Source of the DNA: an uncultured Aminicenantes bacterium
GTDB taxonomy: Bacteria > Acidobacteriota > Aminicenantia > UBA2199
Length of the DNA: 64,000 nt
Assembly (NCBI GenBank): GCA_965195285.1
Contig: CBDAFS010000062.1
Coordinates: forward strand, 64,001 to 128,000
Reading direction: 5' to 3'
A program made the position numbers and the translations under genes. This document shows positions 1-64,000 of this stretch, piece after piece. Position 1 is the first letter of the stretch, and each line of letters begins with the position of its first letter. Under the pieces are notes generated by a model. It worked only from the letters and a program-made list of their open reading frames with translations, was not told where the DNA came from and searched no databases.

Positions 1-513
1 CTGCTGGCAGTTGGTATAGCGGCAGTCATCTTGATATTATCCAAATGCATTAGCCCCCATGATGCCCGTAACAGTATTGACTGGAAGGTGTTGTTGGTTA
101 TCGCTTCTGCCTTTGGTATTGCAAAGGCAATGGAGAATTCCGGCTTGGCAACTTATTTGGCCAGCCAATTGATTCTTCTGAGCACCTCAACCGGGATACT
201 GGGTATGCTGGCCACTGTTTATTTCATGACCAGTATCTATACCGAAATTATAACCAATAATGCTGCCGCGGCACTGGTCTTTCCAATTGCCTATTCCGTG
301 GCCACTCAGGCTGGAATTGATCCCAGGCCCTTTCTGATCACCGTGGCCATTGCGGCTTCCGCCAGTTTTGCCACCCCGATTGGCTATCAGACCAACCTGA
401 TGGTATACGGACCGGGAGGATACCGGTTCAAGGATTTTTTAAAGATAGGCATTCCCATGAATATAATAATCGGCATATTTGCCATACTAATCATTTATAT
501 TTGGTATTACTGA
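1..513 (+). CDS. SLC13/DASS-family permease, C-terminal part (5' truncated by window edge)
   Basis: Polytopic hydrophobic protein with TEIITNNAAAAL and ASASFATPIGYQTNLMVYGPGGYRFKDF motifs; frame open from position 1. Confidence 0.85.
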   Translation: MLAVGIAAVILILSKCISPHDARNSIDWKVLLVIASAFGIAKAMENSGLATYLASQLILLSTSTGILGMLATVYFMTSIYTEIITNNAAAALVFPIAYSVATQAGIDPRPFLITVAIAASASFATPIGYQTNLMVYGPGGYRFKDFLKIGIPMNIIIGIFAILIIYIWYY

Positions 514-620
514 ATATAGTTCATACTCCCGGAAAGATAGCGGATTGCTCACCCGGAACCTCAATTGACATTATGGAAGATAAGGACTACAATAAATTCC
601 CGATTTTTAAAGGAGGCTCA

Positions 621-932
621 ATGGATTCGATGTTCGGATTAGTCATTCACCATGCCATCATGCTGCTGCTGTGTTTTTTGATTATGGCCAACCGCTATCT
701 GAATCCCAAGAGTAAATATATCACAAGTATCATTCTAAACCTGCTCATCACCATGGTTATTGTCAATCTGGGTTTGCGATACGGCATGGTCAGTGCTATC
801 ATATCAATCTTCCTGTACCTGATATATATGATTATCATGAACAAACTGATCCTCTATATTACTGGAAAAATGGATAAATCCGATACCCTGCTGGACGAAC
901 TCAAGAAAAAAATATATAAAAACGGGGACTAA
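621..932 (+). CDS. Small hypothetical membrane protein (~3 TM)
   Basis: AGGAGG RBS before ATG 621 (MDSMFG...); three hydrophobic segments and a charged tail. Confidence 0.6.
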   Translation: MDSMFGLVIHHAIMLLLCFLIMANRYLNPKSKYITSIILNLLITMVIVNLGLRYGMVSAIISIFLYLIYMIIMNKLILYITGKMDKSDTLLDELKKKIYKNGD

Positions 933-1309
933 CGTCCCTGCTTCTTATTTTTTTCCGCTTTTGAGTTTTCCTTAATCAATTTTTCAATATAGTTAATATA
1001 TTCTTCTGGAGCCGATTTGATTTTTATCCCGAGCTTATTGGCAATATTGTCTGATTGGTTTTCCGGACAAATGAGCATCCACTTGACATCACCGGTGATG
1101 TCAAAGAGCTCATCTCCGGCCGCAATAAGTATGGAAACGTCTTTTTGATCCGGAACCGAATCGGAAGTAACCAAAAGCAGGCCTCCGGCAGAAACGTTTC
1201 CGGTTAAGCCCACCTGTTCAAAATTATTGGCACTGATATTGACTAGTAAGTTTTTCTTGATTCTCTTTTCAACCCGTGGCTTGGATTGAGTATTCTTTTT
1301 TTCAGACAT
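929..1309 (-). CDS. Single-domain PilZ protein (c-di-GMP receptor)
   Basis: RxxxR (RVEKR) followed by NxSxxG (NVSAGG); GAGGA before ATG 1309. Confidence 0.8.
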   Translation of the reverse strand: MSEKKNTQSKPRVEKRIKKNLLVNISANNFEQVGLTGNVSAGGLLLVTSDSVPDQKDVSILIAAGDELFDITGDVKWMLICPENQSDNIANKLGIKIKSAPEEYINYIEKLIKENSKAEKNKKQGR

Positions 1310-1379
1310 TTTCCTCAAGACTGTAACCCAAATAAAATCAAGTTAACCCAGTTTATATAAACCTTTACTTTTAAAATTA

Positions 1380-1395
1380 TGCATATTTGATGCCA
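1380..1395 (-). promoter_or_regulatory. Sigma54 (-24/-12) promoter for the PilZ gene
   Basis: Minus strand TGGCATCAAATATGCA, i.e. GG-N10-GC, ~70 nt upstream of the start. Confidence 0.6.
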
Positions 1396-1425
1396 GACAG
1401 GAAAAAGGCTTATTAAAAAAACAGC

Positions 1426-1470
1426 AAAAAAAAAATGCCGAGAAGGCGGATAAAGCCCGTTTATCCGGCA
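1426..1470 (-). terminator. Probable intrinsic terminator after alr
   Basis: GC-rich hairpin (TGCCGGATAAA...TTTATCCG...CGGCA) followed by T10 on the minus strand. Confidence 0.55.
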
Positions 1471-1591
1471 ATAAACAATCGGACTGATATTCATTCTGGA
1501 AAACAGGCCAAAACAGGTCAAACAAAACGGGTAAATATTATACAATCCTGAACTTAAATTCATAGTTGTAGCCGTCCTGAAAACAAAAACA

Positions 1592-2716
1592 TTATTGGGA
1601 AACCACCTTTCGGGGAATGCAGGGATTAATTCGGGATAGTATTTCATAATGAATCGAACCGCTCAAGTTCGCCAGATATTCGGCATCAATCTTTTCCCCG
1701 TTCTCTATTCCGATCAGCAATACCCGGTCCCCTTCTTTTACATTTTTAATATGAGTCACTTCGGCCATCATCATATTCATGCAGATCCGTCCTCTGACCG
1801 GGGCCCTTGAATCCCTGACCAAAATAGTGGAGATATTGGACAATCGGCGATCGTAGCCATCATAATATCCAACCGGGATTACAATCATACGGGAACGGCT
1901 GAAAGTCTGATAGGTCAAACCATAGCCAATGTACCGGCCTTTTTTTATGGATCTGACCTGAGCCACTTTTGATACCCAGCTCAAAACCGGTTTTAAATCG
2001 ATTTTCTCTTTGTTTTTTTCAATGTAAGAAATATGGGTTTGCTTTGAGGGCCAGTAACCGTAGGCAGATATTCCCACGCGAACCATGTCAAAGTAAGTTT
2101 GCGGAAACAGCAGCGCAGATGCCGAACAGGAAAAGTGCCGGAGAATCTTTCGGGTTTTAACTTGAGCCCACAGTTCATTGAACAATTCCAGTTGGTGATC
2201 GGCACAGGAGTGATCGGTTGTATCTTCGATATTGGCAAAATGGGAATACAGGCCTTTGATTTCAATGCCGGTTTCATCCGGCTGGTTCAACAACTCTTTG
2301 ATCTCCGGTAACTCCATTCCCAGACGCGAGGTGCCGGTATCCATTTTCAGGTGCACCAGGGCTGTTTGCCTGACCTTGTGGGAAAATTGTCTGACCCTTT
2401 TCATATAGTCCAGGGAAGGAACCACTATTTCAAATTTCTGCTCGATTAATTCACTCAACTCCTCATCATCTGCCCAGCCGATGACCAGAATTCGCTTGGT
2501 TCCGGCCTCTTTTCTGACCTCCAGGGCTTCCGGAAGCGAATCCACCGCATAATATCCGATAAAGGGTAGATTCTTGCTCAAGCGGACAATATCTACCAAA
2601 CCGTGACCATAGGCATTGGCTTTGACCACAAACATGATATGCTTGCCACTGATCCGGTGAAAGAGAGTCAGATTGTGCTTCAAATGATCGGCATTGATTT
2701 CAATATGGGTCTTCAT
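1592..2716 (-). CDS. alr: Alanine racemase
   Basis: VVKANAYGHG PLP-lysine motif, DTGTSRLG, GYGLTY, GRICMN; ATG 2716 overlaps the manC stop (ATGA). Confidence 0.95.
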   Translation of the reverse strand: MKTHIEINADHLKHNLTLFHRISGKHIMFVVKANAYGHGLVDIVRLSKNLPFIGYYAVDSLPEALEVRKEAGTKRILVIGWADDEELSELIEQKFEIVVPSLDYMKRVRQFSHKVRQTALVHLKMDTGTSRLGMELPEIKELLNQPDETGIEIKGLYSHFANIEDTTDHSCADHQLELFNELWAQVKTRKILRHFSCSASALLFPQTYFDMVRVGISAYGYWPSKQTHISYIEKNKEKIDLKPVLSWVSKVAQVRSIKKGRYIGYGLTYQTFSRSRMIVIPVGYYDGYDRRLSNISTILVRDSRAPVRGRICMNMMMAEVTHIKNVKEGDRVLLIGIENGEKIDAEYLANLSGSIHYEILSRINPCIPRKVVSQ

Positions 2717-3765
2717 TTCAACCAATCAATGACTTCCTTCACCTGCTGCAACTGATCCATCGGAGCCACCAGGATACCATTCCGGGTATTGATCACCACC
2801 AGGTTGTCAAGCCCGATGGTGGCTATGGGCTTGTTCTCAGTTGAGAACAACAGGCAGTTATGACTGGCAATCGCCACATGGCTACCGATCTGGACATTCC
2901 CGAGGTTGTCTTTGGGATTTAATTCATAGACACTGGACCAGGCCCCTACATCACTCCATGAAAATGCCGCCTGGAACATCTTCACCTCTTTCATTTTTTC
3001 CATCAACACAAAGTCAATGGAATCGGGTTTGATGGCATTAAAAACGTTACGGAATTTCCCGGGTTGGTGAAAGGACTTCTCCAACTCATTATATACTCTT
3101 GAATAATCAAGGGCATACTCATCCAGGAATTCTTTGAAAAATTTCAGTTTATATACAAACATGCCGGAATTCCAGTAATAATTCCCCTGCTTTACATATT
3201 GTCTGGCCCGGGGGAGTTTTGGTTTTTCCTTAAATTTCTTTACCCTGAAGAAATCGGTTTCATTAAACCGGATACTTTTGGATTTATCAAAATTGATGTA
3301 TCCATATCCGATATGGGCCATGTGGGGTTTGATCCCCGAGGTAATCATCCAGCGCTGGTCGGCAAACTCCAGGGCATCAACCATCTGGGTTTTAAACATA
3401 TCCGTATCCGGAATGTAATGATCAGCGGGCACTACCAGCATATTGGCATTTTTATCAATACGGGAAAGCACAATATTTGCCAGTATCAGGCAGGGCGCGG
3501 TATTTTTGGGGGAGGGTTCGGCAATAAAATTGGACACCGGGAATTCAGGTATGGATTTCCTGGTCAGTTCCAGGTATTTTTTATCGGCCACAATATAAAT
3601 ATTGTCCGGCCGTATAAATGCCTTCAAGCGATTATAAGTCTGAAGGATCAGGGACTGCTGGCCCACGATATTGAGAAACTGTTTGGGTACTTCCTCGGTA
3701 CTGTAAGGCCAGAAACGGGTTCCCTGACCCCCGGCCATGATCAATCCGAAAGTGTTCTTCTTCAT
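2713..3765 (-). CDS. manC: Mannose-1-phosphate guanylyltransferase
   Basis: MAGGQGTRFWP...PKQFL, EPSPKNTAP, FKEKP, WNSGMF, WSDVGAW. Confidence 0.92.
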   Translation of the reverse strand: MKKNTFGLIMAGGQGTRFWPYSTEEVPKQFLNIVGQQSLILQTYNRLKAFIRPDNIYIVADKKYLELTRKSIPEFPVSNFIAEPSPKNTAPCLILANIVLSRIDKNANMLVVPADHYIPDTDMFKTQMVDALEFADQRWMITSGIKPHMAHIGYGYINFDKSKSIRFNETDFFRVKKFKEKPKLPRARQYVKQGNYYWNSGMFVYKLKFFKEFLDEYALDYSRVYNELEKSFHQPGKFRNVFNAIKPDSIDFVLMEKMKEVKMFQAAFSWSDVGAWSSVYELNPKDNLGNVQIGSHVAIASHNCLLFSTENKPIATIGLDNLVVINTRNGILVAPMDQLQQVKEVIDWLK

Positions 3766-3886
3766 CCTATCTAATTAACACAATCCCCAATAAAATACAA
3801 TATTTTTCTTCATCATGCCAATCATTCATGTCTATAAAATAAATGCCATAAAACAGGATAGAATTCTACATTTTCGAAAACATAAA

Positions 3887-3915
3887 TTGAAATTAAAATT
3901 ATAATTTCGTAGAAT
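3887..3915 (+). promoter_or_regulatory. Sigma70-type promoter
   Basis: TTGAAA-17bp-TAGAAT upstream of the 3980 ORF. Confidence 0.5.
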
Positions 3916-3979
3916 TCTAATATACGGAAATATGTGGTTTTTGTTTAAATCTTAATAACGGTGAGAAGGAGGCTGAATC

Positions 3980-4168
3980 ATGAAAGTTTGGGTATTTATT
4001 GTATTGCTGTTTTCCCTGGTGGGCCTGGCCCTGAGTATCATCAAGGGTGCCCCCATGGAATTGATGATGGTAAAAGACATCATCCTGTTGTTGATTACCC
4101 TGGGTATGCTGGTGAGGATCAGCTATAAAACCAAGCAAGGAGAGAGGGAAAAAGGCGAGAAAAAATAG
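3980..4168 (+). CDS. Small two-TM membrane protein
   Basis: AAGGAGG RBS; two hydrophobic helices and a basic tail. Confidence 0.65.
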   Translation: MKVWVFIVLLFSLVGLALSIIKGAPMELMMVKDIILLLITLGMLVRISYKTKQGEREKGEKK

Positions 4169-4211
4169 CTTCGTTTTTATTCTAAAAATTAATACTATCT
4201 TTAGGGTTATC

Positions 4212-4658
4212 ATGGATAAAAGTAGAAAACTATTTCAGTTGTGGCTCATTCCAGTCTTATTTTTAATGATATCCGGATTGATTTTTGCCGTAGAAATCAA
4301 AATCAGCAATGCCGGGGGTACAACCTTGGCCTATATCTCAGATGAAGGCCGGATCGAAAACAGCGGACGGATCACCATGGGGTATGTGAACTCCGGCGGC
4401 CGGGTTGAAAATGCCGGTCGATCCACCCTGGGATACATCGAGGATGGCCGGATCGAAAATTCGGGCTGGTCCACCATCGGATATATCAACTCGGACGGTC
4501 GATTTGAAGATGCGGGAAGATCAACCCTGGGGTATATCTCTTCGGGACGTGTAGAAAACGCCTCCCGCTCAACCGTATTGACTTTTTCCGGACCCAGTGA
4601 TAATAAAAAAATCGGAGCATACATCTTCTTCTTTAACCAGGTACTTGAAAAAAAGTAA
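4212..4658 (+). CDS. Secreted short-repeat protein (5-fold beta-flower-like)
   Basis: Signal peptide, then five 16-17 aa repeats of GRST(L/I)GYI-x2-3-GR(I/V)ENA. Confidence 0.7.
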   Translation: MDKSRKLFQLWLIPVLFLMISGLIFAVEIKISNAGGTTLAYISDEGRIENSGRITMGYVNSGGRVENAGRSTLGYIEDGRIENSGWSTIGYINSDGRFEDAGRSTLGYISSGRVENASRSTVLTFSGPSDNKKIGAYIFFFNQVLEKK

Positions 4659-4695
4659 TTTTTTTAATATTACTGAACCCGACCATTTCTCTCCT

Positions 4696-5995
4696 ATGAA
4701 CACCAATCAATTAAATCATCAATCCAAGTTAAAAAAACGCAAACCCCTGCTGGCTGCGATCCTGAGCCTCCTGTCTTTGGGACTGGGCCAGGTTTACAAC
4801 GGAGACATTTTGAAAGGAATTGTTTTAAACCTTGTTTTCTGGGCGACATTTTTCTGGTATGGCTGGTATACGGTCTCGGCCTATTTCAGCCTTCACTGCG
4901 ATCTGATATTCTTTCTGATCACAGCCGGCGGTTTCGTACTGTTAAAAATCTATTCGATCGTCCAGGCCTTTATACGGTCGCGCCGGATGGGCAAAACCTA
5001 TCAACTGAAACCGATCAACCGCTGGTATGTGTACCTTCTCTTTGTCCTGATACTGCTGATACCCCCCATTTTTTCTGAACAATGCCATTCGAAATCAGTC
5101 CCTGCGCGACACGTCATTCCCCCATCCCTTCAGATCGGAGAGCGCCAGAACGGCTTTTCTGAATCACTACGACCAGCAGGCCGGGCAGTGGCCGGTGGCG
5201 TTCGAAACCAGGATGGTTGAATCCGCATACGGAAAGACCCACGTCTGGATCAGCGGGCCGGAATCGGCTCCGCCGCTGGTACTCCTTCATGGAGGCCCTT
5301 CCAATTCGCTGCAGTGGAAAACCAATATCAAGGCTCTGTCCCGGAACTACCGGACCTTTGCCATAGACATCATTATCGGGACAGGCCGGAGCATCAACAC
5401 CGGATCCATTGAAAAAACATCCGAACTGGTCAGCTGGCTGGATCAAACCCTGGCCGGTCTGGGATTGAAAGACAATATCAACATGATGGGGCTATCCTAC
5501 GGAGGGTGGATTGCCAGCCAGTACGCGCTGGCCGGACAGAAGCGACTGAATAAAGTCATATTGATCGCACCAGCCGGAACCGTATCTCCCCTGTCCATGA
5601 AATGGATCAAGTATGCCGTGCTTTCCCTGATTCCGCATCGCCACTTTATACGGAATTTTCTGTACTGGGTTCTGCCTGACTTTTACCGTAAAGACCGATC
5701 CGAACTCGACCGGCACGTCGAGGAGTCATTTCTGGCCATGCGCTGCTTCAAACCCGCCCATCTCTTGAATCCGACCGTGTTGACTGAAGCCGATTGGAAA
5801 CAGATCAAGATACCCTTATTGTTCCTAATCGGAGAAAACGAAAGAATTTATCCCAAAAAAGCTGCACAAGTTATTAAACACCTCCATTCAATCGCCCCCC
5901 AGATCCGGACAAAAATCATACCTGACGCCGGCCATGACCTAACCTTTGTACAGGCAGCGCTGGTTAATAAAACAATACTGGAATTTTTAAAATAA
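4696..5995 (+). pseudogene. Frameshifted fusion: N-terminal membrane domain + alpha/beta hydrolase
   Basis: Frame 1 encodes KKRKPLLAAILSLLSLGLGQVYNG plus ~4 TM. Frame 2 opens at 5060 and encodes HPFRSESARTAFLNHYDQ..WPVAFETRMVES..LHGG..GLSYGG..AGHDL. Removing one base from the C6-A-T6 tract (5062-5074) joins the two frames. Confidence 0.75.
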
Positions 5996-6040
5996 GTTGC
6001 TGAATATCCTATCTGAAGCCAGTTATTTATTACAACAAAA

Positions 6041-6081
6041 TGTATGAAATACTTGACAAATTGTAATAATTATATTACTAT
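6041..6081 (+). promoter_or_regulatory. Sigma70 promoter overlapped by palindromic operator(s)
   Basis: TTGACA(6053-6058)-17-TACTAT(6076-6081); palindrome GTAATA-N4-TATTAC (6063-6078) and a related TGTATGAAATACTTGACA box; likely bound by the downstream XRE regulator. Confidence 0.7.
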
Positions 6082-6139
6082 TTGAATGAAAATGATTACT
6101 GTTGATCAAATTTTTGAAACCAAAATTTAGGAGGTTACA

Positions 6140-6601
6140 ATGACACAATTAAAAAAAAGATCTTTATGGACGCTTTTGATATGGAGCATCGCTCTGGTTG
6201 GAATGCTTGTTGTCTATTTGTCCGGAGGCGGGCCATCAACTTTTTTAGAAACTGATCGCAGGGTGGAGCTAACCCGAATATTCATTACAGCAGGATACGT
6301 ATTGTACTTCATCATGCTTATCCTGACCCGGATCCGATCCATCGATCCACTAATCAAAGATGAGCGGGATGAACAGATAGCCAGGCGGGCCTACATGACC
6401 AGTTTTTATACACTGCTGTATTACGTTTTTCTCTTCTCTCTTTTCCTATACTGGTTTTTTAAAATTCACAAAGAAACTGCAGTTATGCCTGTGGGCTGGG
6501 TATGGATCCTGGCCGTATCCTCAATGTGTGTTGGATTTATCTGCAGTTCGGCAGCTACACTGATTTATGATGCAAGAATGAGCGGACATGGCCAAAGCTG
6601 A
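6140..6601 (+). CDS. DUF2178-like membrane protein
   Basis: 4 TM with KDERDEQIARRA motif; paired with an XRE regulator. Confidence 0.75.
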   Translation: MTQLKKRSLWTLLIWSIALVGMLVVYLSGGGPSTFLETDRRVELTRIFITAGYVLYFIMLILTRIRSIDPLIKDERDEQIARRAYMTSFYTLLYYVFLFSLFLYWFFKIHKETAVMPVGWVWILAVSSMCVGFICSSAATLIYDARMSGHGQS

Positions 6602-6800
6602 AATTAAAAACAGGGTCAGGAAACTGAGATTTGAAAACGGAGAAATGTCTCAGCATGAACTCGCAGATCGTACCAGGTGTACACGTCAGACAATAATTGC
6701 ACTGGAGCAGGGCAAGTATGTACCATCACTCGCTCTGGCATTCAAGATCGCGCATGTTGTCGGTATGTCTGTGGATGAAGTGTTTGAATATCAAGAGTGA
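6588..6800 (+). CDS. XRE-family HTH transcriptional regulator
   Basis: NRVRKLR..MSQHELA...TRQTIIALEQGKYVPSLALAFKIA. Confidence 0.9.
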   Translation: MAKAEIKNRVRKLRFENGEMSQHELADRTRCTRQTIIALEQGKYVPSLALAFKIAHVVGMSVDEVFEYQE

Positions 6801-6845
6801 AGCCAGTGATGAAGCTTATTAAAATTCTTACCTTTAATGGTGCGA

Positions 6846-8399
6846 TTATTTCTCAAGGGCATTGCGGATAAAAATTTCAACATCCTTCCTGAACTTGGCA
6901 TGGGAGGACCGGCGGACATACATCATGTGTCCCGACTCGTAATAGGCCATTGTGATGTTTTTCAAGAGTTCCGGGGGCAATCCCATATGAGCCACGGTGA
7001 AATCGGCATCAAAATAGGGTGTGGCAAAATCATAATATCCGCTGGCAATCAGCACCTTGAGCCGGGGATTGAAATGCATGGCCTGTCTCAGTATCTCTGC
7101 CGTGTTGAGATAACCACTGCCGTTCGGCTTCAGCTTCCAGGGCCAGACCCGGGCCATATAGTGATAGGGCAAATCGCTTTTGTATTTGAGTTCCCGCCTG
7201 ATATAGTCGTTGAGGAGCGAAACATATGAGCCGACCACCACAGACCAGCTCTGATCGAAATCCGGTTTTTCACCGGCTGAATCCCGGTCAATTCCGGTGT
7301 AGCGGGTATCCAGGCGTCCGACCGTTTTTCCCTGATCGCGAAGCAGTTCCTTGTAAAAACGGTCATCGGTAATCCTGAGGTTGCAGTGTTCGATGAATTC
7401 TTCTGAAAGTCCGGTAAAAAGAGATAGCTTCTTTGCAATGACTTTTTTTCTCTTGGGAGACAGGCGGTTTCCTAATAACAGGGCCTGCGCATACTCATTC
7501 AGGGCAAAGTTTTCGGCCTGAGCCAGAAGTATTCTCAGTTCTCCGGACATGTCCGGCCCCAGCTTCTTATGATACCAGGCGGCCGCCGTATAGGAGGGCA
7601 GAAAAATGATATAGGCCATGTCATTGCCAATACTCCAGTCGGTATTCTGCCAGTTGAGAATGGTGGAAATGAGGACGATACCGTTCAGGAACATGCCATA
7701 CTTAGTCTGAAGGTAATCGGACAATCCGGAGACCCTGGTTGTGGCATAACTCTCACCGGCAAGAAATTTAGGTGAACTCCATCTCTGGTTCCGGGTCACA
7801 TAGAGGCGTATAAATTCTCCAACCGATTCGACATCCTTTTGAAATCCGTGGAACTGCTTGGGATCCTCTCCGGGAAGAGCCCTGCTGTATCCAGTTGAAA
7901 TCGGGTCAACAAAGACCAGATCGGTCAGATCAAGCACACAGAATGGATTGTCAACCAGCCTGCCGGGAGGCGGAAGAACCGGAAAGCCCTCTTCATCGAG
8001 CAGGGATATTTTGGGTCCGAATGCCCCCAGATGAACCCAAACCGCAGCCCCGCCCGGCCCTCCGTTGAAACAGAACATGATGGGACGACTGGATGGATCA
8101 CCCGTATTATCCCGGGTATAGGCAATAAAAAACACAGACCCCTTGGCTTTGCCGCCCTCGTTTTTGAGCAGGATATTACCGGCTGTTGCGGTATAATTCA
8201 ATGATTTTCCCTTTATAACCATTCGATGTTTGGTAACCGACGTGGTTTCCTTCCACATCCCAGGCACTTTTGTTGTCGATTTTGATTGGGCAGGAGATTT
8301 CTTTTCTTGGGGTTTGGTATCGACTCCGGAACCATGAATCGACCAAACAAACACCAACAACAACCATACAATCACACGGAAAAGTCTTTTATTTTTCAT
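6846..8399 (-). CDS. Secreted S10-family serine carboxypeptidase
   Basis: Signal peptide; FNGGPG, GESY nucleophile, GYYDFATP, YESGHMMY. Confidence 0.9.
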   Translation of the reverse strand: MKNKRLFRVIVWLLLVFVWSIHGSGVDTKPQEKKSPAQSKSTTKVPGMWKETTSVTKHRMVIKGKSLNYTATAGNILLKNEGGKAKGSVFFIAYTRDNTGDPSSRPIMFCFNGGPGGAAVWVHLGAFGPKISLLDEEGFPVLPPPGRLVDNPFCVLDLTDLVFVDPISTGYSRALPGEDPKQFHGFQKDVESVGEFIRLYVTRNQRWSSPKFLAGESYATTRVSGLSDYLQTKYGMFLNGIVLISTILNWQNTDWSIGNDMAYIIFLPSYTAAAWYHKKLGPDMSGELRILLAQAENFALNEYAQALLLGNRLSPKRKKVIAKKLSLFTGLSEEFIEHCNLRITDDRFYKELLRDQGKTVGRLDTRYTGIDRDSAGEKPDFDQSWSVVVGSYVSLLNDYIRRELKYKSDLPYHYMARVWPWKLKPNGSGYLNTAEILRQAMHFNPRLKVLIASGYYDFATPYFDADFTVAHMGLPPELLKNITMAYYESGHMMYVRRSSHAKFRKDVEIFIRNALEK

Positions 8400-8458
8400 A
8401 CTGAAATTATAGAGAACCGGGAGATCATTTTCAAGAGAGAAAGCAAAAGGTTATTCGG

Positions 8459-11400
8459 TTACTCAACCACTTTGACCAAATCACTGAAAAGGGTCTTGGC
8501 ATCCTCTAATTTTTTCTCGTTGCCGTACACGCAAATGATGTTTTTCTCCAGGATATCCGCAATCAATTTCCACATTCCCTGAATATCCTGGGCCGTGGTT
8601 TTCAGAATTTCATTCCGTTCTTTTTGGATATTTTCAAAAGGGGTTTTTTCCAGATAGCGTGACAGGGCCACCCGGCCTTTTTCAAAGGGCAGCAGGGGTC
8701 GGTCCATACTGGAAATGGTTCCGATGATGTAACGGGTCATTTGTCGTTCTTCCGACTTGAATGTTTTCAGGTAATCGACAGCCTTGGTATAATTCTCCAG
8801 GGTTTTTTCAAGGTTGGGATCCCGGTAGGAACCGAACCACAGATAACCGTCTCTGGAAAAGGAGGAAAAACCACCATAAGCACCTCCGACCACCCGGATG
8901 GCATTATACAGATAATTACGGGAAAGAATCTGCCTCAATACCATCATTTTTCCGGAATATTCATATCCAAGGTCTTTGAAATTATATCCCTGGATGACAT
9001 ATTGAACCTTCGATGCAGAAAGCAGACCTTCGTTTTTCTTTTGATAATCAAAACTGTATTTTTCCGTCTTAACCGGTTTATCTCCGAGAAAATTGAGGAA
9101 CTTGGGGAAATGCTTCTGGAAAACCGGATAATCATCCTGGGAACAGGTGATTCCCACCATCAGATTGTTTCGGTTGAAGATCAGTGCAGCCACTTTTTCC
9201 AGCTTATCAATGACCGCTTTGGAATCCCGGTCAAAATTCCGGGCAATATCGGTGATAAACCGATAGTAGGACAGTCCCCGGGTCAATTCAGTGTATTTGC
9301 CCGAAGGTGAAAAATAAGACTCATGACGCATCAGGGCCACATTGAGTCCCCGGTTCTTCATCATGGACTCCAGTTGCGACTGCAGGCGGGTAATGACCTC
9401 TTTCAGCCTTTTGGGATCATTGTATATGGTATTTTTGATGATTTCCCCCTCCAGACCCACCAGTTTCTGAAATTTTGAGGCCATCACCTTGGCATCCACC
9501 ACAAATTTGGGCAAAAAGGTTTTCCTGTTGCTGTTTTCCAGATACACATTCACCCGGGTACTCAACCCACCGGTATGGATGTTGAGTTCGGTATCCAGTT
9601 CACCGTAACTGAATTTTTTGGTATTCAGTTCCCCCAGCACATCTGATAGTAGTGAGACATAGGCAATTGAATCCTGGGGAATGACCCGGGTATCAAACAT
9701 CAATCTTAAATAAATGATTTTATTGGTGAAGACCGGAAAGGACAGTAATTTGACTCCGGATTCTGAATTTTCCTTAACCTGGAGATCTTCTGCTTTTGGA
9801 TTCACATCCTGCAGGGACAGTAATGGAATGGACTTCAGGGCTTCGGGCGAGTCAGGGGTTTTCTGATACTTCTTCAGGGCCTTGGTATTTTCCACCAGTC
9901 TCTCCAACTCGGCATCCGACAGGGAGGCCTTGTACCTGACCAGTTCTTCTTTGGTCTTTTTTGTCTTTTCCGCTTCCAATCCTTTTCGGGGCTGGAGTAT
10001 CAGTAACAGACTGTGGGTATTGTTCAGCATGTATTTATCGATAATTTTTTCCAGATAATCACTGGTCAAGGCGGTTTTGATCGTCATAAGGGGTTTCTCA
10101 TACTCCAGGGACATAAAGGGATCATCGGCAAACATCCATCCGGTGAGGGCCCGGTAATTGTCCAGAATCGCCTTGGGAATTCTTGAAGTCTGGCTGCCTT
10201 CACGCAGGTTGAATTCCATCCGGTTGATCACACCTTCAACCATTCGTTTATCCAGTCCTTCTTTGACCAGTTTTTCCAGGGTATCGAAAACTATTTTCTT
10301 GAAATCATCCTTGTCACTGACATTGGCATTCCGAACCGTTATTGAAAATACGTTTTGTTTGTTCTCATCCACGCTGGCACTGACATCTTTTCCGATTCCG
10401 GCCTCAACCAGCGCCCGTCTCAACGGGGCAGAGGGTAAATTCAGCAGGACTTCACTTAAAACATCCAGTGACATGGAGAGATCTTGTTGAATACCCTGTC
10501 CGATGACAAAATTCAAATTCAGAAAGGTCTGATCCTCTAATTTCCCCTGTGCAGAGATGGCATAGTCAGCAACCACCTCTTTCATTTTAGCAAAAGGTTT
10601 CTGAAGCGGGATAAAGGAATCGACTTTGATCCGGTCAAACTTGGACAGGTATTTCTCATCAATAAATTTCAGCTCAGCCGCTAATTTTCCATCCCCGTAT
10701 AGGAAAATATAACTATTGGAGGGATGATAATATCGCTTGTGAAATGACAGAAATGTTTTGTAGGTCAGCTTGGGAATAGCTTCGGGATAACCACCGGAGC
10801 TCAAACTATAGGCATTGTCCGGAAACAGATGCTTATAAGCCTGAAAATCAAGTTCCCGTTCCGGAGAGGAAAAGGCCCCCTTCATTTCATTGTATACGAT
10901 TCCGTTATATATGAGCTCACCGTCTTTCTTCTCCAATTCGTAATGCCAGCCTTCCTGTTGAAATATTTTGGGCTCGTCATAGATTAAGGGCATTAACACC
11001 GCATCCAGATACACATGCATGAGATTGAAGAAATCCTTGTCATTCCGGCTCGAGACCGGATACATGGTCCGGTCATTGGCAGTGAATGCGTTTAAAAATG
11101 TATTCAATGAACCCCGGGCCAGAATATCAAACGGGCTTTTTACCGGAAAGCTCTTGGATCCATTTAACACGCAATGTTCCATAATATGAGGAAGTCCGGC
11201 ATCGGATTCGGGCGGTGTCTTGAATGATATGCAGAATGTTTTATTATCGTCTTTGGCCTCGATTTTCAACAAACGGGCCCCGCTCTTTTGATGCAGGAAT
11301 AATTTGCCCACTGCATTCATTTCTTTGATCATTTTTTGTTTGATCAGCTTGAAACCATGGTAAACCTTGCCAACTTCCATATCTTCAGCCTCCAGCATTG

Positions 11401-11467
11401 AATTTCCAAAAATCATCATCATACTCAGTATGAATATGATCAGACTTAAGGTTTTTTGTTTTTGCAT
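8459..11467 (-). CDS. M16C (PreP/presequence protease-like) zinc metallopeptidase with signal peptide
   Basis: Inverted zincin HIMEH, NAFT..DRTMYP, GIVYNEMKG, RVVGGAYG, SYRDP. Confidence 0.92.
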   Translation of the reverse strand: MQKQKTLSLIIFILSMMMIFGNSMLEAEDMEVGKVYHGFKLIKQKMIKEMNAVGKLFLHQKSGARLLKIEAKDDNKTFCISFKTPPESDAGLPHIMEHCVLNGSKSFPVKSPFDILARGSLNTFLNAFTANDRTMYPVSSRNDKDFFNLMHVYLDAVLMPLIYDEPKIFQQEGWHYELEKKDGELIYNGIVYNEMKGAFSSPERELDFQAYKHLFPDNAYSLSSGGYPEAIPKLTYKTFLSFHKRYYHPSNSYIFLYGDGKLAAELKFIDEKYLSKFDRIKVDSFIPLQKPFAKMKEVVADYAISAQGKLEDQTFLNLNFVIGQGIQQDLSMSLDVLSEVLLNLPSAPLRRALVEAGIGKDVSASVDENKQNVFSITVRNANVSDKDDFKKIVFDTLEKLVKEGLDKRMVEGVINRMEFNLREGSQTSRIPKAILDNYRALTGWMFADDPFMSLEYEKPLMTIKTALTSDYLEKIIDKYMLNNTHSLLLILQPRKGLEAEKTKKTKEELVRYKASLSDAELERLVENTKALKKYQKTPDSPEALKSIPLLSLQDVNPKAEDLQVKENSESGVKLLSFPVFTNKIIYLRLMFDTRVIPQDSIAYVSLLSDVLGELNTKKFSYGELDTELNIHTGGLSTRVNVYLENSNRKTFLPKFVVDAKVMASKFQKLVGLEGEIIKNTIYNDPKRLKEVITRLQSQLESMMKNRGLNVALMRHESYFSPSGKYTELTRGLSYYRFITDIARNFDRDSKAVIDKLEKVAALIFNRNNLMVGITCSQDDYPVFQKHFPKFLNFLGDKPVKTEKYSFDYQKKNEGLLSASKVQYVIQGYNFKDLGYEYSGKMMVLRQILSRNYLYNAIRVVGGAYGGFSSFSRDGYLWFGSYRDPNLEKTLENYTKAVDYLKTFKSEERQMTRYIIGTISSMDRPLLPFEKGRVALSRYLEKTPFENIQKERNEILKTTAQDIQGMWKLIADILEKNIICVYGNEKKLEDAKTLFSDLVKVVE

Positions 11468-11578
11468 AAAAATATCCTCCTAATCTATTTTAAAACCTTT
11501 TATACGTTTATCAAACGGTTTTGGTTAAAAAAAGAGTACTATTATATCATATATTACCGGAATTTTTGATTTTTCGAT

Positions 11579-12919
11579 CTAAAAAGAGATTGAATGGTTT
11601 TTTACTATAGACAATCTGTGAACCTTTTTGATTTCATCAATATAGGATTTTTTTATATCAAGTTCCTTTGCAATTTTCGGCCATGTCGAAATAACATCGG
11701 TGATCTCTTTAACAATGGATCTATAAGAATCTATACGCTGATCAACACCGACTTTGTGAAGATCCTTTAACGTAAATTCATCTCTTTTACCATTAATGGT
11801 CATTTGATGTCGGTTTGTCCATTCCCCTTTGGGATTATATGAATAAATAACATCATAAGCTGGTGATAGTTTCCAATTGCCTGTTTTATCCATTAAAAAT
11901 GAGATATTTTTCGTATGGTCGTCCTGGTTTCGTGAAATGACATTAAATACCATTCGTCTGTATAGTTGTTCAATATCATATGGCGATAAATTAAGCTCAC
12001 GTAAAATCTGAAAAGCCTGTTCATATGAATAGGCTCCAGGGGAATTAAAATCAAAGTGAGATATTGCACATAAGGTTTGTAAATGAATTTTTTCGCCCTC
12101 TACTCTGTCAAAACGTTTTGTCATAAAATGATACCTGTTATTTTCTTTTAACAGTTCACAATCTGTCATATTGATTCCACAGGATTTTGCCAATTTACCA
12201 TACGCATATTCGATTTTTCCAAAACCTTCTGGATCCTCCAATGAATTATCTTTTATTCCGTCAAATTTTAAGATCCAGTACGAAAAGCCTTCAGGAGCTT
12301 TGACCTGGCCCGACCTTATTTCATTTGTATTTTCATTATATGCAATAACAGCTTTTGGCCTGTTTCCTCCTGCAGATGTACCAACACGGATAATATTAAG
12401 AAGTGCTTCAGAAGATGCAGATGTATTATCTATAAAATTAGTATTTAATCTGGATCTTTCATTTAGTACGGTTTGAGCCAACTCCAGGAGTTTTGAGACT
12501 TCAACCGGTACAGATTTATCAATATCTTTATTTAATATAGGTTTAAATTCTAATGCACCCATTCCCCTTTTCCCTGTATAACATAATCTTTCAATTGGAC
12601 TGAAAGTTTCAGGTGTTCTTCCTTCTCTTGCAAGCCATGAATCTATGATACTGTTCCCGAATTTATCCGGAAGAGAATCTGAGAGAAGCCCGGGTAATCC
12701 CTTAAAGGTATTTTTGGGAAGGTTTCTGAATTCAAAAGAAGGCCTTTTTCGTTTGATCGCTTCACTTAAAGGCATTGTGAGTGGTGAGAGGTTCAAATCC
12801 ATATTTAGAAATTTTGAATCAAATTCAAAAGTTGCATATTCTTTTTCGGCATTCCAGGAAACTGCACCAACAAGGTTTCCCCAGATATTTATATAAGCTA
12901 CATCAACTCTTTTTTCCAA
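11579..12919 (-). CDS. hipA: HipA-family kinase toxin (type II TA)
   Basis: HipA_N region (DSLPDKFG), GTSAGGNRPK, RNQDDHTKN, LSPAYD. Confidence 0.92.
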   Translation of the reverse strand: MEKRVDVAYINIWGNLVGAVSWNAEKEYATFEFDSKFLNMDLNLSPLTMPLSEAIKRKRPSFEFRNLPKNTFKGLPGLLSDSLPDKFGNSIIDSWLAREGRTPETFSPIERLCYTGKRGMGALEFKPILNKDIDKSVPVEVSKLLELAQTVLNERSRLNTNFIDNTSASSEALLNIIRVGTSAGGNRPKAVIAYNENTNEIRSGQVKAPEGFSYWILKFDGIKDNSLEDPEGFGKIEYAYGKLAKSCGINMTDCELLKENNRYHFMTKRFDRVEGEKIHLQTLCAISHFDFNSPGAYSYEQAFQILRELNLSPYDIEQLYRRMVFNVISRNQDDHTKNISFLMDKTGNWKLSPAYDVIYSYNPKGEWTNRHQMTINGKRDEFTLKDLHKVGVDQRIDSYRSIVKEITDVISTWPKIAKELDIKKSYIDEIKKVHRLSIVKNHSISF

Positions 12920-12934
12920 ATTATAACTCCTATA

Positions 12935-13240
12935 TTACTTAACACTTTTTGAGGCCCTCTTCCTGGCCCTGCCTTTTAATTTTGCAAGCTGCAGAGGACT
13001 AATCCCCTGCTCAGGTAATATCGAATCGAGTTCATCAAGTTCCTTCAATGCTCTGAGTATCTGTATAAAAGTCAGCATACTAAAAGGTTTGCCCTTTTCA
13101 ACTTCCACAATTGTTGATCTGTTTAAGCCTGATAGCTTTGACAGATCCTTTTGCGAAATATTTTTTTCAAGCCTTTTTTGTTTTAAACGTCTACCGATCT
13201 CTTTTAATATTGCAAAATCAGTAAATCCATAAATACTCAT
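12935..13240 (-). CDS. hipB: HipB-like HTH antitoxin
   Basis: XRE HTH (EIGRRLKQKRLEKNISQKDLS..SGLNRSTI) directly upstream of hipA; start 13240 or 13261. Confidence 0.8.
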   Translation of the reverse strand: MSIYGFTDFAILKEIGRRLKQKRLEKNISQKDLSKLSGLNRSTIVEVEKGKPFSMLTFIQILRALKELDELDSILPEQGISPLQLAKLKGRARKRASKSVK

Positions 13241-13253
13241 AATGTCCCCCAAA

Positions 13254-13290
13254 TCCATCATTTTTCTATAATTATGCCATTAATGATGGA
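13254..13290. promoter_or_regulatory. Inverted repeat, putative hipBA operator
   Basis: TCCATCATT (13254-13262) / AATGATGGA (13282-13290) flanking an AT-rich -10-like segment. Confidence 0.5.
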
Positions 13291-13471
13291 AAATACCAAC
13301 ATATATATATGTATTCAAAGTGTGTTTTTTTCAACTTTTATTTAGGATTTAAAATTAAATTAACTATTTACCGAAATCTTGAAAGTAAAAAGAATATGCG
13401 CGTTTGTACCCTTTATCTCCATTTGAGTAATGAAATTCTTGAAGAAGTCAAGAAAGCAACGACCGTCCCCA

Positions 13472-13599
13472 ATCCTTTCTAAAACCAATTCAAGAAAATA
13501 TTTTTTATCTTTTGAAGATTTAAATATCTTCTCCCCATTTATGCCCCTGTTCATGACATGGTGAAAGGCATCTTTGTAAGTAATTCTTGGGTGACGCAT
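13472..13599 (-). pseudogene. 5' fragment of a REP-associated tyrosine transposase (RAYT, Y1/HUH)
   Basis: MRHPRITYKDAFHHVMNRGINGEKIFKSSKDKKYFL is a typical RAYT N-terminus; homology stops at a REP-like motif before the HUH motif; upstream TTGACA-17-TATTTT promoter. Confidence 0.8.
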
Positions 13600-13725
13600 A
13601 AAAAAAATATCAAATAGATGTCATACTGTCAAGCAACGTCCCCATTTCATTGGGTGGGTAAAACCAGAAAAATAAGGGTGGGTGCAAACGTGCAAATAGG
13701 CCTTTTTTTCTTTTAATCAAATTTT

Positions 13726-14357
13726 CAGGTTTCAATGCACCGACTCCACTATTTTTTTTATAATGCTAAAATAAAAGTCCCTCTTAAAGTTCATTTCTTC
13801 GTAGTCCACTTTCCTTTCTTTGTCTTTTGGGATATATTATGTGTAACAATTTTAAGGAGGAAGAAAATTGAAGCCGAAACTTTTCACTATATTGCTTATT
13901 GTGGTTTTGATGAGTACGCTATTTCATCCAGGTTGTAAGACCGTAGAAGAATGCAGCTTCAATATCACCGGTATCTGGCAGGTCTCTATTACTATTACCG
14001 ACTGGTCAGCTACATGGACAGAAACTTTAACATTTATTGGGAGCACACTCAGTGGTGTGTCAACTGGCTTTAAGTACCAGCACGTAAATGTTCAAAACGG
14101 AACATATACAGTTACCAATTGTACAACCGTTCAATTCATTTTTAATTATTTGGATCTCGGGACACAATTGATTTGGATGTTTAATGGCAGTTCTACCTCA
14201 GAAAACACTATGAGCGGTACAGGCACCTACTATAATGACTGGAGTGGTTCCACATTGAGTCTTACCTGGACAGCCACAAGAACTTAATATATTAAAGTTT
14301 TTCCAGGTTTCGATGCACCTCCCCCAATCCATTTTTTTTATAATGCCAAAATGAAAG
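13726..14357 (+). repeat. ~53-bp imperfect direct repeats flanking the lipoprotein gene
   Basis: CAGGTTTC(A/G)ATGCACC...ATTTTTTTTATAATGC(T/C)AAAAT(A/G)AAAG at 13726-13777 and 14304-14357. Confidence 0.8.
13868..14287 (+). CDS. Putative lipoprotein, small beta-barrel (lipocalin-like)
   Basis: AAGGAGG RBS, TTG start, hydrophobic leader ending HPGC, ITGIWQV strand and C-terminal WTATR. Confidence 0.7.
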   Translation: MKPKLFTILLIVVLMSTLFHPGCKTVEECSFNITGIWQVSITITDWSATWTETLTFIGSTLSGVSTGFKYQHVNVQNGTYTVTNCTTVQFIFNYLDLGTQLIWMFNGSSTSENTMSGTGTYYNDWSGSTLSLTWTATRT

Positions 14358-14572
14358 ACGTGATCCTATTAACACACCGAGCATGGAGGTTTCCTAAATT
14401 GTCACACTGTCAAGCACCGTTAAGCCTCTTACTTAATAAAAAGCAGGTAGAAGAAACACAAAAATTATGCTTGAAAAGTCAAACACAGATTTGACCCCTT
14501 TATATTGTATACGTCCCTTTTATCTTTTAATTTTAATTTCTAAAGTGTTATGATAAAAACAAAGTATTTAAT

Positions 14573-17500
14573 ATGATCAATAGAAGGAAAATTATTGAAA
14601 CCTTTGAACAAATATTTCTTTTAGAGCTGCATCATTTAAAAAATCGACCTGATCTAATATTTCAACAGTTGTATAATGAGCTGCAGTGGAAAGAAAGAGA
14701 AATTAAGGAAATTGTAGAAAAAGCAAGGAAAACATATTTACATTCCGGAAGATCATTTCTCCACCAGTACAGAAAACCCAAAGTTGAGGTAAATCATCTG
14801 ATGATGACCTTGGCAGGGCATAAAGATGCGGTGAATGCTTGTGTCTATTCCCCAAATGGGAAACACATTGTTTCAGCTAGCAGTGATAATACCTTAAAGA
14901 TCTGGGACAGTGAGAATGGCCAGGAAATTGCCAGACTAACAGAACATACAAGTAGGATAAAAGCATGCGCCTATTCTCCTGATGGTAAATGGATTGTTTC
15001 AGCAAGTACTGATAGAACCTTGAAGTTATGGAGCGGTGAGACATTTCAAAAAGTTTTCACACTGAAGGGACATTCAGGTGTTGTACACTCTTGTGCGTTT
15101 TCTCCGGATGGGAAGAAAGTGGTATCAGCAAGTAATGATTATATGTTAAAACTGTGGGAAACAGAGACAGGAGAGGAGCTAGCAACTCTGAAAGGGCATT
15201 CAAATTTAGTAATATCCTGTGCATTTTCACCGAATGGAAAAAGGATTGTGTCAGCTAGTTTTGATAGAACATTAAGAATCTGGGACGCTGAGACTGCCCA
15301 AGAATTAACGATATTATTAAAAAATACCAGATTGATATTTTCCTGTGCTTTTTCCCCTGATGGGAAAAAGATTATCTCATCATGTGATGATTCCACTTTA
15401 ATAGTTATAGATATTAAGACCGGCCAAACATTAGACGTATTAATCGGACATAATAAATTATCTGGTGCTGCTATATCTATGTCAGATACTGGTGGTGACC
15501 CATCTTTTTCCGGATGGATATTATCTTGTTCATATTCTCCTGATGGGAAAAGAATTGTTTCAGCTGGTTATGATGGAACCTTAAAAACCTGGGACGCTGA
15601 GACTGGCCAAGAATTAATGACTTTTAAAGAACATATAGGCCAGATAAATTTCTGTTCATACTCCCCTGATGGGAAAAGGATTATCTCAGCTGGTGCTGAT
15701 AACACAGTAAGGGTATGGGATTGTGAAATCTATAAAGAGAGAGAAATCAGGAGAGAATTAGCTATACTTAAAGGTCATAACTCGACTGTTAAGTCATGTG
15801 TTTATTCCCCTGATGGAAAAAGAATTATATCTGCAAGTCGTGATAATACCTTAAAAATCTGGGATAGTAAGACAGGGGAGGAGACACATACCCTAACTGG
15901 GCATACTGATTCTGTATGCTTCTGTTCATGGTCTCCAGATGGAAGAAGAATTATATTTGCAAGTGAAGATAAAACTTTGAAGATATGGGATGCAGAAACA
16001 GTAAAAGAAATTACCATACTAACAGGACACACAGGTGGGATAATAGCATGCGCCTATTCTCCTGATGGGAGAAGAATTATATTTGCATGTGAAGATACAA
16101 CCTTAAAAATCTGGGATAGTGCAACAGGGAAGAAGACACATACCCTAACTGGGCATACTGATTCTGTATGGTTCTGTTCATGGTCTCCTGATGGGAAAAG
16201 AATTGTATCTGCAAGTGAAGATAAAACGTTAAAGATATGGGATGCAGAAACAGGAAAGGAAATTACTACACTAACAGGACACACCGGTGGGATAATAGCA
16301 TGCGCCTATTCCCCTGATGGGAAAAGAATTGTTTCTGGAAGTAGAGATCTAGCCTTGAAGGTCTGGGATAGTGAGATTTTTATGGATCAAGCGACATTAA
16401 AAGGCCACATTGGAATGATAACTTCTTGCAATTTTTCACCAGATGGAAGAAGAATTATATCTTCAAGTACCGATAAAACCTTAAGGGTCTGGGATATTGA
16501 GAATTTTAAAGAATTGCTAACCTTAAGAGGACATGTTGATACAGTAACCTCTTGCAACTTTTCACCAGATGGAAGAAGAATTATATCTTCAAGTGACGAT
16601 AAAACCATAAGGATCTGGGATAATAAGAATGGTGAAGATTTAGTAATACCAATAGGACATACTGATGTGGTAGATGTCTGGGCTTATTCCCCAAATGGGA
16701 AACAAATTACATCTGGAAGTTTTGATAAAACCTTAAAGATCTGGGATGTAGATAGGGGAGAAATATTTTCTACACTAATTGGACATAATGATAAAATAAC
16801 GGCCTGTGCTTATTCCCCGGATGGGAAAAAAATAATCTCGGGTAGTCGTGATAATACTTTAAAAATTTGGGATAGTGAGACAGGGCGGGAAATCCATACC
16901 CTAACTGGGCATAGAGGTGAGGTGAATGCTTGTGTCTATTCCCCAAATGGGAAACACATTGTTTCAACTAGCGATGATAATAACTTAAAGATCTGGGATG
17001 CAGAAACAGGAAAGGAAATTACTACACTAACAGGACACACCGGTGGGATAATAGCATGCGCCTATTCTCCTGATGGGAGAAGAATTGTATCTGCAAGTCA
17101 AGATCAAACCTTAAAAATCTGGGATAGTAAGACTTTTGAGGAATTGCAAACATTAAGAGGTCATTTTGATGGAGTATACTCTTGTGATTTTTCCCCTGAT
17201 GGGAAAAAAATTATCTCAACAAGTGCTGATAAAACCATAAAAATATGGGATATTGAGAGAGGTAATGAGTTACTTACATTAATAGGATATTGGTTCCATA
17301 AAAATTCACTTTATGGGAAAAGAATGATTTCCGGACTTTCAGATGGCAGTGTTAATGATAAATTAAAGGTTTTGGATACAGAGACAGGAAGAGAGATTGT
17401 CACTCTTATAGGACATTCTGGACTTATATTAGATTGTGCTTGGTCTCCGGATGGGAAAAGAATTGTTTCTGGAAGTAGAGACCTAACCTTGAAGGTCTGG

Positions 17501-17635
17501 GACAGTGAAATAGGAGAGGAATTATTTATTTTTTATACTAGATATTATGTAAACAAATGCAATTTTTCTCCTGATGGAAAATCAATTGTAGCTGGGGATT
17601 ATAATGGGAATGTATATTTTCTTAAATTAGTATGA
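14573..17635 (+). CDS. Highly repetitive WD40 protein (~22 repeats) with short helical N-terminus
   Basis: 42-aa GH...C.(Y/F/W)SPDG.RI.S.S.D.TLKIWD repeats from about aa 77 to the C-terminus. Confidence 0.95.
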   Translation: MINRRKIIETFEQIFLLELHHLKNRPDLIFQQLYNELQWKEREIKEIVEKARKTYLHSGRSFLHQYRKPKVEVNHLMMTLAGHKDAVNACVYSPNGKHIVSASSDNTLKIWDSENGQEIARLTEHTSRIKACAYSPDGKWIVSASTDRTLKLWSGETFQKVFTLKGHSGVVHSCAFSPDGKKVVSASNDYMLKLWETETGEELATLKGHSNLVISCAFSPNGKRIVSASFDRTLRIWDAETAQELTILLKNTRLIFSCAFSPDGKKIISSCDDSTLIVIDIKTGQTLDVLIGHNKLSGAAISMSDTGGDPSFSGWILSCSYSPDGKRIVSAGYDGTLKTWDAETGQELMTFKEHIGQINFCSYSPDGKRIISAGADNTVRVWDCEIYKEREIRRELAILKGHNSTVKSCVYSPDGKRIISASRDNTLKIWDSKTGEETHTLTGHTDSVCFCSWSPDGRRIIFASEDKTLKIWDAETVKEITILTGHTGGIIACAYSPDGRRIIFACEDTTLKIWDSATGKKTHTLTGHTDSVWFCSWSPDGKRIVSASEDKTLKIWDAETGKEITTLTGHTGGIIACAYSPDGKRIVSGSRDLALKVWDSEIFMDQATLKGHIGMITSCNFSPDGRRIISSSTDKTLRVWDIENFKELLTLRGHVDTVTSCNFSPDGRRIISSSDDKTIRIWDNKNGEDLVIPIGHTDVVDVWAYSPNGKQITSGSFDKTLKIWDVDRGEIFSTLIGHNDKITACAYSPDGKKIISGSRDNTLKIWDSETGREIHTLTGHRGEVNACVYSPNGKHIVSTSDDNNLKIWDAETGKEITTLTGHTGGIIACAYSPDGRRIVSASQDQTLKIWDSKTFEELQTLRGHFDGVYSCDFSPDGKKIISTSADKTIKIWDIERGNELLTLIGYWFHKNSLYGKRMISGLSDGSVNDKLKVLDTETGREIVTLIGHSGLILDCAWSPDGKRIVSGSRDLTLKVWDSEIGEELFIFYTRYYVNKCNFSPDGKSIVAGDYNGNVYFLKLV

Positions 17636-17869
17636 GTATATATATTTGAACACTAAATCTCAGGCCCAGTTGGAATTAAGTAAAGTATTTTTATCAAATA
17701 AAAAAAAGGGAAAAAAGGGGGACGTCCATTAAAAGTTCATTGTCAAGTAAATAGATCAATTTTTTTGATTTTTTTTCAAAATCGGTTTAAAATTTAATTC
17801 AATGGTAACGATTAGCCCTTCTCACGCCCGTGTTTTCTGTTATTTTTGGTTTGCAGGGTTAAAATTCCC

Positions 17870-18149
17870 GCACCAGTCATCCATATGGATTTGGAGAATA
17901 AAAATATGGAAATATATCCAAAAAAAATATTTATTCTCCTTTGCACCTTTTGGTGCTCCAGAAAACCTTTGGTGCCATCCCATGTCCATAATTTTGGGTT
18001 TGCAGATAACTTATGGCTCTTTGTCCAACCCCGATTGGCTCAAGGGATGGGCGAGAGTTACTAAACATTACCATTTGTAAAGGTTGCGGCAGTTTTCCAA
18101 TCAGATCTGGTGGTTCTTAGTCCAACCCCATTACTGGTTCACTGCCGCA
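17870..18149 (-). ncRNA. Putative bridge/seek RNA of the IS110 element
   Basis: Three stem-closed loops; guide-like segments CAGATCTG and GGGGT (target) and ATGGATGA (circle junction). Confidence 0.7.
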
Positions 18150-19054
18150 GTCTGTTTTTTTATTGGTCCGAATATACGTTCAATATTATAGTCTTCTTGA
18201 TTTTTCATCACATAGTAAGAAGCACGAGCAATTTTATGAGCTAAAGCTTTTATTGCTACAATATTACTTGTTTTAGCAGCTTTTCTCTGGAAAAATCTCA
18301 TTGCATAGGGGCAATTTTTTTTCGCATGATTGGCTACTTCAACATAAGCCCAGGATAAATATTTATTACCATTCTTTCTGTTGTTTTCACCTTTCTTTTT
18401 TCCATTCGAGTATTTACCACTTGAAACACACCTGCTATAAGAGGAGTAATTTCCTACTTTTCTAAAACGATCGATTTCTCCTACTTCAAGCGAGATAGTG
18501 AGAGCAAGAATGTTCCCTATTCCGGGGATAGTCAATAGTTTTTGGAATTGGGACATAGGTTTAATAAAATCTAAAACCTTTTTTTCAATTTCTCTTATTC
18601 TCTCACTCAGAAAGATGATTGTTGCAATATTGGCCTGTATGGGCAGTCCTTTGCCGAACTAACATTAAACGCTTCCTCAGTAAATCTCTTATGGGCCTCT
18701 CTTTCTTAGGTTAAATATAACCAGTGGGTAATATCCCTAATCTTAATAACTCTGCTAAAAAAAAGCATCACCCTGGTCATTTACATACTTCTTGCCTTCA
18801 TACTGCTTGATTGCTGACGGATTTTCCAGATGGACTTTGTAACCATCTTCAATTAGAGGATCAACCAACCAGTACCAATTTTAAGTAGATTCTACAACAA
18901 CTCCTTCAATTTTCTCTTTAAAAGGCTGCAACTCCCCGGATATCAATGCATAATGATTGGGAATCTTCTTCCTGTAAATTCGCTTACCATCCTCATCTAC
19001 CATACCTAACACCGTGTTAGTAGAATGAAGATCCATACCAACATAATTTTTCAT
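18131..19054 (-). pseudogene. IS110-family transposase (DEDD RuvC + Tnp20 domains), inactivated
   Basis: MKNYVGMDLHS...VVVEST*NWYW...ND..DA and LLTIPGIGNILA..EVGEIDRF..KNGNKYL; in-frame TAA at 18881-18883, frameshift in the A8 tract near 18757-18764, further stop and an internal deletion near 18640. Confidence 0.9.
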
Positions 19055-19220
19055 AAAACACCTCCTTTATTAACTATTTGAAGGTATTTTACTACTTTTA
19101 TTTAATCATACAGAATGCCTTCTATATGATTATCAGGTCTTTGATTTAAGTATTTGTCCTTTTTTATAAACTCAAGAATTCAAGCACCGTCCCCGTCTTC
19201 GTCTTCCGTCTTATTCTTTT

Positions 19221-21341
19221 TTATTTTTGTGGAGTTTTCTTTTTGGCTGTATAGACTCCTGAAGGTTGATAAATTTCGAAACCGGTTACGTTGCCTTCTT
19301 CATCGATTAAAAATTTCAGGTTGATCATTTTATATTGTTTAATGGAAAATTCGTCGCCCAGTTGAGGCTCCAGATCGAAAAGCGGTGCTCCAGGTAATAG
19401 CAGAGTAAGGCTTTTCCCTTTCAATTCCACGGTGAAGGTCTGGCCGCTAAAATCATACTGCCCGGTAAACTGTTTCAGGAACTCCGGATCGTAAAAACGG
19501 GCAGCCGGTTTCATTTTGAAAACAATCTCCTCAAGGGTCGCTTCAAAAGGAACTTCCAGAGCTGACACAAGACCTCTTACATTGGTTCTGAAAGTCAGCT
19601 TGGTATCCTGGAAACTATCATCGGATGCTTCAGCCCCATTAAAAGTCTCAAAATGCCAGTGGTTCAGTGGTGTCGAAATCCCATTGAAGGTGAAAGCAAG
19701 TTGCTTGTCTTTTAAAAAAACCCTTAATTCACCGTATCCAGGGTGAACGTAAGTGCCGGTATATTCCTTAAGTTTATGAGCAGGATGAGTCCCTTTTTTT
19801 TGCCGTACCAGTTTTTTCTGTTTGGCTTCCTTTTCAGTTTGTTCGCCCTTCCCCTTCTTATCGGCAGCTTCAGAGAGCCATTTGATTGGTTCCAATTCCA
19901 ACAGGCGGTCGATGGCATGACGGATAAGCAGCTCAGGCAGGCCAGTGCCATTCTTATTGGCGAGAACGACAAATCCGAAACCGTCCTGAGGAAGGAAACT
20001 CACCATGGCAGAAAAACCGTCAATGTTTCCACCATGATGAACCCGGTGATGGCCACGGTAATTATCGATAAACCAGCCCATACCATAGTCAGCCGGTGAG
20101 ATTTCGGGTCTTTCATAAGTATTGCCTGTCGGCATATGAACCAGGTGCATGTCACCGATGGTAGAGGTATTAATAATTTGTTTTCCCCCGAATTTGCCCC
20201 AGTTGATGTGAACCATCACCCAGTTGCTCATTTCATTGATACTGGAGTTAATGGAACCGGCAGGTCCGATATTGGTGATGTTACGAAATGGAATCTCTTC
20301 TATTTTTCCTTCTTTTTCCCTGTAGGGCAGAGCATAATCAGTATCCTTCTGGGAGTCCAGAACTGAAAAATTGGTTCTTTTCATGCCCAGGGGGGTGAGT
20401 ACATGGGTCCGGATGGCATTTTCCCAGTTCTTTTCGGTCAACACTTCAACCAGATAACCGGCGGTTAAAAACATCAGGTTATTATACTGAAACTTTTCGC
20501 GAAGGTCAGCTGTGGGTTTCAGATGGGCCAGCCGCTGAACAAACTCTTTCCGGCTGGCAGTAAAATTGTTGTACCACATCAGATCATGCCGCGGTAATCC
20601 TGAGCGATGGGTAACCAGATCCCGTGGAGTTAACCGTTCTCCTGCATCCTGATCATAGAGGCGAAACCAGGGTATGTAATTTCGAACCGGTTTATTCCAC
20701 TCCATTTTGCCCTGATCCACCAGAATACCCAGAGCAAAGGTTGTAAAAGCCTTGGAAGATGATCCTATAGCCAGCAGGGTATCGGCGGTCATGGGAAGTT
20801 TCTGTTTGATGTCTCTATAGCCAAATCCCCTGGCTAATATAATTTTATTTTCTTTTACTATGGCCATGGCAAGACCCGGGACCTTGAATGTCTTCAAAGC
20901 CTCTTCAATGACCTTATCAAAACCAGCCAGTCTCTTTTTGGCCCGGGTAACTGGATCAGATCTCTCCATACCAAAGGGAAAGGTTTGGCCGCCCTGGGTA
21001 AAATGTCCACTGATGGTTTTACCATTCTCGCTTAATTGGCCCTCAAAGCTCGGATTGCCAGGGATACCCTTGATAGTAAAACTGACATCTTGCAGGGTTA
21101 CCGTAATCTTCTCCAGAGCAATATCTTTGGCTTGCTGAAGGGGAATAGAGATATCTCCTTCCCACAATCCCTCTTTATCCTGCTGAAAGTCAATATTAAA
21201 ATTCATCGGTTGTTGAGGGATGTCAATCTTTCCTTCCCAATGACCGGAAATAGAAGTTTTCTGATCGTTTGTTGCACCAACCTGAATGACTAATAATATT
21301 GCCAGGCAAGCAATAAAAAATTGTTTATATGTTTTATTCAT
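19221..21341 (-). CDS. Secreted serine hydrolase (beta-lactamase class C/PBP-like peptidase with DUF3471-type C-terminal domains)
   Basis: Signal peptide; SxxK (SSSK), YNN, HGG motifs, LVTHRSGLP. Confidence 0.88.
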   Translation of the reverse strand: MNKTYKQFFIACLAILLVIQVGATNDQKTSISGHWEGKIDIPQQPMNFNIDFQQDKEGLWEGDISIPLQQAKDIALEKITVTLQDVSFTIKGIPGNPSFEGQLSENGKTISGHFTQGGQTFPFGMERSDPVTRAKKRLAGFDKVIEEALKTFKVPGLAMAIVKENKIILARGFGYRDIKQKLPMTADTLLAIGSSSKAFTTFALGILVDQGKMEWNKPVRNYIPWFRLYDQDAGERLTPRDLVTHRSGLPRHDLMWYNNFTASRKEFVQRLAHLKPTADLREKFQYNNLMFLTAGYLVEVLTEKNWENAIRTHVLTPLGMKRTNFSVLDSQKDTDYALPYREKEGKIEEIPFRNITNIGPAGSINSSINEMSNWVMVHINWGKFGGKQIINTSTIGDMHLVHMPTGNTYERPEISPADYGMGWFIDNYRGHHRVHHGGNIDGFSAMVSFLPQDGFGFVVLANKNGTGLPELLIRHAIDRLLELEPIKWLSEAADKKGKGEQTEKEAKQKKLVRQKKGTHPAHKLKEYTGTYVHPGYGELRVFLKDKQLAFTFNGISTPLNHWHFETFNGAEASDDSFQDTKLTFRTNVRGLVSALEVPFEATLEEIVFKMKPAARFYDPEFLKQFTGQYDFSGQTFTVELKGKSLTLLLPGAPLFDLEPQLGDEFSIKQYKMINLKFLIDEEGNVTGFEIYQPSGVYTAKKKTPQK

Positions 21342-21391
21342 ATCACATCTCCTTAACATTATTGTCAATTTACTATTTTTGATATTAATAT

Positions 21392-22192
21392 CTAATAAAC
21401 CAGCATGCTCAAATAGGCCACCACCTGGTTGTAATCACCGCTGACCTTACCGGAATGGGTATACTCCACGATTTCAGTATGAGTGGCCCCGGCCTCCAGG
21501 GCAGCTTTGAGCATGACGACCGTTGCAGACATGCCACACATGCTGATACGCCTCTCTACAACCACCTCATATAATCCCTCCGGGTCCAGGGCGGATATTT
21601 TTTCAATGGCCCGGTGATCCTCTTTTTCAGCGGTTCCGGCTTCGATATAATGACTCATATCGGTTGAGGCAACCATTAAAACCGAAGGTTGAGTTTTCAG
21701 GCAATCGCCAATTTCCCTTCCCGCCTGAATCAATCTATCTATCTCCAGGGAGGCAACCATGATGGGTAGGATCCGGGCACGGGGATTCAGGTACTGAATG
21801 AAGGGGACCTGAACTTCCAGGGAATGCTCTTCCAGGCCAGCCTGACTATCAATGGTAAAAACCTCACTGTTTTCGACCAACCTTGATCTCAAATCGTCAT
21901 CAATCTCACAATCCCCCAGGGGCGTATTCCAGTGGTCATGGCCATCAATGATTAAAGGCTCTCCAAGGCCCCTGTGATTGACACCGATAATGATCACCGA
22001 ATCGGGGATGTCAACCAGGCCAAATCCCTTTCCCGCACAACTCCCGGAATACACATATCCGGCATGGGGTGAAACCAGACCCACTACTTTTTTCCTGGTA
22101 TCTGAGAATTGAATGAGCTGATCGAGCTCAGCCCGGAGCGCTTGCCCATCACCCGGATAAAATATCCCGGCCACAGACGCTTTTCTGATCAT
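21392..22192 (-). CDS. amrB: MEMO1-family / AmmeMemoRadiSam protein B
   Basis: RKASVAGIFYP, SPHAGYVYSG, EHSLEVQVPF, STDMSHY, SMCG. Confidence 0.92.
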   Translation of the reverse strand: MIRKASVAGIFYPGDGQALRAELDQLIQFSDTRKKVVGLVSPHAGYVYSGSCAGKGFGLVDIPDSVIIIGVNHRGLGEPLIIDGHDHWNTPLGDCEIDDDLRSRLVENSEVFTIDSQAGLEEHSLEVQVPFIQYLNPRARILPIMVASLEIDRLIQAGREIGDCLKTQPSVLMVASTDMSHYIEAGTAEKEDHRAIEKISALDPEGLYEVVVERRISMCGMSATVVMLKAALEAGATHTEIVEYTHSGKVSGDYNQVVAYLSMLVY

Positions 22193-22285
22193 TTTTTCTT
22201 CTCCACAGGAGAGATATCACGTCTTCAATCAAATGTCAAAACATTTTCCGGTCTGTTATACTTTCATCCATCAATCTATTATATT

Positions 22286-22412
22286 GGTAATGGCGTACGG
22301 TATAAGGAGTGACGAATATTTAAGGAGGAGGTGACCCTAAATATTCCGGTTACTCTTTTTTTTTGTTGTTGACCTTTGACGAAGAAAAACCTTATACCGT
22401 ACACCATGTACC
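22286..22412. ncRNA. Unassigned structured intergenic element (nested long hairpin with SD/anti-SD loop)
   Basis: ATGGCGTACGGTATAAGG / CCTTATACCGTACACCAT outer stem; inner GAATATTTAAGG / CCCTAAATATTC stem; loop AGGAGGTGA; T9 on + strand. Confidence 0.55.
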
Positions 22413-22423
22413 CCACACCTTCT

Positions 22424-23704
22424 TTATTTACCATAAACCATTTTCCTGTTCCTGACCACCACTTCTCCGGACTTAATCACCGTATGAACAGGATTGATAC
22501 CCAGGTGATAGGCCAGGTAACTGTAATCCGGAATGTCCATTAAAAGCACATCCATTTTTTTTCCCAGGGCGATCGAACCCGCCTGCTGATGCCGATCAAT
22601 GGCATAGGCCGCATTGATGGTAACCGTATTGATCGCCTCTTCCACGGTTAAACCCAGCAGATATATTCCCAGATGAAAAATGAACAATTGAGAAGAAACC
22701 ATTGAACTGCCGGGATTAAAATCAGTTCCCAGGGCTACAATACCGTTTTTATCAATAATTTCCCTGACCGGGGCATACTGATCCAGTTTCAGAAAAAAGG
22801 ACACACCCGGCAATATAATACAGGAAGTATCCGAGGCTGAAATGGCCTCTATCTCTTCCCCGGTCATGGCAATCAAGTGTTCTGCGGATACCGCCTTTTT
22901 ATTGACTGCTAACAATGCCGCATTGTTGGAAGTGAATTCATCTCCATGTATTTTTATTTTAAAATTGTGTTCCAGTGCCCGGTCAATATAATATTCGGCT
23001 TCATCATAAGAGAAATAACCGTTCTCACAAAAAATATCCACAAACTCTGCCAGATTACGTTCCTTTACCCGGGGCATGACCTTCTCCACCAGAAATTCCA
23101 GGTATTCCCTGTTCTTTCCCCGGTATTCCTCCGGAATTTCATGTGCACCCAAAAAAGTGGGGACAATGTCGATCGGATGAAATGAATCCAGGGCTTCCAG
23201 TACTTCCAGTTGCTTTATTTCCGTGGTTTCATCCAGGCCATATCCACTCTTGGCCTCAACCGTGGTGGTGCCGGAAGCCAGGATCTGATCCAGTCTTTTT
23301 TCACATTGAACCAGTAGATCATCATAGGAGATTTCCCTGGTTCTTCGAACCGTACCCTTGATGCCACCGCCTTTTTCAGCAATCTCCTGATAACTGACAC
23401 CCTGAAGCTTGAGGCGGAACTCATCCTGGCGGGTACCGGCAAAGGGCAGGTGGGTATGGGGATCCACCAAGCCCGGGAAAGCCACGAATTCAGCCCCGTC
23501 AATAACCACTGCATCCGGAGATAGTTTACAATTCTTCTCAAAATCTGACCGGTGCCCGATAAATGAAATAAATTCCCCTGATGCACCAAGCCAGACATCA
23601 TGGGAAATCTTGATAGAATTCAAATCATTCCCCCTGACCACAGTATTTCGGGCCGGGTTAACCAGTGTTTTGATATTTTTTACCAGACTATTGACTTCAA
23701 TCAT
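22424..23704 (-). CDS. hutI: Imidazolonepropionase
   Basis: PGLVDPHTH, GTTTVEAKSGYGL, TFLGAH, DIFCE, LGTDFNPGSS. Confidence 0.93.
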   Translation of the reverse strand: MIEVNSLVKNIKTLVNPARNTVVRGNDLNSIKISHDVWLGASGEFISFIGHRSDFEKNCKLSPDAVVIDGAEFVAFPGLVDPHTHLPFAGTRQDEFRLKLQGVSYQEIAEKGGGIKGTVRRTREISYDDLLVQCEKRLDQILASGTTTVEAKSGYGLDETTEIKQLEVLEALDSFHPIDIVPTFLGAHEIPEEYRGKNREYLEFLVEKVMPRVKERNLAEFVDIFCENGYFSYDEAEYYIDRALEHNFKIKIHGDEFTSNNAALLAVNKKAVSAEHLIAMTGEEIEAISASDTSCIILPGVSFFLKLDQYAPVREIIDKNGIVALGTDFNPGSSMVSSQLFIFHLGIYLLGLTVEEAINTVTINAAYAIDRHQQAGSIALGKKMDVLLMDIPDYSYLAYHLGINPVHTVIKSGEVVVRNRKMVYGK

Positions 23705-24944
23705 TTTTTTCTGTTACTTTGGGGCGTTGAAAGGAGGGAACTTCAAGAATATCGTCATAATTTTCCGGATTCTGGGCCAGGCTGGGAAGGTTCCCCTCAT
23801 TGATATATTCCAGGTCGGTTAAATTTATGGTTTTCTCAGCTGTCTTGAATAAATATTCCTGGTCGCTGTCCTTTTTCCGTTCGGGCTCTTCAGGTAACAT
23901 TTGGGGACTTTTTTGACTTTTGGATTTACTGAGAAAAGTTGGTTTCATGCCTTCACTTCTTTGCTGAATGCCTTTTTTGAACCCCGTGGCAATAACGGTG
24001 ACCCGAAGCACTTCTTCCATTCTGTCATCATCCACTATTCCGAATTTGATCTTGGCATTCGGAGCCGCATTTTCCTTGATAATATCGGAAATGACTCCTA
24101 TTTCCTTCAAGCTCAAATCGGAAGCAGCGGTGATATTGTAGAGAATTCCGGTGGCTCCATTGATGGAAATATTATCCAGCAGGGGAGAAGTCAGGGCCTT
24201 GCGGGAAGCTTCCTCGGCCCGGTTCTCGCCCTTGGCTTCCCCGGTACCCATCAGGGTCATTCCCTTTTCTGACATGGTTGAGCGAACGTCGGCAAAATCT
24301 ACATTCTGATAGCCGGGATGGTTGATTATATCCGAAATCCCTCTGACCGCTTTCAGCAAGATTTCATCCACCTTTTTATAAGCTTCCTTATAGGAAAGGT
24401 CGGAATCCTCAAGTTCAAACAACCGCTGATTTGGAATCACAATCATGGCATCAACGCTTCCGGATAAGTTCTTGATTCCCTGTTCAGCCACGCTCATTCT
24501 GTTTTCCCCTTCAAACTCAAAGGGACGGGTGATCACAGCCACGGTCAATATACCCATGGAACTGGCATGATTGGCAATTACCTGACTGGCCCCGGTTCCC
24601 GTGCCACCGCCCATTCCGGCCGTAATAAAAACCATATGGGACCCATCCAGAACATCGATAATGGCATCGGTGTTTTCCAGGGCTGCCTCCATACCCACTT
24701 CGGCATTGGACCCCGTACCCAGGCCCCGGGTTATCTTATCACCGATCTGCAAGGTCATGGCGGGTTCTTTGATATGGGAGAGATCCTGGTTATCGGTGTT
24801 AACGGCAATAAAATCCACCCCTGATAATCCTTCATCTATCATGCGGTTGATGGCATTACCACCCGCTCCGCCGACTCCCAACACCTTGAGCACCGCCCCG
24901 CGCTTTTTGGCCTTGGCATAGGTAATTTTGATGTCTCCTTTCAT
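23697..24944 (-). CDS. ftsZ: Cell division protein FtsZ
   Basis: GVGGAGGNA, GMGGGTGTG, NVDFADV, C-terminal LEVPSF peptide. Confidence 0.98.
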   Translation of the reverse strand: MKGDIKITYAKAKKRGAVLKVLGVGGAGGNAINRMIDEGLSGVDFIAVNTDNQDLSHIKEPAMTLQIGDKITRGLGTGSNAEVGMEAALENTDAIIDVLDGSHMVFITAGMGGGTGTGASQVIANHASSMGILTVAVITRPFEFEGENRMSVAEQGIKNLSGSVDAMIVIPNQRLFELEDSDLSYKEAYKKVDEILLKAVRGISDIINHPGYQNVDFADVRSTMSEKGMTLMGTGEAKGENRAEEASRKALTSPLLDNISINGATGILYNITAASDLSLKEIGVISDIIKENAAPNAKIKFGIVDDDRMEEVLRVTVIATGFKKGIQQRSEGMKPTFLSKSKSQKSPQMLPEEPERKKDSDQEYLFKTAEKTINLTDLEYINEGNLPSLAQNPENYDDILEVPSFQRPKVTEKND

Positions 24945-24953
24945 TTTTACCTC

Positions 24954-26174
24954 CTAAAATCCAAACCATTCTTTAGCTTTTTGCATCCATCCCTTGGGCT
25001 GATTTTTAATCATCCCCCGGTCTTTCAAATCCAGCAGACCGTATTTTAACAGCCCGACGGCTGTAGAAAAATCAGGTGTATTCACCTTGTCAATCAGGCC
25101 TCCGGCCCCGTAGGAATTCCCGATCCGGACAGGAGCCGAAAATATTTCATCGGCAACTTCTATCAATCCATCCAAAACCGCAGAGCCTCCGGTCAACACA
25201 ATACCCGCATTGATTTTATCTTCGAAACCCTCGGATTCAATTTTGTTTTTGACCATTTCGAAAATTTCTTCGGCCCGGGGCCTCAATATATCGGATAACA
25301 ATGAAACCGAAATCAAACGCTTTCGTTTACCACCCACACTGGGTATTTCAATGTTCTGGTTTTTTAAATTCGGATCCATGCCACAACCGTATTTTCTCTT
25401 GATCTGTTCGGCCTTATCAATCGGAGTCCGGGTTCCGATAGCCAGATCATTGGTGAAGTTGTACCCTCCCACACCGATAGTGGTGGCATAACACAGGGCC
25501 CCCTTTTCAAAAACGGAAATATCGGTCGTGCCACCGCCAATATCAATTAAGGCCACACCCAGTTCTTTTTCATCATAGGTCAAGACGGCTTCGGCCGTAG
25601 CAATATGTGACAACACGGTAGAGATCACATCAATTTTGGCTTTTTTCAGACACATCAGCATATTTTTTATCGCTGGCTTCGAGGCAGTCACAATCAGGAT
25701 ATAGACATCCAGGTTGCTCCCGATCATCCCCTTGGGATTTTTGATATCCTCCTGGGAATCCACGATAAATTCCTGGGTGAGAACGTGAAGGATATCTTTG
25801 TTGTTGGGAAGCATGATACTGCTTCCATGGGTAACCGCCCGGTCAATATCTTCCGTGGCGATTTCTCGATTTCTTCCGGTTATGTTAATGCTGCCCTTGG
25901 CATTTATCGATTGAATATGGCTGCCGGAGATATTCACATAGGCGGACTCCACCTCAACCCCGGCAGTTAGTTCGGCTTCTTTCACTGATTTTTTTATATC
26001 CTCTACGGTTTGGTTCATGTCCACTATCACACCCTTTCGGATACCCTTGGATTCCGCGATTCCGTAACCGATAATTTCAAGATCATCACTTTCTTCATGG
26101 GACTTCAGCTGTCCGATCAGGGTACATATTTTTTTGGTTCCGATATCAATGCCCACCAGATATTTTCCTTTCAT
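24954..26174 (-). CDS. ftsA: Cell division protein FtsA
   Basis: GIDIGTKKI, IDIGGGTTD, VLTGG, amphipathic C-terminal helix. Confidence 0.97.
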   Translation of the reverse strand: MKGKYLVGIDIGTKKICTLIGQLKSHEESDDLEIIGYGIAESKGIRKGVIVDMNQTVEDIKKSVKEAELTAGVEVESAYVNISGSHIQSINAKGSINITGRNREIATEDIDRAVTHGSSIMLPNNKDILHVLTQEFIVDSQEDIKNPKGMIGSNLDVYILIVTASKPAIKNMLMCLKKAKIDVISTVLSHIATAEAVLTYDEKELGVALIDIGGGTTDISVFEKGALCYATTIGVGGYNFTNDLAIGTRTPIDKAEQIKRKYGCGMDPNLKNQNIEIPSVGGKRKRLISVSLLSDILRPRAEEIFEMVKNKIESEGFEDKINAGIVLTGGSAVLDGLIEVADEIFSAPVRIGNSYGAGGLIDKVNTPDFSTAVGLLKYGLLDLKDRGMIKNQPKGWMQKAKEWFGF

Positions 26175-26175
26175 C

Positions 26176-26973
26176 TTAGTTCACGACCTCCTTATCAAAT
26201 TCCAGATAAAACCGATTGGCAAATCGAAGATCAACCTTTTTGATTCGATGCTTATTTAAAGCCAGCAATTTCTTCACTTTCAAAAAATAGTTAATCTTTC
26301 CGGCATAATCCTGTTCCCCCGGATAGAATTTCTCTTCCATGCCTTTCAGTTTAACCATGACCCCATAAGGCTGCTTGAATCCGATGTATTCCAAAGAATC
26401 TTTGATCTTGATCAGCTCCCCGAAATAGGGAATGATGGCCTCAAGCTCCTGCTTTTTTACTCCCTTAATGGTCATCAGGCCCGCTCTGGGTCTTTGACGG
26501 GTATACAACGAGACCCCTTCCATATCAATGAGGTGATACCGCTTATTCAGGTATACCTGAAAAGCAGGCTTTCTCAAAGCGAAACGGATCTCAACGGTCG
26601 AGGGCAGAATCCGGGTGATCGAAACATCCTTTACTTCATTAATACTGATCAACTTCCTTTTCAAATGATCAAGGCTTAAACTTAAAATATTGCCCCGGAA
26701 ATAGGTTAACAATTGTTTGACTTTTGCCTTTCCGTATTGGGGACTGTTGACCAGCCTGACAGTTTTGACATTCAGTTGATCCCAGGAAAGTATGAACCGG
26801 GCTGACATATAAATGGTAATCCCGATCAACAGCAGCAGAATACAGATGAGAATCAGATGAAGTCCTTTCAGTTTAATGGTTTTTATCTTTTTCTGCCTGG
26901 AGATATCTCGAGTATTGTGCCGCCGGAAGAAATCCATTTCCCTTCTCAAGCCAATACTGGAGGCCTGCCTCAT
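26176..26973 (-). CDS. ftsQ: FtsQ/DivIB (POTRA)
   Basis: Basic N-terminus, one TM, ITRILPSTVEI, VDLRF; position before ftsA; ATGA overlap with murC stop. Confidence 0.85.
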   Translation of the reverse strand: MRQASSIGLRREMDFFRRHNTRDISRQKKIKTIKLKGLHLILICILLLLIGITIYMSARFILSWDQLNVKTVRLVNSPQYGKAKVKQLLTYFRGNILSLSLDHLKRKLISINEVKDVSITRILPSTVEIRFALRKPAFQVYLNKRYHLIDMEGVSLYTRQRPRAGLMTIKGVKKQELEAIIPYFGELIKIKDSLEYIGFKQPYGVMVKLKGMEEKFYPGEQDYAGKINYFLKVKKLLALNKHRIKKVDLRFANRFYLEFDKEVVN

Positions 26974-28376
26974 GTTTTTTTCTCTCCTGCCGGTTTCCCG
27001 GTTGATTCCAGCCATTTACCAAACTGATGGGCCAGTTCGGTCAAATCACCTGCTGACAGAAAGGCTATCGCATCACCCTTTTTGAACTCTTTCTTCAGGT
27101 AGGCACTGATCTCATCGAAACTTTCAAGATACAGGACATTCCCGGAGCCACTCTCCCGTATTTTTTCCACCAGCAACTGGCTGTTCACATTCTTTATCTT
27201 CTTTTGCCCGGCCGCATACAACTTCGTGATGATCAGTTGATCAGCCCCTGAAAAAGCACCTGAAAATTTATCTGCCAGTAACTTTAACCGGGTAAAACGG
27301 TGGGGTTGAAATACCACGATCAAGCGTTTAAAACCTCCGGTTTTCAAGGTTTCGATGGTGGCGGTTATCTCGGTGGGATGATGGGCATAGTCATCTACAA
27401 CCAGGTTGGTTTGATTAAAAAACAGAACCTGGAAACGCCTTTCCGGCAGAAAAAACCGCTTTAATCCTTCCTTAATGATGGGTACGCCCAATCCGATTTC
27501 ATAGGCTGCGGTAATGGCTGCCAGAGAATTCATTACATTATGAAAGCCACCGACATTCAGAATCACCTGTCCATGCTGACGGCCACCCAGAATCAAATCA
27601 TAACTGGCCTGGAACAGAGAAAGACGCACCCTGTCGGCCTTGGCAAAGGGTTTTCCCTCAGTACCATAGGTAATGACCCGCTTATTCAGAGAGGGAATAA
27701 TTGTCCGGGAATTTTCGCAATTGCTATTGACAATAACCGAACCGTAGAATGGCACTTTATTACAGAACTCTATAAAAGCATTTTTGAGATTATCCATGGT
27801 TTTATAATAGTCAATATGATCATCTTCTATGTTGGTAATAACGGCGATGGTGGGAAACAATTTTAAAAAGCTTCCATCCGACTCGTCCGCTTCGGCAATG
27901 AGATAGGTCGATCTCCCCAGCTTGGCCCCGCTCTCTTCTATCTTCAACTTACCACCCACCACAAAAGTGGGATCTTTGTCAGCCGTACTGAGTATCGTAG
28001 AAATCATAGAAGTGGCGGTGGTCTTCCCATGGGTTCCGGCAATGGCAATGGAAAATTTCATTCGCATTAGTTCAGACAGCATCTCAGCTCTGGATATCAC
28101 CGGAATTTTTCTCTCCAGTGCAACCTGAACCTCAATATTGTTCCGGGTGATGGCACTGGAATAAACCAGGGTTTCGACATCTTTCACCTGATCCCGGCTA
28201 TGTCCCAGATAGATAGTCACCCCCAGGTTTCTCAACCGGTTTACACTGTAGTTCTCAGCCACATCTGAGCCGCTGATTTCGAATCCCATATTGTGTAACA
28301 CCTCGGCAATACCGGACATTCCCGATCCGCCGATACCGACAAAATGAATTTTCTTTATTCGGCTGTGTTCAATCAT
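26970..28376 (-). CDS. murC: UDP-N-acetylmuramate--L-alanine ligase
   Basis: HFVGIGGSGMSG, GTHGKTT, EADESDGSF, DDYAHHP. Confidence 0.97.
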   Translation of the reverse strand: MIEHSRIKKIHFVGIGGSGMSGIAEVLHNMGFEISGSDVAENYSVNRLRNLGVTIYLGHSRDQVKDVETLVYSSAITRNNIEVQVALERKIPVISRAEMLSELMRMKFSIAIAGTHGKTTATSMISTILSTADKDPTFVVGGKLKIEESGAKLGRSTYLIAEADESDGSFLKLFPTIAVITNIEDDHIDYYKTMDNLKNAFIEFCNKVPFYGSVIVNSNCENSRTIIPSLNKRVITYGTEGKPFAKADRVRLSLFQASYDLILGGRQHGQVILNVGGFHNVMNSLAAITAAYEIGLGVPIIKEGLKRFFLPERRFQVLFFNQTNLVVDDYAHHPTEITATIETLKTGGFKRLIVVFQPHRFTRLKLLADKFSGAFSGADQLIITKLYAAGQKKIKNVNSQLLVEKIRESGSGNVLYLESFDEISAYLKKEFKKGDAIAFLSAGDLTELAHQFGKWLESTGKPAGEKKT

Positions 28377-29475
28377 TTAGAAACACCATTTTTCTGTGTT
28401 TTGAAATATTGATAATGATTCCGGCTATAATCAGGGAAGCCATTAAGGAACTCCCTCCGATAGAAACAAAGGGAAGGGGAATTCCTTTGTTCGGTAAAAT
28501 CCCCAGGGTTACGGAAATATTCAGCAACGCCTGGGAAATGATTAAAAATGTCAATCCGATTCCAAGCAGATAGGTCTGCAGATTTCCCGATTGTTTGGCA
28601 ATCAGCAAACCCCGGATCAGAAATACAAAAAACAGACCCAATATCAGCAGTGCCCCGATCAATCCGACCTCTTCCCCGATGATTGAATAGATAAAATCCG
28701 TATAAGCATAGGGCAAAAAGTACAATTTCTGGGTGGATTTGCCCAGGCCCTGACCGAAAATCCCTCCGGATCCCAGGGCATATATCGACTGCATGGTCTG
28801 AAAATTATAAGTTGAGGCATATTCCTGGGGATTCAGATAGGCCTTGATCCGGTTCATCCTTTCGGGACTGAGTTTCAAGGAAATGAATGTCAGTACCGAA
28901 ATCAAAATGAAGGCAACGAAAAAGTACCGGAACTTTAAACCAGCCACAAATAACAAAATCATGGTCACCAGCAATATCAAAAAGAAATTTCCATAATCGG
29001 GCTCCTTGAATATCAGGAGCTCGATAATAAAGATGGGGATTAATAAAACAATCAGTTTTTTCAGATTATTCACATCATATTTTTTCTTACCGAATAAATA
29101 GGACAGGTATAGTATGGCTGAAATCTTGGCAAACTCTGAAGGCTGAATGGAAAACCCGGCAAAACGTATCCACCGATAGGTATTATTGATTTTTCCCGAG
29201 AAAAAAACCATAAAAAGAGCCATGATGGAAACCACCAGAATCAGGAAAATAAATTTCTGGTTGAGGTATATTGGGGTTTTCAAGAGAGAAATTAAACTGA
29301 AAATCACCAGTCCAACCGCAATCCAGAGAACCTGTTTTTTAAAGAAATAAAAACTGTCCGCATACTTTTCCTTGGCCAAAATCATGGTGGAGTTGTAAAT
29401 CATGATCAGACCGAATAGTATCAAAAAAACCACGGTCATAATGAGCAGTTTGTCCACGCCTACGTTTTTAACCAT
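28369..29475 (-). CDS. ftsW: SEDS peptidoglycan glycosyltransferase FtsW
   Basis: RWI..QPSEFAK, EPDYG, TDFIYSIIGEE, LPFVSIGGSS. Confidence 0.95.
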   Translation of the reverse strand: MVKNVGVDKLLIMTVVFLILFGLIMIYNSTMILAKEKYADSFYFFKKQVLWIAVGLVIFSLISLLKTPIYLNQKFIFLILVVSIMALFMVFFSGKINNTYRWIRFAGFSIQPSEFAKISAILYLSYLFGKKKYDVNNLKKLIVLLIPIFIIELLIFKEPDYGNFFLILLVTMILLFVAGLKFRYFFVAFILISVLTFISLKLSPERMNRIKAYLNPQEYASTYNFQTMQSIYALGSGGIFGQGLGKSTQKLYFLPYAYTDFIYSIIGEEVGLIGALLILGLFFVFLIRGLLIAKQSGNLQTYLLGIGLTFLIISQALLNISVTLGILPNKGIPLPFVSIGGSSLMASLIIAGIIINISKHRKMVFLND

Positions 29476-30871
29476 TTTCCACTTCTCGCTTTAAAGTCAG
29501 GAATTCCTTTTTAAAACATTCGCCCCGATGTTCAAAATTATCGAACATATCAAAACTGGCACATCCCGGAGCTAACAAAACCGTTCCGCCATGTTGCTTC
29601 AACGTATTGAATCCCTCTCTTACCGCTTCTCGTAAATCTCTGACCATATGCATTTTGGCCTTGACCGAGGCCAACTCGGAATAAATCCGGCTGGCTGCGC
29701 TTCCGACCAGCAATACCCGGGTGGTTCTCTGTTTGATGGGTGCTTCCAGGATCTGAAAATCACCCCCCTTGTCCTTGCCTCCCAGAATCAATACCACACC
29801 GGAATTAAAACTGGTCATGACTTTCAATGTCGCATCCACATTGGTTGCTTTTGAATCATTGATAAATTCCACCCGGCCGATTTTACCCAAGACTTCGGTC
29901 CGGTGAGGCAAACCCTTGAAACTCTGCATACCGGTCTCGATTTTTTCAGCGGACAAACCCAGTAACCGGCAAACAATAACCGATGAAAGTACGTTCTCCA
30001 GGTTATGAATCCCCGGTAACGGGTTGTTATCCAGAGAAATTTTTTGCGGTTTCGGGCGTAGGCTATCAATGACCTGATTATTTTCAATAAAATAACCTTT
30101 CTCCAGCTTTTGGGTAATGGAAAAACCGATCAGCTGAGCCCGGGAATCAATATGTTCCCGCAACCAGCTGTCATCATCGTTATATATTAAAAAATCATCC
30201 CGATTTTGATTCTGACCGATTTTTATTTTGGTAGACAGATAGGCGGCCATATCGGAATATCGATCCAGATGATCCGGAGTCACATTCAGCAAAACACCTA
30301 TATCGGGCCGGAAATGAACAATCTCTTCCAATTGAAAACTGGACACTTCCAGGATCACTGTGCTTTCCGGATTCAACCCCATGACTTCAGCAATCAGGGG
30401 ATTCCCGATGTTACCCGCCAGTACTGCCGGTAAACCACCGGAACTCAGGATATGGTGAATCAGACTGACCGTGGTGGATTTGCCATTGGTTCCGGTCACC
30501 GCGATAATTTTTGAGGGAATAAAATAAGAGGCAAATTCAATTTCGGAAATAATTTTCTGCCCGGATTTTCGAAACGCTTCAAACCTTGAATTCCGGCCGT
30601 CAACTCCCGGACTGATCACCATCAAATCCATCTCCTGCAGTCTGGTAAAGCTTTTCTCTCCCTCAAGAAACTCAACACCGTTCTGTTGGAAAGATTGTTT
30701 TTCTTTTTCATCCCGGATAACATCATCATTAAAAAGAAAAAGCTGCCGGCCAATATTTTTTGCCATCAAAAAATTCAGGAGAGCTTTTCCGGTTTTACCG
30801 AATCCAATCACAGCGATATTCCGGACATTACCGAGCAATTTCTGACCGGAAACCGAAACAAACTCATTCAT
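29468..30871 (-). CDS. murD: UDP-MurNAc-L-Ala--D-glutamate ligase
   Basis: TGTNGKSTT, EVSSFQL, NDSKATN, APGCASFDMF. Confidence 0.97.
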   Translation of the reverse strand: MNEFVSVSGQKLLGNVRNIAVIGFGKTGKALLNFLMAKNIGRQLFLFNDDVIRDEKEKQSFQQNGVEFLEGEKSFTRLQEMDLMVISPGVDGRNSRFEAFRKSGQKIISEIEFASYFIPSKIIAVTGTNGKSTTVSLIHHILSSGGLPAVLAGNIGNPLIAEVMGLNPESTVILEVSSFQLEEIVHFRPDIGVLLNVTPDHLDRYSDMAAYLSTKIKIGQNQNRDDFLIYNDDDSWLREHIDSRAQLIGFSITQKLEKGYFIENNQVIDSLRPKPQKISLDNNPLPGIHNLENVLSSVIVCRLLGLSAEKIETGMQSFKGLPHRTEVLGKIGRVEFINDSKATNVDATLKVMTSFNSGVVLILGGKDKGGDFQILEAPIKQRTTRVLLVGSAASRIYSELASVKAKMHMVRDLREAVREGFNTLKQHGGTVLLAPGCASFDMFDNFEHRGECFKKEFLTLKREVENG

Positions 30872-32252
30872 GGTGAAACTCCCGTATTGCTTTTTCCAAC
30901 CTGATATCCCGGGACGCCTTCAGCAGAATGATACTGTGGGGATTTGCAATTTTTTTCAGATACGCTCCGGCTTCTTCAGAGACCTCACACTGTTTTATGT
31001 GGTTCGGATTAAAGCCGGCCTTTTCAGCACCTTCGGCAATTTTTCTTGATCGCTTACCAACCACCACCAGGTGATCAAAATTAAGGGTGGCAAAAAACTG
31101 TCCGGCCTGGAAATGATACAGAGCTTCATCCTCACCGAGTTCCAGCATATCTCCGACCACTGCGATTTTATTTTCATTGAATTCTTCATCAATCCATTTC
31201 AGGGTTTTTTTCAGGGCTTCGGGATTGGAATTATAGGTTTCATCAACGATAGTCAAATCCTTATACTGACGTATCTCACCCCTCCCGGGCAGGGGTTTGA
31301 TATTCTTCAGGGCAGACTGGATGTCTTCGTTCTTAAGCCCGATGCTCTGGGACACAATGATGGAGGCAAACAAATTTTCGAGATGGGTCTTGTTGATAAT
31401 ATGGGTAACAAATTCGGTTTCAATACCGTAGAAGTCAATAATGATACGGGAACCGTTCTTTATCCGATCTATTCTTTTCAACACAATTTGATTGAACTCG
31501 GCACGGTGACCGAAATATATTTTCCTGCCGGGCTTGGTGCTGACCTGTTTGAGAATGGCTTCGGAATCACCGGTGATAAAGGCTGTGGAATCCGAAGATA
31601 GATAATTCAGAATCTCCGATTTTCCCCTGGCCACATTATCCAGGTTTTTCAAGAACTCCATATGGACCGGATAAACATTCAAAATAATGGCCAGATCGGG
31701 TTTCAAAATCTCGGCCAGACAATCGATCTCTCCGATACCCGGATAACTCATGGCCAGCTCAAAGACAGCGACCTGTTCATTACCCTGCATGGCCAGTAGT
31801 GAAAACGGCATCCCGATCCAGTTATTCCAGTTTTCAATGGAACGAAAAGCGGAATATCTGCTGGAAAGTATCTGATAAAGAAATTCCTTGGTGGTGGTTT
31901 TACCGGCGCTGCCGGTAACACCGATATATTTAATCGAATTGTATTTTTTCCGTACATAACTCCCCAGTTTATGGGCTGCCTTCAGGGGATCATCCACCCG
32001 TATGAGGGGAAATCGCGAGTTCCCCCCGTCAAAATGTCTGGAAACCACTGCTCCGCAATGTTTATTATTCAATATCCGATCAATATATTTGTGGCCGTCA
32101 TTGTTTTCGGTTTTCAGGGCAAAAAACAAGGTGTGATCCTCTTTGATCAACCGGGTATCGAAATGAAAGTGAGAAAATTTCAGGTTCCTTTCAGGGCCAG
32201 ACATATGACCGGCAGTGACCTCCAGGATTTCTTCTACGGTCAGTTCAGGCAT
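30864..32252 (-). CDS. murF: UDP-MurNAc-tripeptide--D-Ala-D-Ala ligase
   Basis: GVTGSAGKTTTKE, DETYNSNP, GDMLELG, LLKASR; start set at ATG 32252 overlapping the murE stop. Confidence 0.95.
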   Translation of the reverse strand: MPELTVEEILEVTAGHMSGPERNLKFSHFHFDTRLIKEDHTLFFALKTENNDGHKYIDRILNNKHCGAVVSRHFDGGNSRFPLIRVDDPLKAAHKLGSYVRKKYNSIKYIGVTGSAGKTTTKEFLYQILSSRYSAFRSIENWNNWIGMPFSLLAMQGNEQVAVFELAMSYPGIGEIDCLAEILKPDLAIILNVYPVHMEFLKNLDNVARGKSEILNYLSSDSTAFITGDSEAILKQVSTKPGRKIYFGHRAEFNQIVLKRIDRIKNGSRIIIDFYGIETEFVTHIINKTHLENLFASIIVSQSIGLKNEDIQSALKNIKPLPGRGEIRQYKDLTIVDETYNSNPEALKKTLKWIDEEFNENKIAVVGDMLELGEDEALYHFQAGQFFATLNFDHLVVVGKRSRKIAEGAEKAGFNPNHIKQCEVSEEAGAYLKKIANPHSIILLKASRDIRLEKAIREFHHE

Positions 32253-33744
32253 GCCCTCTACCTCTGGATTCCCTTTCTGCCAATTCCCTCCGCACCACTT
32301 CATAATCATCAAAATGAATGGTTCGGTCCTTGAATATCTGATAATCCTCATGACCCTTGCCGGCAACCACCAGCAGATCATCCTTTTTGACCAGATCCAG
32401 TGCCTTTTGAATGGCCTCTTCTCTATTGACAATGGTGGTATAGGAATTGAATCCGGTTTTAAAACCGTCTAAGATATCGTTAATAATGCTCTCGGGTTTT
32501 TCGTTACGTGGGTTATCACTGGTGACCACCACATAATCGGCATATGTTGAGGCCACTTCACCCATTCGCGGCCTTTTTGATTTATCCCTTGAACCACCGG
32601 CACCAAAAACAAGAATAATCCGGCCGACTGCGATTTCCTTCAGGGATTCAAGGAGATTTTTTAAGGCCTGGTCGGTATGGGCATAATCAATTATGACCGA
32701 AAAATCATTTTGGTAGGTAAAATCCAGCCGACCTCTAACCGGTTTGAAAGATTGAATAGCACGGGCTATATCATCGGCCGGAACATCTTTTATGATAGCG
32801 GAACTGATTGCAGCCAGCAAGTTGAGCAAATTGACCCTTCCGATCAGGGGGCTTTCGATTTCAATTTTCCCCCTGGGTGTTTCAATGGTTGACCGTATTC
32901 CATCCAGGGAAAACACATACTTTAACGGTCTTACATCGGCGAATGGAGAAAATCCATAGGTCAGGTATTTGCAATTCAGTTGTTCGATGATTTGGCGGTA
33001 GATATCTTCTTCATCGGCATTTAAAATCGCCCAGGCTTCGGGTCCAAGCTTTTTAAAGAGTATTAACTTCGAATCCAAATAACTTCTCATGGTTTTGTGA
33101 AAATCCAGGTGATCCCCTGAAAACGAAGTAAATATACCTTGAGAAAAACACACATCTTCGACCCGGTGAAGTTTAAGACCCACCGAAGAGACTTCCATGG
33201 CCACATTTCGACAACCCTGCTTGAATATTCGGGAAAAAAACCCAAAAATATCCGGAGCTTCGGGAGTGGTGAGCGAGGTTTTCTCAGATACAATCTGGTC
33301 TCCGGATTCGGCTTTATATTCCAAACCCAGAGTACTCATTTTGGCTGTGGGTTCCTGTGAGCTTAAAATTGAATGAATAAGAGATACCACAGTTGTTTTT
33401 CCATTGGTCCCGGTAACCCCGATCACATACATTTGGTCCGAGGGATTCCCGGCCCACTGAGCAGCCATTTTGGTGATGGCTTTTCGGGTATTTCTGACTT
33501 GAACCCAGGTCAAATTATTATATTTCCGATTCAGGGGAAATTCCGAGATTACTGAATTGGCGCCATTTCTGATGGCTTCCGGTAAATAATCAATCCCGTT
33601 AAACTTGAATCCTCCCACGGCAAAAAAGCAATTGCCCTTCACTATTTTTCTGGAATCAAGGTGGAGTCCCGAAAGGGGGATATCGGGGTTTCCCCAGATT
33701 TCTATGACATCCACATGTTTCAATAATGCTTTCAGGGCTTTCAT
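32245..33744 (-). CDS. murE: UDP-MurNAc-dipeptide--meso-DAP ligase
   Basis: TGTNGKTT, MEVSS, DYAHT, DNPR (meso-DAP specificity), AGKGHE. Confidence 0.97.
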   Translation of the reverse strand: MKALKALLKHVDVIEIWGNPDIPLSGLHLDSRKIVKGNCFFAVGGFKFNGIDYLPEAIRNGANSVISEFPLNRKYNNLTWVQVRNTRKAITKMAAQWAGNPSDQMYVIGVTGTNGKTTVVSLIHSILSSQEPTAKMSTLGLEYKAESGDQIVSEKTSLTTPEAPDIFGFFSRIFKQGCRNVAMEVSSVGLKLHRVEDVCFSQGIFTSFSGDHLDFHKTMRSYLDSKLILFKKLGPEAWAILNADEEDIYRQIIEQLNCKYLTYGFSPFADVRPLKYVFSLDGIRSTIETPRGKIEIESPLIGRVNLLNLLAAISSAIIKDVPADDIARAIQSFKPVRGRLDFTYQNDFSVIIDYAHTDQALKNLLESLKEIAVGRIILVFGAGGSRDKSKRPRMGEVASTYADYVVVTSDNPRNEKPESIINDILDGFKTGFNSYTTIVNREEAIQKALDLVKKDDLLVVAGKGHEDYQIFKDRTIHFDDYEVVRRELAERESRGRGHA

Positions 33745-35444
33745 ATTCTTATCTCATTTCTTCCGTCTAATTCAGGAAAAATTTCCAGGTATATCATCAA
33801 ACGCTCGGCGATCAGTTTAAAAAGCGGAGCCGCCACATCGCCACCATAGTATTTTCCCTTGGGTTCATCAATGATCACATACATGGTCACCACCGGATCC
33901 TGGGCCGGAAAGAATCCACCGAAAGAGGAGACATAAATTTTTTCATATTTGCCCCTTTTGATTTTCCGGGCGGTTCCGGTTTTGCCGGCAATGGTCATTC
34001 CCTCTATTTTCGACTGTTTTCCGGTTCCCGACTCCACTACTTTGGTCATGATGGACAGCATCTTTTGGGAAGTGGATTGAGACAGCACCCGCTGCTTCTT
34101 ACTCTGCGAGAGAATCTGGCTGCCGATCTGTTTGAGCAACCGAGGTTGAACCAGATACCCTCCGGTGGCAATCACATTAAAGGCTCTGAGCATCTGAATC
34201 GGGGTCACGCTGATTTCATATCCGAAGGACAGCGAGGCGATTGATGTCCGGGTCCATTTACCCAGCGGATTCAAAATCCCGCTCTCTTCCGCTGGTAATC
34301 CGATTCCGGTCTTATGACCAAAGCCGAAATCACTTATGGTCTGGAAATATTTTTCTTTACCCAGCCTCAAGCCGACCCGTACGGCACCGATATTGCTTGA
34401 CTTGATAATAATGTCCTCAAAGCTAAGTTTGTTAAAGGCGTGCACATCCAAAATCTGCCGGTTAAATATCTGGTAGCTGCCATTGTAACAATCAAAAATC
34501 TGCTGAGTATGACATACCTGGTTCTCCAGGGCGGAAGAGGCCAGGATAATTTTGAACGTGGACCCCGGATCACACAGAAAGGATATGGAATAGTTTTTTA
34601 AAAACCGGCTGGGGGTGTGGGACAGCCGTTCGGGTTTATAGGTGGGGTAGCTGGCCATGGCAATAACCGATCCCTCATGGGAGTCCATGACAATGACACT
34701 TCCGCCTTTGGCCCGGAAATGGCGGATGAGATTTTTCAGCTCCTTCTCAATAAAAAATTGAACCGTGGAATCGATGGTGAGATGAATGTCCCTGCCGGAA
34801 ACGGGATGATTCAGATATTGATAGTTGAATATCTTCCGCCGGGCATCCACCAGCACTTCCACCTGTCCGCCTTTCCCTTTAATCAGGTCATCAAAAGCAT
34901 ATTCAATTCCAGCCAAACCCTGCTCGTCGATTCCCACCCCGCCCAGAATGTGAGCGGCTGTCTCCTGCTGGGGATATATTCTTTTATACTCATCAACAAA
35001 TCCAATGATCGATCCCCTGACCGATTTCACCTTGACCCGCTTTAAACTGGCATATTCACTATCCCTCAGTTTTCTCTTTATCCAGATGAAACCATCTCCC
35101 CGCTTGATCCGGTTTTCAATAAACTTTTTTTTGTCCCGGCTGATGGAAATAACCTTTTGAATGCGGGAAAATATCTTCGCAGATTCCTGTTTTATTTTAT
35201 TGCTGATAAAAGCGGATTTTGTTTTCACAGAAATGGCCAGGATTTCACCATTGCAGTCATACATGGTTCCCCTTTTGGGATTGAGGGATAAGATACGGTG
35301 GCTCTGGGCCTTTATCCTGGCCAGATACTTGTTGTAATTAAAGACCTGGGTTTTAATCAGGGTAAAGACAATAATCAAAATCCAGCCCATAAAAAACATG
35401 AAAATGATAAAAGTCCGGTTCCGTTCGTTTCTGTTCATTTTCAT
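33741..35444 (-). CDS. ftsI: Class B PBP (FtsI/PBP3), no PASTA domain
   Basis: STFK, SSN, KTGT motifs; N-terminal TM; dcw position. Confidence 0.93.
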   Translation of the reverse strand: MKMNRNERNRTFIIFMFFMGWILIIVFTLIKTQVFNYNKYLARIKAQSHRILSLNPKRGTMYDCNGEILAISVKTKSAFISNKIKQESAKIFSRIQKVISISRDKKKFIENRIKRGDGFIWIKRKLRDSEYASLKRVKVKSVRGSIIGFVDEYKRIYPQQETAAHILGGVGIDEQGLAGIEYAFDDLIKGKGGQVEVLVDARRKIFNYQYLNHPVSGRDIHLTIDSTVQFFIEKELKNLIRHFRAKGGSVIVMDSHEGSVIAMASYPTYKPERLSHTPSRFLKNYSISFLCDPGSTFKIILASSALENQVCHTQQIFDCYNGSYQIFNRQILDVHAFNKLSFEDIIIKSSNIGAVRVGLRLGKEKYFQTISDFGFGHKTGIGLPAEESGILNPLGKWTRTSIASLSFGYEISVTPIQMLRAFNVIATGGYLVQPRLLKQIGSQILSQSKKQRVLSQSTSQKMLSIMTKVVESGTGKQSKIEGMTIAGKTGTARKIKRGKYEKIYVSSFGGFFPAQDPVVTMYVIIDEPKGKYYGGDVAAPLFKLIAERLMIYLEIFPELDGRNEIRI

Positions 35445-35734
35445 TTTGACACTTCGAAAATTTTAATAAACTGTTCGGATTTGGGATATCGGTATCCCAG
35501 TTGGTTCATCACCACCTTTTCTATCCTATCCAGATTTAACAGCTTGGCCTTGTTAGCCTTCAGTTTATCGATTTCCTCCATCAGTATTTTCTGGTGCTGG
35601 ATCAATTTCTGCATCTTGTAACCATAATCAATGTTTTTCAAATTCAGGCTTGAATAAGTGAATAAAAGAATAAACACCATGAAAGTAACAAGAATAAAGA
35701 TTCCGCTGACTGATTGTTTGTTCCGGGATTTCAT
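35441..35734 (-). CDS. ftsL: Cell division protein FtsL
   Basis: TM plus coiled coil (LDRIEKV..LG) between rsmH and ftsI. Confidence 0.85.
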   Translation of the reverse strand: MKSRNKQSVSGIFILVTFMVFILLFTYSSLNLKNIDYGYKMQKLIQHQKILMEEIDKLKANKAKLLNLDRIEKVVMNQLGYRYPKSEQFIKIFEVSK

Positions 35735-36615
35735 AAAACTTCCGCCGCCCTTAATTTCGCCGAACGAGAGGCTTGATTCCGGAGGATCTCTTCCGGGCTG
35801 GGAAACATGGGAAAAGGCTTCAGGATAGTGATCTTGCCTTTATCCCGGAGCGATTTAAACCCCCTTTTTACCATCCGATCTTCAATTGAATGATAGGTCA
35901 GATAAACAATTCTGGCTCCCCTATTTAGATAATCGGGCAATTTTTCCAGAAATTGATCCACACCCTCCAATTCCTTATTCACAAATATTCTCAAGGCCTG
36001 AAAGACCCTGGCAGCGGGATGTACCCGACCCTTCTTAAGCCGCCGGCCATCCATCTGTTCGACGATCTCTCTCAACTGGCGGGTTGATTCCACCGGAGCA
36101 AAGAGCCTGCGTTCAATTATTTTCTTGGCCAGTTTTTCAGGATTCCTGACCTCTCCATATTCCCTGAAAATTCTGGCCAGCTGTGCTTCGCTGAAGTTAT
36201 TGATAACCTCTTCAGCCGATACTTTCAGGGACTTGTCCTTCCTCATGTCCAGCCTGGAGTCCAGCTGATGTGAAAATCCCCTTTCGGGATTCTTCAACTG
36301 GTCCATGGATATTCCGGGATCGACCAGAATTCCCGAAACCTTCAAACTGGAAAAATCGATCTTTTCAAAAATATCCAGAAAATTGCATCGATAGAAACGA
36401 ATCCGTTCTGAAAATGCAGTCAGCTTCGTTTTAGCCTTTTTGATACTGGATCCATCGATATCAATGGCAATCACACTGGAATTCAAAAAATGTCTAAGCA
36501 TATAATATGAATGCCCTCCTAAGCCAACTGTACAATCTATAAATAACGTCTGATCTGTATGCGCAAAAACAGTGATTATCTCACTGCTCATCACTGGATA
36601 ATGAAGCGGTTGCAT
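35731..36615 (-). CDS. rsmH: 16S rRNA m4C1402 methyltransferase
   Basis: HYPVM, DCTVGLGGHS, RGFS..LDMR, FQALRIFVN, RSAKLR. Confidence 0.96.
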   Translation of the reverse strand: MQPLHYPVMSSEIITVFAHTDQTLFIDCTVGLGGHSYYMLRHFLNSSVIAIDIDGSSIKKAKTKLTAFSERIRFYRCNFLDIFEKIDFSSLKVSGILVDPGISMDQLKNPERGFSHQLDSRLDMRKDKSLKVSAEEVINNFSEAQLARIFREYGEVRNPEKLAKKIIERRLFAPVESTRQLREIVEQMDGRRLKKGRVHPAARVFQALRIFVNKELEGVDQFLEKLPDYLNRGARIVYLTYHSIEDRMVKRGFKSLRDKGKITILKPFPMFPSPEEILRNQASRSAKLRAAEVL

Positions 36616-37057
36616 TTAAAGTTTTCGAGACTTCGTGTAATTTTTCTTTTCCAAATCGATCGCCCAACTCCCTGGTTTTGAAAATTTCCTCATTCCAGAT
36701 TTCCAGGGTGTTGGCCTTCCCCAGGATTCGACTGACTCCATCCAACTGGCTTTCTTTTCTTAAAACCGGAGGAATAAGAACCCTTCCCTTTAAATCAATC
36801 TCCGATTCTGTTCCCCAGTAACTTAAACGGCTCACAAAATCACTGATATCCGGGTTCCATACCCCAACATTTTCAAATTTCTTTTCTACCTCTTCCCATA
36901 CTTTAATGGGATACATCATCACGTGATCTCCATTCAGGGAAGTGATAAAGACATCTCTTCCGTAGTTGGAATCAAAAACCTGGAGAAATCTTGCCGGGAT
37001 CTTAATCCGTCCCCGATCATCGATTTTCACATCATAACTGCCTCTAAATCGCTGCAT
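36581..37057 (-). CDS. mraZ: Division/cell wall cluster repressor MraZ
   Basis: FRG...IDDRGRIKIP and IDLKGRVLIP AbrB-like repeats, LEIWN. Confidence 0.95.
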   Translation of the reverse strand: MQRFRGSYDVKIDDRGRIKIPARFLQVFDSNYGRDVFITSLNGDHVMMYPIKVWEEVEKKFENVGVWNPDISDFVSRLSYWGTESEIDLKGRVLIPPVLRKESQLDGVSRILGKANTLEIWNEEIFKTRELGDRFGKEKLHEVSKTLNATASLSSDEQ

Positions 37058-37060
37058 TAT

Positions 37061-37086
37061 CCCATTTGTTCCCATTTATTCCCACA
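37061..37086 (-). promoter_or_regulatory. MraZ binding repeats
   Basis: Three TGGGA boxes at 10-bp period (TGTGGGAATAAATGGGAACAAATGGG) immediately before mraZ. Confidence 0.8.
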
Positions 37087-37147
37087 TATAATATAATATA
37101 TAATAATATAAAAATCAAGAAAAAAATATTTTTTTACACTTTTGACC

Positions 37148-37176
37148 TTGACACCCCATATATAGTGTTCTAAACT
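37148..37176 (+). promoter_or_regulatory. Sigma70 promoter of nrdJ with NrdR box in the spacer
   Basis: TTGACA(37148)-17-TAAACT; ACCCCATATATAGTGT (37153-37168) fits the NrdR consensus acaCwAtATaTwGtgt. Confidence 0.8.
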
Positions 37177-37298
37177 TACTGGGTAACTAAATAAAAGTGA
37201 ATTGGCCGGGTGGTCAACATTCAATAAACAGGCTATAAGAAAAAAGTTGCTGGTATTATGCTGGATTTTTATTAAATTTGAACATAAGGAGAAATAAT

Positions 37299-39380
37299 AT
37301 GGAGGGATTTTCTGAAAATGCCTTAAAAATTTTAAGGGCCAGATATTTTAAAAAAAACGAAAATGGCGAACTGATAGAAAAGAAACCCTCTGATTTATTC
37401 AAAAGAGTCTCAAAATACATTTCCCGGGCTGAAAAAAGCCAAGCGGATAGAAAACTCTGGGAAAAAAAGTTTTTTGAGGTCATGATGCAACGGGATTTTA
37501 TGCCCAATTCCCCAACCCTGACCGGTGCAGATCGGGGCATGTGTCTCTCGGCCTGTTTTGTGCTGCCCATAAAGGATTCGCTGGACGATATTTTCCAAAC
37601 CGTAAAAAACGCAGCCCTGGTTCATAAAGAAGGCGGAGGAACCGGCTTTGATTTTTCCCGAATCAGGCCCCAGGGCAGCTTTGTCAGAAAAACCCAGGGA
37701 ATCGCCTCTGGACCCATTTCATTTCTGAAGGTAATAGATGCGGGCACAGAAGCGGTCAAACAGGGTGGAACCCGGCGGGGCGCCAATATGGGCATATTAA
37801 GAGTCGATCATCCGGATATCAAGGAATTTATTACCATGAAACTGGATGGGAAAACCGCTCAGAATTTTAATATTTCAGTGGCCATAACCGACAAATTCAT
37901 TAAGGCCATAAAAGAAAAAACCACCTATGACCTGGTCGATCCCATGACCGGGAAAGTAACAGGGAGTATGGAACCGGAGGAAATTTTCAATTTGATTGTT
38001 GATTCTGCCTGGCGGAATGGGGATCCGGGCCTGATTTTTATCGATAAGATCAACCAGTTGAATCCCACCCGGGCCCAGGGGCCGATACGAGCCACCAATC
38101 CCTGTGGTGAACAACCACTCCATGACTACGAATCCTGCAATCTGGGCTCGATCAATATTTCAAATTTTTTTCATTCAGCCAAAAAAGACAAGTTCGACTG
38201 GGACCGGTTCCGGGAGATTATCACACTGGGTATCCGCTTTCTGGATAATGTCATTGACATAAATATTTATCCGCTACCCCAAATCGAAAACATGGCCAAA
38301 TCGAATCGCCGAATCGGATTGGGGATCATGGGGTTTGCAGACTTATTGATAAAAATGGAGTTCAAATACGATACGGAACCCGCCCGAAAAATTGGCAGGA
38401 AAATCATCAAATTCCTCAAGGAAGAATCAGGAGCGGCCTCTGCTGCCCTGGCCGAAGAACGCGGATCTTTCCCCAACATTAAGCAATCAATTTATCAGGG
38501 GGGAAAAATGCGGAATGCAGCCCTGCTGACCATAGCACCGACCGGTACCATATCCAGGATTGCGGGATGTTCTTCCAGTATCGAACCGATTTTTGCCTTT
38601 AAAATGATCTCAAAAATTCTGGATGGCGAGATCAAGGACCTCCATCCCCTGTACCAGCAATGGGAAGACAAACATCCCGGAGAGCCACACCCCAACTGGT
38701 TTATTGTGGCCAAGGACATATCACCGTTCGACCATCTCAAAATGCAGGAAGTCTTTCAACAATATGTGGATAGTGCCGTTTCCAAAACCATAAATTTCCC
38801 CAATGAAGCCAGCCGGGAAGATATTGCCGACTCCTATCTCAAAGCGTTTGATATGAAAACCAAGGGGATTACCGTTTACCGGGACGGCTGCCGGTCAATA
38901 CAGGTGCTCAACAAAGAGAAGGAAGACAAACCACAACCCCTGGGAAGACCGGATGCACTCCCCTCAACCACCCATAAAATTTCAACCGGCCTGGGAAGGC
39001 TTTATATTACCATTTCACACTTTAACGGAATTCCATTCGAGGTTTTCTGCTCTATCGGCAAAAGCGGTTATTCGACCATGGCAGATGCCGAGGCTATCGG
39101 ACGACTGGCCTCCCTCTCCCTTAGAAGCGGAATCTCCGCTGTCAAGGTAGTCAACCAGTTGAAGGGAATCGGAGGTTCGGAACCCACTTTTCACAACGGG
39201 GCTCTGATTCAATCGATTCCAGATGCCATTGCCCACGCCCTGGAATCGCATATTGGAGAAGTTACCATCAACAAACAGGATCTGAACACCATTTCCTGCC
39301 CGATGTGCGGGGCATCACTTCCGGATGAAAAATGCCCTACCTGTCCCAACTGTGCCTGGACTCGCTGTTCAGGTACCTGA
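37299..39380 (+). CDS. nrdJ: Class II (B12-dependent) ribonucleotide reductase with C-terminal TSCPD-like domain and Zn ribbon
   Basis: PNSPTL, LSACFV, QGGTRRGANM, TNPCGEQ, ESCNLGS, TIAPTGT, SIPD, CPMC..CPNC. Confidence 0.95.
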   Translation: MEGFSENALKILRARYFKKNENGELIEKKPSDLFKRVSKYISRAEKSQADRKLWEKKFFEVMMQRDFMPNSPTLTGADRGMCLSACFVLPIKDSLDDIFQTVKNAALVHKEGGGTGFDFSRIRPQGSFVRKTQGIASGPISFLKVIDAGTEAVKQGGTRRGANMGILRVDHPDIKEFITMKLDGKTAQNFNISVAITDKFIKAIKEKTTYDLVDPMTGKVTGSMEPEEIFNLIVDSAWRNGDPGLIFIDKINQLNPTRAQGPIRATNPCGEQPLHDYESCNLGSINISNFFHSAKKDKFDWDRFREIITLGIRFLDNVIDINIYPLPQIENMAKSNRRIGLGIMGFADLLIKMEFKYDTEPARKIGRKIIKFLKEESGAASAALAEERGSFPNIKQSIYQGGKMRNAALLTIAPTGTISRIAGCSSSIEPIFAFKMISKILDGEIKDLHPLYQQWEDKHPGEPHPNWFIVAKDISPFDHLKMQEVFQQYVDSAVSKTINFPNEASREDIADSYLKAFDMKTKGITVYRDGCRSIQVLNKEKEDKPQPLGRPDALPSTTHKISTGLGRLYITISHFNGIPFEVFCSIGKSGYSTMADAEAIGRLASLSLRSGISAVKVVNQLKGIGGSEPTFHNGALIQSIPDAIAHALESHIGEVTINKQDLNTISCPMCGASLPDEKCPTCPNCAWTRCSGT

Positions 39381-39420
39381 AGCAGAAACCTTTCATTTCG
39401 ACCGAAACTGGAAAAGAAAT

Positions 39421-40746
39421 TTAATAGAGTTTGGCTCCGGCTTCCAGAGCCTGTATGTTTATGTCGGCAATTTGGGGACTCTGGTGGGTGGTAATGGCTT
39501 TTTTCAGGGCCTCTAACGGAAATATTTCACTGTATCGGATCAATACGGCCAGGGCTACAATACCCACTGAAAAACGATTGATTTTTCTGGCTGTTTTCAG
39601 GAAGGGAAATGTAAACACACTGGCCTTGGTTTCAGGCAATTCCAATGAACTGTCGGCAAGCAACTTGCAGTTTTCCGGAAGCTTTTCAATTCTACTCCTG
39701 GACACCTCCAATCCTTCTTCGGAGATCAATAAAATATAATTGGGCGATTCAATGGCATTATAGTTAATCGGTTCAGGAGAAATCACCAGCTCCGAGATTG
39801 AATGGCCGGTCATTACGGTAATGGGGTAATCATCTTTTTGAGTTACTTCCAGACCACTGTACATAGAAGCCAGGGCAAACATGGTGGCTGCGGATCTGAT
39901 TTTTTGGCCGGCGCTGCCGGAAATAATGAATCCTTTTTTTTCATTGAGCGTATTGGTAAATTTTGTCTTAATGGTCGGTTTGCTTTTGAGAAGTTCTTTA
40001 TTGTTCTGGCTCTGTTCATGATATAGGACGCTGAATTCCGGACGCGGATTGTCGGCTATCAATCCCAGCTTAAAATGGTTGCGGTCAATGATATCAAACA
40101 GATCCTTCCGTTTCAGCTTATTACGGGGAGAATAATAGGCCGTGCAAAGTTCCCAGATGTCCAGCATGGCAAATCCCGGCTGACTGATCGCCCGGGCTAT
40201 AACTTCGGACAGGTCCTGGTCAAAAACAGTACCCCGGTAAACCCAGGGAGCCCCGGCAGCAGTGGCCGTGGCACACAAATCCATAGGCGCTTCCAAATTA
40301 CCCAGGGGAGTGGTGGAGGTTTTTCCACCGGCCGGGGTGGTCACTGAATGCTGCCCGCCGGTCATTCCGTAATTTAGATTGTTAGCTACCAAAAGCTTGA
40401 TCCCGATATTGCGCCTGGAGACGTTGAGCAGGTGGGCACCTCCGATCCCGCATCCTCCATCTCCCTGCAGTACAATCACGTTTAAATCCGGGCGGGCCAA
40501 CTTCAAGCCGCAGCCGTAGGTGATGGAGCGGCCGTGCAGGCCGTGAAAGGCATTGGTGCTAAAGTAACGGTCAGCCAAACCGATACAACCGATATCGGTA
40601 ACAATAACAATTTTTTTGGGATCCAGTTGCAGCCTAATCAGGGCCTTATCCAAGGCATTGACCAACACGGTATGACCACACCCGGGACAAAAGGGAAGAA
40701 AGCCGAACTTGTTGTTCCGGTAGCTGGTGTACTTGGCTTCACTCAT
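39421..40746 (-). CDS. 2-oxoacid:ferredoxin oxidoreductase beta-gamma fusion
   Basis: FCPGCGH, DIGC, GDG..NNLNYGMTGGQ (TPP-binding beta), then SGSAGQ...SELVIS gamma domain. Confidence 0.88.
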   Translation of the reverse strand: MSEAKYTSYRNNKFGFLPFCPGCGHTVLVNALDKALIRLQLDPKKIVIVTDIGCIGLADRYFSTNAFHGLHGRSITYGCGLKLARPDLNVIVLQGDGGCGIGGAHLLNVSRRNIGIKLLVANNLNYGMTGGQHSVTTPAGGKTSTTPLGNLEAPMDLCATATAAGAPWVYRGTVFDQDLSEVIARAISQPGFAMLDIWELCTAYYSPRNKLKRKDLFDIIDRNHFKLGLIADNPRPEFSVLYHEQSQNNKELLKSKPTIKTKFTNTLNEKKGFIISGSAGQKIRSAATMFALASMYSGLEVTQKDDYPITVMTGHSISELVISPEPINYNAIESPNYILLISEEGLEVSRSRIEKLPENCKLLADSSLELPETKASVFTFPFLKTARKINRFSVGIVALAVLIRYSEIFPLEALKKAITTHQSPQIADINIQALEAGAKLY

Positions 40747-41867
40747 ACCAGACCCCCTTCCTTTAAAATCATTTCAGGGGAGATCAAGGTGGTATCCATT
40801 TTATTGATCCCAATCACAAGAACATCCCGGGAAACCAGTCTTTCGATTTCATAAACATACTGCCCCAGGTTCATTTCCGGAATCAGAACCTTTTTAATCC
40901 CGTTCAATGCCGATTTAATGTGATTTACCGGAACCGGCCACAGGGTTTGCAGGACCAGTGAGGAGACCTTCATTCGGTGTGAGCGCGCCTGTTTAACCGC
41001 AACTGCCACTGATTTTGAAACAATGCCATAACTGATAATCAGGGTTTCAGCTCCAGGTTCCAGGTCTGTCTTTACCAGTGCCAGTTGGTCTGTGTTTTCA
41101 ACTATTTTTGCACTATAGTGCCGAAGCATTTCCTGGATCATTTGAGGATTATTGGTCAGATAACCGGATTTATCATGGGTGGAAGTAGTAAAACGCACGA
41201 TATGTTCCGCACCTATGTCTGACATCAATGGCACCTCGGCAGGATGGTCGAAATAATGGGGCAGAAATTCCTGATCGGATTTATATTTTTTTCTCTTTCT
41301 CAGAGGTGGTAATTCTACCCGTGTGAGATCGACAGATTCTCTGGTAATAGCCAGTTCCTTGTTGGTCAGCAGAAAAACAGGCGTTCGGTACTTTTCCGCC
41401 ATATTAAAGGCAATATAAGTCAGCTGGTAGGCTTCAACCAAATTGGCCGGATTCAGGGCAATCACCGGTAGTCCGCCAGAGGTTACCCAGCGGATGAATT
41501 GAATATCTCCCTCCGCACCCTTGGTGGCGGACCCGGTAGCCGGACCCTGGCGTTGAACATTCACAATAACCATCGGGGTTTCCCCGATAACCGCCAGGCC
41601 AATATTCTCACTGTATAAGCTGATACCCGGTCCACTGGTAGCTGTCATTACTTTTCGACCAGCCATGGCCGCGGCAATACAAAATCCCATCGAGGCGATT
41701 TCATCCTCAGCCTGAATCGCTATCCCGTCATTCAGGGAGATAAAGTCCATCATATAGTGTAGGATTGAAGAGGCCGGGGTAATGGGGTATCCGGCAAAAA
41801 AATCGCATTTTGCCGCAATGGCACCGCGGGCAATGGCCTCATTGCCTTCAAGAAATTCCCTGCCCAT
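40743..41867 (-). CDS. 2-oxoacid:ferredoxin oxidoreductase alpha subunit
   Basis: GNEAIA, FAGYPITP, QAEDEI, TATSGPG, PEMNLGQ. Confidence 0.92.
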   Translation of the reverse strand: MGREFLEGNEAIARGAIAAKCDFFAGYPITPASSILHYMMDFISLNDGIAIQAEDEIASMGFCIAAAMAGRKVMTATSGPGISLYSENIGLAVIGETPMVIVNVQRQGPATGSATKGAEGDIQFIRWVTSGGLPVIALNPANLVEAYQLTYIAFNMAEKYRTPVFLLTNKELAITRESVDLTRVELPPLRKRKKYKSDQEFLPHYFDHPAEVPLMSDIGAEHIVRFTTSTHDKSGYLTNNPQMIQEMLRHYSAKIVENTDQLALVKTDLEPGAETLIISYGIVSKSVAVAVKQARSHRMKVSSLVLQTLWPVPVNHIKSALNGIKKVLIPEMNLGQYVYEIERLVSRDVLVIGINKMDTTLISPEMILKEGGLV

Positions 41868-41940
41868 GAAGCGTTCTCCCCTTAGCCCTGTCCGATGATT
41901 TCCATAATTTTATAAACCTTCTCCGGGAATTACGGTTTCT

Positions 41941-43203
41941 TCACTTCTTTATAGTCTGATCTCTTTTCATACCCACGGAAACATATCTGACCGGGATCCG
42001 GATGTACTCCTCTATGAACTGAATGTATTCCCTAGCTTTACCCGGTAGGTCCTGATAATTTCTACTGGCTTCGATATTTTCTTTCCAGCCGGAAAAGGAT
42101 TTCGAGACGGTTTTCACGTTTTCCAGGTACTCCAGAGATAGATCAAATATTTGATTTCTGACACCCTCATATTCATAATGGGTAACCACCCGAATCTCAT
42201 CAAAGTCATCCAAAACATCCAGTTTGGTTAAAAAGATCTCGTCAACTCCGTTCACCATAATGGCATACTTCAAGGCCACCAGATCCAGCCATCCCACCCG
42301 CCGGGGCCTGCCGGTAGTGGAACCGTATTCATTGCCCAGCTTCCTTAAATTGTTGGCTTCATCCTCGAACAATTCCGACGGAAAAGGTCCGCCTCCGACC
42401 CTGGTGGTATATGCTTTTGAAATCCCTGTGATTTTATCAACCGCTTTGGGTGACAGGCCGGTGCCGGTAAAAACCCCTCCTACCGTGGAGTTTGATGAGG
42501 TCACAAAGGGATAAGTACCCAGGTTTATATCCAGGAGAGCACCCTGAGCCCCTTCAAAAAGAATGGATCTTCCTTCTGAATACAATTGGTTTAATAAATA
42601 GGTGGTATTGAGGGTATATTTCTGTAAAAATGCCCCGGCCTCCAGATATTCATCCAAATAGGAATCAACCGCAATTTGCTCTCCGTCAAAATACTGCATG
42701 ATTTTATTGTAATAATCATTGAGTGATTTGACCTTCTTAGTAAAAACATCCCTATCCAGCAAATCACGAATGAGCAGGGCCCTTCTGCCCTTTAAATCCT
42801 CATAGGCCGGTCCGATTCCCCGCTTGGTAGTTCCGATCTTGACAAACCTGGAATTTTCAAAGATGACATCCAGTTTCTGATGAACCGGCAGGATCAGGGG
42901 TGCGGCAGCGCTCAAGAAGAGATTATCATCAGCCACCCTCAGATGGTGAAGATTCTTGATTTCTTTGACCAGTTGAATAGGATCCACCACCACCCCGTGG
43001 CCAATGACCGAGATGGTTTTAGAGGTAAAAACTCCGGAAGGCAACAGATGAAGAATTACTTTTTCTCCCTTATAAAAAATGGTATGACCGGCATTATGAC
43101 CGCCCTGATAACGCACCACCACATTGAAAAGATTGGCCAGATAATCAATGGCTTTACCCTTGCCTTCGTCACCCCATTGAAGCCCCAACACCACACCATT
43201 CAT
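41941..43203 (-). CDS. purA: Adenylosuccinate synthetase
   Basis: QWGDEGKGK, GGHNAGHT, GTTKRGIGPAY, TTGRPRRVGW, TKLD. Confidence 0.98.
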   Translation of the reverse strand: MNGVVLGLQWGDEGKGKAIDYLANLFNVVVRYQGGHNAGHTIFYKGEKVILHLLPSGVFTSKTISVIGHGVVVDPIQLVKEIKNLHHLRVADDNLFLSAAAPLILPVHQKLDVIFENSRFVKIGTTKRGIGPAYEDLKGRRALLIRDLLDRDVFTKKVKSLNDYYNKIMQYFDGEQIAVDSYLDEYLEAGAFLQKYTLNTTYLLNQLYSEGRSILFEGAQGALLDINLGTYPFVTSSNSTVGGVFTGTGLSPKAVDKITGISKAYTTRVGGGPFPSELFEDEANNLRKLGNEYGSTTGRPRRVGWLDLVALKYAIMVNGVDEIFLTKLDVLDDFDEIRVVTHYEYEGVRNQIFDLSLEYLENVKTVSKSFSGWKENIEASRNYQDLPGKAREYIQFIEEYIRIPVRYVSVGMKRDQTIKK

Positions 43204-43468
43204 ATTTTTCTCCTTTTTCCAGAACCTATTTTAACCTGTTAAAACCCAATCGAAAATGATTCCCGGATGCATTCCAATCCAGGCATCGGAATTTTAAAGA
43301 CAAATGTGAATTGTATCAGAGAACCCATTACAATGCAACAGAAATGACCGAACTCAGTCTTGACTTCAATGCCGGTTAAATCCTCGGATTTCGACAAACT
43401 GGGATTTACCATGTCTGATTCCTTTATTTTTTTGGTAAAATATTCTATAATGCAAGCTGGAGGATTTA

Positions 43469-44701
43469 ATGCAGTTTCCCGACTTACTCAATAATTTTTT
43501 ACGCTATGTGAAAATCGACACCCAGTCAGACGAAGAATCAACATCTTTCCCTTCCACCAAAAAACAATTCGATCTGGCCACTCTTTTAAAACAAGAGCTT
43601 GAGGAAATGAAACTGGAGAATGTGAAAATCAACAAATGGGGGTATGTTTTTGCAGCCCTCAAAACCAATCAGAGCAAAAAGACACCAACCATTGCCCTCA
43701 TTGCACATCTGGATACCTCCCCGGATGTTTCGGGTAAAAATGTAAAGCCCAAACTCCATAAAAATTACCAGGGTCAGGATGTCATGCTATCTTCAAAAGA
43801 CAATATCATCTTAAAACTGAAGGAAAACCCCTATCTGAAAAAACAAATCGGAAAAACCCTGATTACCACCGATGGGTCTACACTGCTTGGAGCAGACAAC
43901 AAGGCCGGGATTGCGGAAATCATGAGCGCAGTGAATTATCTGAGAAAAAATCCTGGAATCCCCCGACCCAATATTCAGCTATTATTCACTCCCGACGAGG
44001 AAGTCGGCAGGGGAACCGAGAAGCTGAACTTGAAGGATCTAAAAGCAGATTATGCCTATACCATAGACGGAGAAAAACTGGGTGAGATCGAAGATGAAAC
44101 TTTCTGTGCCGACACAGTGGTTATCACCGTCACCGGAGTGAATGTCCATCCGGGGTATGCCAAAAATAAGTTAATCAATTCCATAAAAGTAGCTTCCGAA
44201 ATACTTGAGCGATTTCCAAAAACCTCCATGTCACCGGAAACCACCGAAAAAAGAGAGGGTTATATTCATCCCTACACAATATCCGGGGGAGTCGAAGAAA
44301 CGGTCATAAAGGTCCTGATTCGGGATTTTGGGGAAAGCGGATTGAAAGAAAAGGAATCCCGATTAAAAAAGATCATCGATTCGATAGCCAAAAAACACCC
44401 CAAAGCTTCCATTGGTTTTAAAATCATTGAATCCTACCGAAACATGAAAAGTATACTGGACAAATATCCCGAAGTCCTTGAAAAAGCAATCGATGCTATT
44501 AAACTTGCCGGAATTAAACCGGTTAAAAATATCATCAGAGGCGGAACCGATGGCGCCAGACTGAGTTTTATGGGATTGCCCACTCCCAATTTATTTACCG
44601 GCGGCCTGAATTTCCACTCCCGTTATGAATGGATCACTCTGGAGGACATGCAGAAGGCAACAGAAGTCATCATCCAGCTCATGAAACTCTGGTCACAATA
44701 A
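43469..44701 (+). CDS. pepT: Peptidase T (M20B tripeptidase)
   Basis: FLRYVKIDTQS, AHLDT, LLGADNKAG, PDEEVG, IRGGTDG. Confidence 0.95.
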   Translation: MQFPDLLNNFLRYVKIDTQSDEESTSFPSTKKQFDLATLLKQELEEMKLENVKINKWGYVFAALKTNQSKKTPTIALIAHLDTSPDVSGKNVKPKLHKNYQGQDVMLSSKDNIILKLKENPYLKKQIGKTLITTDGSTLLGADNKAGIAEIMSAVNYLRKNPGIPRPNIQLLFTPDEEVGRGTEKLNLKDLKADYAYTIDGEKLGEIEDETFCADTVVITVTGVNVHPGYAKNKLINSIKVASEILERFPKTSMSPETTEKREGYIHPYTISGGVEETVIKVLIRDFGESGLKEKESRLKKIIDSIAKKHPKASIGFKIIESYRNMKSILDKYPEVLEKAIDAIKLAGIKPVKNIIRGGTDGARLSFMGLPTPNLFTGGLNFHSRYEWITLEDMQKATEVIIQLMKLWSQ

Positions 44702-44740
44702 ACGGAGGAGTTATTGATTTTCCTTCTGTAGAGGTAAAAA

Positions 44741-46228
44741 ATGAATAATGCAATCAACCATATCAAAAATTCCATTGCGTCAGGTCAACCCATTCTTCAA
44801 ATCGTTTCCTATGAAGAAAAAAGAGTTGAAAATTATATGGCCAAAATCGCCGAACAGGTGCTAAAAACTGACAACCTCCTGTTCTGGGATATCAACAATG
44901 GCATCATGGAAAACAACCAGACAGTCAATCAAACCCAGGATCCGGTTCGGGCCATTGACTATTTCATGAATAAAAATACCGACGGAATCATTATCTTCAG
45001 GGATTTGAACCCCCTGATCCGTCAATCACCGGAGATCATCCGAAAACTAAGAGAGGCTTATAAAAAATTAACGAACTCCAAAAAACTGATTATCCTGCTC
45101 TCGCCGGATGGCTACTTTCCCGACAGCATCAAAAAGGAGATCGATATCATCCATTTCGATCTTCCAGATTATGATGAGCTTAAAAATTTATTCTTCAAAT
45201 TTCTGGATTCAATGGAAAAATCCGGGCGCCGTATAAACCTGGATGAAAAGCAAAAAAAGACTTTTATCATAGCGGCCCAGGGGCTGACTCTCGATGAAGC
45301 ATACCGGGCCTTCATGAAAGCCTTTCAGGGGCAAAACAGCATTTCCATTGACCTGGTGAACAAGATCCATCTGGAAAAAAAGCAGCTGATTCTGAAGGAA
45401 GGTGTACTCGAATACTACCCCCATAAATTCACCATGAATGACATGGGGGGACTGGACAATTTGAAAGACTGGCTGAAAAAGAGAGAACGGGCGTTTTCCA
45501 AGGAGGCAAAACAATTCGGGCTGGAAAGACCCCGGGGCATGCTGACCATGGGAATCTCGGGATGCGGAAAAAGTCTTTCATCCAAGATCGTCGCTTCATT
45601 GTGGGATCTGCCCCTGTTCAGGTTGGACATGAACCTGGTGTATTCGGGTATGGGAGGTTCTCCGGAATTGGCCTTCTCCAGAGCTCTGAAAACCATGGAT
45701 TCAGTGGCTCCGGCCATATTGTGGATCGATGAAATCGAGAGTGGCATCACCGACAAACATACAGATAGTGAATCATCCAGGATTCTCGGATATTTTCTAA
45801 CCTGGATGCAGGAACACACCTCTGAAATATTTATTGCGGCCACAGCCAACCGTATCGATATGCTACCGGCCGAGATATTGAGAAGGGGACGGTTTGATCA
45901 GATTTTTTTCATTGACCTGCCCACTCGAAATGAGCGGGAAGAAATTTTCACCATTCACTTGCAGGACAAGGGCAATGATATCAGTCTTTTTAATATTCCC
46001 CAGCTGGCCCAGATCACAAAAGGGTGGTCCGGAAGTGAAATAGAACAGGTTATCATTTCGGGGATGTATGAAGCATTCAATAAAAACCGCAAGCTCAACG
46101 AAGATGACCTGTTTGTGATTTTCGGAAATTCAGTGCCCCTGTCAACCACCATGGAAGAGCAGATAAAGAAAATCCGCAGCTGGGCACATAAACGGGCTGT
46201 GAATGCCTCCAAAGATAAAGAATATTAG
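44741..46228 (+). CDS. Ycf46-like AAA+ ATPase
   Basis: GGLDNLKDWL, GISGCGKS, LWIDEIE, ATAN..LPAEILRRGRFD, IRSWA..RA. Confidence 0.88.
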   Translation: MNNAINHIKNSIASGQPILQIVSYEEKRVENYMAKIAEQVLKTDNLLFWDINNGIMENNQTVNQTQDPVRAIDYFMNKNTDGIIIFRDLNPLIRQSPEIIRKLREAYKKLTNSKKLIILLSPDGYFPDSIKKEIDIIHFDLPDYDELKNLFFKFLDSMEKSGRRINLDEKQKKTFIIAAQGLTLDEAYRAFMKAFQGQNSISIDLVNKIHLEKKQLILKEGVLEYYPHKFTMNDMGGLDNLKDWLKKRERAFSKEAKQFGLERPRGMLTMGISGCGKSLSSKIVASLWDLPLFRLDMNLVYSGMGGSPELAFSRALKTMDSVAPAILWIDEIESGITDKHTDSESSRILGYFLTWMQEHTSEIFIAATANRIDMLPAEILRRGRFDQIFFIDLPTRNEREEIFTIHLQDKGNDISLFNIPQLAQITKGWSGSEIEQVIISGMYEAFNKNRKLNEDDLFVIFGNSVPLSTTMEEQIKKIRSWAHKRAVNASKDKEY

Positions 46229-46240
46229 TTTTTGGTACTC

Positions 46241-49018
46241 TTAAATACGGGCCGGACGCCGGGGCATAACCCTCAACTCTTTGGCCTTTTTCTGACGTTC
46301 CTGGTCAATTAAACGGGATACTTCCTGGATCAGATCATCACCATATTTTTTCAGTGTCTTGGTGATAAAATTCTTATCGATTTCTTCATAGGAAATTCCT
46401 TTTGACTTGGCAACCTCCATCAAAAAAGTCAGGGCTTTGGTCTGGATCAAGGTATCCGGATTCAGCGAAATGGAATCAATCCCTTCTTCCACCAGAAAAG
46501 CGGTAAAAGAGGGGAAATCAGACGGAGCCTGACCACAGATTCCCACCGTGCATCCATTGCGGTGTGCCACTTCAATCAATTGGGAAATCATTCTTTTTAC
46601 CGCGGTATTTCGTTCATCATAAATGTGGGATAGAAGCTCGGAATCCCGGTCCAGACCCAGGGTCAATTGGGTCAGGTCATTGGATCCGATTGAAAAACCA
46701 TCAATAATCTTGCTGAATTCATCGGCCAGGATGATATTGGCCGGGATTTCAGCCATGCAATACAGCTCCAGCGGTGAATTCAAGGGTTCTCCCCTGACCA
46801 AGCCCTGCTCACTCATTATTTCGCTGACTTTTGTCCCTTCTTCCGGAGTGCGGCAGAATGGCAGCATCACCATCACATTGGACAATTTCATCTCACTGCG
46901 CACCTTGGCTATGGCCTTACATTCCAGAATAAAGGCTGCCTGGTAACGTTTATCATAGTATCGGGAACAGCCGCGCCAACCGATCATGGGGTTGGATTCC
47001 CGGGGTTCGAATAACTTTCCGCCGATGAGGCTGGCGTATTCATTGGATTTGAAATCCGATAGCCGGATAATCACCTTTTCGGGATAAAAACCCGCGGCAA
47101 TTCGGCCGATGCCAAAGGCAAGTTTATCGATGAAATACTGGGTCTTGTCCATGTAAGTAGCGGTCAAACTCTCTATTTGAAGGCCGACCTTTCGGGCATA
47201 TTCCAGCAATCCCTTCTGGTGACCCAGAAGTTCAAGTACCCCGTAATGGACCAGGGCCAGCGGATGAATCTGGATATGGGAATTGATGATAAATTCCTCC
47301 CGGGCCAGCCCCACCCCATCATGGGGCAGCAATCCGGCTGAAAATGACTGTTCCGGGATCCCGATATTCAACATGACCTTGGTTTTGGTTTTGGGGACCC
47401 TGGAAGGATCCAGCTTGCTGATTTTATAGGGAAGTATTCCGTCATAGATCAATCCCTGACCTTCGCTGCAATCGACCGTAACCTTTTGCCCGGGCTGCAG
47501 AACCTGGGTGGCATGACCGGTTCCAATCACACAGGGTATCCCGATTTCACGGCTGACAATCGCCGCATGGCAGGTCCGCCCCCCCCTATTGGTTATGATG
47601 GCCGAGGCCACCTTCATGATTGATTCCCAGTCCGGGTTGGTCATATCGGTAACCAGAACCTCATCCGGAACAAATTCACTGATCTTGGAGAAATCTTCAA
47701 TAATATTGACCGCTCCCTGGCCGATTCGGTTTCCCACTGCTTCACCTTCCATGATGGGTTTATCGGGACGTTTCTGCATCTGGAAGATTTCGGTTGAGGT
47801 TTTGGTAGAATGAACGGTCTCGGGACGTGCCTGAACAATATATATCTTTCCGGACAATCCGTCCTTGGCCCATTCTATATCAATAGGCTGGCCGTAATGC
47901 TTCTCAATAACCAGGGCCCATTCGGCCAGTTTCATGATCTCTTCAGGCTGCAAGCAAAAACTCTTGCGCTGGTGAACCGGCACAACTTCCTCTTTCACAC
48001 CCCCGTCATCCCCATATACCAGTTTTACATCTTTCATGCCGGGTTTTTCATCAATCACCGTTCGGGTGGGCTTAAAGACATAATGCTGATCCGGATTTAC
48101 CCTTCCCTGAACCACATATTCCCCCAGGCCCCAGGCAGCAGTGATATACACCACATCCTGAAATCCCGATTCCGTATCAATGGTAAAAATCACACCACTG
48201 TAGGCCAAATCACTCCTGACCATCAATTGAACGACTACAGAAATACCCACTTTCAAATGATCGACAGCCTGGATAACGGACAGATGATAGGACTCGGCCT
48301 TTTCATCCCGGTTCCGATGGGCTTCCCTGGCTTTTTTCAGCTGGGAATAACGGACATCCTCCCGATAACTGATGGCCCGATTGGAAAACAACGAGGCAAA
48401 ACAATCCAGACAGGCTTTTTTAACCGTTTCCAGGCCCGAGATATTCAGATAGGTATCCTGCTGGCCGGCAAAAGAAGCATCGGGCAAGTCTTCGGCTGTG
48501 GCACTGGAACGAACCGCCAGAGAGGGCATCTCCAGCCCGGACTCCTGACACAATTGCCGGTAGGCTTCTCCCAGCTGCTGGGACAATTCATCCGGAAAAG
48601 GGGCCTGGGAAATCTGTTCCCGAATCAAGCCCCCGCATTTAATCAGTTCCAATTGAAAAGACCGGTTGGCCTCCTCATAGGCTTTTTTGAATGCTTTGGG
48701 AATCTGATTTTCGCTTTTTTGTTTTTCGGTTTCCAGGGTTTCCTTGGCTGACTGCAGTTTTTGAAACGCCTCGCTAACTTTATGCACTTCCTTCTTAATG
48801 AACCCCCGGAGCCCCGGAGATTGGTCAATAAACAGATTATAACCATTCACGGTGATGGCAAAACCATCCGGGACCTCCACACCCATTCCCTGAAGCTGAC
48901 TGATCATTTCCCCCAGGCTGGCCGCCTTCCCCCCCACCAGGTTCACATCATTTTTCCTGATCTCGCGAAACCATAAAACATAACGGTTTGTCTTTGATTG
49001 ATCGGATTCTGCCTTCAT
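46241..49018 (-). CDS. ppsA: Phosphoenolpyruvate synthase (pyruvate,water dikinase)
   Basis: VGGKAASLGEM, AVRSSATAEDL, GGRTCHAAI, ESNPMIGWRG, SIGSNDLTQ. Confidence 0.95.
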   Translation of the reverse strand: MKAESDQSKTNRYVLWFREIRKNDVNLVGGKAASLGEMISQLQGMGVEVPDGFAITVNGYNLFIDQSPGLRGFIKKEVHKVSEAFQKLQSAKETLETEKQKSENQIPKAFKKAYEEANRSFQLELIKCGGLIREQISQAPFPDELSQQLGEAYRQLCQESGLEMPSLAVRSSATAEDLPDASFAGQQDTYLNISGLETVKKACLDCFASLFSNRAISYREDVRYSQLKKAREAHRNRDEKAESYHLSVIQAVDHLKVGISVVVQLMVRSDLAYSGVIFTIDTESGFQDVVYITAAWGLGEYVVQGRVNPDQHYVFKPTRTVIDEKPGMKDVKLVYGDDGGVKEEVVPVHQRKSFCLQPEEIMKLAEWALVIEKHYGQPIDIEWAKDGLSGKIYIVQARPETVHSTKTSTEIFQMQKRPDKPIMEGEAVGNRIGQGAVNIIEDFSKISEFVPDEVLVTDMTNPDWESIMKVASAIITNRGGRTCHAAIVSREIGIPCVIGTGHATQVLQPGQKVTVDCSEGQGLIYDGILPYKISKLDPSRVPKTKTKVMLNIGIPEQSFSAGLLPHDGVGLAREEFIINSHIQIHPLALVHYGVLELLGHQKGLLEYARKVGLQIESLTATYMDKTQYFIDKLAFGIGRIAAGFYPEKVIIRLSDFKSNEYASLIGGKLFEPRESNPMIGWRGCSRYYDKRYQAAFILECKAIAKVRSEMKLSNVMVMLPFCRTPEEGTKVSEIMSEQGLVRGEPLNSPLELYCMAEIPANIILADEFSKIIDGFSIGSNDLTQLTLGLDRDSELLSHIYDERNTAVKRMISQLIEVAHRNGCTVGICGQAPSDFPSFTAFLVEEGIDSISLNPDTLIQTKALTFLMEVAKSKGISYEEIDKNFITKTLKKYGDDLIQEVSRLIDQERQKKAKELRVMPRRPARI

Positions 49019-49153
49019 CGACGGCTCCTTATGGACTGTTTTAAAAAGAGCAAATTTCGATCATGCTCATAGTCCCATTTTAAAAAAAAACAAAAAACAT
49101 GTAAAGGGAAATAAAATTTCTCTGAAACATTCGTTGTTAAAAATGATTGAAGC

Positions 49154-50524
49154 TCAAATATGAATTGAAAAATTCCCAACCGAACCCAGGGCTTCCCAGA
49201 TATTCTCACCCAGGGTAGGATGGATGAAAACAAGTTCTTTAAAATCGCCGGCCTTCATCTGGTGAGAGACCGCATGGGTCAGTAAAGGCATCAATTCGGC
49301 GGCTTCCGAACCCACGATATGGGCGCCGATGATGGTATTCCCAAGGTCGGTTACCACTTTTACCAATCCCTGCTTGTCATCAATGGCATTGGAACGGGAG
49401 CCGGCCGAATAGGGAAACCGGGCTATTTTAATTTTTATCCCCCTTTGGTTGGCTTCGTTCTCGGTTAAACCGACCGAGGCGATTTCCGGAAAAGTAAAAA
49501 CAGCTGACGGAACCGTCAAATGACTCACCTTTTTCTTTTCAGTAATAAAATCCACAATGGCCATGGCCTGATGCGAGGCTTTGTGAGCCAGCAGGGGCGG
49601 TCCGACCACATCGCCGCAAGCAAAAATCGTTTCCACATCGGTCTGTAAATTCTTGTTCACAGAAATGTACCCTTTCGGATCTTTTTTTACAGCCAGGGAC
49701 CCGGCAAAGATTTGATCGGTAACCGGTGTTCTTCCCACAGAAACCAGAACTTTCTGAAATTGCTCCTCCCAGACTTTCTGATCCTGTTTGAAACTGAAGT
49801 GAATTCCATCCTTTTGAACCCGGGTCGCTTCAACTCCGGTTGAAGTATGGATAACGATTCCCTGTTTTTTCAATTCCTTGAGCAGGATACCGGAAAGTTC
49901 GGTATCGGTTCCGGGCAGGATATGATCCAGTATTTCGACCACGGTTACCTCAGCGCCCAGGTAGCCGTAAATGATCCCCATCTCCAATCCGATCGCTCCG
50001 GCTCCGATCACCAGCAGCTTGGCCGGTATATCGTTCAGCTCGAGAGCGGTATCCGAATGAATAATCATCTGGTTGTCAAATTTCAAAAATGGAAGTTCGG
50101 CTGGCTTTGAACCGGTGGCAATCACGATATTCCGGCTGTTTATTTCAAGTTCCCCATTGATAACCAATTTATCCGGGGCAATGATTTTCCCAATGCCCTT
50201 GATCAACTCGACCTGGTTTTGTTTGAAAAGATGATCTATCCCCCGGGTTAATTTTGACACCACCCGGTTCTTCATATCCAGCATTTTACAAGTCTCTATT
50301 TCCATCTCACCGGTGTGTATTCCCCATTTAGAAGCATCCCTTATCTGTTTGATGAATTTTACTGAATGAAGCAGGATTTTGGTAGGAATACAGCCCCGGT
50401 GCAGACAGATCCCCCCCAATTCCTGCTTCTCTATCACCGCGGTTTTCAGACCTTTTTTAGCAGCCGCAATTGCTCCTTCATAGCCTGCAGGGCCGCCGCC
50501 CAGAAAAACAATATCATAGACCAT
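49154..50524 (-). CDS. lpdA: Dihydrolipoamide dehydrogenase
   Basis: GGGPAG, GGICLHRGCIPTK, GAGAIGLE, HPTLGE. Confidence 0.93.
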   Translation of the reverse strand: MVYDIVFLGGGPAGYEGAIAAAKKGLKTAVIEKQELGGICLHRGCIPTKILLHSVKFIKQIRDASKWGIHTGEMEIETCKMLDMKNRVVSKLTRGIDHLFKQNQVELIKGIGKIIAPDKLVINGELEINSRNIVIATGSKPAELPFLKFDNQMIIHSDTALELNDIPAKLLVIGAGAIGLEMGIIYGYLGAEVTVVEILDHILPGTDTELSGILLKELKKQGIVIHTSTGVEATRVQKDGIHFSFKQDQKVWEEQFQKVLVSVGRTPVTDQIFAGSLAVKKDPKGYISVNKNLQTDVETIFACGDVVGPPLLAHKASHQAMAIVDFITEKKKVSHLTVPSAVFTFPEIASVGLTENEANQRGIKIKIARFPYSAGSRSNAIDDKQGLVKVVTDLGNTIIGAHIVGSEAAELMPLLTHAVSHQMKAGDFKELVFIHPTLGENIWEALGSVGNFSIHI

Positions 50525-50552
50525 GCTTCCTCCCAGAATTCTCAAGCCGGAA

Positions 50553-51263
50553 TCATTTGATCAACAAGATCATTCTCTTGACTGCCTCTCCAAGTCCCAA
50601 GAAAGTGGCATTGGAAATAATAGAATGCCCGATATTCAATTCTTCAATTTCGGATATGCTGACAATGGGAGTCACATTTTGATAGGTCAGGCCATGTCCG
50701 CCGTAGATCCTGAGGTTTAATTTTTTAGCATAACCCACTGCTTTCTCGATTTTTTCAAGTTCCAGCTTGGCATAACTGTTATTCCAATTTTTAGCGTACT
50801 CACCGGTATTGATTTCAATAATACCGATTCCCAGCCGGTGAATGGCCTTGATCTGATCGATATCGGGATCGATAAACACGGATACCTCCAGGCCGGCTGC
50901 CTTTAAATTTCCGGCTACCTCCTCCACTCTGTCTCCGTACATCATCACATCGAGGCCACCGGTGGTGGTAACCTCTTCGGGAGTCTCCGGCACCAGTGTG
51001 CAAATATCGGGCTTGTGACGGAGCGCGATTTTAACCATTTCCATTGATACGGCCATTTCCAGGTTCAGTTTGGTTTTAACTATTTTTCTCAACAACTCAA
51101 CATCCTGTTCCTGAATATGTCGGCGATCCTGTCTCAGGTGAACCGTGATCCCATCTGCACCGGCCAGTTCAGCAATGGCCGCCGCATAGACCGGATCCGG
51201 TTCATTGGTCATCCTGGCCTGCCTCAGGGTAGCAATGTGATCGACATTAACCCCTAATCTCAT
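50553..51263 (-). CDS. pdxJ: Pyridoxine 5'-phosphate synthase
   Basis: LGVNVDHIATLRQAR, TVHLRQDRRHI, GHGL, ELNIGHSI. Confidence 0.97.
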   Translation of the reverse strand: MRLGVNVDHIATLRQARMTNEPDPVYAAAIAELAGADGITVHLRQDRRHIQEQDVELLRKIVKTKLNLEMAVSMEMVKIALRHKPDICTLVPETPEEVTTTGGLDVMMYGDRVEEVAGNLKAAGLEVSVFIDPDIDQIKAIHRLGIGIIEINTGEYAKNWNNSYAKLELEKIEKAVGYAKKLNLRIYGGHGLTYQNVTPIVSISEIEELNIGHSIISNATFLGLGEAVKRMILLIK

Positions 51264-51264
51264 T

Positions 51265-52620
51265 TCACTCTCCTATGTTTGACTTTATTAGGTCCACAAA
51301 TTTATGTAAATTTTCACTGATTATTTGCTCATGCTTGGATTCCATCATGACGCGTATCAGGGATTCGGTTCCGGAATACCTGATGACCAGCCGGGAACTA
51401 TCACCGTATCGGTGGTTAAATCCATCGATCAATCGATTCAACTCATCCCAGTTCCGAAGTTCCCGCTTTTTTTTGATGGGGATGTTTTCGGTAACCTGGG
51501 CCTGGGGGACGATCAATCGGCGCACATCCCCGATTTTCATGTCCAGAATCATTAACGCCCGGAGGAATAAGAGAGCAGTCAGGATACCATCCCCGGTCTT
51601 CTGAAAATTCCTGAGAATAATATGACCGGACTGTTCTCCACCCAGGACCGCATTTCTCTTTTTCATTTCCTCATATACCAACCGGTCTCCGACCCCGGTT
51701 CTGACCAATTCAATGCCCCTCTGTTTTAAGGCCATTTCCAGTCCCAGATTGGACATGATCGTACCCACAACAGTTTTGTTGAAATCCGGGTTGGTGTTAA
51801 GCAGCAAATCCGAAATCATGACCAGGGCATAATCCCCATCCAGCTCAAATCCCTGATTGTCCAAGAAAATTACCCGGTCTCCATCTCCATCAAAGGCGAT
51901 CCCCAGGTCAGTTTTGTCCGATACAAGCCTGGTTTTCAACTTCCGAAGATCAGTGGAACCGCAGTTATCATTTATGTTCCGACCGTCGGGCTGAGTGTTT
52001 ATTATGGTCATATCCAGGCCGGTTTCACAAAAAACCAAGGGTGCAATTTCGACAGTTGCCCCATGGGAACAATCCAGGACACATTTCAGTTTCAATGTAT
52101 CCAAGTCGACGGACTGATCCAGCAAAAACTGTCTGTACTCCTGGGTATGGGCACGGGGTAAATCACGAATAGGATCCTCCCTGCTCTGTTCTCGTTCTGG
52201 CTTCTCATTTCCATACCGTGAATAAAAGGCGTCCTCAATACGACCTTCCTGTTCCCCGGAAATCTTTTCACCATTGGCCTGGAATATCTTGATCCCATTG
52301 TCATGGAAGGGATTATGGGAAGCGGTGATCATGAGACCATAATCAAAATCGGAATGGCCCAGCAAATAGGATAAACCCGGGGTTGGGATGACACCACAGG
52401 AATAAACCTCAGCCTGATCTGCCATACCGGCAGCAATGGTGCTTTCAATATATCGGCCTGATTCTCGGGTATCCCTTCCCATCAGAATTTTTTTCCCTTG
52501 CCAGAGATTGGCCAGGATGGAACCAAGGCTTATCAACGCATGCTGATCAAATGGAAATTCTCCGAATCTCGAGCGAATTCCATCGGTCCCAAAAAGTTTC
52601 TTTTTATTTCCGCTGATCAT
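51265..52620 (-). CDS. glmM: Phosphoglucosamine mutase
   Basis: FGTDGIR, TASHNP, DGDGDR, GGEQSGH, RYSGTE. Confidence 0.95.
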   Translation of the reverse strand: MISGNKKKLFGTDGIRSRFGEFPFDQHALISLGSILANLWQGKKILMGRDTRESGRYIESTIAAGMADQAEVYSCGVIPTPGLSYLLGHSDFDYGLMITASHNPFHDNGIKIFQANGEKISGEQEGRIEDAFYSRYGNEKPEREQSREDPIRDLPRAHTQEYRQFLLDQSVDLDTLKLKCVLDCSHGATVEIAPLVFCETGLDMTIINTQPDGRNINDNCGSTDLRKLKTRLVSDKTDLGIAFDGDGDRVIFLDNQGFELDGDYALVMISDLLLNTNPDFNKTVVGTIMSNLGLEMALKQRGIELVRTGVGDRLVYEEMKKRNAVLGGEQSGHIILRNFQKTGDGILTALLFLRALMILDMKIGDVRRLIVPQAQVTENIPIKKKRELRNWDELNRLIDGFNHRYGDSSRLVIRYSGTESLIRVMMESKHEQIISENLHKFVDLIKSNIGE

Positions 52621-53281
52621 ACTTTTCAACAACAATGGTCACTTCAACCGATTCGACATCTTCAAATCTTAGAATCTCCTCCCGCTTTTTCAAATCAAGT
52701 GTTAAGGTAATCGTTTCCGTAACCTTGGATCGGTCAACAGGCTCCAGGGTGGAAATAATGTTGATGGGCTGGATTCGGGATTTGTATCCGAATATTTTGA
52801 CCCTCTGGGGTCGAATGCGTACCTCTTTGACCTTTACATTTTTGCTGTAGTCCCGGACAAACTGAACTTTCACCGGAACTTCTTTGGTCATGAACTCTTC
52901 GACCTTCATCTCGATCATCTTGGGATGAATTGAGACCACCCGGGTATCTTCAGGCGTTATCAGGTAATCCTCGGTAAACACATTCAGGCGCATACTTTCC
53001 CGAATTCCCCTTAGATCGATTAGGATCTTGAAGTTTTCCGACAGAACTTTTTTCATTTCACTGGAAGTTCCCCGCACTTTGATTTTTACCTTTTCGGGCC
53101 TTACCAGCCTCACATCGATATTTTCCGAAACATTTATGTATTCCACATCAATATCCAGGGTTTTCTCCACATAGAGCCTTTCTTTCCCGGATATCTGAAT
53201 CCAGACAAACAGGGCAATGAAGAGCGCGGTCAGCTTTAAACCGATGTTATTAAAAAGAATCTTTTTTATATTCATGGTCAA
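52604..53281 (-). CDS. cdaR: CdaR/YbbR-like regulator
   Basis: N-terminal TM (NNIGLKLTALFIALFVW) plus two YbbR-like domains, between cdaA and glmM. Confidence 0.85.
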   Translation of the reverse strand: MTMNIKKILFNNIGLKLTALFIALFVWIQISGKERLYVEKTLDIDVEYINVSENIDVRLVRPEKVKIKVRGTSSEMKKVLSENFKILIDLRGIRESMRLNVFTEDYLITPEDTRVVSIHPKMIEMKVEEFMTKEVPVKVQFVRDYSKNVKVKEVRIRPQRVKIFGYKSRIQPINIISTLEPVDRSKVTETITLTLDLKKREEILRFEDVESVEVTIVVEKYDQRK

Positions 53282-54036
53282 ATCTGGTAATGAGCCAGCC
53301 TGGTTTTTAATCCCTCTCGATCCAATCCCCTGATCAACTCTCCATTAACGGCTAGGGAAATTTTTCCAGTCTCTTCTGAAACCACAATGGCAATACAGTC
53401 CGTCTGCTGGGTAATCCCGATAGCGGCCAGGTGGCGGGTGCCGCTGGGACTGAGCTCCAGGAGCGGGGGCAGTGGAAAAAAACACCTAGCCAATTCGATT
53501 CGATTCTTACTGATGATGACGGCTCCATCATGCAGGGGCGAGTGGGGAGTGAATATGGTCAGGAGCAGGTCTTTACTGATATCCGCATCGACCTTTACCG
53601 GTTTGTTTACATAATTTTTTACATTGATTTCCCTTTCAATGGCAATGATGGCCCCGATTTTCGACAAGGATAAAGCCACCACAGTATTAACGATTTCATC
53701 AATGAACTCAGACTTGTTTGACTGGGCATACTTTGTTTTTAACTTGCTGCCTATTTCTGCCAGTATTTTTTTCAGTTCATCCTGGAACAGTACGATAATG
53801 GCAAAAATAAGGTAAGTCATAAAATTATTGAGAATAAAGGAGAAAGCGGTCAATTTCATAAAACTGGCAATAAAGGCGAAAACTCCGATCAGGGCCAGAC
53901 CAATGGCTACCTGATATGATTTGGTACCCTTGATAAGCAACAGCAGATAGTAAAAAAGAAGGAACAAAAACAGAATATCAATGACATCACTCAGATTAAA
54001 CTGGGAAAAAGCCGCAATTATATAGTCAAAACTCAT
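53278..54036 (-). CDS. cdaA: Diadenylate cyclase CdaA
   Basis: 3 TM, PLHDGA, GTRHLAA, VVSEETG. Confidence 0.93.
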   Translation of the reverse strand: MSFDYIIAAFSQFNLSDVIDILFLFLLFYYLLLLIKGTKSYQVAIGLALIGVFAFIASFMKLTAFSFILNNFMTYLIFAIIVLFQDELKKILAEIGSKLKTKYAQSNKSEFIDEIVNTVVALSLSKIGAIIAIEREINVKNYVNKPVKVDADISKDLLLTIFTPHSPLHDGAVIISKNRIELARCFFPLPPLLELSPSGTRHLAAIGITQQTDCIAIVVSEETGKISLAVNGELIRGLDREGLKTRLAHYQI

Positions 54037-54047
54037 TTACTTCTAAT

Positions 54048-55910
54048 CTAAATCCCGGGTTTCTTTTTTTTGACATTTTTCTTTTTTGGTTTTGCCTTGC
54101 TTTTTGCAATAACCGCATCGATCTCCTCTGAAGACAGAGATTCTTTATCCAGCAGTAATCTGGCTATGGTTTTCAAAGCGCTCTTATTTTCCAGGATGAT
54201 CTTTTCCGAGTTTCCATAGGCCTCATCAATAATCTTCTTCACTTCCTTGTCGATCTTCCGGGCGGTTTCCTCCGAATATTCGTTATGATAGGCCAGTTCT
54301 CTCCCCAGAAAAATCATATCATCCTTTCTCCCGAATGTCTGGGTACCCAGGGAAGACATTCCCCACTCGCATACCATTTTACGGGCGATAGAAGTGGCCT
54401 TCTCAAAATCATGACCCCCGCCGGTGGTTAATTTATTCAAGAATATTTTTTCAGAAATCCTGCCGCCCAGCAGAACGGAAAGCTGAGCTCCCAGATAAGA
54501 CTTGGAATAGGTATACTTGTCGTTCAAAGGCAATTGCTGGGTGACACCCATGGCCATGCCTCTGGGGATAATGGAAACCTTATGAAGCGGATCGGCTTCT
54601 TCCTGAAGAGATGCAACCAGGGCATGACCGGCCTCATGATAGGCGGTAATTTCTTTTTCCTCATCGGAAATAATCATACTTTTCCGTTCGGCCCCCATTA
54701 ACACCTTGTCCTTTGCATATTCAAAATCCTTCATTTCTACTTTTTTCTTTCCGCTTCTGGACGCCCAGAGAGCCGCTTCATTGACCATATTGGCGATATC
54801 GGCGCCGGTAAAACCCGGAGTGGAACGGCCCAGGATCTTCAGGTTTACATTTTTGGACATGGGAATTTTCCGGGTGTGAACTTTCAAAATTTCTTCCCGT
54901 CCCTTTACATCCGGGATGGGAACCACGACCCGCCGGTCAAAACGACCGGGCCTCAGCAACGCGGAGTCCAGTATATCGGGCCGGTTGGTTGCTGCAATAA
55001 TAATAACCCCTTCATTGGCATCGAATCCATCCATCTCAACCAGCAGCTGGTTCAGGGTCTGTTCACGTTCATCATGTCCGCCACCGAGCCCGGCTCCCCT
55101 CTGCCTTCCGACAGCATCGATTTCATCAATAAAGATCAAGCAGGGCGCATTTTTCTTGCCCTCATTGAACAGGTCTCTTACCCTGGAAGCACCGACTCCG
55201 ACAAACAATTCCACAAAATCAGAACCTGAAATGGTAAAGAAAGGGACATTGGCCTCACCGGCTATGGCTTTGGCCAGCAGGGTCTTACCGGTTCCCGGGG
55301 GTCCGATCAGCAATACTCCCTTGGGAATCTTGCCTCCCAGTTTTTGAAATTTTTTAGGCTCTTTCAAAAATTCAATGATTTCCTGAAGCTCTTCCTTGGA
55401 CTCATCAATCCCAGCCACATCCATGAAAGTAACCTTGTTTTTTTCCCCGGAAAACAAACGGGCCTTGCTTTTGCCGAAGGTAAAGGCTTTACCGCCGCCC
55501 TGCTGCCTCATCAAAACCACCCAGAAAACAATCAGTATTAAAAATGGAGCCCAGGAGAGAATGATCGAAAGCCACTCATTTTTATTTAGCTTTTCAACTT
55601 CGATGGAAATTCCATTCTTTCTCAATATGGAAATAAACTCCGGATAGTCAACCGGAATGGCAGTTTCATATTTTTCCACTTCCAAACCCCGGCTGATATC
55701 ACTGGTGACTTTTCCGGTAACCACATTGCTGTCAATATAGGCAGTAACAATTTCCTTGCTTTCCACCTTTTCCATGAATTCCGAAAAGGTTAACTTGGTG
55801 GTTTTGGCATTGGTGACGTTGGAGAGCATATTCCACAACAGTATTATGATGATAAAAGAAGCAACCCAGAAAAGAATTCCTTTTGGCCTCTTTTGATTGA
55901 TATTCTTCAT
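54048..55910 (-). CDS. ftsH: ATP-dependent zinc metalloprotease FtsH
   Basis: 2 [28 protein letters not shown]. Confidence 0.98.
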
Positions 55911-56035
55911 TTTTTCCTCGGATACAATATTTTAGAATGATATTATAACATAAATTAATCGGATTAAAAAGCCGGTGCCATTCCCGAAATCCACTACCTA
56001 AATTTTTTAAATATCTGTAAAGCATTATGAATAAA

Positions 56036-56132
56036 GGGTAAGGTCAAGCCCTGTTGAGTTATTCAACAGGGCAAGCCTTACCCCTACAAAAAAGATAAGA
56101 AAATTGTAGGGTGCAACCCTTGCGGTTGCCCC
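56036..56132. repeat. Inverted pair of GTAG-type REP palindromes, one interrupted by a small palindromic insert
   Basis: GGGTAAGG..CCTTACCCCTAC (56036-56087) and GTAGGGTGCAACCCTTGCGGTTGCCCC (56106-56132). Confidence 0.7.
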
Positions 56133-56352
56133 ATTGATGAGGTTTCTTCTTTTTTGATGAAGAATTTTGGATTCATGGAAAAACAGGATTACCTGAATAT
56201 CTAATAAGACCGGGACCAGACAATGGTTAATTTCATGAATAAATGATATAATTCAAACAGGGTGCAGAAAAAATTCTTCGACACTTCATGAAAAAAAGTG
56301 GGCTTGAATTTATGTTCTGGATTGAACATAATTAAAGTTAAGGAGCGGGAAT

Positions 56353-57003
56353 ATGATTAAAGTGGAACTCTTATCAATAACACCTTCAGCAGAAAAATTG
56401 ATCGAGGATGCCGGTCGGACCGCTTACTTATCCTTTCATAAAGAGATAAAATACAGTGGCCGGGACTTCATCAAAATGCTCATCAACAAAGACCACATAT
56501 CCGTACTCGAACATGCCCTGGCCACCTTCAGAATCAAAGGCGGTTCCAGGTCCTTTACCCATCAAATGGTCAGGCATCGTTTATGTTCTTTCACCCAGCA
56601 ATCCCAGCGCTATGTGGATGAATCCAAGTTCAGTTACTCCATTCCGAATTCCATCAAGCAAGACCCGAAAATCGAAAATTTATACAGAAATTTCATGAAA
56701 AGGGCCAAAACCGTATATACCGAACTTCAGGAGCTGGGTATAAAAAATGAGGATGCCCGTTTTATTCTGCCCAATGCCGTGGAGAGCGAAATCGTGGTAA
56801 CAGCCAATTTCAGGGAATGGCGGCATATTTTTGAATTGCGGGGAGAAGCCGAGGCCCAGTGGGAGATTCGAACCATCATGATCAAAATCCTCAAAATTCT
56901 TAAAAAAAAGGCCCCTGCCATTTTTGAGGATTACGAGATAGACGAACAAAACCAAATTATAAATAAAGCCAACAAAACCGGGACCCTCACCGAAAGCACA
57001 TAA
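56353..57003 (+). CDS. thyX: FAD-dependent thymidylate synthase
   Basis: HISVLEH, RHR-X7-S (RHRLCSFTQQSQRY), EDARFILP, AQWEIR. Confidence 0.96.
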   Translation: MIKVELLSITPSAEKLIEDAGRTAYLSFHKEIKYSGRDFIKMLINKDHISVLEHALATFRIKGGSRSFTHQMVRHRLCSFTQQSQRYVDESKFSYSIPNSIKQDPKIENLYRNFMKRAKTVYTELQELGIKNEDARFILPNAVESEIVVTANFREWRHIFELRGEAEAQWEIRTIMIKILKILKKKAPAIFEDYEIDEQNQIINKANKTGTLTEST

Positions 57004-58282
57004 CTCCAATATATTGCTCACCCGGAAGTATAAAACCGGATTCCGGCAAACCGTGACCGATATTCTGAAGTAACCGGGCAACGGTCCTTTTTAGCACCTG
57101 GCTGGATTGGAATAGGTGGGACAATTGTTTTTCCAGGGAATAGTAACAGTGAACGATTCTTTTTCCTTCACTCGATGGCATCAAAACCTCATCGCGATAT
57201 TGTCGAAAGCGTTTCAGCAATACCCGGCTTTCCCTCAGAGAGGCCTCACTGTTAATCAACTCTTCAATAAAACAGGAAGAATCAGTATCGGAATCCGTGC
57301 TATCTCCGGAGATATAATCTTGGTAGGTTTTATAAGCCGGCTTCTCTTCCAGTGCTTTTTTCAAAACCCCCCAGGGCGGAATCTCTGCTATTGAACTATC
57401 GATAATTTCATAAAAAAAAATTTTATCAGGATACCGCTTCTCGTCTCTGGTCTGCAGCATTTCCAGGTAATAATCAGCCTGCTGTTGTTCGGAGATCGAC
57501 CAGGTTTCCCAGCCGGTTTCAGTAACCCAGAAGGGCTTGTATTGATTCCCGGTCTCTCTGACAATCTGGCTTACCGAGGGGAACTCAATCCCGTCAATAA
57601 TTTCCCCGCCTTCCAGCTTTTTGAAAAGAAATTCGATTCCAAGTGATTCATATATATGGTGTGAGATGACATCAATATGCTCTCCGGCATATTCCAGAAG
57701 ATATCTCAACCAAAGATACCACTCCTTGCCGGTACTGACCAGATGAGCCAATTCCGGGCCGACAATCTGAGCAGAGGAATCGGTACTTCTTATGGCCTCA
57801 ACTCCGGGTAAAAAAACTTTCTCCAGAAATGCCTCTTTCCCTCCGATGAAAAATTCGGGCACATTGGGTTCATTCCAAATATTCCAGTATTTTACCCGGT
57901 CCTGGTATCGGCTGACGGTTACGGTAATAAAATGCCGCCAGTCCGCAATGCTGTCGGCCGGATAATTGGCTCCTTTGCCATTGTTGGCCCATTCCGGAGT
58001 ACTTTCAAAAATGGCCAACACCGAAAGATCATTCTGATAGGCAAAATCAATTACACGATCTGTACGGGAAAAATCATATACCCCTTGGGCAGGTTCCATT
58101 TCACTCCAGAACAGATCAATGCGAATCCATTTGATTCCGGCATCCTTTACCTTTTGCAAAACCTCATTCTCCGAAAGGTGAACATTGATTCCGAAAGGCG
58201 ATGAAGAGACATTTGCCGCATAAATAATGAAGCCGAGGCACAGGCAGCAGAATATCAAGATGGGTTTCATTTTCGGATTCAT
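56987..58282 (-). CDS. Secreted clan GH-A glycoside hydrolase (GH39/GH5-like) with CFI-box C-terminal domain
   Basis: Signal peptide; WNEPN acid/base, WVTETG nucleophile; C-terminal SCFI...FRQYRDEVL..GKRIVHCYY; start 58282 or 58270. Confidence 0.8.
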   Translation of the reverse strand: MNPKMKPILIFCCLCLGFIIYAANVSSSPFGINVHLSENEVLQKVKDAGIKWIRIDLFWSEMEPAQGVYDFSRTDRVIDFAYQNDLSVLAIFESTPEWANNGKGANYPADSIADWRHFITVTVSRYQDRVKYWNIWNEPNVPEFFIGGKEAFLEKVFLPGVEAIRSTDSSAQIVGPELAHLVSTGKEWYLWLRYLLEYAGEHIDVISHHIYESLGIEFLFKKLEGGEIIDGIEFPSVSQIVRETGNQYKPFWVTETGWETWSISEQQQADYYLEMLQTRDEKRYPDKIFFYEIIDSSIAEIPPWGVLKKALEEKPAYKTYQDYISGDSTDSDTDSSCFIEELINSEASLRESRVLLKRFRQYRDEVLMPSSEGKRIVHCYYSLEKQLSHLFQSSQVLKRTVARLLQNIGHGLPESGFILPGEQYIGVMCFR

Positions 58283-60048
58283 TTTTTTATTTCGAATTTG
58301 AATTTGTGGGCAACGGTTTTTATTTCGATACCCATTTTTTTATCTCCCTTGGTGATCAGGTCCAGGAGCTTTATCCGGATCTTCCTTTCAATGATGCTAC
58401 TCACCGAATGGCCATAATGTCCATCTCTCACAGCTATACCGGCAATGGTATTTAAAACCGGTTCACCAACAAATAATCGGGTATGGTATTTTTTCATTAG
58501 TACCGTCTTCAACCAATTGATTTTTTCGCCGGCAATTTGTTTCAAATGTTTTCTGGTAAGGGGAACGAATTCAATGATCTCATCCACCCAATCCAGTACA
58601 TTCATGATCTTGGACGGAATCACGATTGATTTCGATCGGGTATCCGATTTGACAAAACCAATCTTCTTTCCCTTTTTTTCTTCTCCGATTCTGGTTAAAT
58701 TCAGGACAAAAATAATATTGGTCAAATAATGTTTCTTGCCAAAAGCATCAATGATATACCCCTGACTGAAGACTTTGCCCAGAAAGGCCAGCACCATGGA
58801 ATGGGCATGACCGATATGTTCAAACAATATGACCGAAAACGGATGACTCTCTACTTCCTGGACCAGTACTCCCGGTGCCAATCGGGTATCCCCGATCAAT
58901 TTTCGAATATCCTCGGGCTTCCTGTAATCCAGCAGGTCGATTGTTCTTAATTTGTTTTCATCTCCAAACAAGTATTCGGCTATTTTCGAAGCCAGGTAAC
59001 TTTTACCCACCCCGGTAGCCCCCAGGAACAAGAATATTCCCTCCGGTCGGGTATCGTTCAGCTCGGTTTCCAGCCGTGACAATTTTATGATACGTGAAAT
59101 TTCAGCCAACGCCTCAGTTTGATTGACCACCTTTTTTTTAAGCTGTTCATGAATACCCCGGGAGTGCAGATAGGGATCCAGTTTGACAATCCCCATGCGA
59201 AGTTTGGAAATATCACTCACACTTTTATAAATATCGTTTTCTCTCAGTTCCGCTTTGCCTTTCAAAGATGATTTTGAACATGACAGATCCAATAAATCAA
59301 TGGCCTTATGGGGAAATGCCCGATGGGGAATGAAATTGCGGGCCAGAAAATAAATTTTATCAAAAAGTTTCTCTTCAATATCCAGGGCGTAATATTTTTC
59401 AAAATAGGATTTGACACCTTTTAAAATGACCAGCATCTCCTTTTCATCAGGCTCATTAATGAAAACCAGGGAAAAACTCAGGGAAAGCATCTCATCATGT
59501 TTTATATATTTAAAATAATTCTCCGGAGTGGTGGCGGCAATAATATTTAACTCCCGATTGGCAAGAAGGGACTTCAACAAACTCTGCATCTGCAAGAACT
59601 CATCCCCCCGGTTGGTTCCCATTACCGATTGAATCTGCATTTCATCCAGAAACAATATGATCTTTTCCCGGTATTTTTTTATCTCAGAAAATAATTTCTC
59701 AAAATCTTTAATCAAGACATCGACCGATTCCCGGGAATAGAGGAAGGTATTCATGGACAGTTCAAGGATTACTTTTTGTTTCAAATAGCGAGGAACATTT
59801 CCCTTATTGATCCTGGAGGCAATCTCGGTAATGAGAGCCGTTTTCCCGACTCCCGGTTTACCAATCAGCAACAGGTTGTTTTTTAATTTTCTCAACAGGG
59901 ATTCCATTACCGCTTCAATCTCTTTTTCCCTTCTGATAAAGGGAAAACGATCTCCCTGATCGGCTATTTCACTTAAATTTTCAAGAAAACGGTGAAACTC
60001 AGGAGATATCTCCAGTTGGTCCAAATTTTCAGGCATTGATTTTTTCAA
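58279..60048 (-). CDS. Atypical two-module Clp/Hsp100 ATPase lacking the N-domain
   Basis: RREKEI..LLRKLKNN..GKPGVGKT, FPHKAIDLLD, RPEGIFLFLGATGVGKS, KIGF; start 60048 or 60036. Confidence 0.85.
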   Translation of the reverse strand: MKKSMPENLDQLEISPEFHRFLENLSEIADQGDRFPFIRREKEIEAVMESLLRKLKNNLLLIGKPGVGKTALITEIASRINKGNVPRYLKQKVILELSMNTFLYSRESVDVLIKDFEKLFSEIKKYREKIILFLDEMQIQSVMGTNRGDEFLQMQSLLKSLLANRELNIIAATTPENYFKYIKHDEMLSLSFSLVFINEPDEKEMLVILKGVKSYFEKYYALDIEEKLFDKIYFLARNFIPHRAFPHKAIDLLDLSCSKSSLKGKAELRENDIYKSVSDISKLRMGIVKLDPYLHSRGIHEQLKKKVVNQTEALAEISRIIKLSRLETELNDTRPEGIFLFLGATGVGKSYLASKIAEYLFGDENKLRTIDLLDYRKPEDIRKLIGDTRLAPGVLVQEVESHPFSVILFEHIGHAHSMVLAFLGKVFSQGYIIDAFGKKHYLTNIIFVLNLTRIGEEKKGKKIGFVKSDTRSKSIVIPSKIMNVLDWVDEIIEFVPLTRKHLKQIAGEKINWLKTVLMKKYHTRLFVGEPVLNTIAGIAVRDGHYGHSVSSIIERKIRIKLLDLITKGDKKMGIEIKTVAHKFKFEIKK

Positions 60049-60113
60049 TCCCCATCTGGTTGAGAGAAACGAAAAATAAATTTAGATAAAATACCGGGTA
60101 TATTCATATATCT

Positions 60114-61508
60114 TCAATCACCTTTATCGATAAATCGAAATTTCAAAATGGTTCTCCATAATATTTCCAGATCCAGTTTTAAAGTCCAGTTCTGAATATA
60201 ATAGATGTCAAATTCAATCCGTTTATCCAGCGGTGTATTCTGGCGCAGGCCATGTACCTGGGCCCAGCCGGTTATCCCGGTTTTTACCCGGTGGCGTAAC
60301 ATATATTTGGGAATATCATTTTTAAATTTTTCCACGAATTTAGGTCTTTCAGGCCTGGGACCCACCAAACTCATATCCCCCTTCAGGACATTTAACAATT
60401 GGGGCAATTCATCAATGGAAAATTTTCTTAAAAAACAGCCGATTCGGGTAATTCTTTTGTCATCGGCAGGAGACCAGATTATCCCGGTTTTCTTTTCGGC
60501 ATTTTCGATCATGGTTCTGAATTTTATGATATTGAAATGTTTTCCGTCAAGTCCGACCCGCCACTGGGTATAAAACACCGGCCCCCGGGAATCCAGCTTG
60601 ATCCACAGGGCAATCAAGCCCAAAAACGGGAGCAATAAAATAATTCCGACGAGGCTGAAAACCAGGTCGAAAACCCTCTTGATACTCAGCCGGTATCCGT
60701 GAAGGGGGATATCCCCCAGATTGATGGTGGGAATTCCCTCCAGGTGTTCCATACCGGCTTTCAGGGACGCAATCTGGAGAATATCGGGAACCAGCTTGAT
60801 ATCCAGGAAAAGGTTGTTACCGGTTTTGATTAATTTCATGATGGATTCGTATTCCTTCAATGAGAGCGCAATAAAAAGATCGGTAACACCATGTTTTCGA
60901 ACGATCTTTTCCAGGTCCTCGTATTTTCCCAGCACATTTTCCCGGTTTTCCGAACTCAAAAAGCCAATCACTTCAATGCCAAAATGGGAATATTTCTTCA
61001 GCTTTTCCGAAACCATCACTCCCATATCTCCGGCCCCGGCAATCAAAACCCTGGATACTCCGTTTTTCTTAATAAACAAATTGTTAAATACCCTGAAAAT
61101 CACTAACCGCAGGCAAAATACCAATGCGGTGCTCAGGGGAATATATATAAATAAATACACATGAGAAATTTCAAAATTTATGAAATTGTAACTTCTTAAA
61201 TAACTGATGATGAGGATAATGAAAAACGAAGAGATGACGGTGTTCACCATGACCAGAAACAGATCATCAAGCCGGTTTCGCCTTAGTTTCAGCTCATAAA
61301 AACCCTGGTAGGAAAAATACAAAACCTGGATAACCACCAGCAGGGGAAATACCAGCAGATATAGACCGTAGTGGGGAATCCCCTTCGGAGTACCGAACAG
61401 CCCCGAATAAAAGCGGACCCAGAAGGTCAGGTTAAAGGCAATAACGATGGCAATGATATCACTGAGCATATAAAACTGCAGCAACTGTTTTCTTTTTTTC
61501 CTGATCAT
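60114..61508 (-). CDS. wcaJ: Undecaprenyl-phosphate glucose phosphotransferase (WcaJ-like)
   Basis: 4+1 TM, KRVFD, KFRTM, DELPQL.NVLKGDMSLVGPRP, GITGWAQ. Confidence 0.9.
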   Translation of the reverse strand: MIRKKRKQLLQFYMLSDIIAIVIAFNLTFWVRFYSGLFGTPKGIPHYGLYLLVFPLLVVIQVLYFSYQGFYELKLRRNRLDDLFLVMVNTVISSFFIILIISYLRSYNFINFEISHVYLFIYIPLSTALVFCLRLVIFRVFNNLFIKKNGVSRVLIAGAGDMGVMVSEKLKKYSHFGIEVIGFLSSENRENVLGKYEDLEKIVRKHGVTDLFIALSLKEYESIMKLIKTGNNLFLDIKLVPDILQIASLKAGMEHLEGIPTINLGDIPLHGYRLSIKRVFDLVFSLVGIILLLPFLGLIALWIKLDSRGPVFYTQWRVGLDGKHFNIIKFRTMIENAEKKTGIIWSPADDKRITRIGCFLRKFSIDELPQLLNVLKGDMSLVGPRPERPKFVEKFKNDIPKYMLRHRVKTGITGWAQVHGLRQNTPLDKRIEFDIYYIQNWTLKLDLEILWRTILKFRFIDKGD

Positions 61509-62608
61509 TGTCTCTCTTGAAAACAAGTTTTCATTTTTTGTTGAAAAACCTCAGCCGAGAATCTCAAGCTGTTTTTCCGAATACCTGCAGTTGAGAATCC
61601 ATGGAACCGGTCATTTTCCATTTCTTTACACTTATCAATGGCCGCCATCAGGGTCTCAACCTCTTGATCTTCGAATAAAATTCCGGTTTTTTCATCTTCT
61701 ACAATATCCAGTACGCCACCTCTTTTAAAAGCCACAACCGGAACCCCGCAGGCCTGGGCTTCGACAAATGATATTCCGAAATCCTCAATGCCGGCAAACA
61801 CATAGGCTCTGGCATTCTGGTACAACTGCTTCAATGCTTCTGTGGAAATATCGCTTTTGAACTCAATGGTCTTTCCAGCCAATTTTTTCAATTTTTTTTC
61901 TTCAGATCCCCTGCCCACAATGATCAAACGCTCACCCAGACGATTAAATGCGTCAACCAGCAACCGGTTCCGCTTATAGGGTACCAGGGCGGATACAGCC
62001 AGAAAATAATTTTTTTCCGGATTCTTCAAAGGCTGAAAATAGTCAGTATCGACCGGCGGATGAATGACTTCGGATTCCCGCCGGTAATATTTCCAGATCC
62101 TTTCTTTGACAAAATTGGAATTGGCAATGAAGTAATCGACCCGCGCGGAACTGCACACATCCCAGCTGCGCAGTTTTGAGACCTGGTGTTTGATAAAAAA
62201 TTTCCGGAATCCCCCGACACCCTCAAAATATACCGGATACTGATCCCAGATATAACGCATGGGAGAATGAATATAGCTGATATGAATGGCATCCGGAGAG
62301 GGAATGACCCCTTTGGCCACACAATGGGAACTGCTGATAACCAGCCCATACCCGCTCAGGTCAAAGTCCTCAACCACTGCCGGGAAAAAAGGAAGAAAAT
62401 AGCGATATCGATTCCGGATATACCGGTAACGGTTCAGACTGGATGTAACAATACGATGCGATTTGATTTTCTCCGATATTTTGTTCTCGTCCAAAAAAAG
62501 AGTAAAAATATCTGCCTTTGGAAAAAAATCCAAAATGTATTCCAGAACTTTCTCCCCACCTCTCATTCCATTGAGCCAGTCATGAATAATTGCCACTTTA
62601 CCGTTCAT
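61505..62608 (-). CDS. GT4 glycosyltransferase
   Basis: HDWL..RGGEKV, SSHCVAKG, EDFGISFVEAQACG. Confidence 0.9.
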   Translation of the reverse strand: MNGKVAIIHDWLNGMRGGEKVLEYILDFFPKADIFTLFLDENKISEKIKSHRIVTSSLNRYRYIRNRYRYFLPFFPAVVEDFDLSGYGLVISSSHCVAKGVIPSPDAIHISYIHSPMRYIWDQYPVYFEGVGGFRKFFIKHQVSKLRSWDVCSSARVDYFIANSNFVKERIWKYYRRESEVIHPPVDTDYFQPLKNPEKNYFLAVSALVPYKRNRLLVDAFNRLGERLIIVGRGSEEKKLKKLAGKTIEFKSDISTEALKQLYQNARAYVFAGIEDFGISFVEAQACGVPVVAFKRGGVLDIVEDEKTGILFEDQEVETLMAAIDKCKEMENDRFHGFSTAGIRKNSLRFSAEVFQQKMKTCFQERQ

Positions 62609-62672
62609 TTTTAAAGGTTATTTTACACTCTCTCTGACAATAAATCAACTGTTACCGGCAAACCTCCCAAAT

Positions 62673-62710
62673 AAAAAAAAAGGACACGGTTTACCGTGTC
62701 CTCCTTTTTT
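62673..62710 (-). terminator. Intrinsic (probably bidirectional) terminator
   Basis: AGGACACGGT-TT-ACCGTGTCCT perfect 10-bp stem flanked by A-run and T-run. Confidence 0.8.
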
Positions 62711-62725
62711 GGAAATTGAAAATGA

Positions 62726-62962
62726 TTAAAGAAATTTCTTTTTCAACTCCTTGGCCTTTCCAATTCCCTCTTTGGTTAAAATAACCGATTTACCGTTTCG
62801 GAACTGTTGAATCAGCGTTTCATCCTCCAGCTGGTTTAACACTTCAAACAGATAGCCATTCCAGGCCCGGTAAATCTTTTCTCCGGGAGTATTTCGCGAA
62901 TCTTCTTCCCACCCGGACAGGTAGAGTAGCAATAAATTGAGTTCCATGATTTTCGAATCCAT
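62726..62962 (-). CDS. DUF6429-like winged-helix protein
   Basis: ELNLLLLYL..W...RAWNGY.FEVLNQL..E..I....KSVILT.EG; AGGAGG RBS. Confidence 0.75.
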   Translation of the reverse strand: MDSKIMELNLLLLYLSGWEEDSRNTPGEKIYRAWNGYLFEVLNQLEDETLIQQFRNGKSVILTKEGIGKAKELKKKFL

Positions 62963-62982
62963 TTTGCCTCCTTATGATAAAG

Positions 62983-63007
62983 CGGGGCAGGCCCAAGGCC
63001 TGCCCCG
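62983..63007. repeat. GC-rich hairpin (REP-like or weak terminator)
   Basis: CGGGGCAGGCC-CAA-GGCCTGCCCCG, perfect 11-bp stem after comEA. Confidence 0.55.
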
Positions 63008-63015
63008 GGTAAAAA

Positions 63016-63309
63016 TTAAACGGTGATCCGGTCTTTCAGCTTAACAAACAACTTTTCACCGATACCTTTCACCTTCATCAACTCTTCAATCCTCTTGAAT
63101 TTTCCATTCTGTTTTCTGAAATTGACAATGCGCAGGGCAATTTTCTCACCGATTCTGGGTAGGGTGGCAAGCTGTTTAACCGTAGCCGTGTTGATATTGA
63201 TCCGCTTCGAAGCGGTTGACTGCTTCTCAGCCGCCTTGACCTGACCAACCAAAACCATAAACAAACTGATCACCAGTAAAACCGAAATGAATCTTTTTAA
63301 AACCACCAT
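63016..63309 (-). CDS. comEA: ComEA-family helix-hairpin-helix DNA-binding protein
   Basis: Signal peptide; ININTA..QL.TLPRIGEKIA..FR..NG.F...EL.KVKGIG. Confidence 0.9.
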   Translation of the reverse strand: MVVLKRFISVLLVISLFMVLVGQVKAAEKQSTASKRININTATVKQLATLPRIGEKIALRIVNFRKQNGKFKRIEELMKVKGIGEKLFVKLKDRITV

Positions 63310-63331
63310 GTGAACCTCCTTACCCCAGGTT

Positions 63332-63347
63332 AACAATTCTCATGCCA
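63332..63347 (-). promoter_or_regulatory. Possible sigma54 promoter (comEA)
   Basis: TGGCATGAGAATTGTT; correct spacing, non-consensus -12. Confidence 0.4.
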
Positions 63348-63582
63348 AATCCGGGGCTCGAGTCCAGAAAAAAACAATAACCTGATCAGTAAAGGATCTT
63401 CCCGATTCGGCCCCATTCATTTTCAAATCCCGGGCGTAAACAAAAACTTACTGTAGAGCAGATAAAGGTAAACCAGAACTGACACTCACGGAAAAAAATC
63501 AGGACCTGGCCAGACAAAATAAATCTCCGTAATGACCGATATTGGCACATTTTAGCTAAAAACTGCCATTTCGAAAATCGCC

Positions 63583-63598
63583 TGGCACCATTCTTGAA
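63583..63598 (+). promoter_or_regulatory. Possible sigma54 promoter (pilin)
   Basis: TGGCACCATTCTTGAA; correct spacing, -12 GA variant. Confidence 0.5.
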
Positions 63599-63634
63599 CA
63601 GTGAACAATGGATTTTATTTTGAAGGAGAGTCAG

Positions 63635-64000
63635 ATGAACAAAAACAGAGGTAACCGACATTCAAGGCCGCATCAATCAACCGGGTTCACCTTGATCGAG
63701 ACCCTGGTCTCTTTCTTCCTGGTGTTCATGGGAGTGTTGTTCATAACCCAGATAATTTTTTTCTCATTGGATTACTATAAAAAATCTTTGCTGAGATTGA
63801 ACTTGCAGCAAAAACTTCAATCCGAGACCCAGTTGCTGACCTCTAAACCATTCGACGCCACCGAACTGAACACGGGGATATATGTTAAAGAGGATGACCC
63901 GTTTAAAATCAGTTGGGAAGTTTTTGACTTGACCCCGACCATTAAAAAAATTGTCCTCTCAGTCGGTAACAAACAGTTTTCCCGGATGATTTGTTTCTTC
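63635..64000 (+). CDS. Type IV prepilin-like protein (3' truncated by window edge; not in ORF track)
   Basis: AAGGAG RBS; MNKNRGNRHSRPHQSTG|FTLIETLVSFFLVFMGVLFI class III signal with E5. Confidence 0.85.
   Translation, partial: MNKNRGNRHSRPHQSTGFTLIETLVSFFLVFMGVLFITQIIFFSLDYYKKSLLRLNLQQKLQSETQLLTSKPFDATELNTGIYVKEDDPFKISWEVFDLTPTIKKIVLSVGNKQFSRMICFF

Follow-up and report, generated by a model that had tools for sequence, protein, structure and literature searches.

Current work to turn bridge and seek RNAs into programmable recombination guides presupposes two loops, a target loop and a donor loop. In the text of the reports on IS621 (Durrant et al. 2024, PMC11208160; PMC11208158), the bridge RNA is a structured non-coding RNA of the element, located 5' of the transposase, whose internal loops each hold two guides, which pair with opposite strands to the left and right of a 2-nt core (CT); one loop serves the target, a REP, and the other the joined ends. 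The text of Siddiquee et al. 2024 (PMC11187229) places the seekRNAs of the IS1111 elements ISEc11, ISPa11, ISKpn4 and ISPst6 in the downstream non-coding region, with the top-strand match 5' of the bottom-strand match, and describes a promoter at the junction as well as subterminal inverted repeats. A REP is the target of ISPa11 too, and the reported RNAs come in short (82-96 nt) and long (145-170 nt) forms. ISPpu9 (PMC12288879) and ISPpu10 (10.64898/2026.03.19.712850) are described, in the text of these sources, as inserting at one constant position within a repeated extragenic palindrome, and the target stem-loop may add specificity. Finally, the text of a preprint on direct transfer by CazIS110-1, of the IS110 group, describes a pathway in which a separate, truncated target-loop RNA cooperates with the bridge RNA, making two target-loop units and one donor loop (Sun et al. 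2025, 10.1101/2025.10.25.684509).

The locus analysed here lies in a window of 64,000 nucleotides from an uncultured Aminicenantes bacterium. Positions 18149-17870 of its minus strand are, on sequence grounds, the 3' non-coding part of a 1.4-kb element of the IS110 family, IS1111 group. We think it rather probable that the locus as a whole is a decayed ISGsu4-like element in a REP-like repeat, with a three-module bridge/seek RNA whose module 2 is a copy of the target scaffold. It resembles IS621, as far as the published text goes, in having a predicted structured non-coding RNA, internal loops with two opposite-strand guides around a 2-nt core, a loop for the target and a probable one for the joined ends, and a REP as target, and it differs in that the RNA is 3' of the transposase, the core is TG, top- and bottom-strand guides follow one another as in IS1111, the donor module has two hairpins, and a third module with the target scaffold stands between the other two. 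It shares with the seekRNAs of PMC11187229 the downstream position, the guide order, the subterminal inverted repeats and a predicted junction promoter; compared by the lengths reported there, it exceeds them, since loop 1 alone takes about 65-77 nt and the three modules about 280 nt. The likeness to ISPpu9 and ISPpu10, as described in the text of their reports, lies in the fixed insertion point, whereas the REP family (head GGGGTCA, with copies next to a Y1 transposase that has a DnaA-C domain) and the architecture of the bridge RNA are different. Compared with the CazIS110-1 preprint's text, the second target-type unit would here be a built-in loop. A three-loop RNA or a second target-binding loop was not found described in the text of the literature; figures or supplements, e.g., S12 of 10.64898/2026.10.21.760802, may show one.

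The element, its ends and its target repeat

17723..19133, minus: whole element, 1411 bp; left end begins ATAATCATATAG at 19133, right end closes AATGGACG at 17723
18131..19054, minus: transposase pseudogene, broken by two in-frame stops and at least two changes of frame; its alignment to a 338-aa relative has a gap of about 36 residues
19134..19142, minus: left flank AAAGACCTG, REP-like sequence with core TG
17713..17722, minus: right flank TCCCCCTTTT
17741..17746, minus: TTGACA -35 box of the right end, as read from the letters
14478..14498, plus: unoccupied REP-like hairpin GTCAAA-CACAGA-TTTGAC, then CCC; predicted insertion between 14493 and 14494

The ends were set from relatives (left, TG followed by ATAATCAT.TAG; right, CTAATGGGTG followed by ACCCC), among which the ends and the subterminal repeats are conserved, and the insertion point falls between TG and ACCCC inside a REP-like repeat. 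Contigs from other samples part from the window past 17715-17718 and past 19141-19147, with flanks differing each time; the same 8-14 nt of left flank are common to such contigs with other flanks, and the TCCCC of the right flank is retained in two further flank contexts. The right junction of the window's element reads CG-T, where the guides predict TG-A, and does so in three flank contexts. The subterminal inverted repeats match at 8-9 of 9 positions in most relatives and at 5 of 9 in the window copy. Downstream of the transposase, the non-coding region runs from 18130 to 17723, and joining of the ends would give TTGACA - 17 nt - GATAAT (by eye), a layout shared by the relatives; junction promoters are described for the IS1111 family in the text of PMC11187229. 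The contigs of four sequencing runs contained no joined-ends circle junction, the gaps in their cover being uninformative, and parts of the region are also spanned by contigs of two RNA libraries, but a contig does not demonstrate transcription and gives no transcript starts, ends or levels.

The relatives are annotated by PGAP as "IS110-like element ISGsu4 family transposase"; plasmid annotation, consulted for nearer ISfinder relatives (IS4321, IS5075, ISEc11), gave in the records listed just "IS110 family transposase", with ISGsu4 in two of them. A tblastn search with the protein of one relative (L078) recovers the window's transposase in three pieces and two frames at 57-66% identity. Its open part is restricted to the C-terminal 141 aa, which match PF02371 (Transposase_20, E 6.5e-11), and the 57-aa N-terminal fragment matched no Pfam family. 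A search of the window's genome for other copies returned the element itself and one 25-nt match. The comparison shows the window copy to be inert, a single-copy element with a pseudogene for transposase, which leaves the local RNA without a partner.

REP-like sites number 53 in the window's genome, against 12 for a reversed control pattern, and four more genome copies have AAACGTCAAACACAGATTTGACCCC or a close variant. A unit of 1038 bp at 33136-34173 of contig C14, lying between inverted GGGGTCAAGTCTACTGTTGACTC, encodes a protein with PF01797 (7e-15) and PF08299 (2.5e-9): inverted copies of the repeat flank a Y1 (IS200-like) transposase gene, as expected of REPs and their RAYT. The REP family of this IS branch has the head GGGGTCA and a RAYT with a DnaA-C domain, and the tie between the branch and one REP family explains the near-identical target among elements of unrelated phyla. 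The initial annotation had singled out 14486-14498 as an empty target site. It is unoccupied and agrees with the specification of loop 1 at 12 of 13 positions, but it is no special site, being one of the RAYT-associated REP-like family. The occupied site was correctly said to agree at 10 of 13 (AAGACCTG followed by TCCCC, against CAGATCTG followed by ACCCC). Such 13-mer matching is weak evidence by itself, with 1.62 matches of at most two mismatches expected per window and two or more in 48 of 100 shuffles.

Three modules and their guides

18085..18149, minus: loop 1, target-binding; outer stem, inner TTGG..CCA hairpin and, between them, an internal loop that carries both guides
18125..18134, minus: loop 1 5' guide GTAATGGGGT, reverse complement of the right flank ACCCCATTAC
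18101..18110, minus: loop 1 3' guide CCAGATCTGA, in the sense of the left flank, core TG and A
17975..18050, minus: loop 2, target-type paralogue of loop 1; stem CCATCCC/GGGATGG
18028..18035, minus: loop 2 5' segment ATCGGGGT, would read ACCCCGAT; GGGGT head kept
18003..18013, minus: loop 2 3' segment TAAGTTATCTG, ends in a core-like TG
17870..17975, minus: loop 3, probable donor-binding module; outer stem GCACCA/TGGTGC, two internal hairpins
17961..17969, minus: loop 3 5' segment AAGGTTTTC, for which a pairing with G and the left end ATAATCAT is suggested by position and complementarity only
17877..17885, minus: loop 3 3' guide TATGGATGA, in the sense of the right end ATGGA, core and A

A bridge or seek RNA with three loops had been proposed at this place from the letters alone, and the proposal was borne out: the PF02371 match, the layout and the covariation between guides and flanks support a bridge/seek RNA 3' of an IS1111-type transposase, the described features are all present as three stem-enclosed modules at the positions listed, and dozens of relatives, spread over many phyla, have the same three loops, with compensatory changes in their base pairs. 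IS621 has exactly two programmable loops; here there are three stem-closed modules, the extra one target-like, and all three follow a common plan (5' guide then TGG; CCA then 3' guide then TGG). For the 321-nt strand the folding energy is -95.1 kcal/mol (z = -3.73), a stability that none of 100 shuffles equalled. RNAalifold finds compensatory changes at 10 of the 16 pairs predicted in loop 1 (53 sequences), at 9 of 12 in loop 2 (31 sequences) and at 6 of 14 in loop 3 (42 sequences). At one closing pair of loop 1 the types are CG (39) and UA (10), and at the next CG (22), UA (19) and UG (11 of the 53 sequences); in the hairpins of loop 3, both sides of a pair have changed in 27, 6, 6 and 4 sequences. 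Compensatory changes together with G-U and U-G pairs in the stems fit an RNA of this strand and do not fit duplex DNA.

A covariance model, which the initial annotation had suggested building, was made from loop 1 (R1). It finds this loop in 55 of 60 sources (E 8e-19 to 8e-7), the window's included (74.9 bits, E 2.3e-16), and its seven weaker matches at E < 1, in 7 relatives, all fall at the position of loop 2; the window's own loop 2 gave no match at E up to 10. With a cutoff of E 10, a search of 17000-19500 against Rfam 15 gave five matches; none reached the gathering score, and every one was to an unrelated eukaryotic family. The target-like third module is found in at least 120 metagenome stretches and its conservation extends to elements with just 50-57% transposase identity over the C-terminal 141 aa.

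The relation of guides to insertion flanks was analysed in a first set of 32 sites and then separately in metagenome loci, of which 44 elements out of 80 were parsed (left flank for 16, right flank for 21), giving 45 (left) and 53 (right) non-redundant insertions. L086, L050, L055, L075, L101 and L087, whose parsing failed or is doubtful, were left out of the flank and discordance counts; L077, L079, L086, L100, L070, L087 and L101 were left out of the first left-guide covariation set, of the comparison of segment variation among elements and, with the window copy, of the comparison of divergence rates; and the larger flank set also lacks the left flank of L212 and the right-guide parses beginning GCCA, TCCA or TGGT. 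In all that follows, the shuffle counts overstate significance because related elements are not independent.

Loop 1, closed by the stem TGCGGCAGT/ACTGCCGCA, carries GGGGT at 18129-18125 and CAGATCTG at 18109-18102, and its 5' guide overlaps the stop codon of the transposase. Both guides track the flanks of insertions in relatives, in agreement with the initial assignment of target guides to this loop: the 5' guide matches the right flank (8 nt) at 5.98 positions for cognate and 5.13 for shuffled pairs (0/3000 shuffles, n=53), and the 3' guide the left flank (6 nt) at 4.33 versus 2.87 (0/3000, n=45), the best offset among 160 scanned on both strands. By this covariation, loop 1 is shown to be the target loop, its 3' guide resembling the left flank with the core TG and its 5' guide complementary to ACCCCnnnn. 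Likewise, loop 3 contains ATGGATGA at 17884-17877, which had been taken for a donor guide matching the circle junction, and this is supported: its 3' guide covaries with the right end and core (6.44 versus 5.56 shuffled, 2/3000, 9 distinct pairs), and GGG-to-GAG and GGG-to-GGA variants occur together in guide and right end. These comparisons point to loop 3 as the donor loop, with a 3' guide in the sense of right end and core. Its 5' segment gave no cognate excess (5.85 Watson-Crick pairs of 10 in 27 distinct pairs, versus 5.92).

Loop 2 has inside its stem the order GAGCCA - 5' segment - TTGGAC - AAA - GAGCCA - 3' segment - TTATGGAC, and so repeats the scaffold of loop 1, GAGCCA..GGGGTTGGAC..GAGCCA, confirming a second target-like loop. 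In contigs from other samples its 3' segment is one base shorter, at 18008. Conservation in homologues had been named beforehand as a test of this loop, which is indeed conserved, with the covarying stem described above. Its guide positions diverge about as fast as those of loop 1 (0.19 and 0.18, 0.21 and 0.24, 0.58 and 0.42 for the two loops in three divergence classes), while its head and core positions are conserved (0.04-0.14). The left guides of the two loops covary (3.8 versus 2.85, 0/5000, in the first set; 3.44 versus 2.51, 0/3000, in new loci; 3.61 versus 2.59, 0/3000, n=62, in the larger set), and the left guide of loop 2 follows the left flank (3.20, shuffled 2.51, 0/3000). Its 5' segment shows no cognate relation to the right flanks of relatives (4.87 versus 4.87 shuffled). 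When the loop 2 segments were scanned against both ends and flanks (both strands, 160-180 offsets per side), the only signal was between 3' segment and left flank (5.07 versus 4.43), with none for the 5' segment. Across the relatives, then, module 2 is shown to keep the core UG and the GGGGU head, with a left guide that follows that of loop 1 and the left flank and a right guide that follows no flank. In our reading, loop 2 is a half-site module of the target type that has been conserved.

What loop 2 may do

The initial annotation had supposed that a duplicated target loop lets one recombinase address other variants of the repeat. If the recombinase could use loop 1 or loop 2, with two repeat variants open to it, one would understand why loop 2 combines the scaffold of loop 1 with the core UG, a GGGGU head and guide positions that change fast, and why its 5' segment reads the commonest class of REP-like sites in the window's genome (7/53, against just 2/53 for ACCCCATT, the reading of loop 1; both counted by eye). 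The insertions themselves speak against it. Among 253 positions where loops 1 and 2 are discordant, the flank agrees with loop 1 at 150, with loop 2 at 42 and with neither at 61, so that the insertion site follows loop 1 and a second target class addressed through loop 2 is unsupported. Of the positions left unexplained by loop 1, loop 2 accounts for 0.36, and shuffled loop 2 guides for 0.39 +/- 0.05 (1403/2000 shuffles equal or higher); it is the better fit at only 6 of 58 sites, slightly so, by 1-2 bases each. Its right guide, as said, tracks no flank, and its right 8-mer occurs in none of the unoccupied REP-like sites of four other genomes (0/20, 0/5, 0/29 and 0/13), whereas exact sites for the right 8-mer of loop 1 are found in four of five genomes (1/20, 2/5, 1/13, 9/22 and 0/29, by eye). 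A second loop 2 site was also sought within 300 nt on each side of the insertion at 33 loci: the mean best scores of cognate and non-cognate guides were alike (10.45 versus 10.20), and the mean rank was 0.58, that of the loop 1 control being 0.55. The supposition was thus not upheld, and we hold an alternative target loop to be quite unlikely.

A loop 2 that never pairs with DNA and serves purely as a structural or protein-binding scaffold, for instance as a docking place for a recombinase dimer or as a processing signal, seems to us unlikely, and so, jointly with it, does the view that its target-loop likeness is ancestry and the resemblance of the left segments concerted evolution. At discordant positions of the left guide the flank agrees with loop 1 at 65, with loop 2 at 14 and with neither at 24, so the tracking by loop 2 could be inherited similarity or concerted evolution without DNA pairing; neither of its guides has a relation to the flanks that is independent of loop 1. 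In one clade the 3' segment forms a hairpin with itself, with a compensatory change (GGATC/GATCC versus GGATT/AATCC, by eye), and the text of PMC11187229 reports that the short seekRNA of ISEc11 alone suffices for transposition, from which the extra modules may be dispensable. Yet a pure scaffold needs neither the core UG nor the GGGGU head, which are kept at a divergence of 0.05-0.14 while other positions drift at the rate of guides; the left guides covary even at unusual half-sites (GAGTTG, GATGTG, ACGTG, GTTCCTG); and 6-7 nt of flanking identity is short for gene conversion. One locus, L092, cleanly lacks loop 2, but its genome has one full copy plus fragments and allows no inference on dispensability. 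An ordinary two-part bridge RNA, in which loops 2 and 3 form one multi-loop donor-binding domain, would agree with the two hairpins of loop 3 and with the multi-loop structures in which, according to the text of Durrant et al. (PMC11208160), potential donor-binding nucleotides lie in many IS1111 orthologues. It is very improbable, as loop 2 is closed by a covarying stem of its own, its segments vary among elements whose donor ends are nearly invariant, their cognate signal in the scan is at the left flank only, and loop 3 can accommodate both donor guides. Scarcely credible is a role of the conserved blocks as DNA, whether transposase-binding sites or right-end repeats: IS1111 subterminal repeats are thought to be read at the DNA level (text of PMC11187229), but here compensatory changes, and G-U pairs that can form on this strand only, maintain the stems, flanks outside the element covary with the guides, and the layout is like that of characterised seek and bridge RNAs.

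Returning to the half-site reading of loop 2, we tentatively propose a mechanism for it. In intact relatives, a promoter across the joined ends would drive transcription of the region together with the transposase mRNA, and this would yield a bridge/seek RNA of about 280 nt with three modules. Possibly, though short of probably, an additional recombinase dimer binds to module 2, whose reading of REP-type DNA is limited to the left half-site and core; while excision or direct transfer proceeds, the module would keep hold of a REP or of the resident left junction, and it would specify no second insertion site. The text of the CazIS110-1 preprint offers a precedent for joint action of two target-type RNAs. 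It is possible, if doubtful, that a large IS1111-type branch has a three-site bridge RNA, in which the second target-type loop gives a third DNA contact via a recombinase dimer; this contact, with the resident junction or a neighbouring repeat, would couple excision or direct transfer to insertion. If such a contact is real, the two-loop model is too narrow for the family, and there is a third input that can be programmed. Should loop 2 touch DNA or determine the stoichiometry of the complex, this bears on IS1111 excision and site choice, on why a short seekRNA suffices in some assays, and on the minimisation and reprogramming of such systems; even as a scaffold only, it would be useful for guide design. 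Loop 2 is retained in relatives that look active, one genome having three identical copies and another four full copies, and the third module is apparently present, by eye, in a more distant clade at 36-39% identity.

A decayed element and its lineage

The element belongs to the IS1111 group of the IS110 family and was read in the window with the following parts, the last three lines giving the loops of its bridge/seek RNA region.

19133 to 17723, minus strand: whole element, 1411 bp
First part of the element, minus strand: left end, ATAATCATATAG
19054-18131, minus strand: transposase gene
3' of the transposase gene, minus strand: non-coding region, 400 nt
Last part of the element, minus strand: right end, TTGACA-N17-..AATGGACG
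18149-18085, minus strand: loop 1
18050-17975, minus strand: loop 2
17975-17870, minus strand: loop 3

The transposase gene is broken: its match to a 338-aa relative (L078) is split into three pieces lying in two frames (57-66% identity) and is interrupted by two in-frame stops and by a gap of roughly 36 residues. An open frame is left for the final 141 codons alone, and PF02371 was found in those. A search of the window's genome gave no second copy. The same element, mostly 95-99% alike, lies in different flanks on contigs of other samples, with differences at 18638, 18711, 18756, 18881, and 18008: 124 additional bases at 18638, a different reading at both in-frame stop positions, one extra base at 18756, and one base less in loop 2 at 18008. 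Because these copies are longer and differ at the stop positions, the window copy is, judging from the comparison, a degenerate representative of a lineage whose members in other places are intact. In run X2, contig depth is very high, limited to the element. The neighbouring genes encode a 715-aa protein with a Pfam Beta-lactamase fold (PF00144, 5e-65) and DUF3471 (19224-21368, minus strand), whose gene shares the element's strand and stops shortly upstream of it, and a 1020-aa protein made almost entirely of WD40 repeats (19 stretches; 14573-17632, plus strand).

A conserved RNA with two target-like loops

Relatives were gathered in three ways: from 401 genomes belonging to the phylum, 38 of which gave a match; by scanning a single genome for each species (the best 80 of 588 confirmed stretches were used); and with a pattern scan of metagenome contigs (at least 120 stretches). 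All the stems and motifs named in the initial annotation lie where it placed them. The RNA strand folds better than 100 of 100 shuffles (z = -3.73), Rfam gave no relevant match for the region, and the same three-part non-coding region lies beside transposases whose C-terminal 141 aa are just 50-57% identical. RNAalifold found compensatory changes in 10 of 16 pairs of loop 1 (53 sequences), 9 of 12 of loop 2 (31 sequences), and 6 of 14 of loop 3 (42 sequences). At the pair closing loop 1's internal loop, C-G (22), U-A (19), and U-G (11) replace one another, which fits an RNA with the sequence of the minus strand.

Loop 2 follows the plan of loop 1: GAGCCA, a 5' segment ending in GGGGT, TTGGAC, and an inner hairpin of variable length, then GAGCCA, a 3' segment ending in TG, and TTGGAC, everything within a covarying stem. 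A covariance model of loop 1 matches loop 1 in 55 of 60 sources, those missed being the distant loci L014, L015, L018, L019, and L121; its seven further matches (E 0.006-0.55) all fall at the position of loop 2. By eye, the loop-2 scaffold is present in all 69 regions inspected except L092 and the divergent L089. At L092 (2531-2700, complete genome) both halves of the outer stem remain and loop 2 is cleanly absent from between them; in that genome the element is present once in full and once in part, besides several fragments of the right end.

Published work describes, for many IS1111 orthologues, donor structures with multiple loops (Durrant et al., PMC11208160), and seekRNAs in short (82-96 nt) and long (145-170 nt) forms, the short one being sufficient in ISEc11 (Siddiquee et al., PMC11187229); no description of a second target-type loop was found in the published text that was searched. 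The trait may be broad within the IS1111 group, because the layout also occurs in loci at 36-39% identity: 3' of the transposase, the five distant loci carry, by eye, a donor-like loop together with two that are target-like. Their guides read CTTGA / GTTAGC and may resemble attC-type sites.

Target, donor, and the REP head

The 3' guide of loop 1 has the same sense as the left flank and core, and its 5' guide is the right flank in reverse complement. In the first set (32 non-redundant sites), guides agree with their cognate left flank at 4.25 of 6 positions vs 2.74 when shuffled (0/3000) and with the right flank at 6.16 of 8 vs 5.04 (0/3000); the metagenome set alone gave 4.53 vs 3.19 (0/3000) and 5.71 vs 5.35 (75/3000). 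Such shuffle tests treat related elements as separate though they share kinship, and the guides were extracted by regular expressions, which left some loci out of the counts. Where the right flank is unusual (ACACC, ACAAC, ACCCT) or the core is CG, the loop 1 guides carry the matching change. The reading of loop 1 as a target loop whose guides track insertion sites is thus borne out by covariation with both flanks.

Loop 3 had been proposed as a donor loop matching the circle junction, and this agrees with its 3' guide, GATGGGTGA, which equals right end, core, and A, and covaries with the right end: GAG and GGA in the guide go together with the same variant in the end (6.44 vs 5.56, 2/3000, 9 distinct pairs). 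The 5' strand of loop 3, which reads ..GATGATTTTC in some elements, can pair with G + ATAATCATC, with a mean of 5.85 of 10 positions, with no covariation among the relatives compared because both partners are nearly invariant; we infer that it is a donor guide. As far as covariation tells, the data show a bridge/seek RNA in which loop 1 directs insertions and loop 3 reads the donor end.

Among relatives, the left junction reads ..CAAGACCTG|ATAATCAT.TAG and the right ..CTAATGGGTG|ACCCC, sharing a TG, sometimes CG, core; by eye, the ends, if joined, would give TTGACA-17-GATAAT. At the window's right junction (17722-17724), CG is followed by T; in relatives, and in the guides of this element, TG is followed by A. 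CGTCCCC at this junction occurs in three flank contexts (the window and two in other samples), and T stands at that place in just 5 of 53 REP-like sites of the window's genome.

These 53 sites match RRAYYTGWCCCC, vs 12 for the reversed control. Their head is GGGGTCA(A/G)(G/A)TCT, in several sub-classes with different inner sequence; some come as inverted pairs spaced by about 200 bp, others flank 1-kb units, and one such unit (contig C14, 33136-34173) codes for a protein that combines a DnaA-C domain with an IS200-like Y1 domain. From these matches, the target is the head of one REP (repeated extragenic palindrome) family, which is why it is alike across phyla. The empty site reported at 14486 exists and is unoccupied, but is nothing special: it lies in one family member (14478-14498), and others occur on many other contigs. 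Directly after the elements L075 and L125 (L081), the right flanks hold tandem extra copies of the right end's last 25-45 bases, a trace that would be expected from repeated insertion beside a resident right end.

What loop 2 may do

Across related elements, the variable positions of loop 2 diverge at the pace of loop 1, and head and core positions are kept. Its left guide follows the left flank (3.20 vs 2.51 shuffled, 0/3000, n=45) and covaries with the left guide of loop 1 (3.8 vs 2.85, 0/5000; new loci alone 3.44 vs 2.51, 0/3000), rare half-sites being common to both loops of one element. The right guide tracks neither the right flank (4.87 vs 4.87, 1641/3000 shuffles at least as high as observed) nor the right guide of loop 1. 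The third, target-like loop is present, with a conserved scaffold and a covarying stem, but its right segment tracks no flank. No second site for loop 2 was found near the insertion in the flanking sequence of relatives' loci, and neither of its segments, when scanned, matched the donor ends. Conservation and guide comparisons together show loop 2 to be an old duplicate of the target-loop module that has been maintained, guide-like in its left half only.

A half-site role seems most likely, in which a further recombinase dimer on loop 2 would hold the left flank and core, at a resident junction or on REP DNA. It is plausible because of three results, each from systems outside the present element family: IS621 excision substrates extend over both loops (PMC13626964), substrates matching just half of the bridge RNA can recombine (10.64898/2026.08.31.748434), and a target-loop RNA in truncated form can act jointly with the complete one (10.1101/2025.10.25.684509). 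Loop 2 as scaffold only would account for the same counts if the likeness of the left guides reflects concerted evolution. The initial annotation had proposed that loop 2 addresses other variants of the repeat family, which has the least support among the three readings still in play. In its favour, 7 of the 53 REP-like sites in the window's genome read ACCCCGAT, as loop 2 would, whereas two read ACCCCATT, the reading of loop 1. This one observation, made post hoc, is the exception among genomes: by eye, the right 8-mer of loop 1 has exact unoccupied REP-like sites in four of five others, and that of loop 2 in none of four whose element has the loop. However, where the loops disagree, the flank mostly follows loop 1 (left: 65 positions, vs 14 for loop 2 and 24 for neither; right: 85, vs 28 and 37), and loop 2 explains no higher a share of the positions left unexplained by loop 1 than shuffled guides do. 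It fits better than loop 1 at 6 of 58 sites, by a margin of 1-2 bases.

In one clade, the L034-L047 group, the 3' segment of loop 2 can fold, by eye, into its own small hairpin around TGT, with one compensatory change (GGATC/GATCC vs GGATT/AATCC); this hairpin would mask part of the presumed guide.
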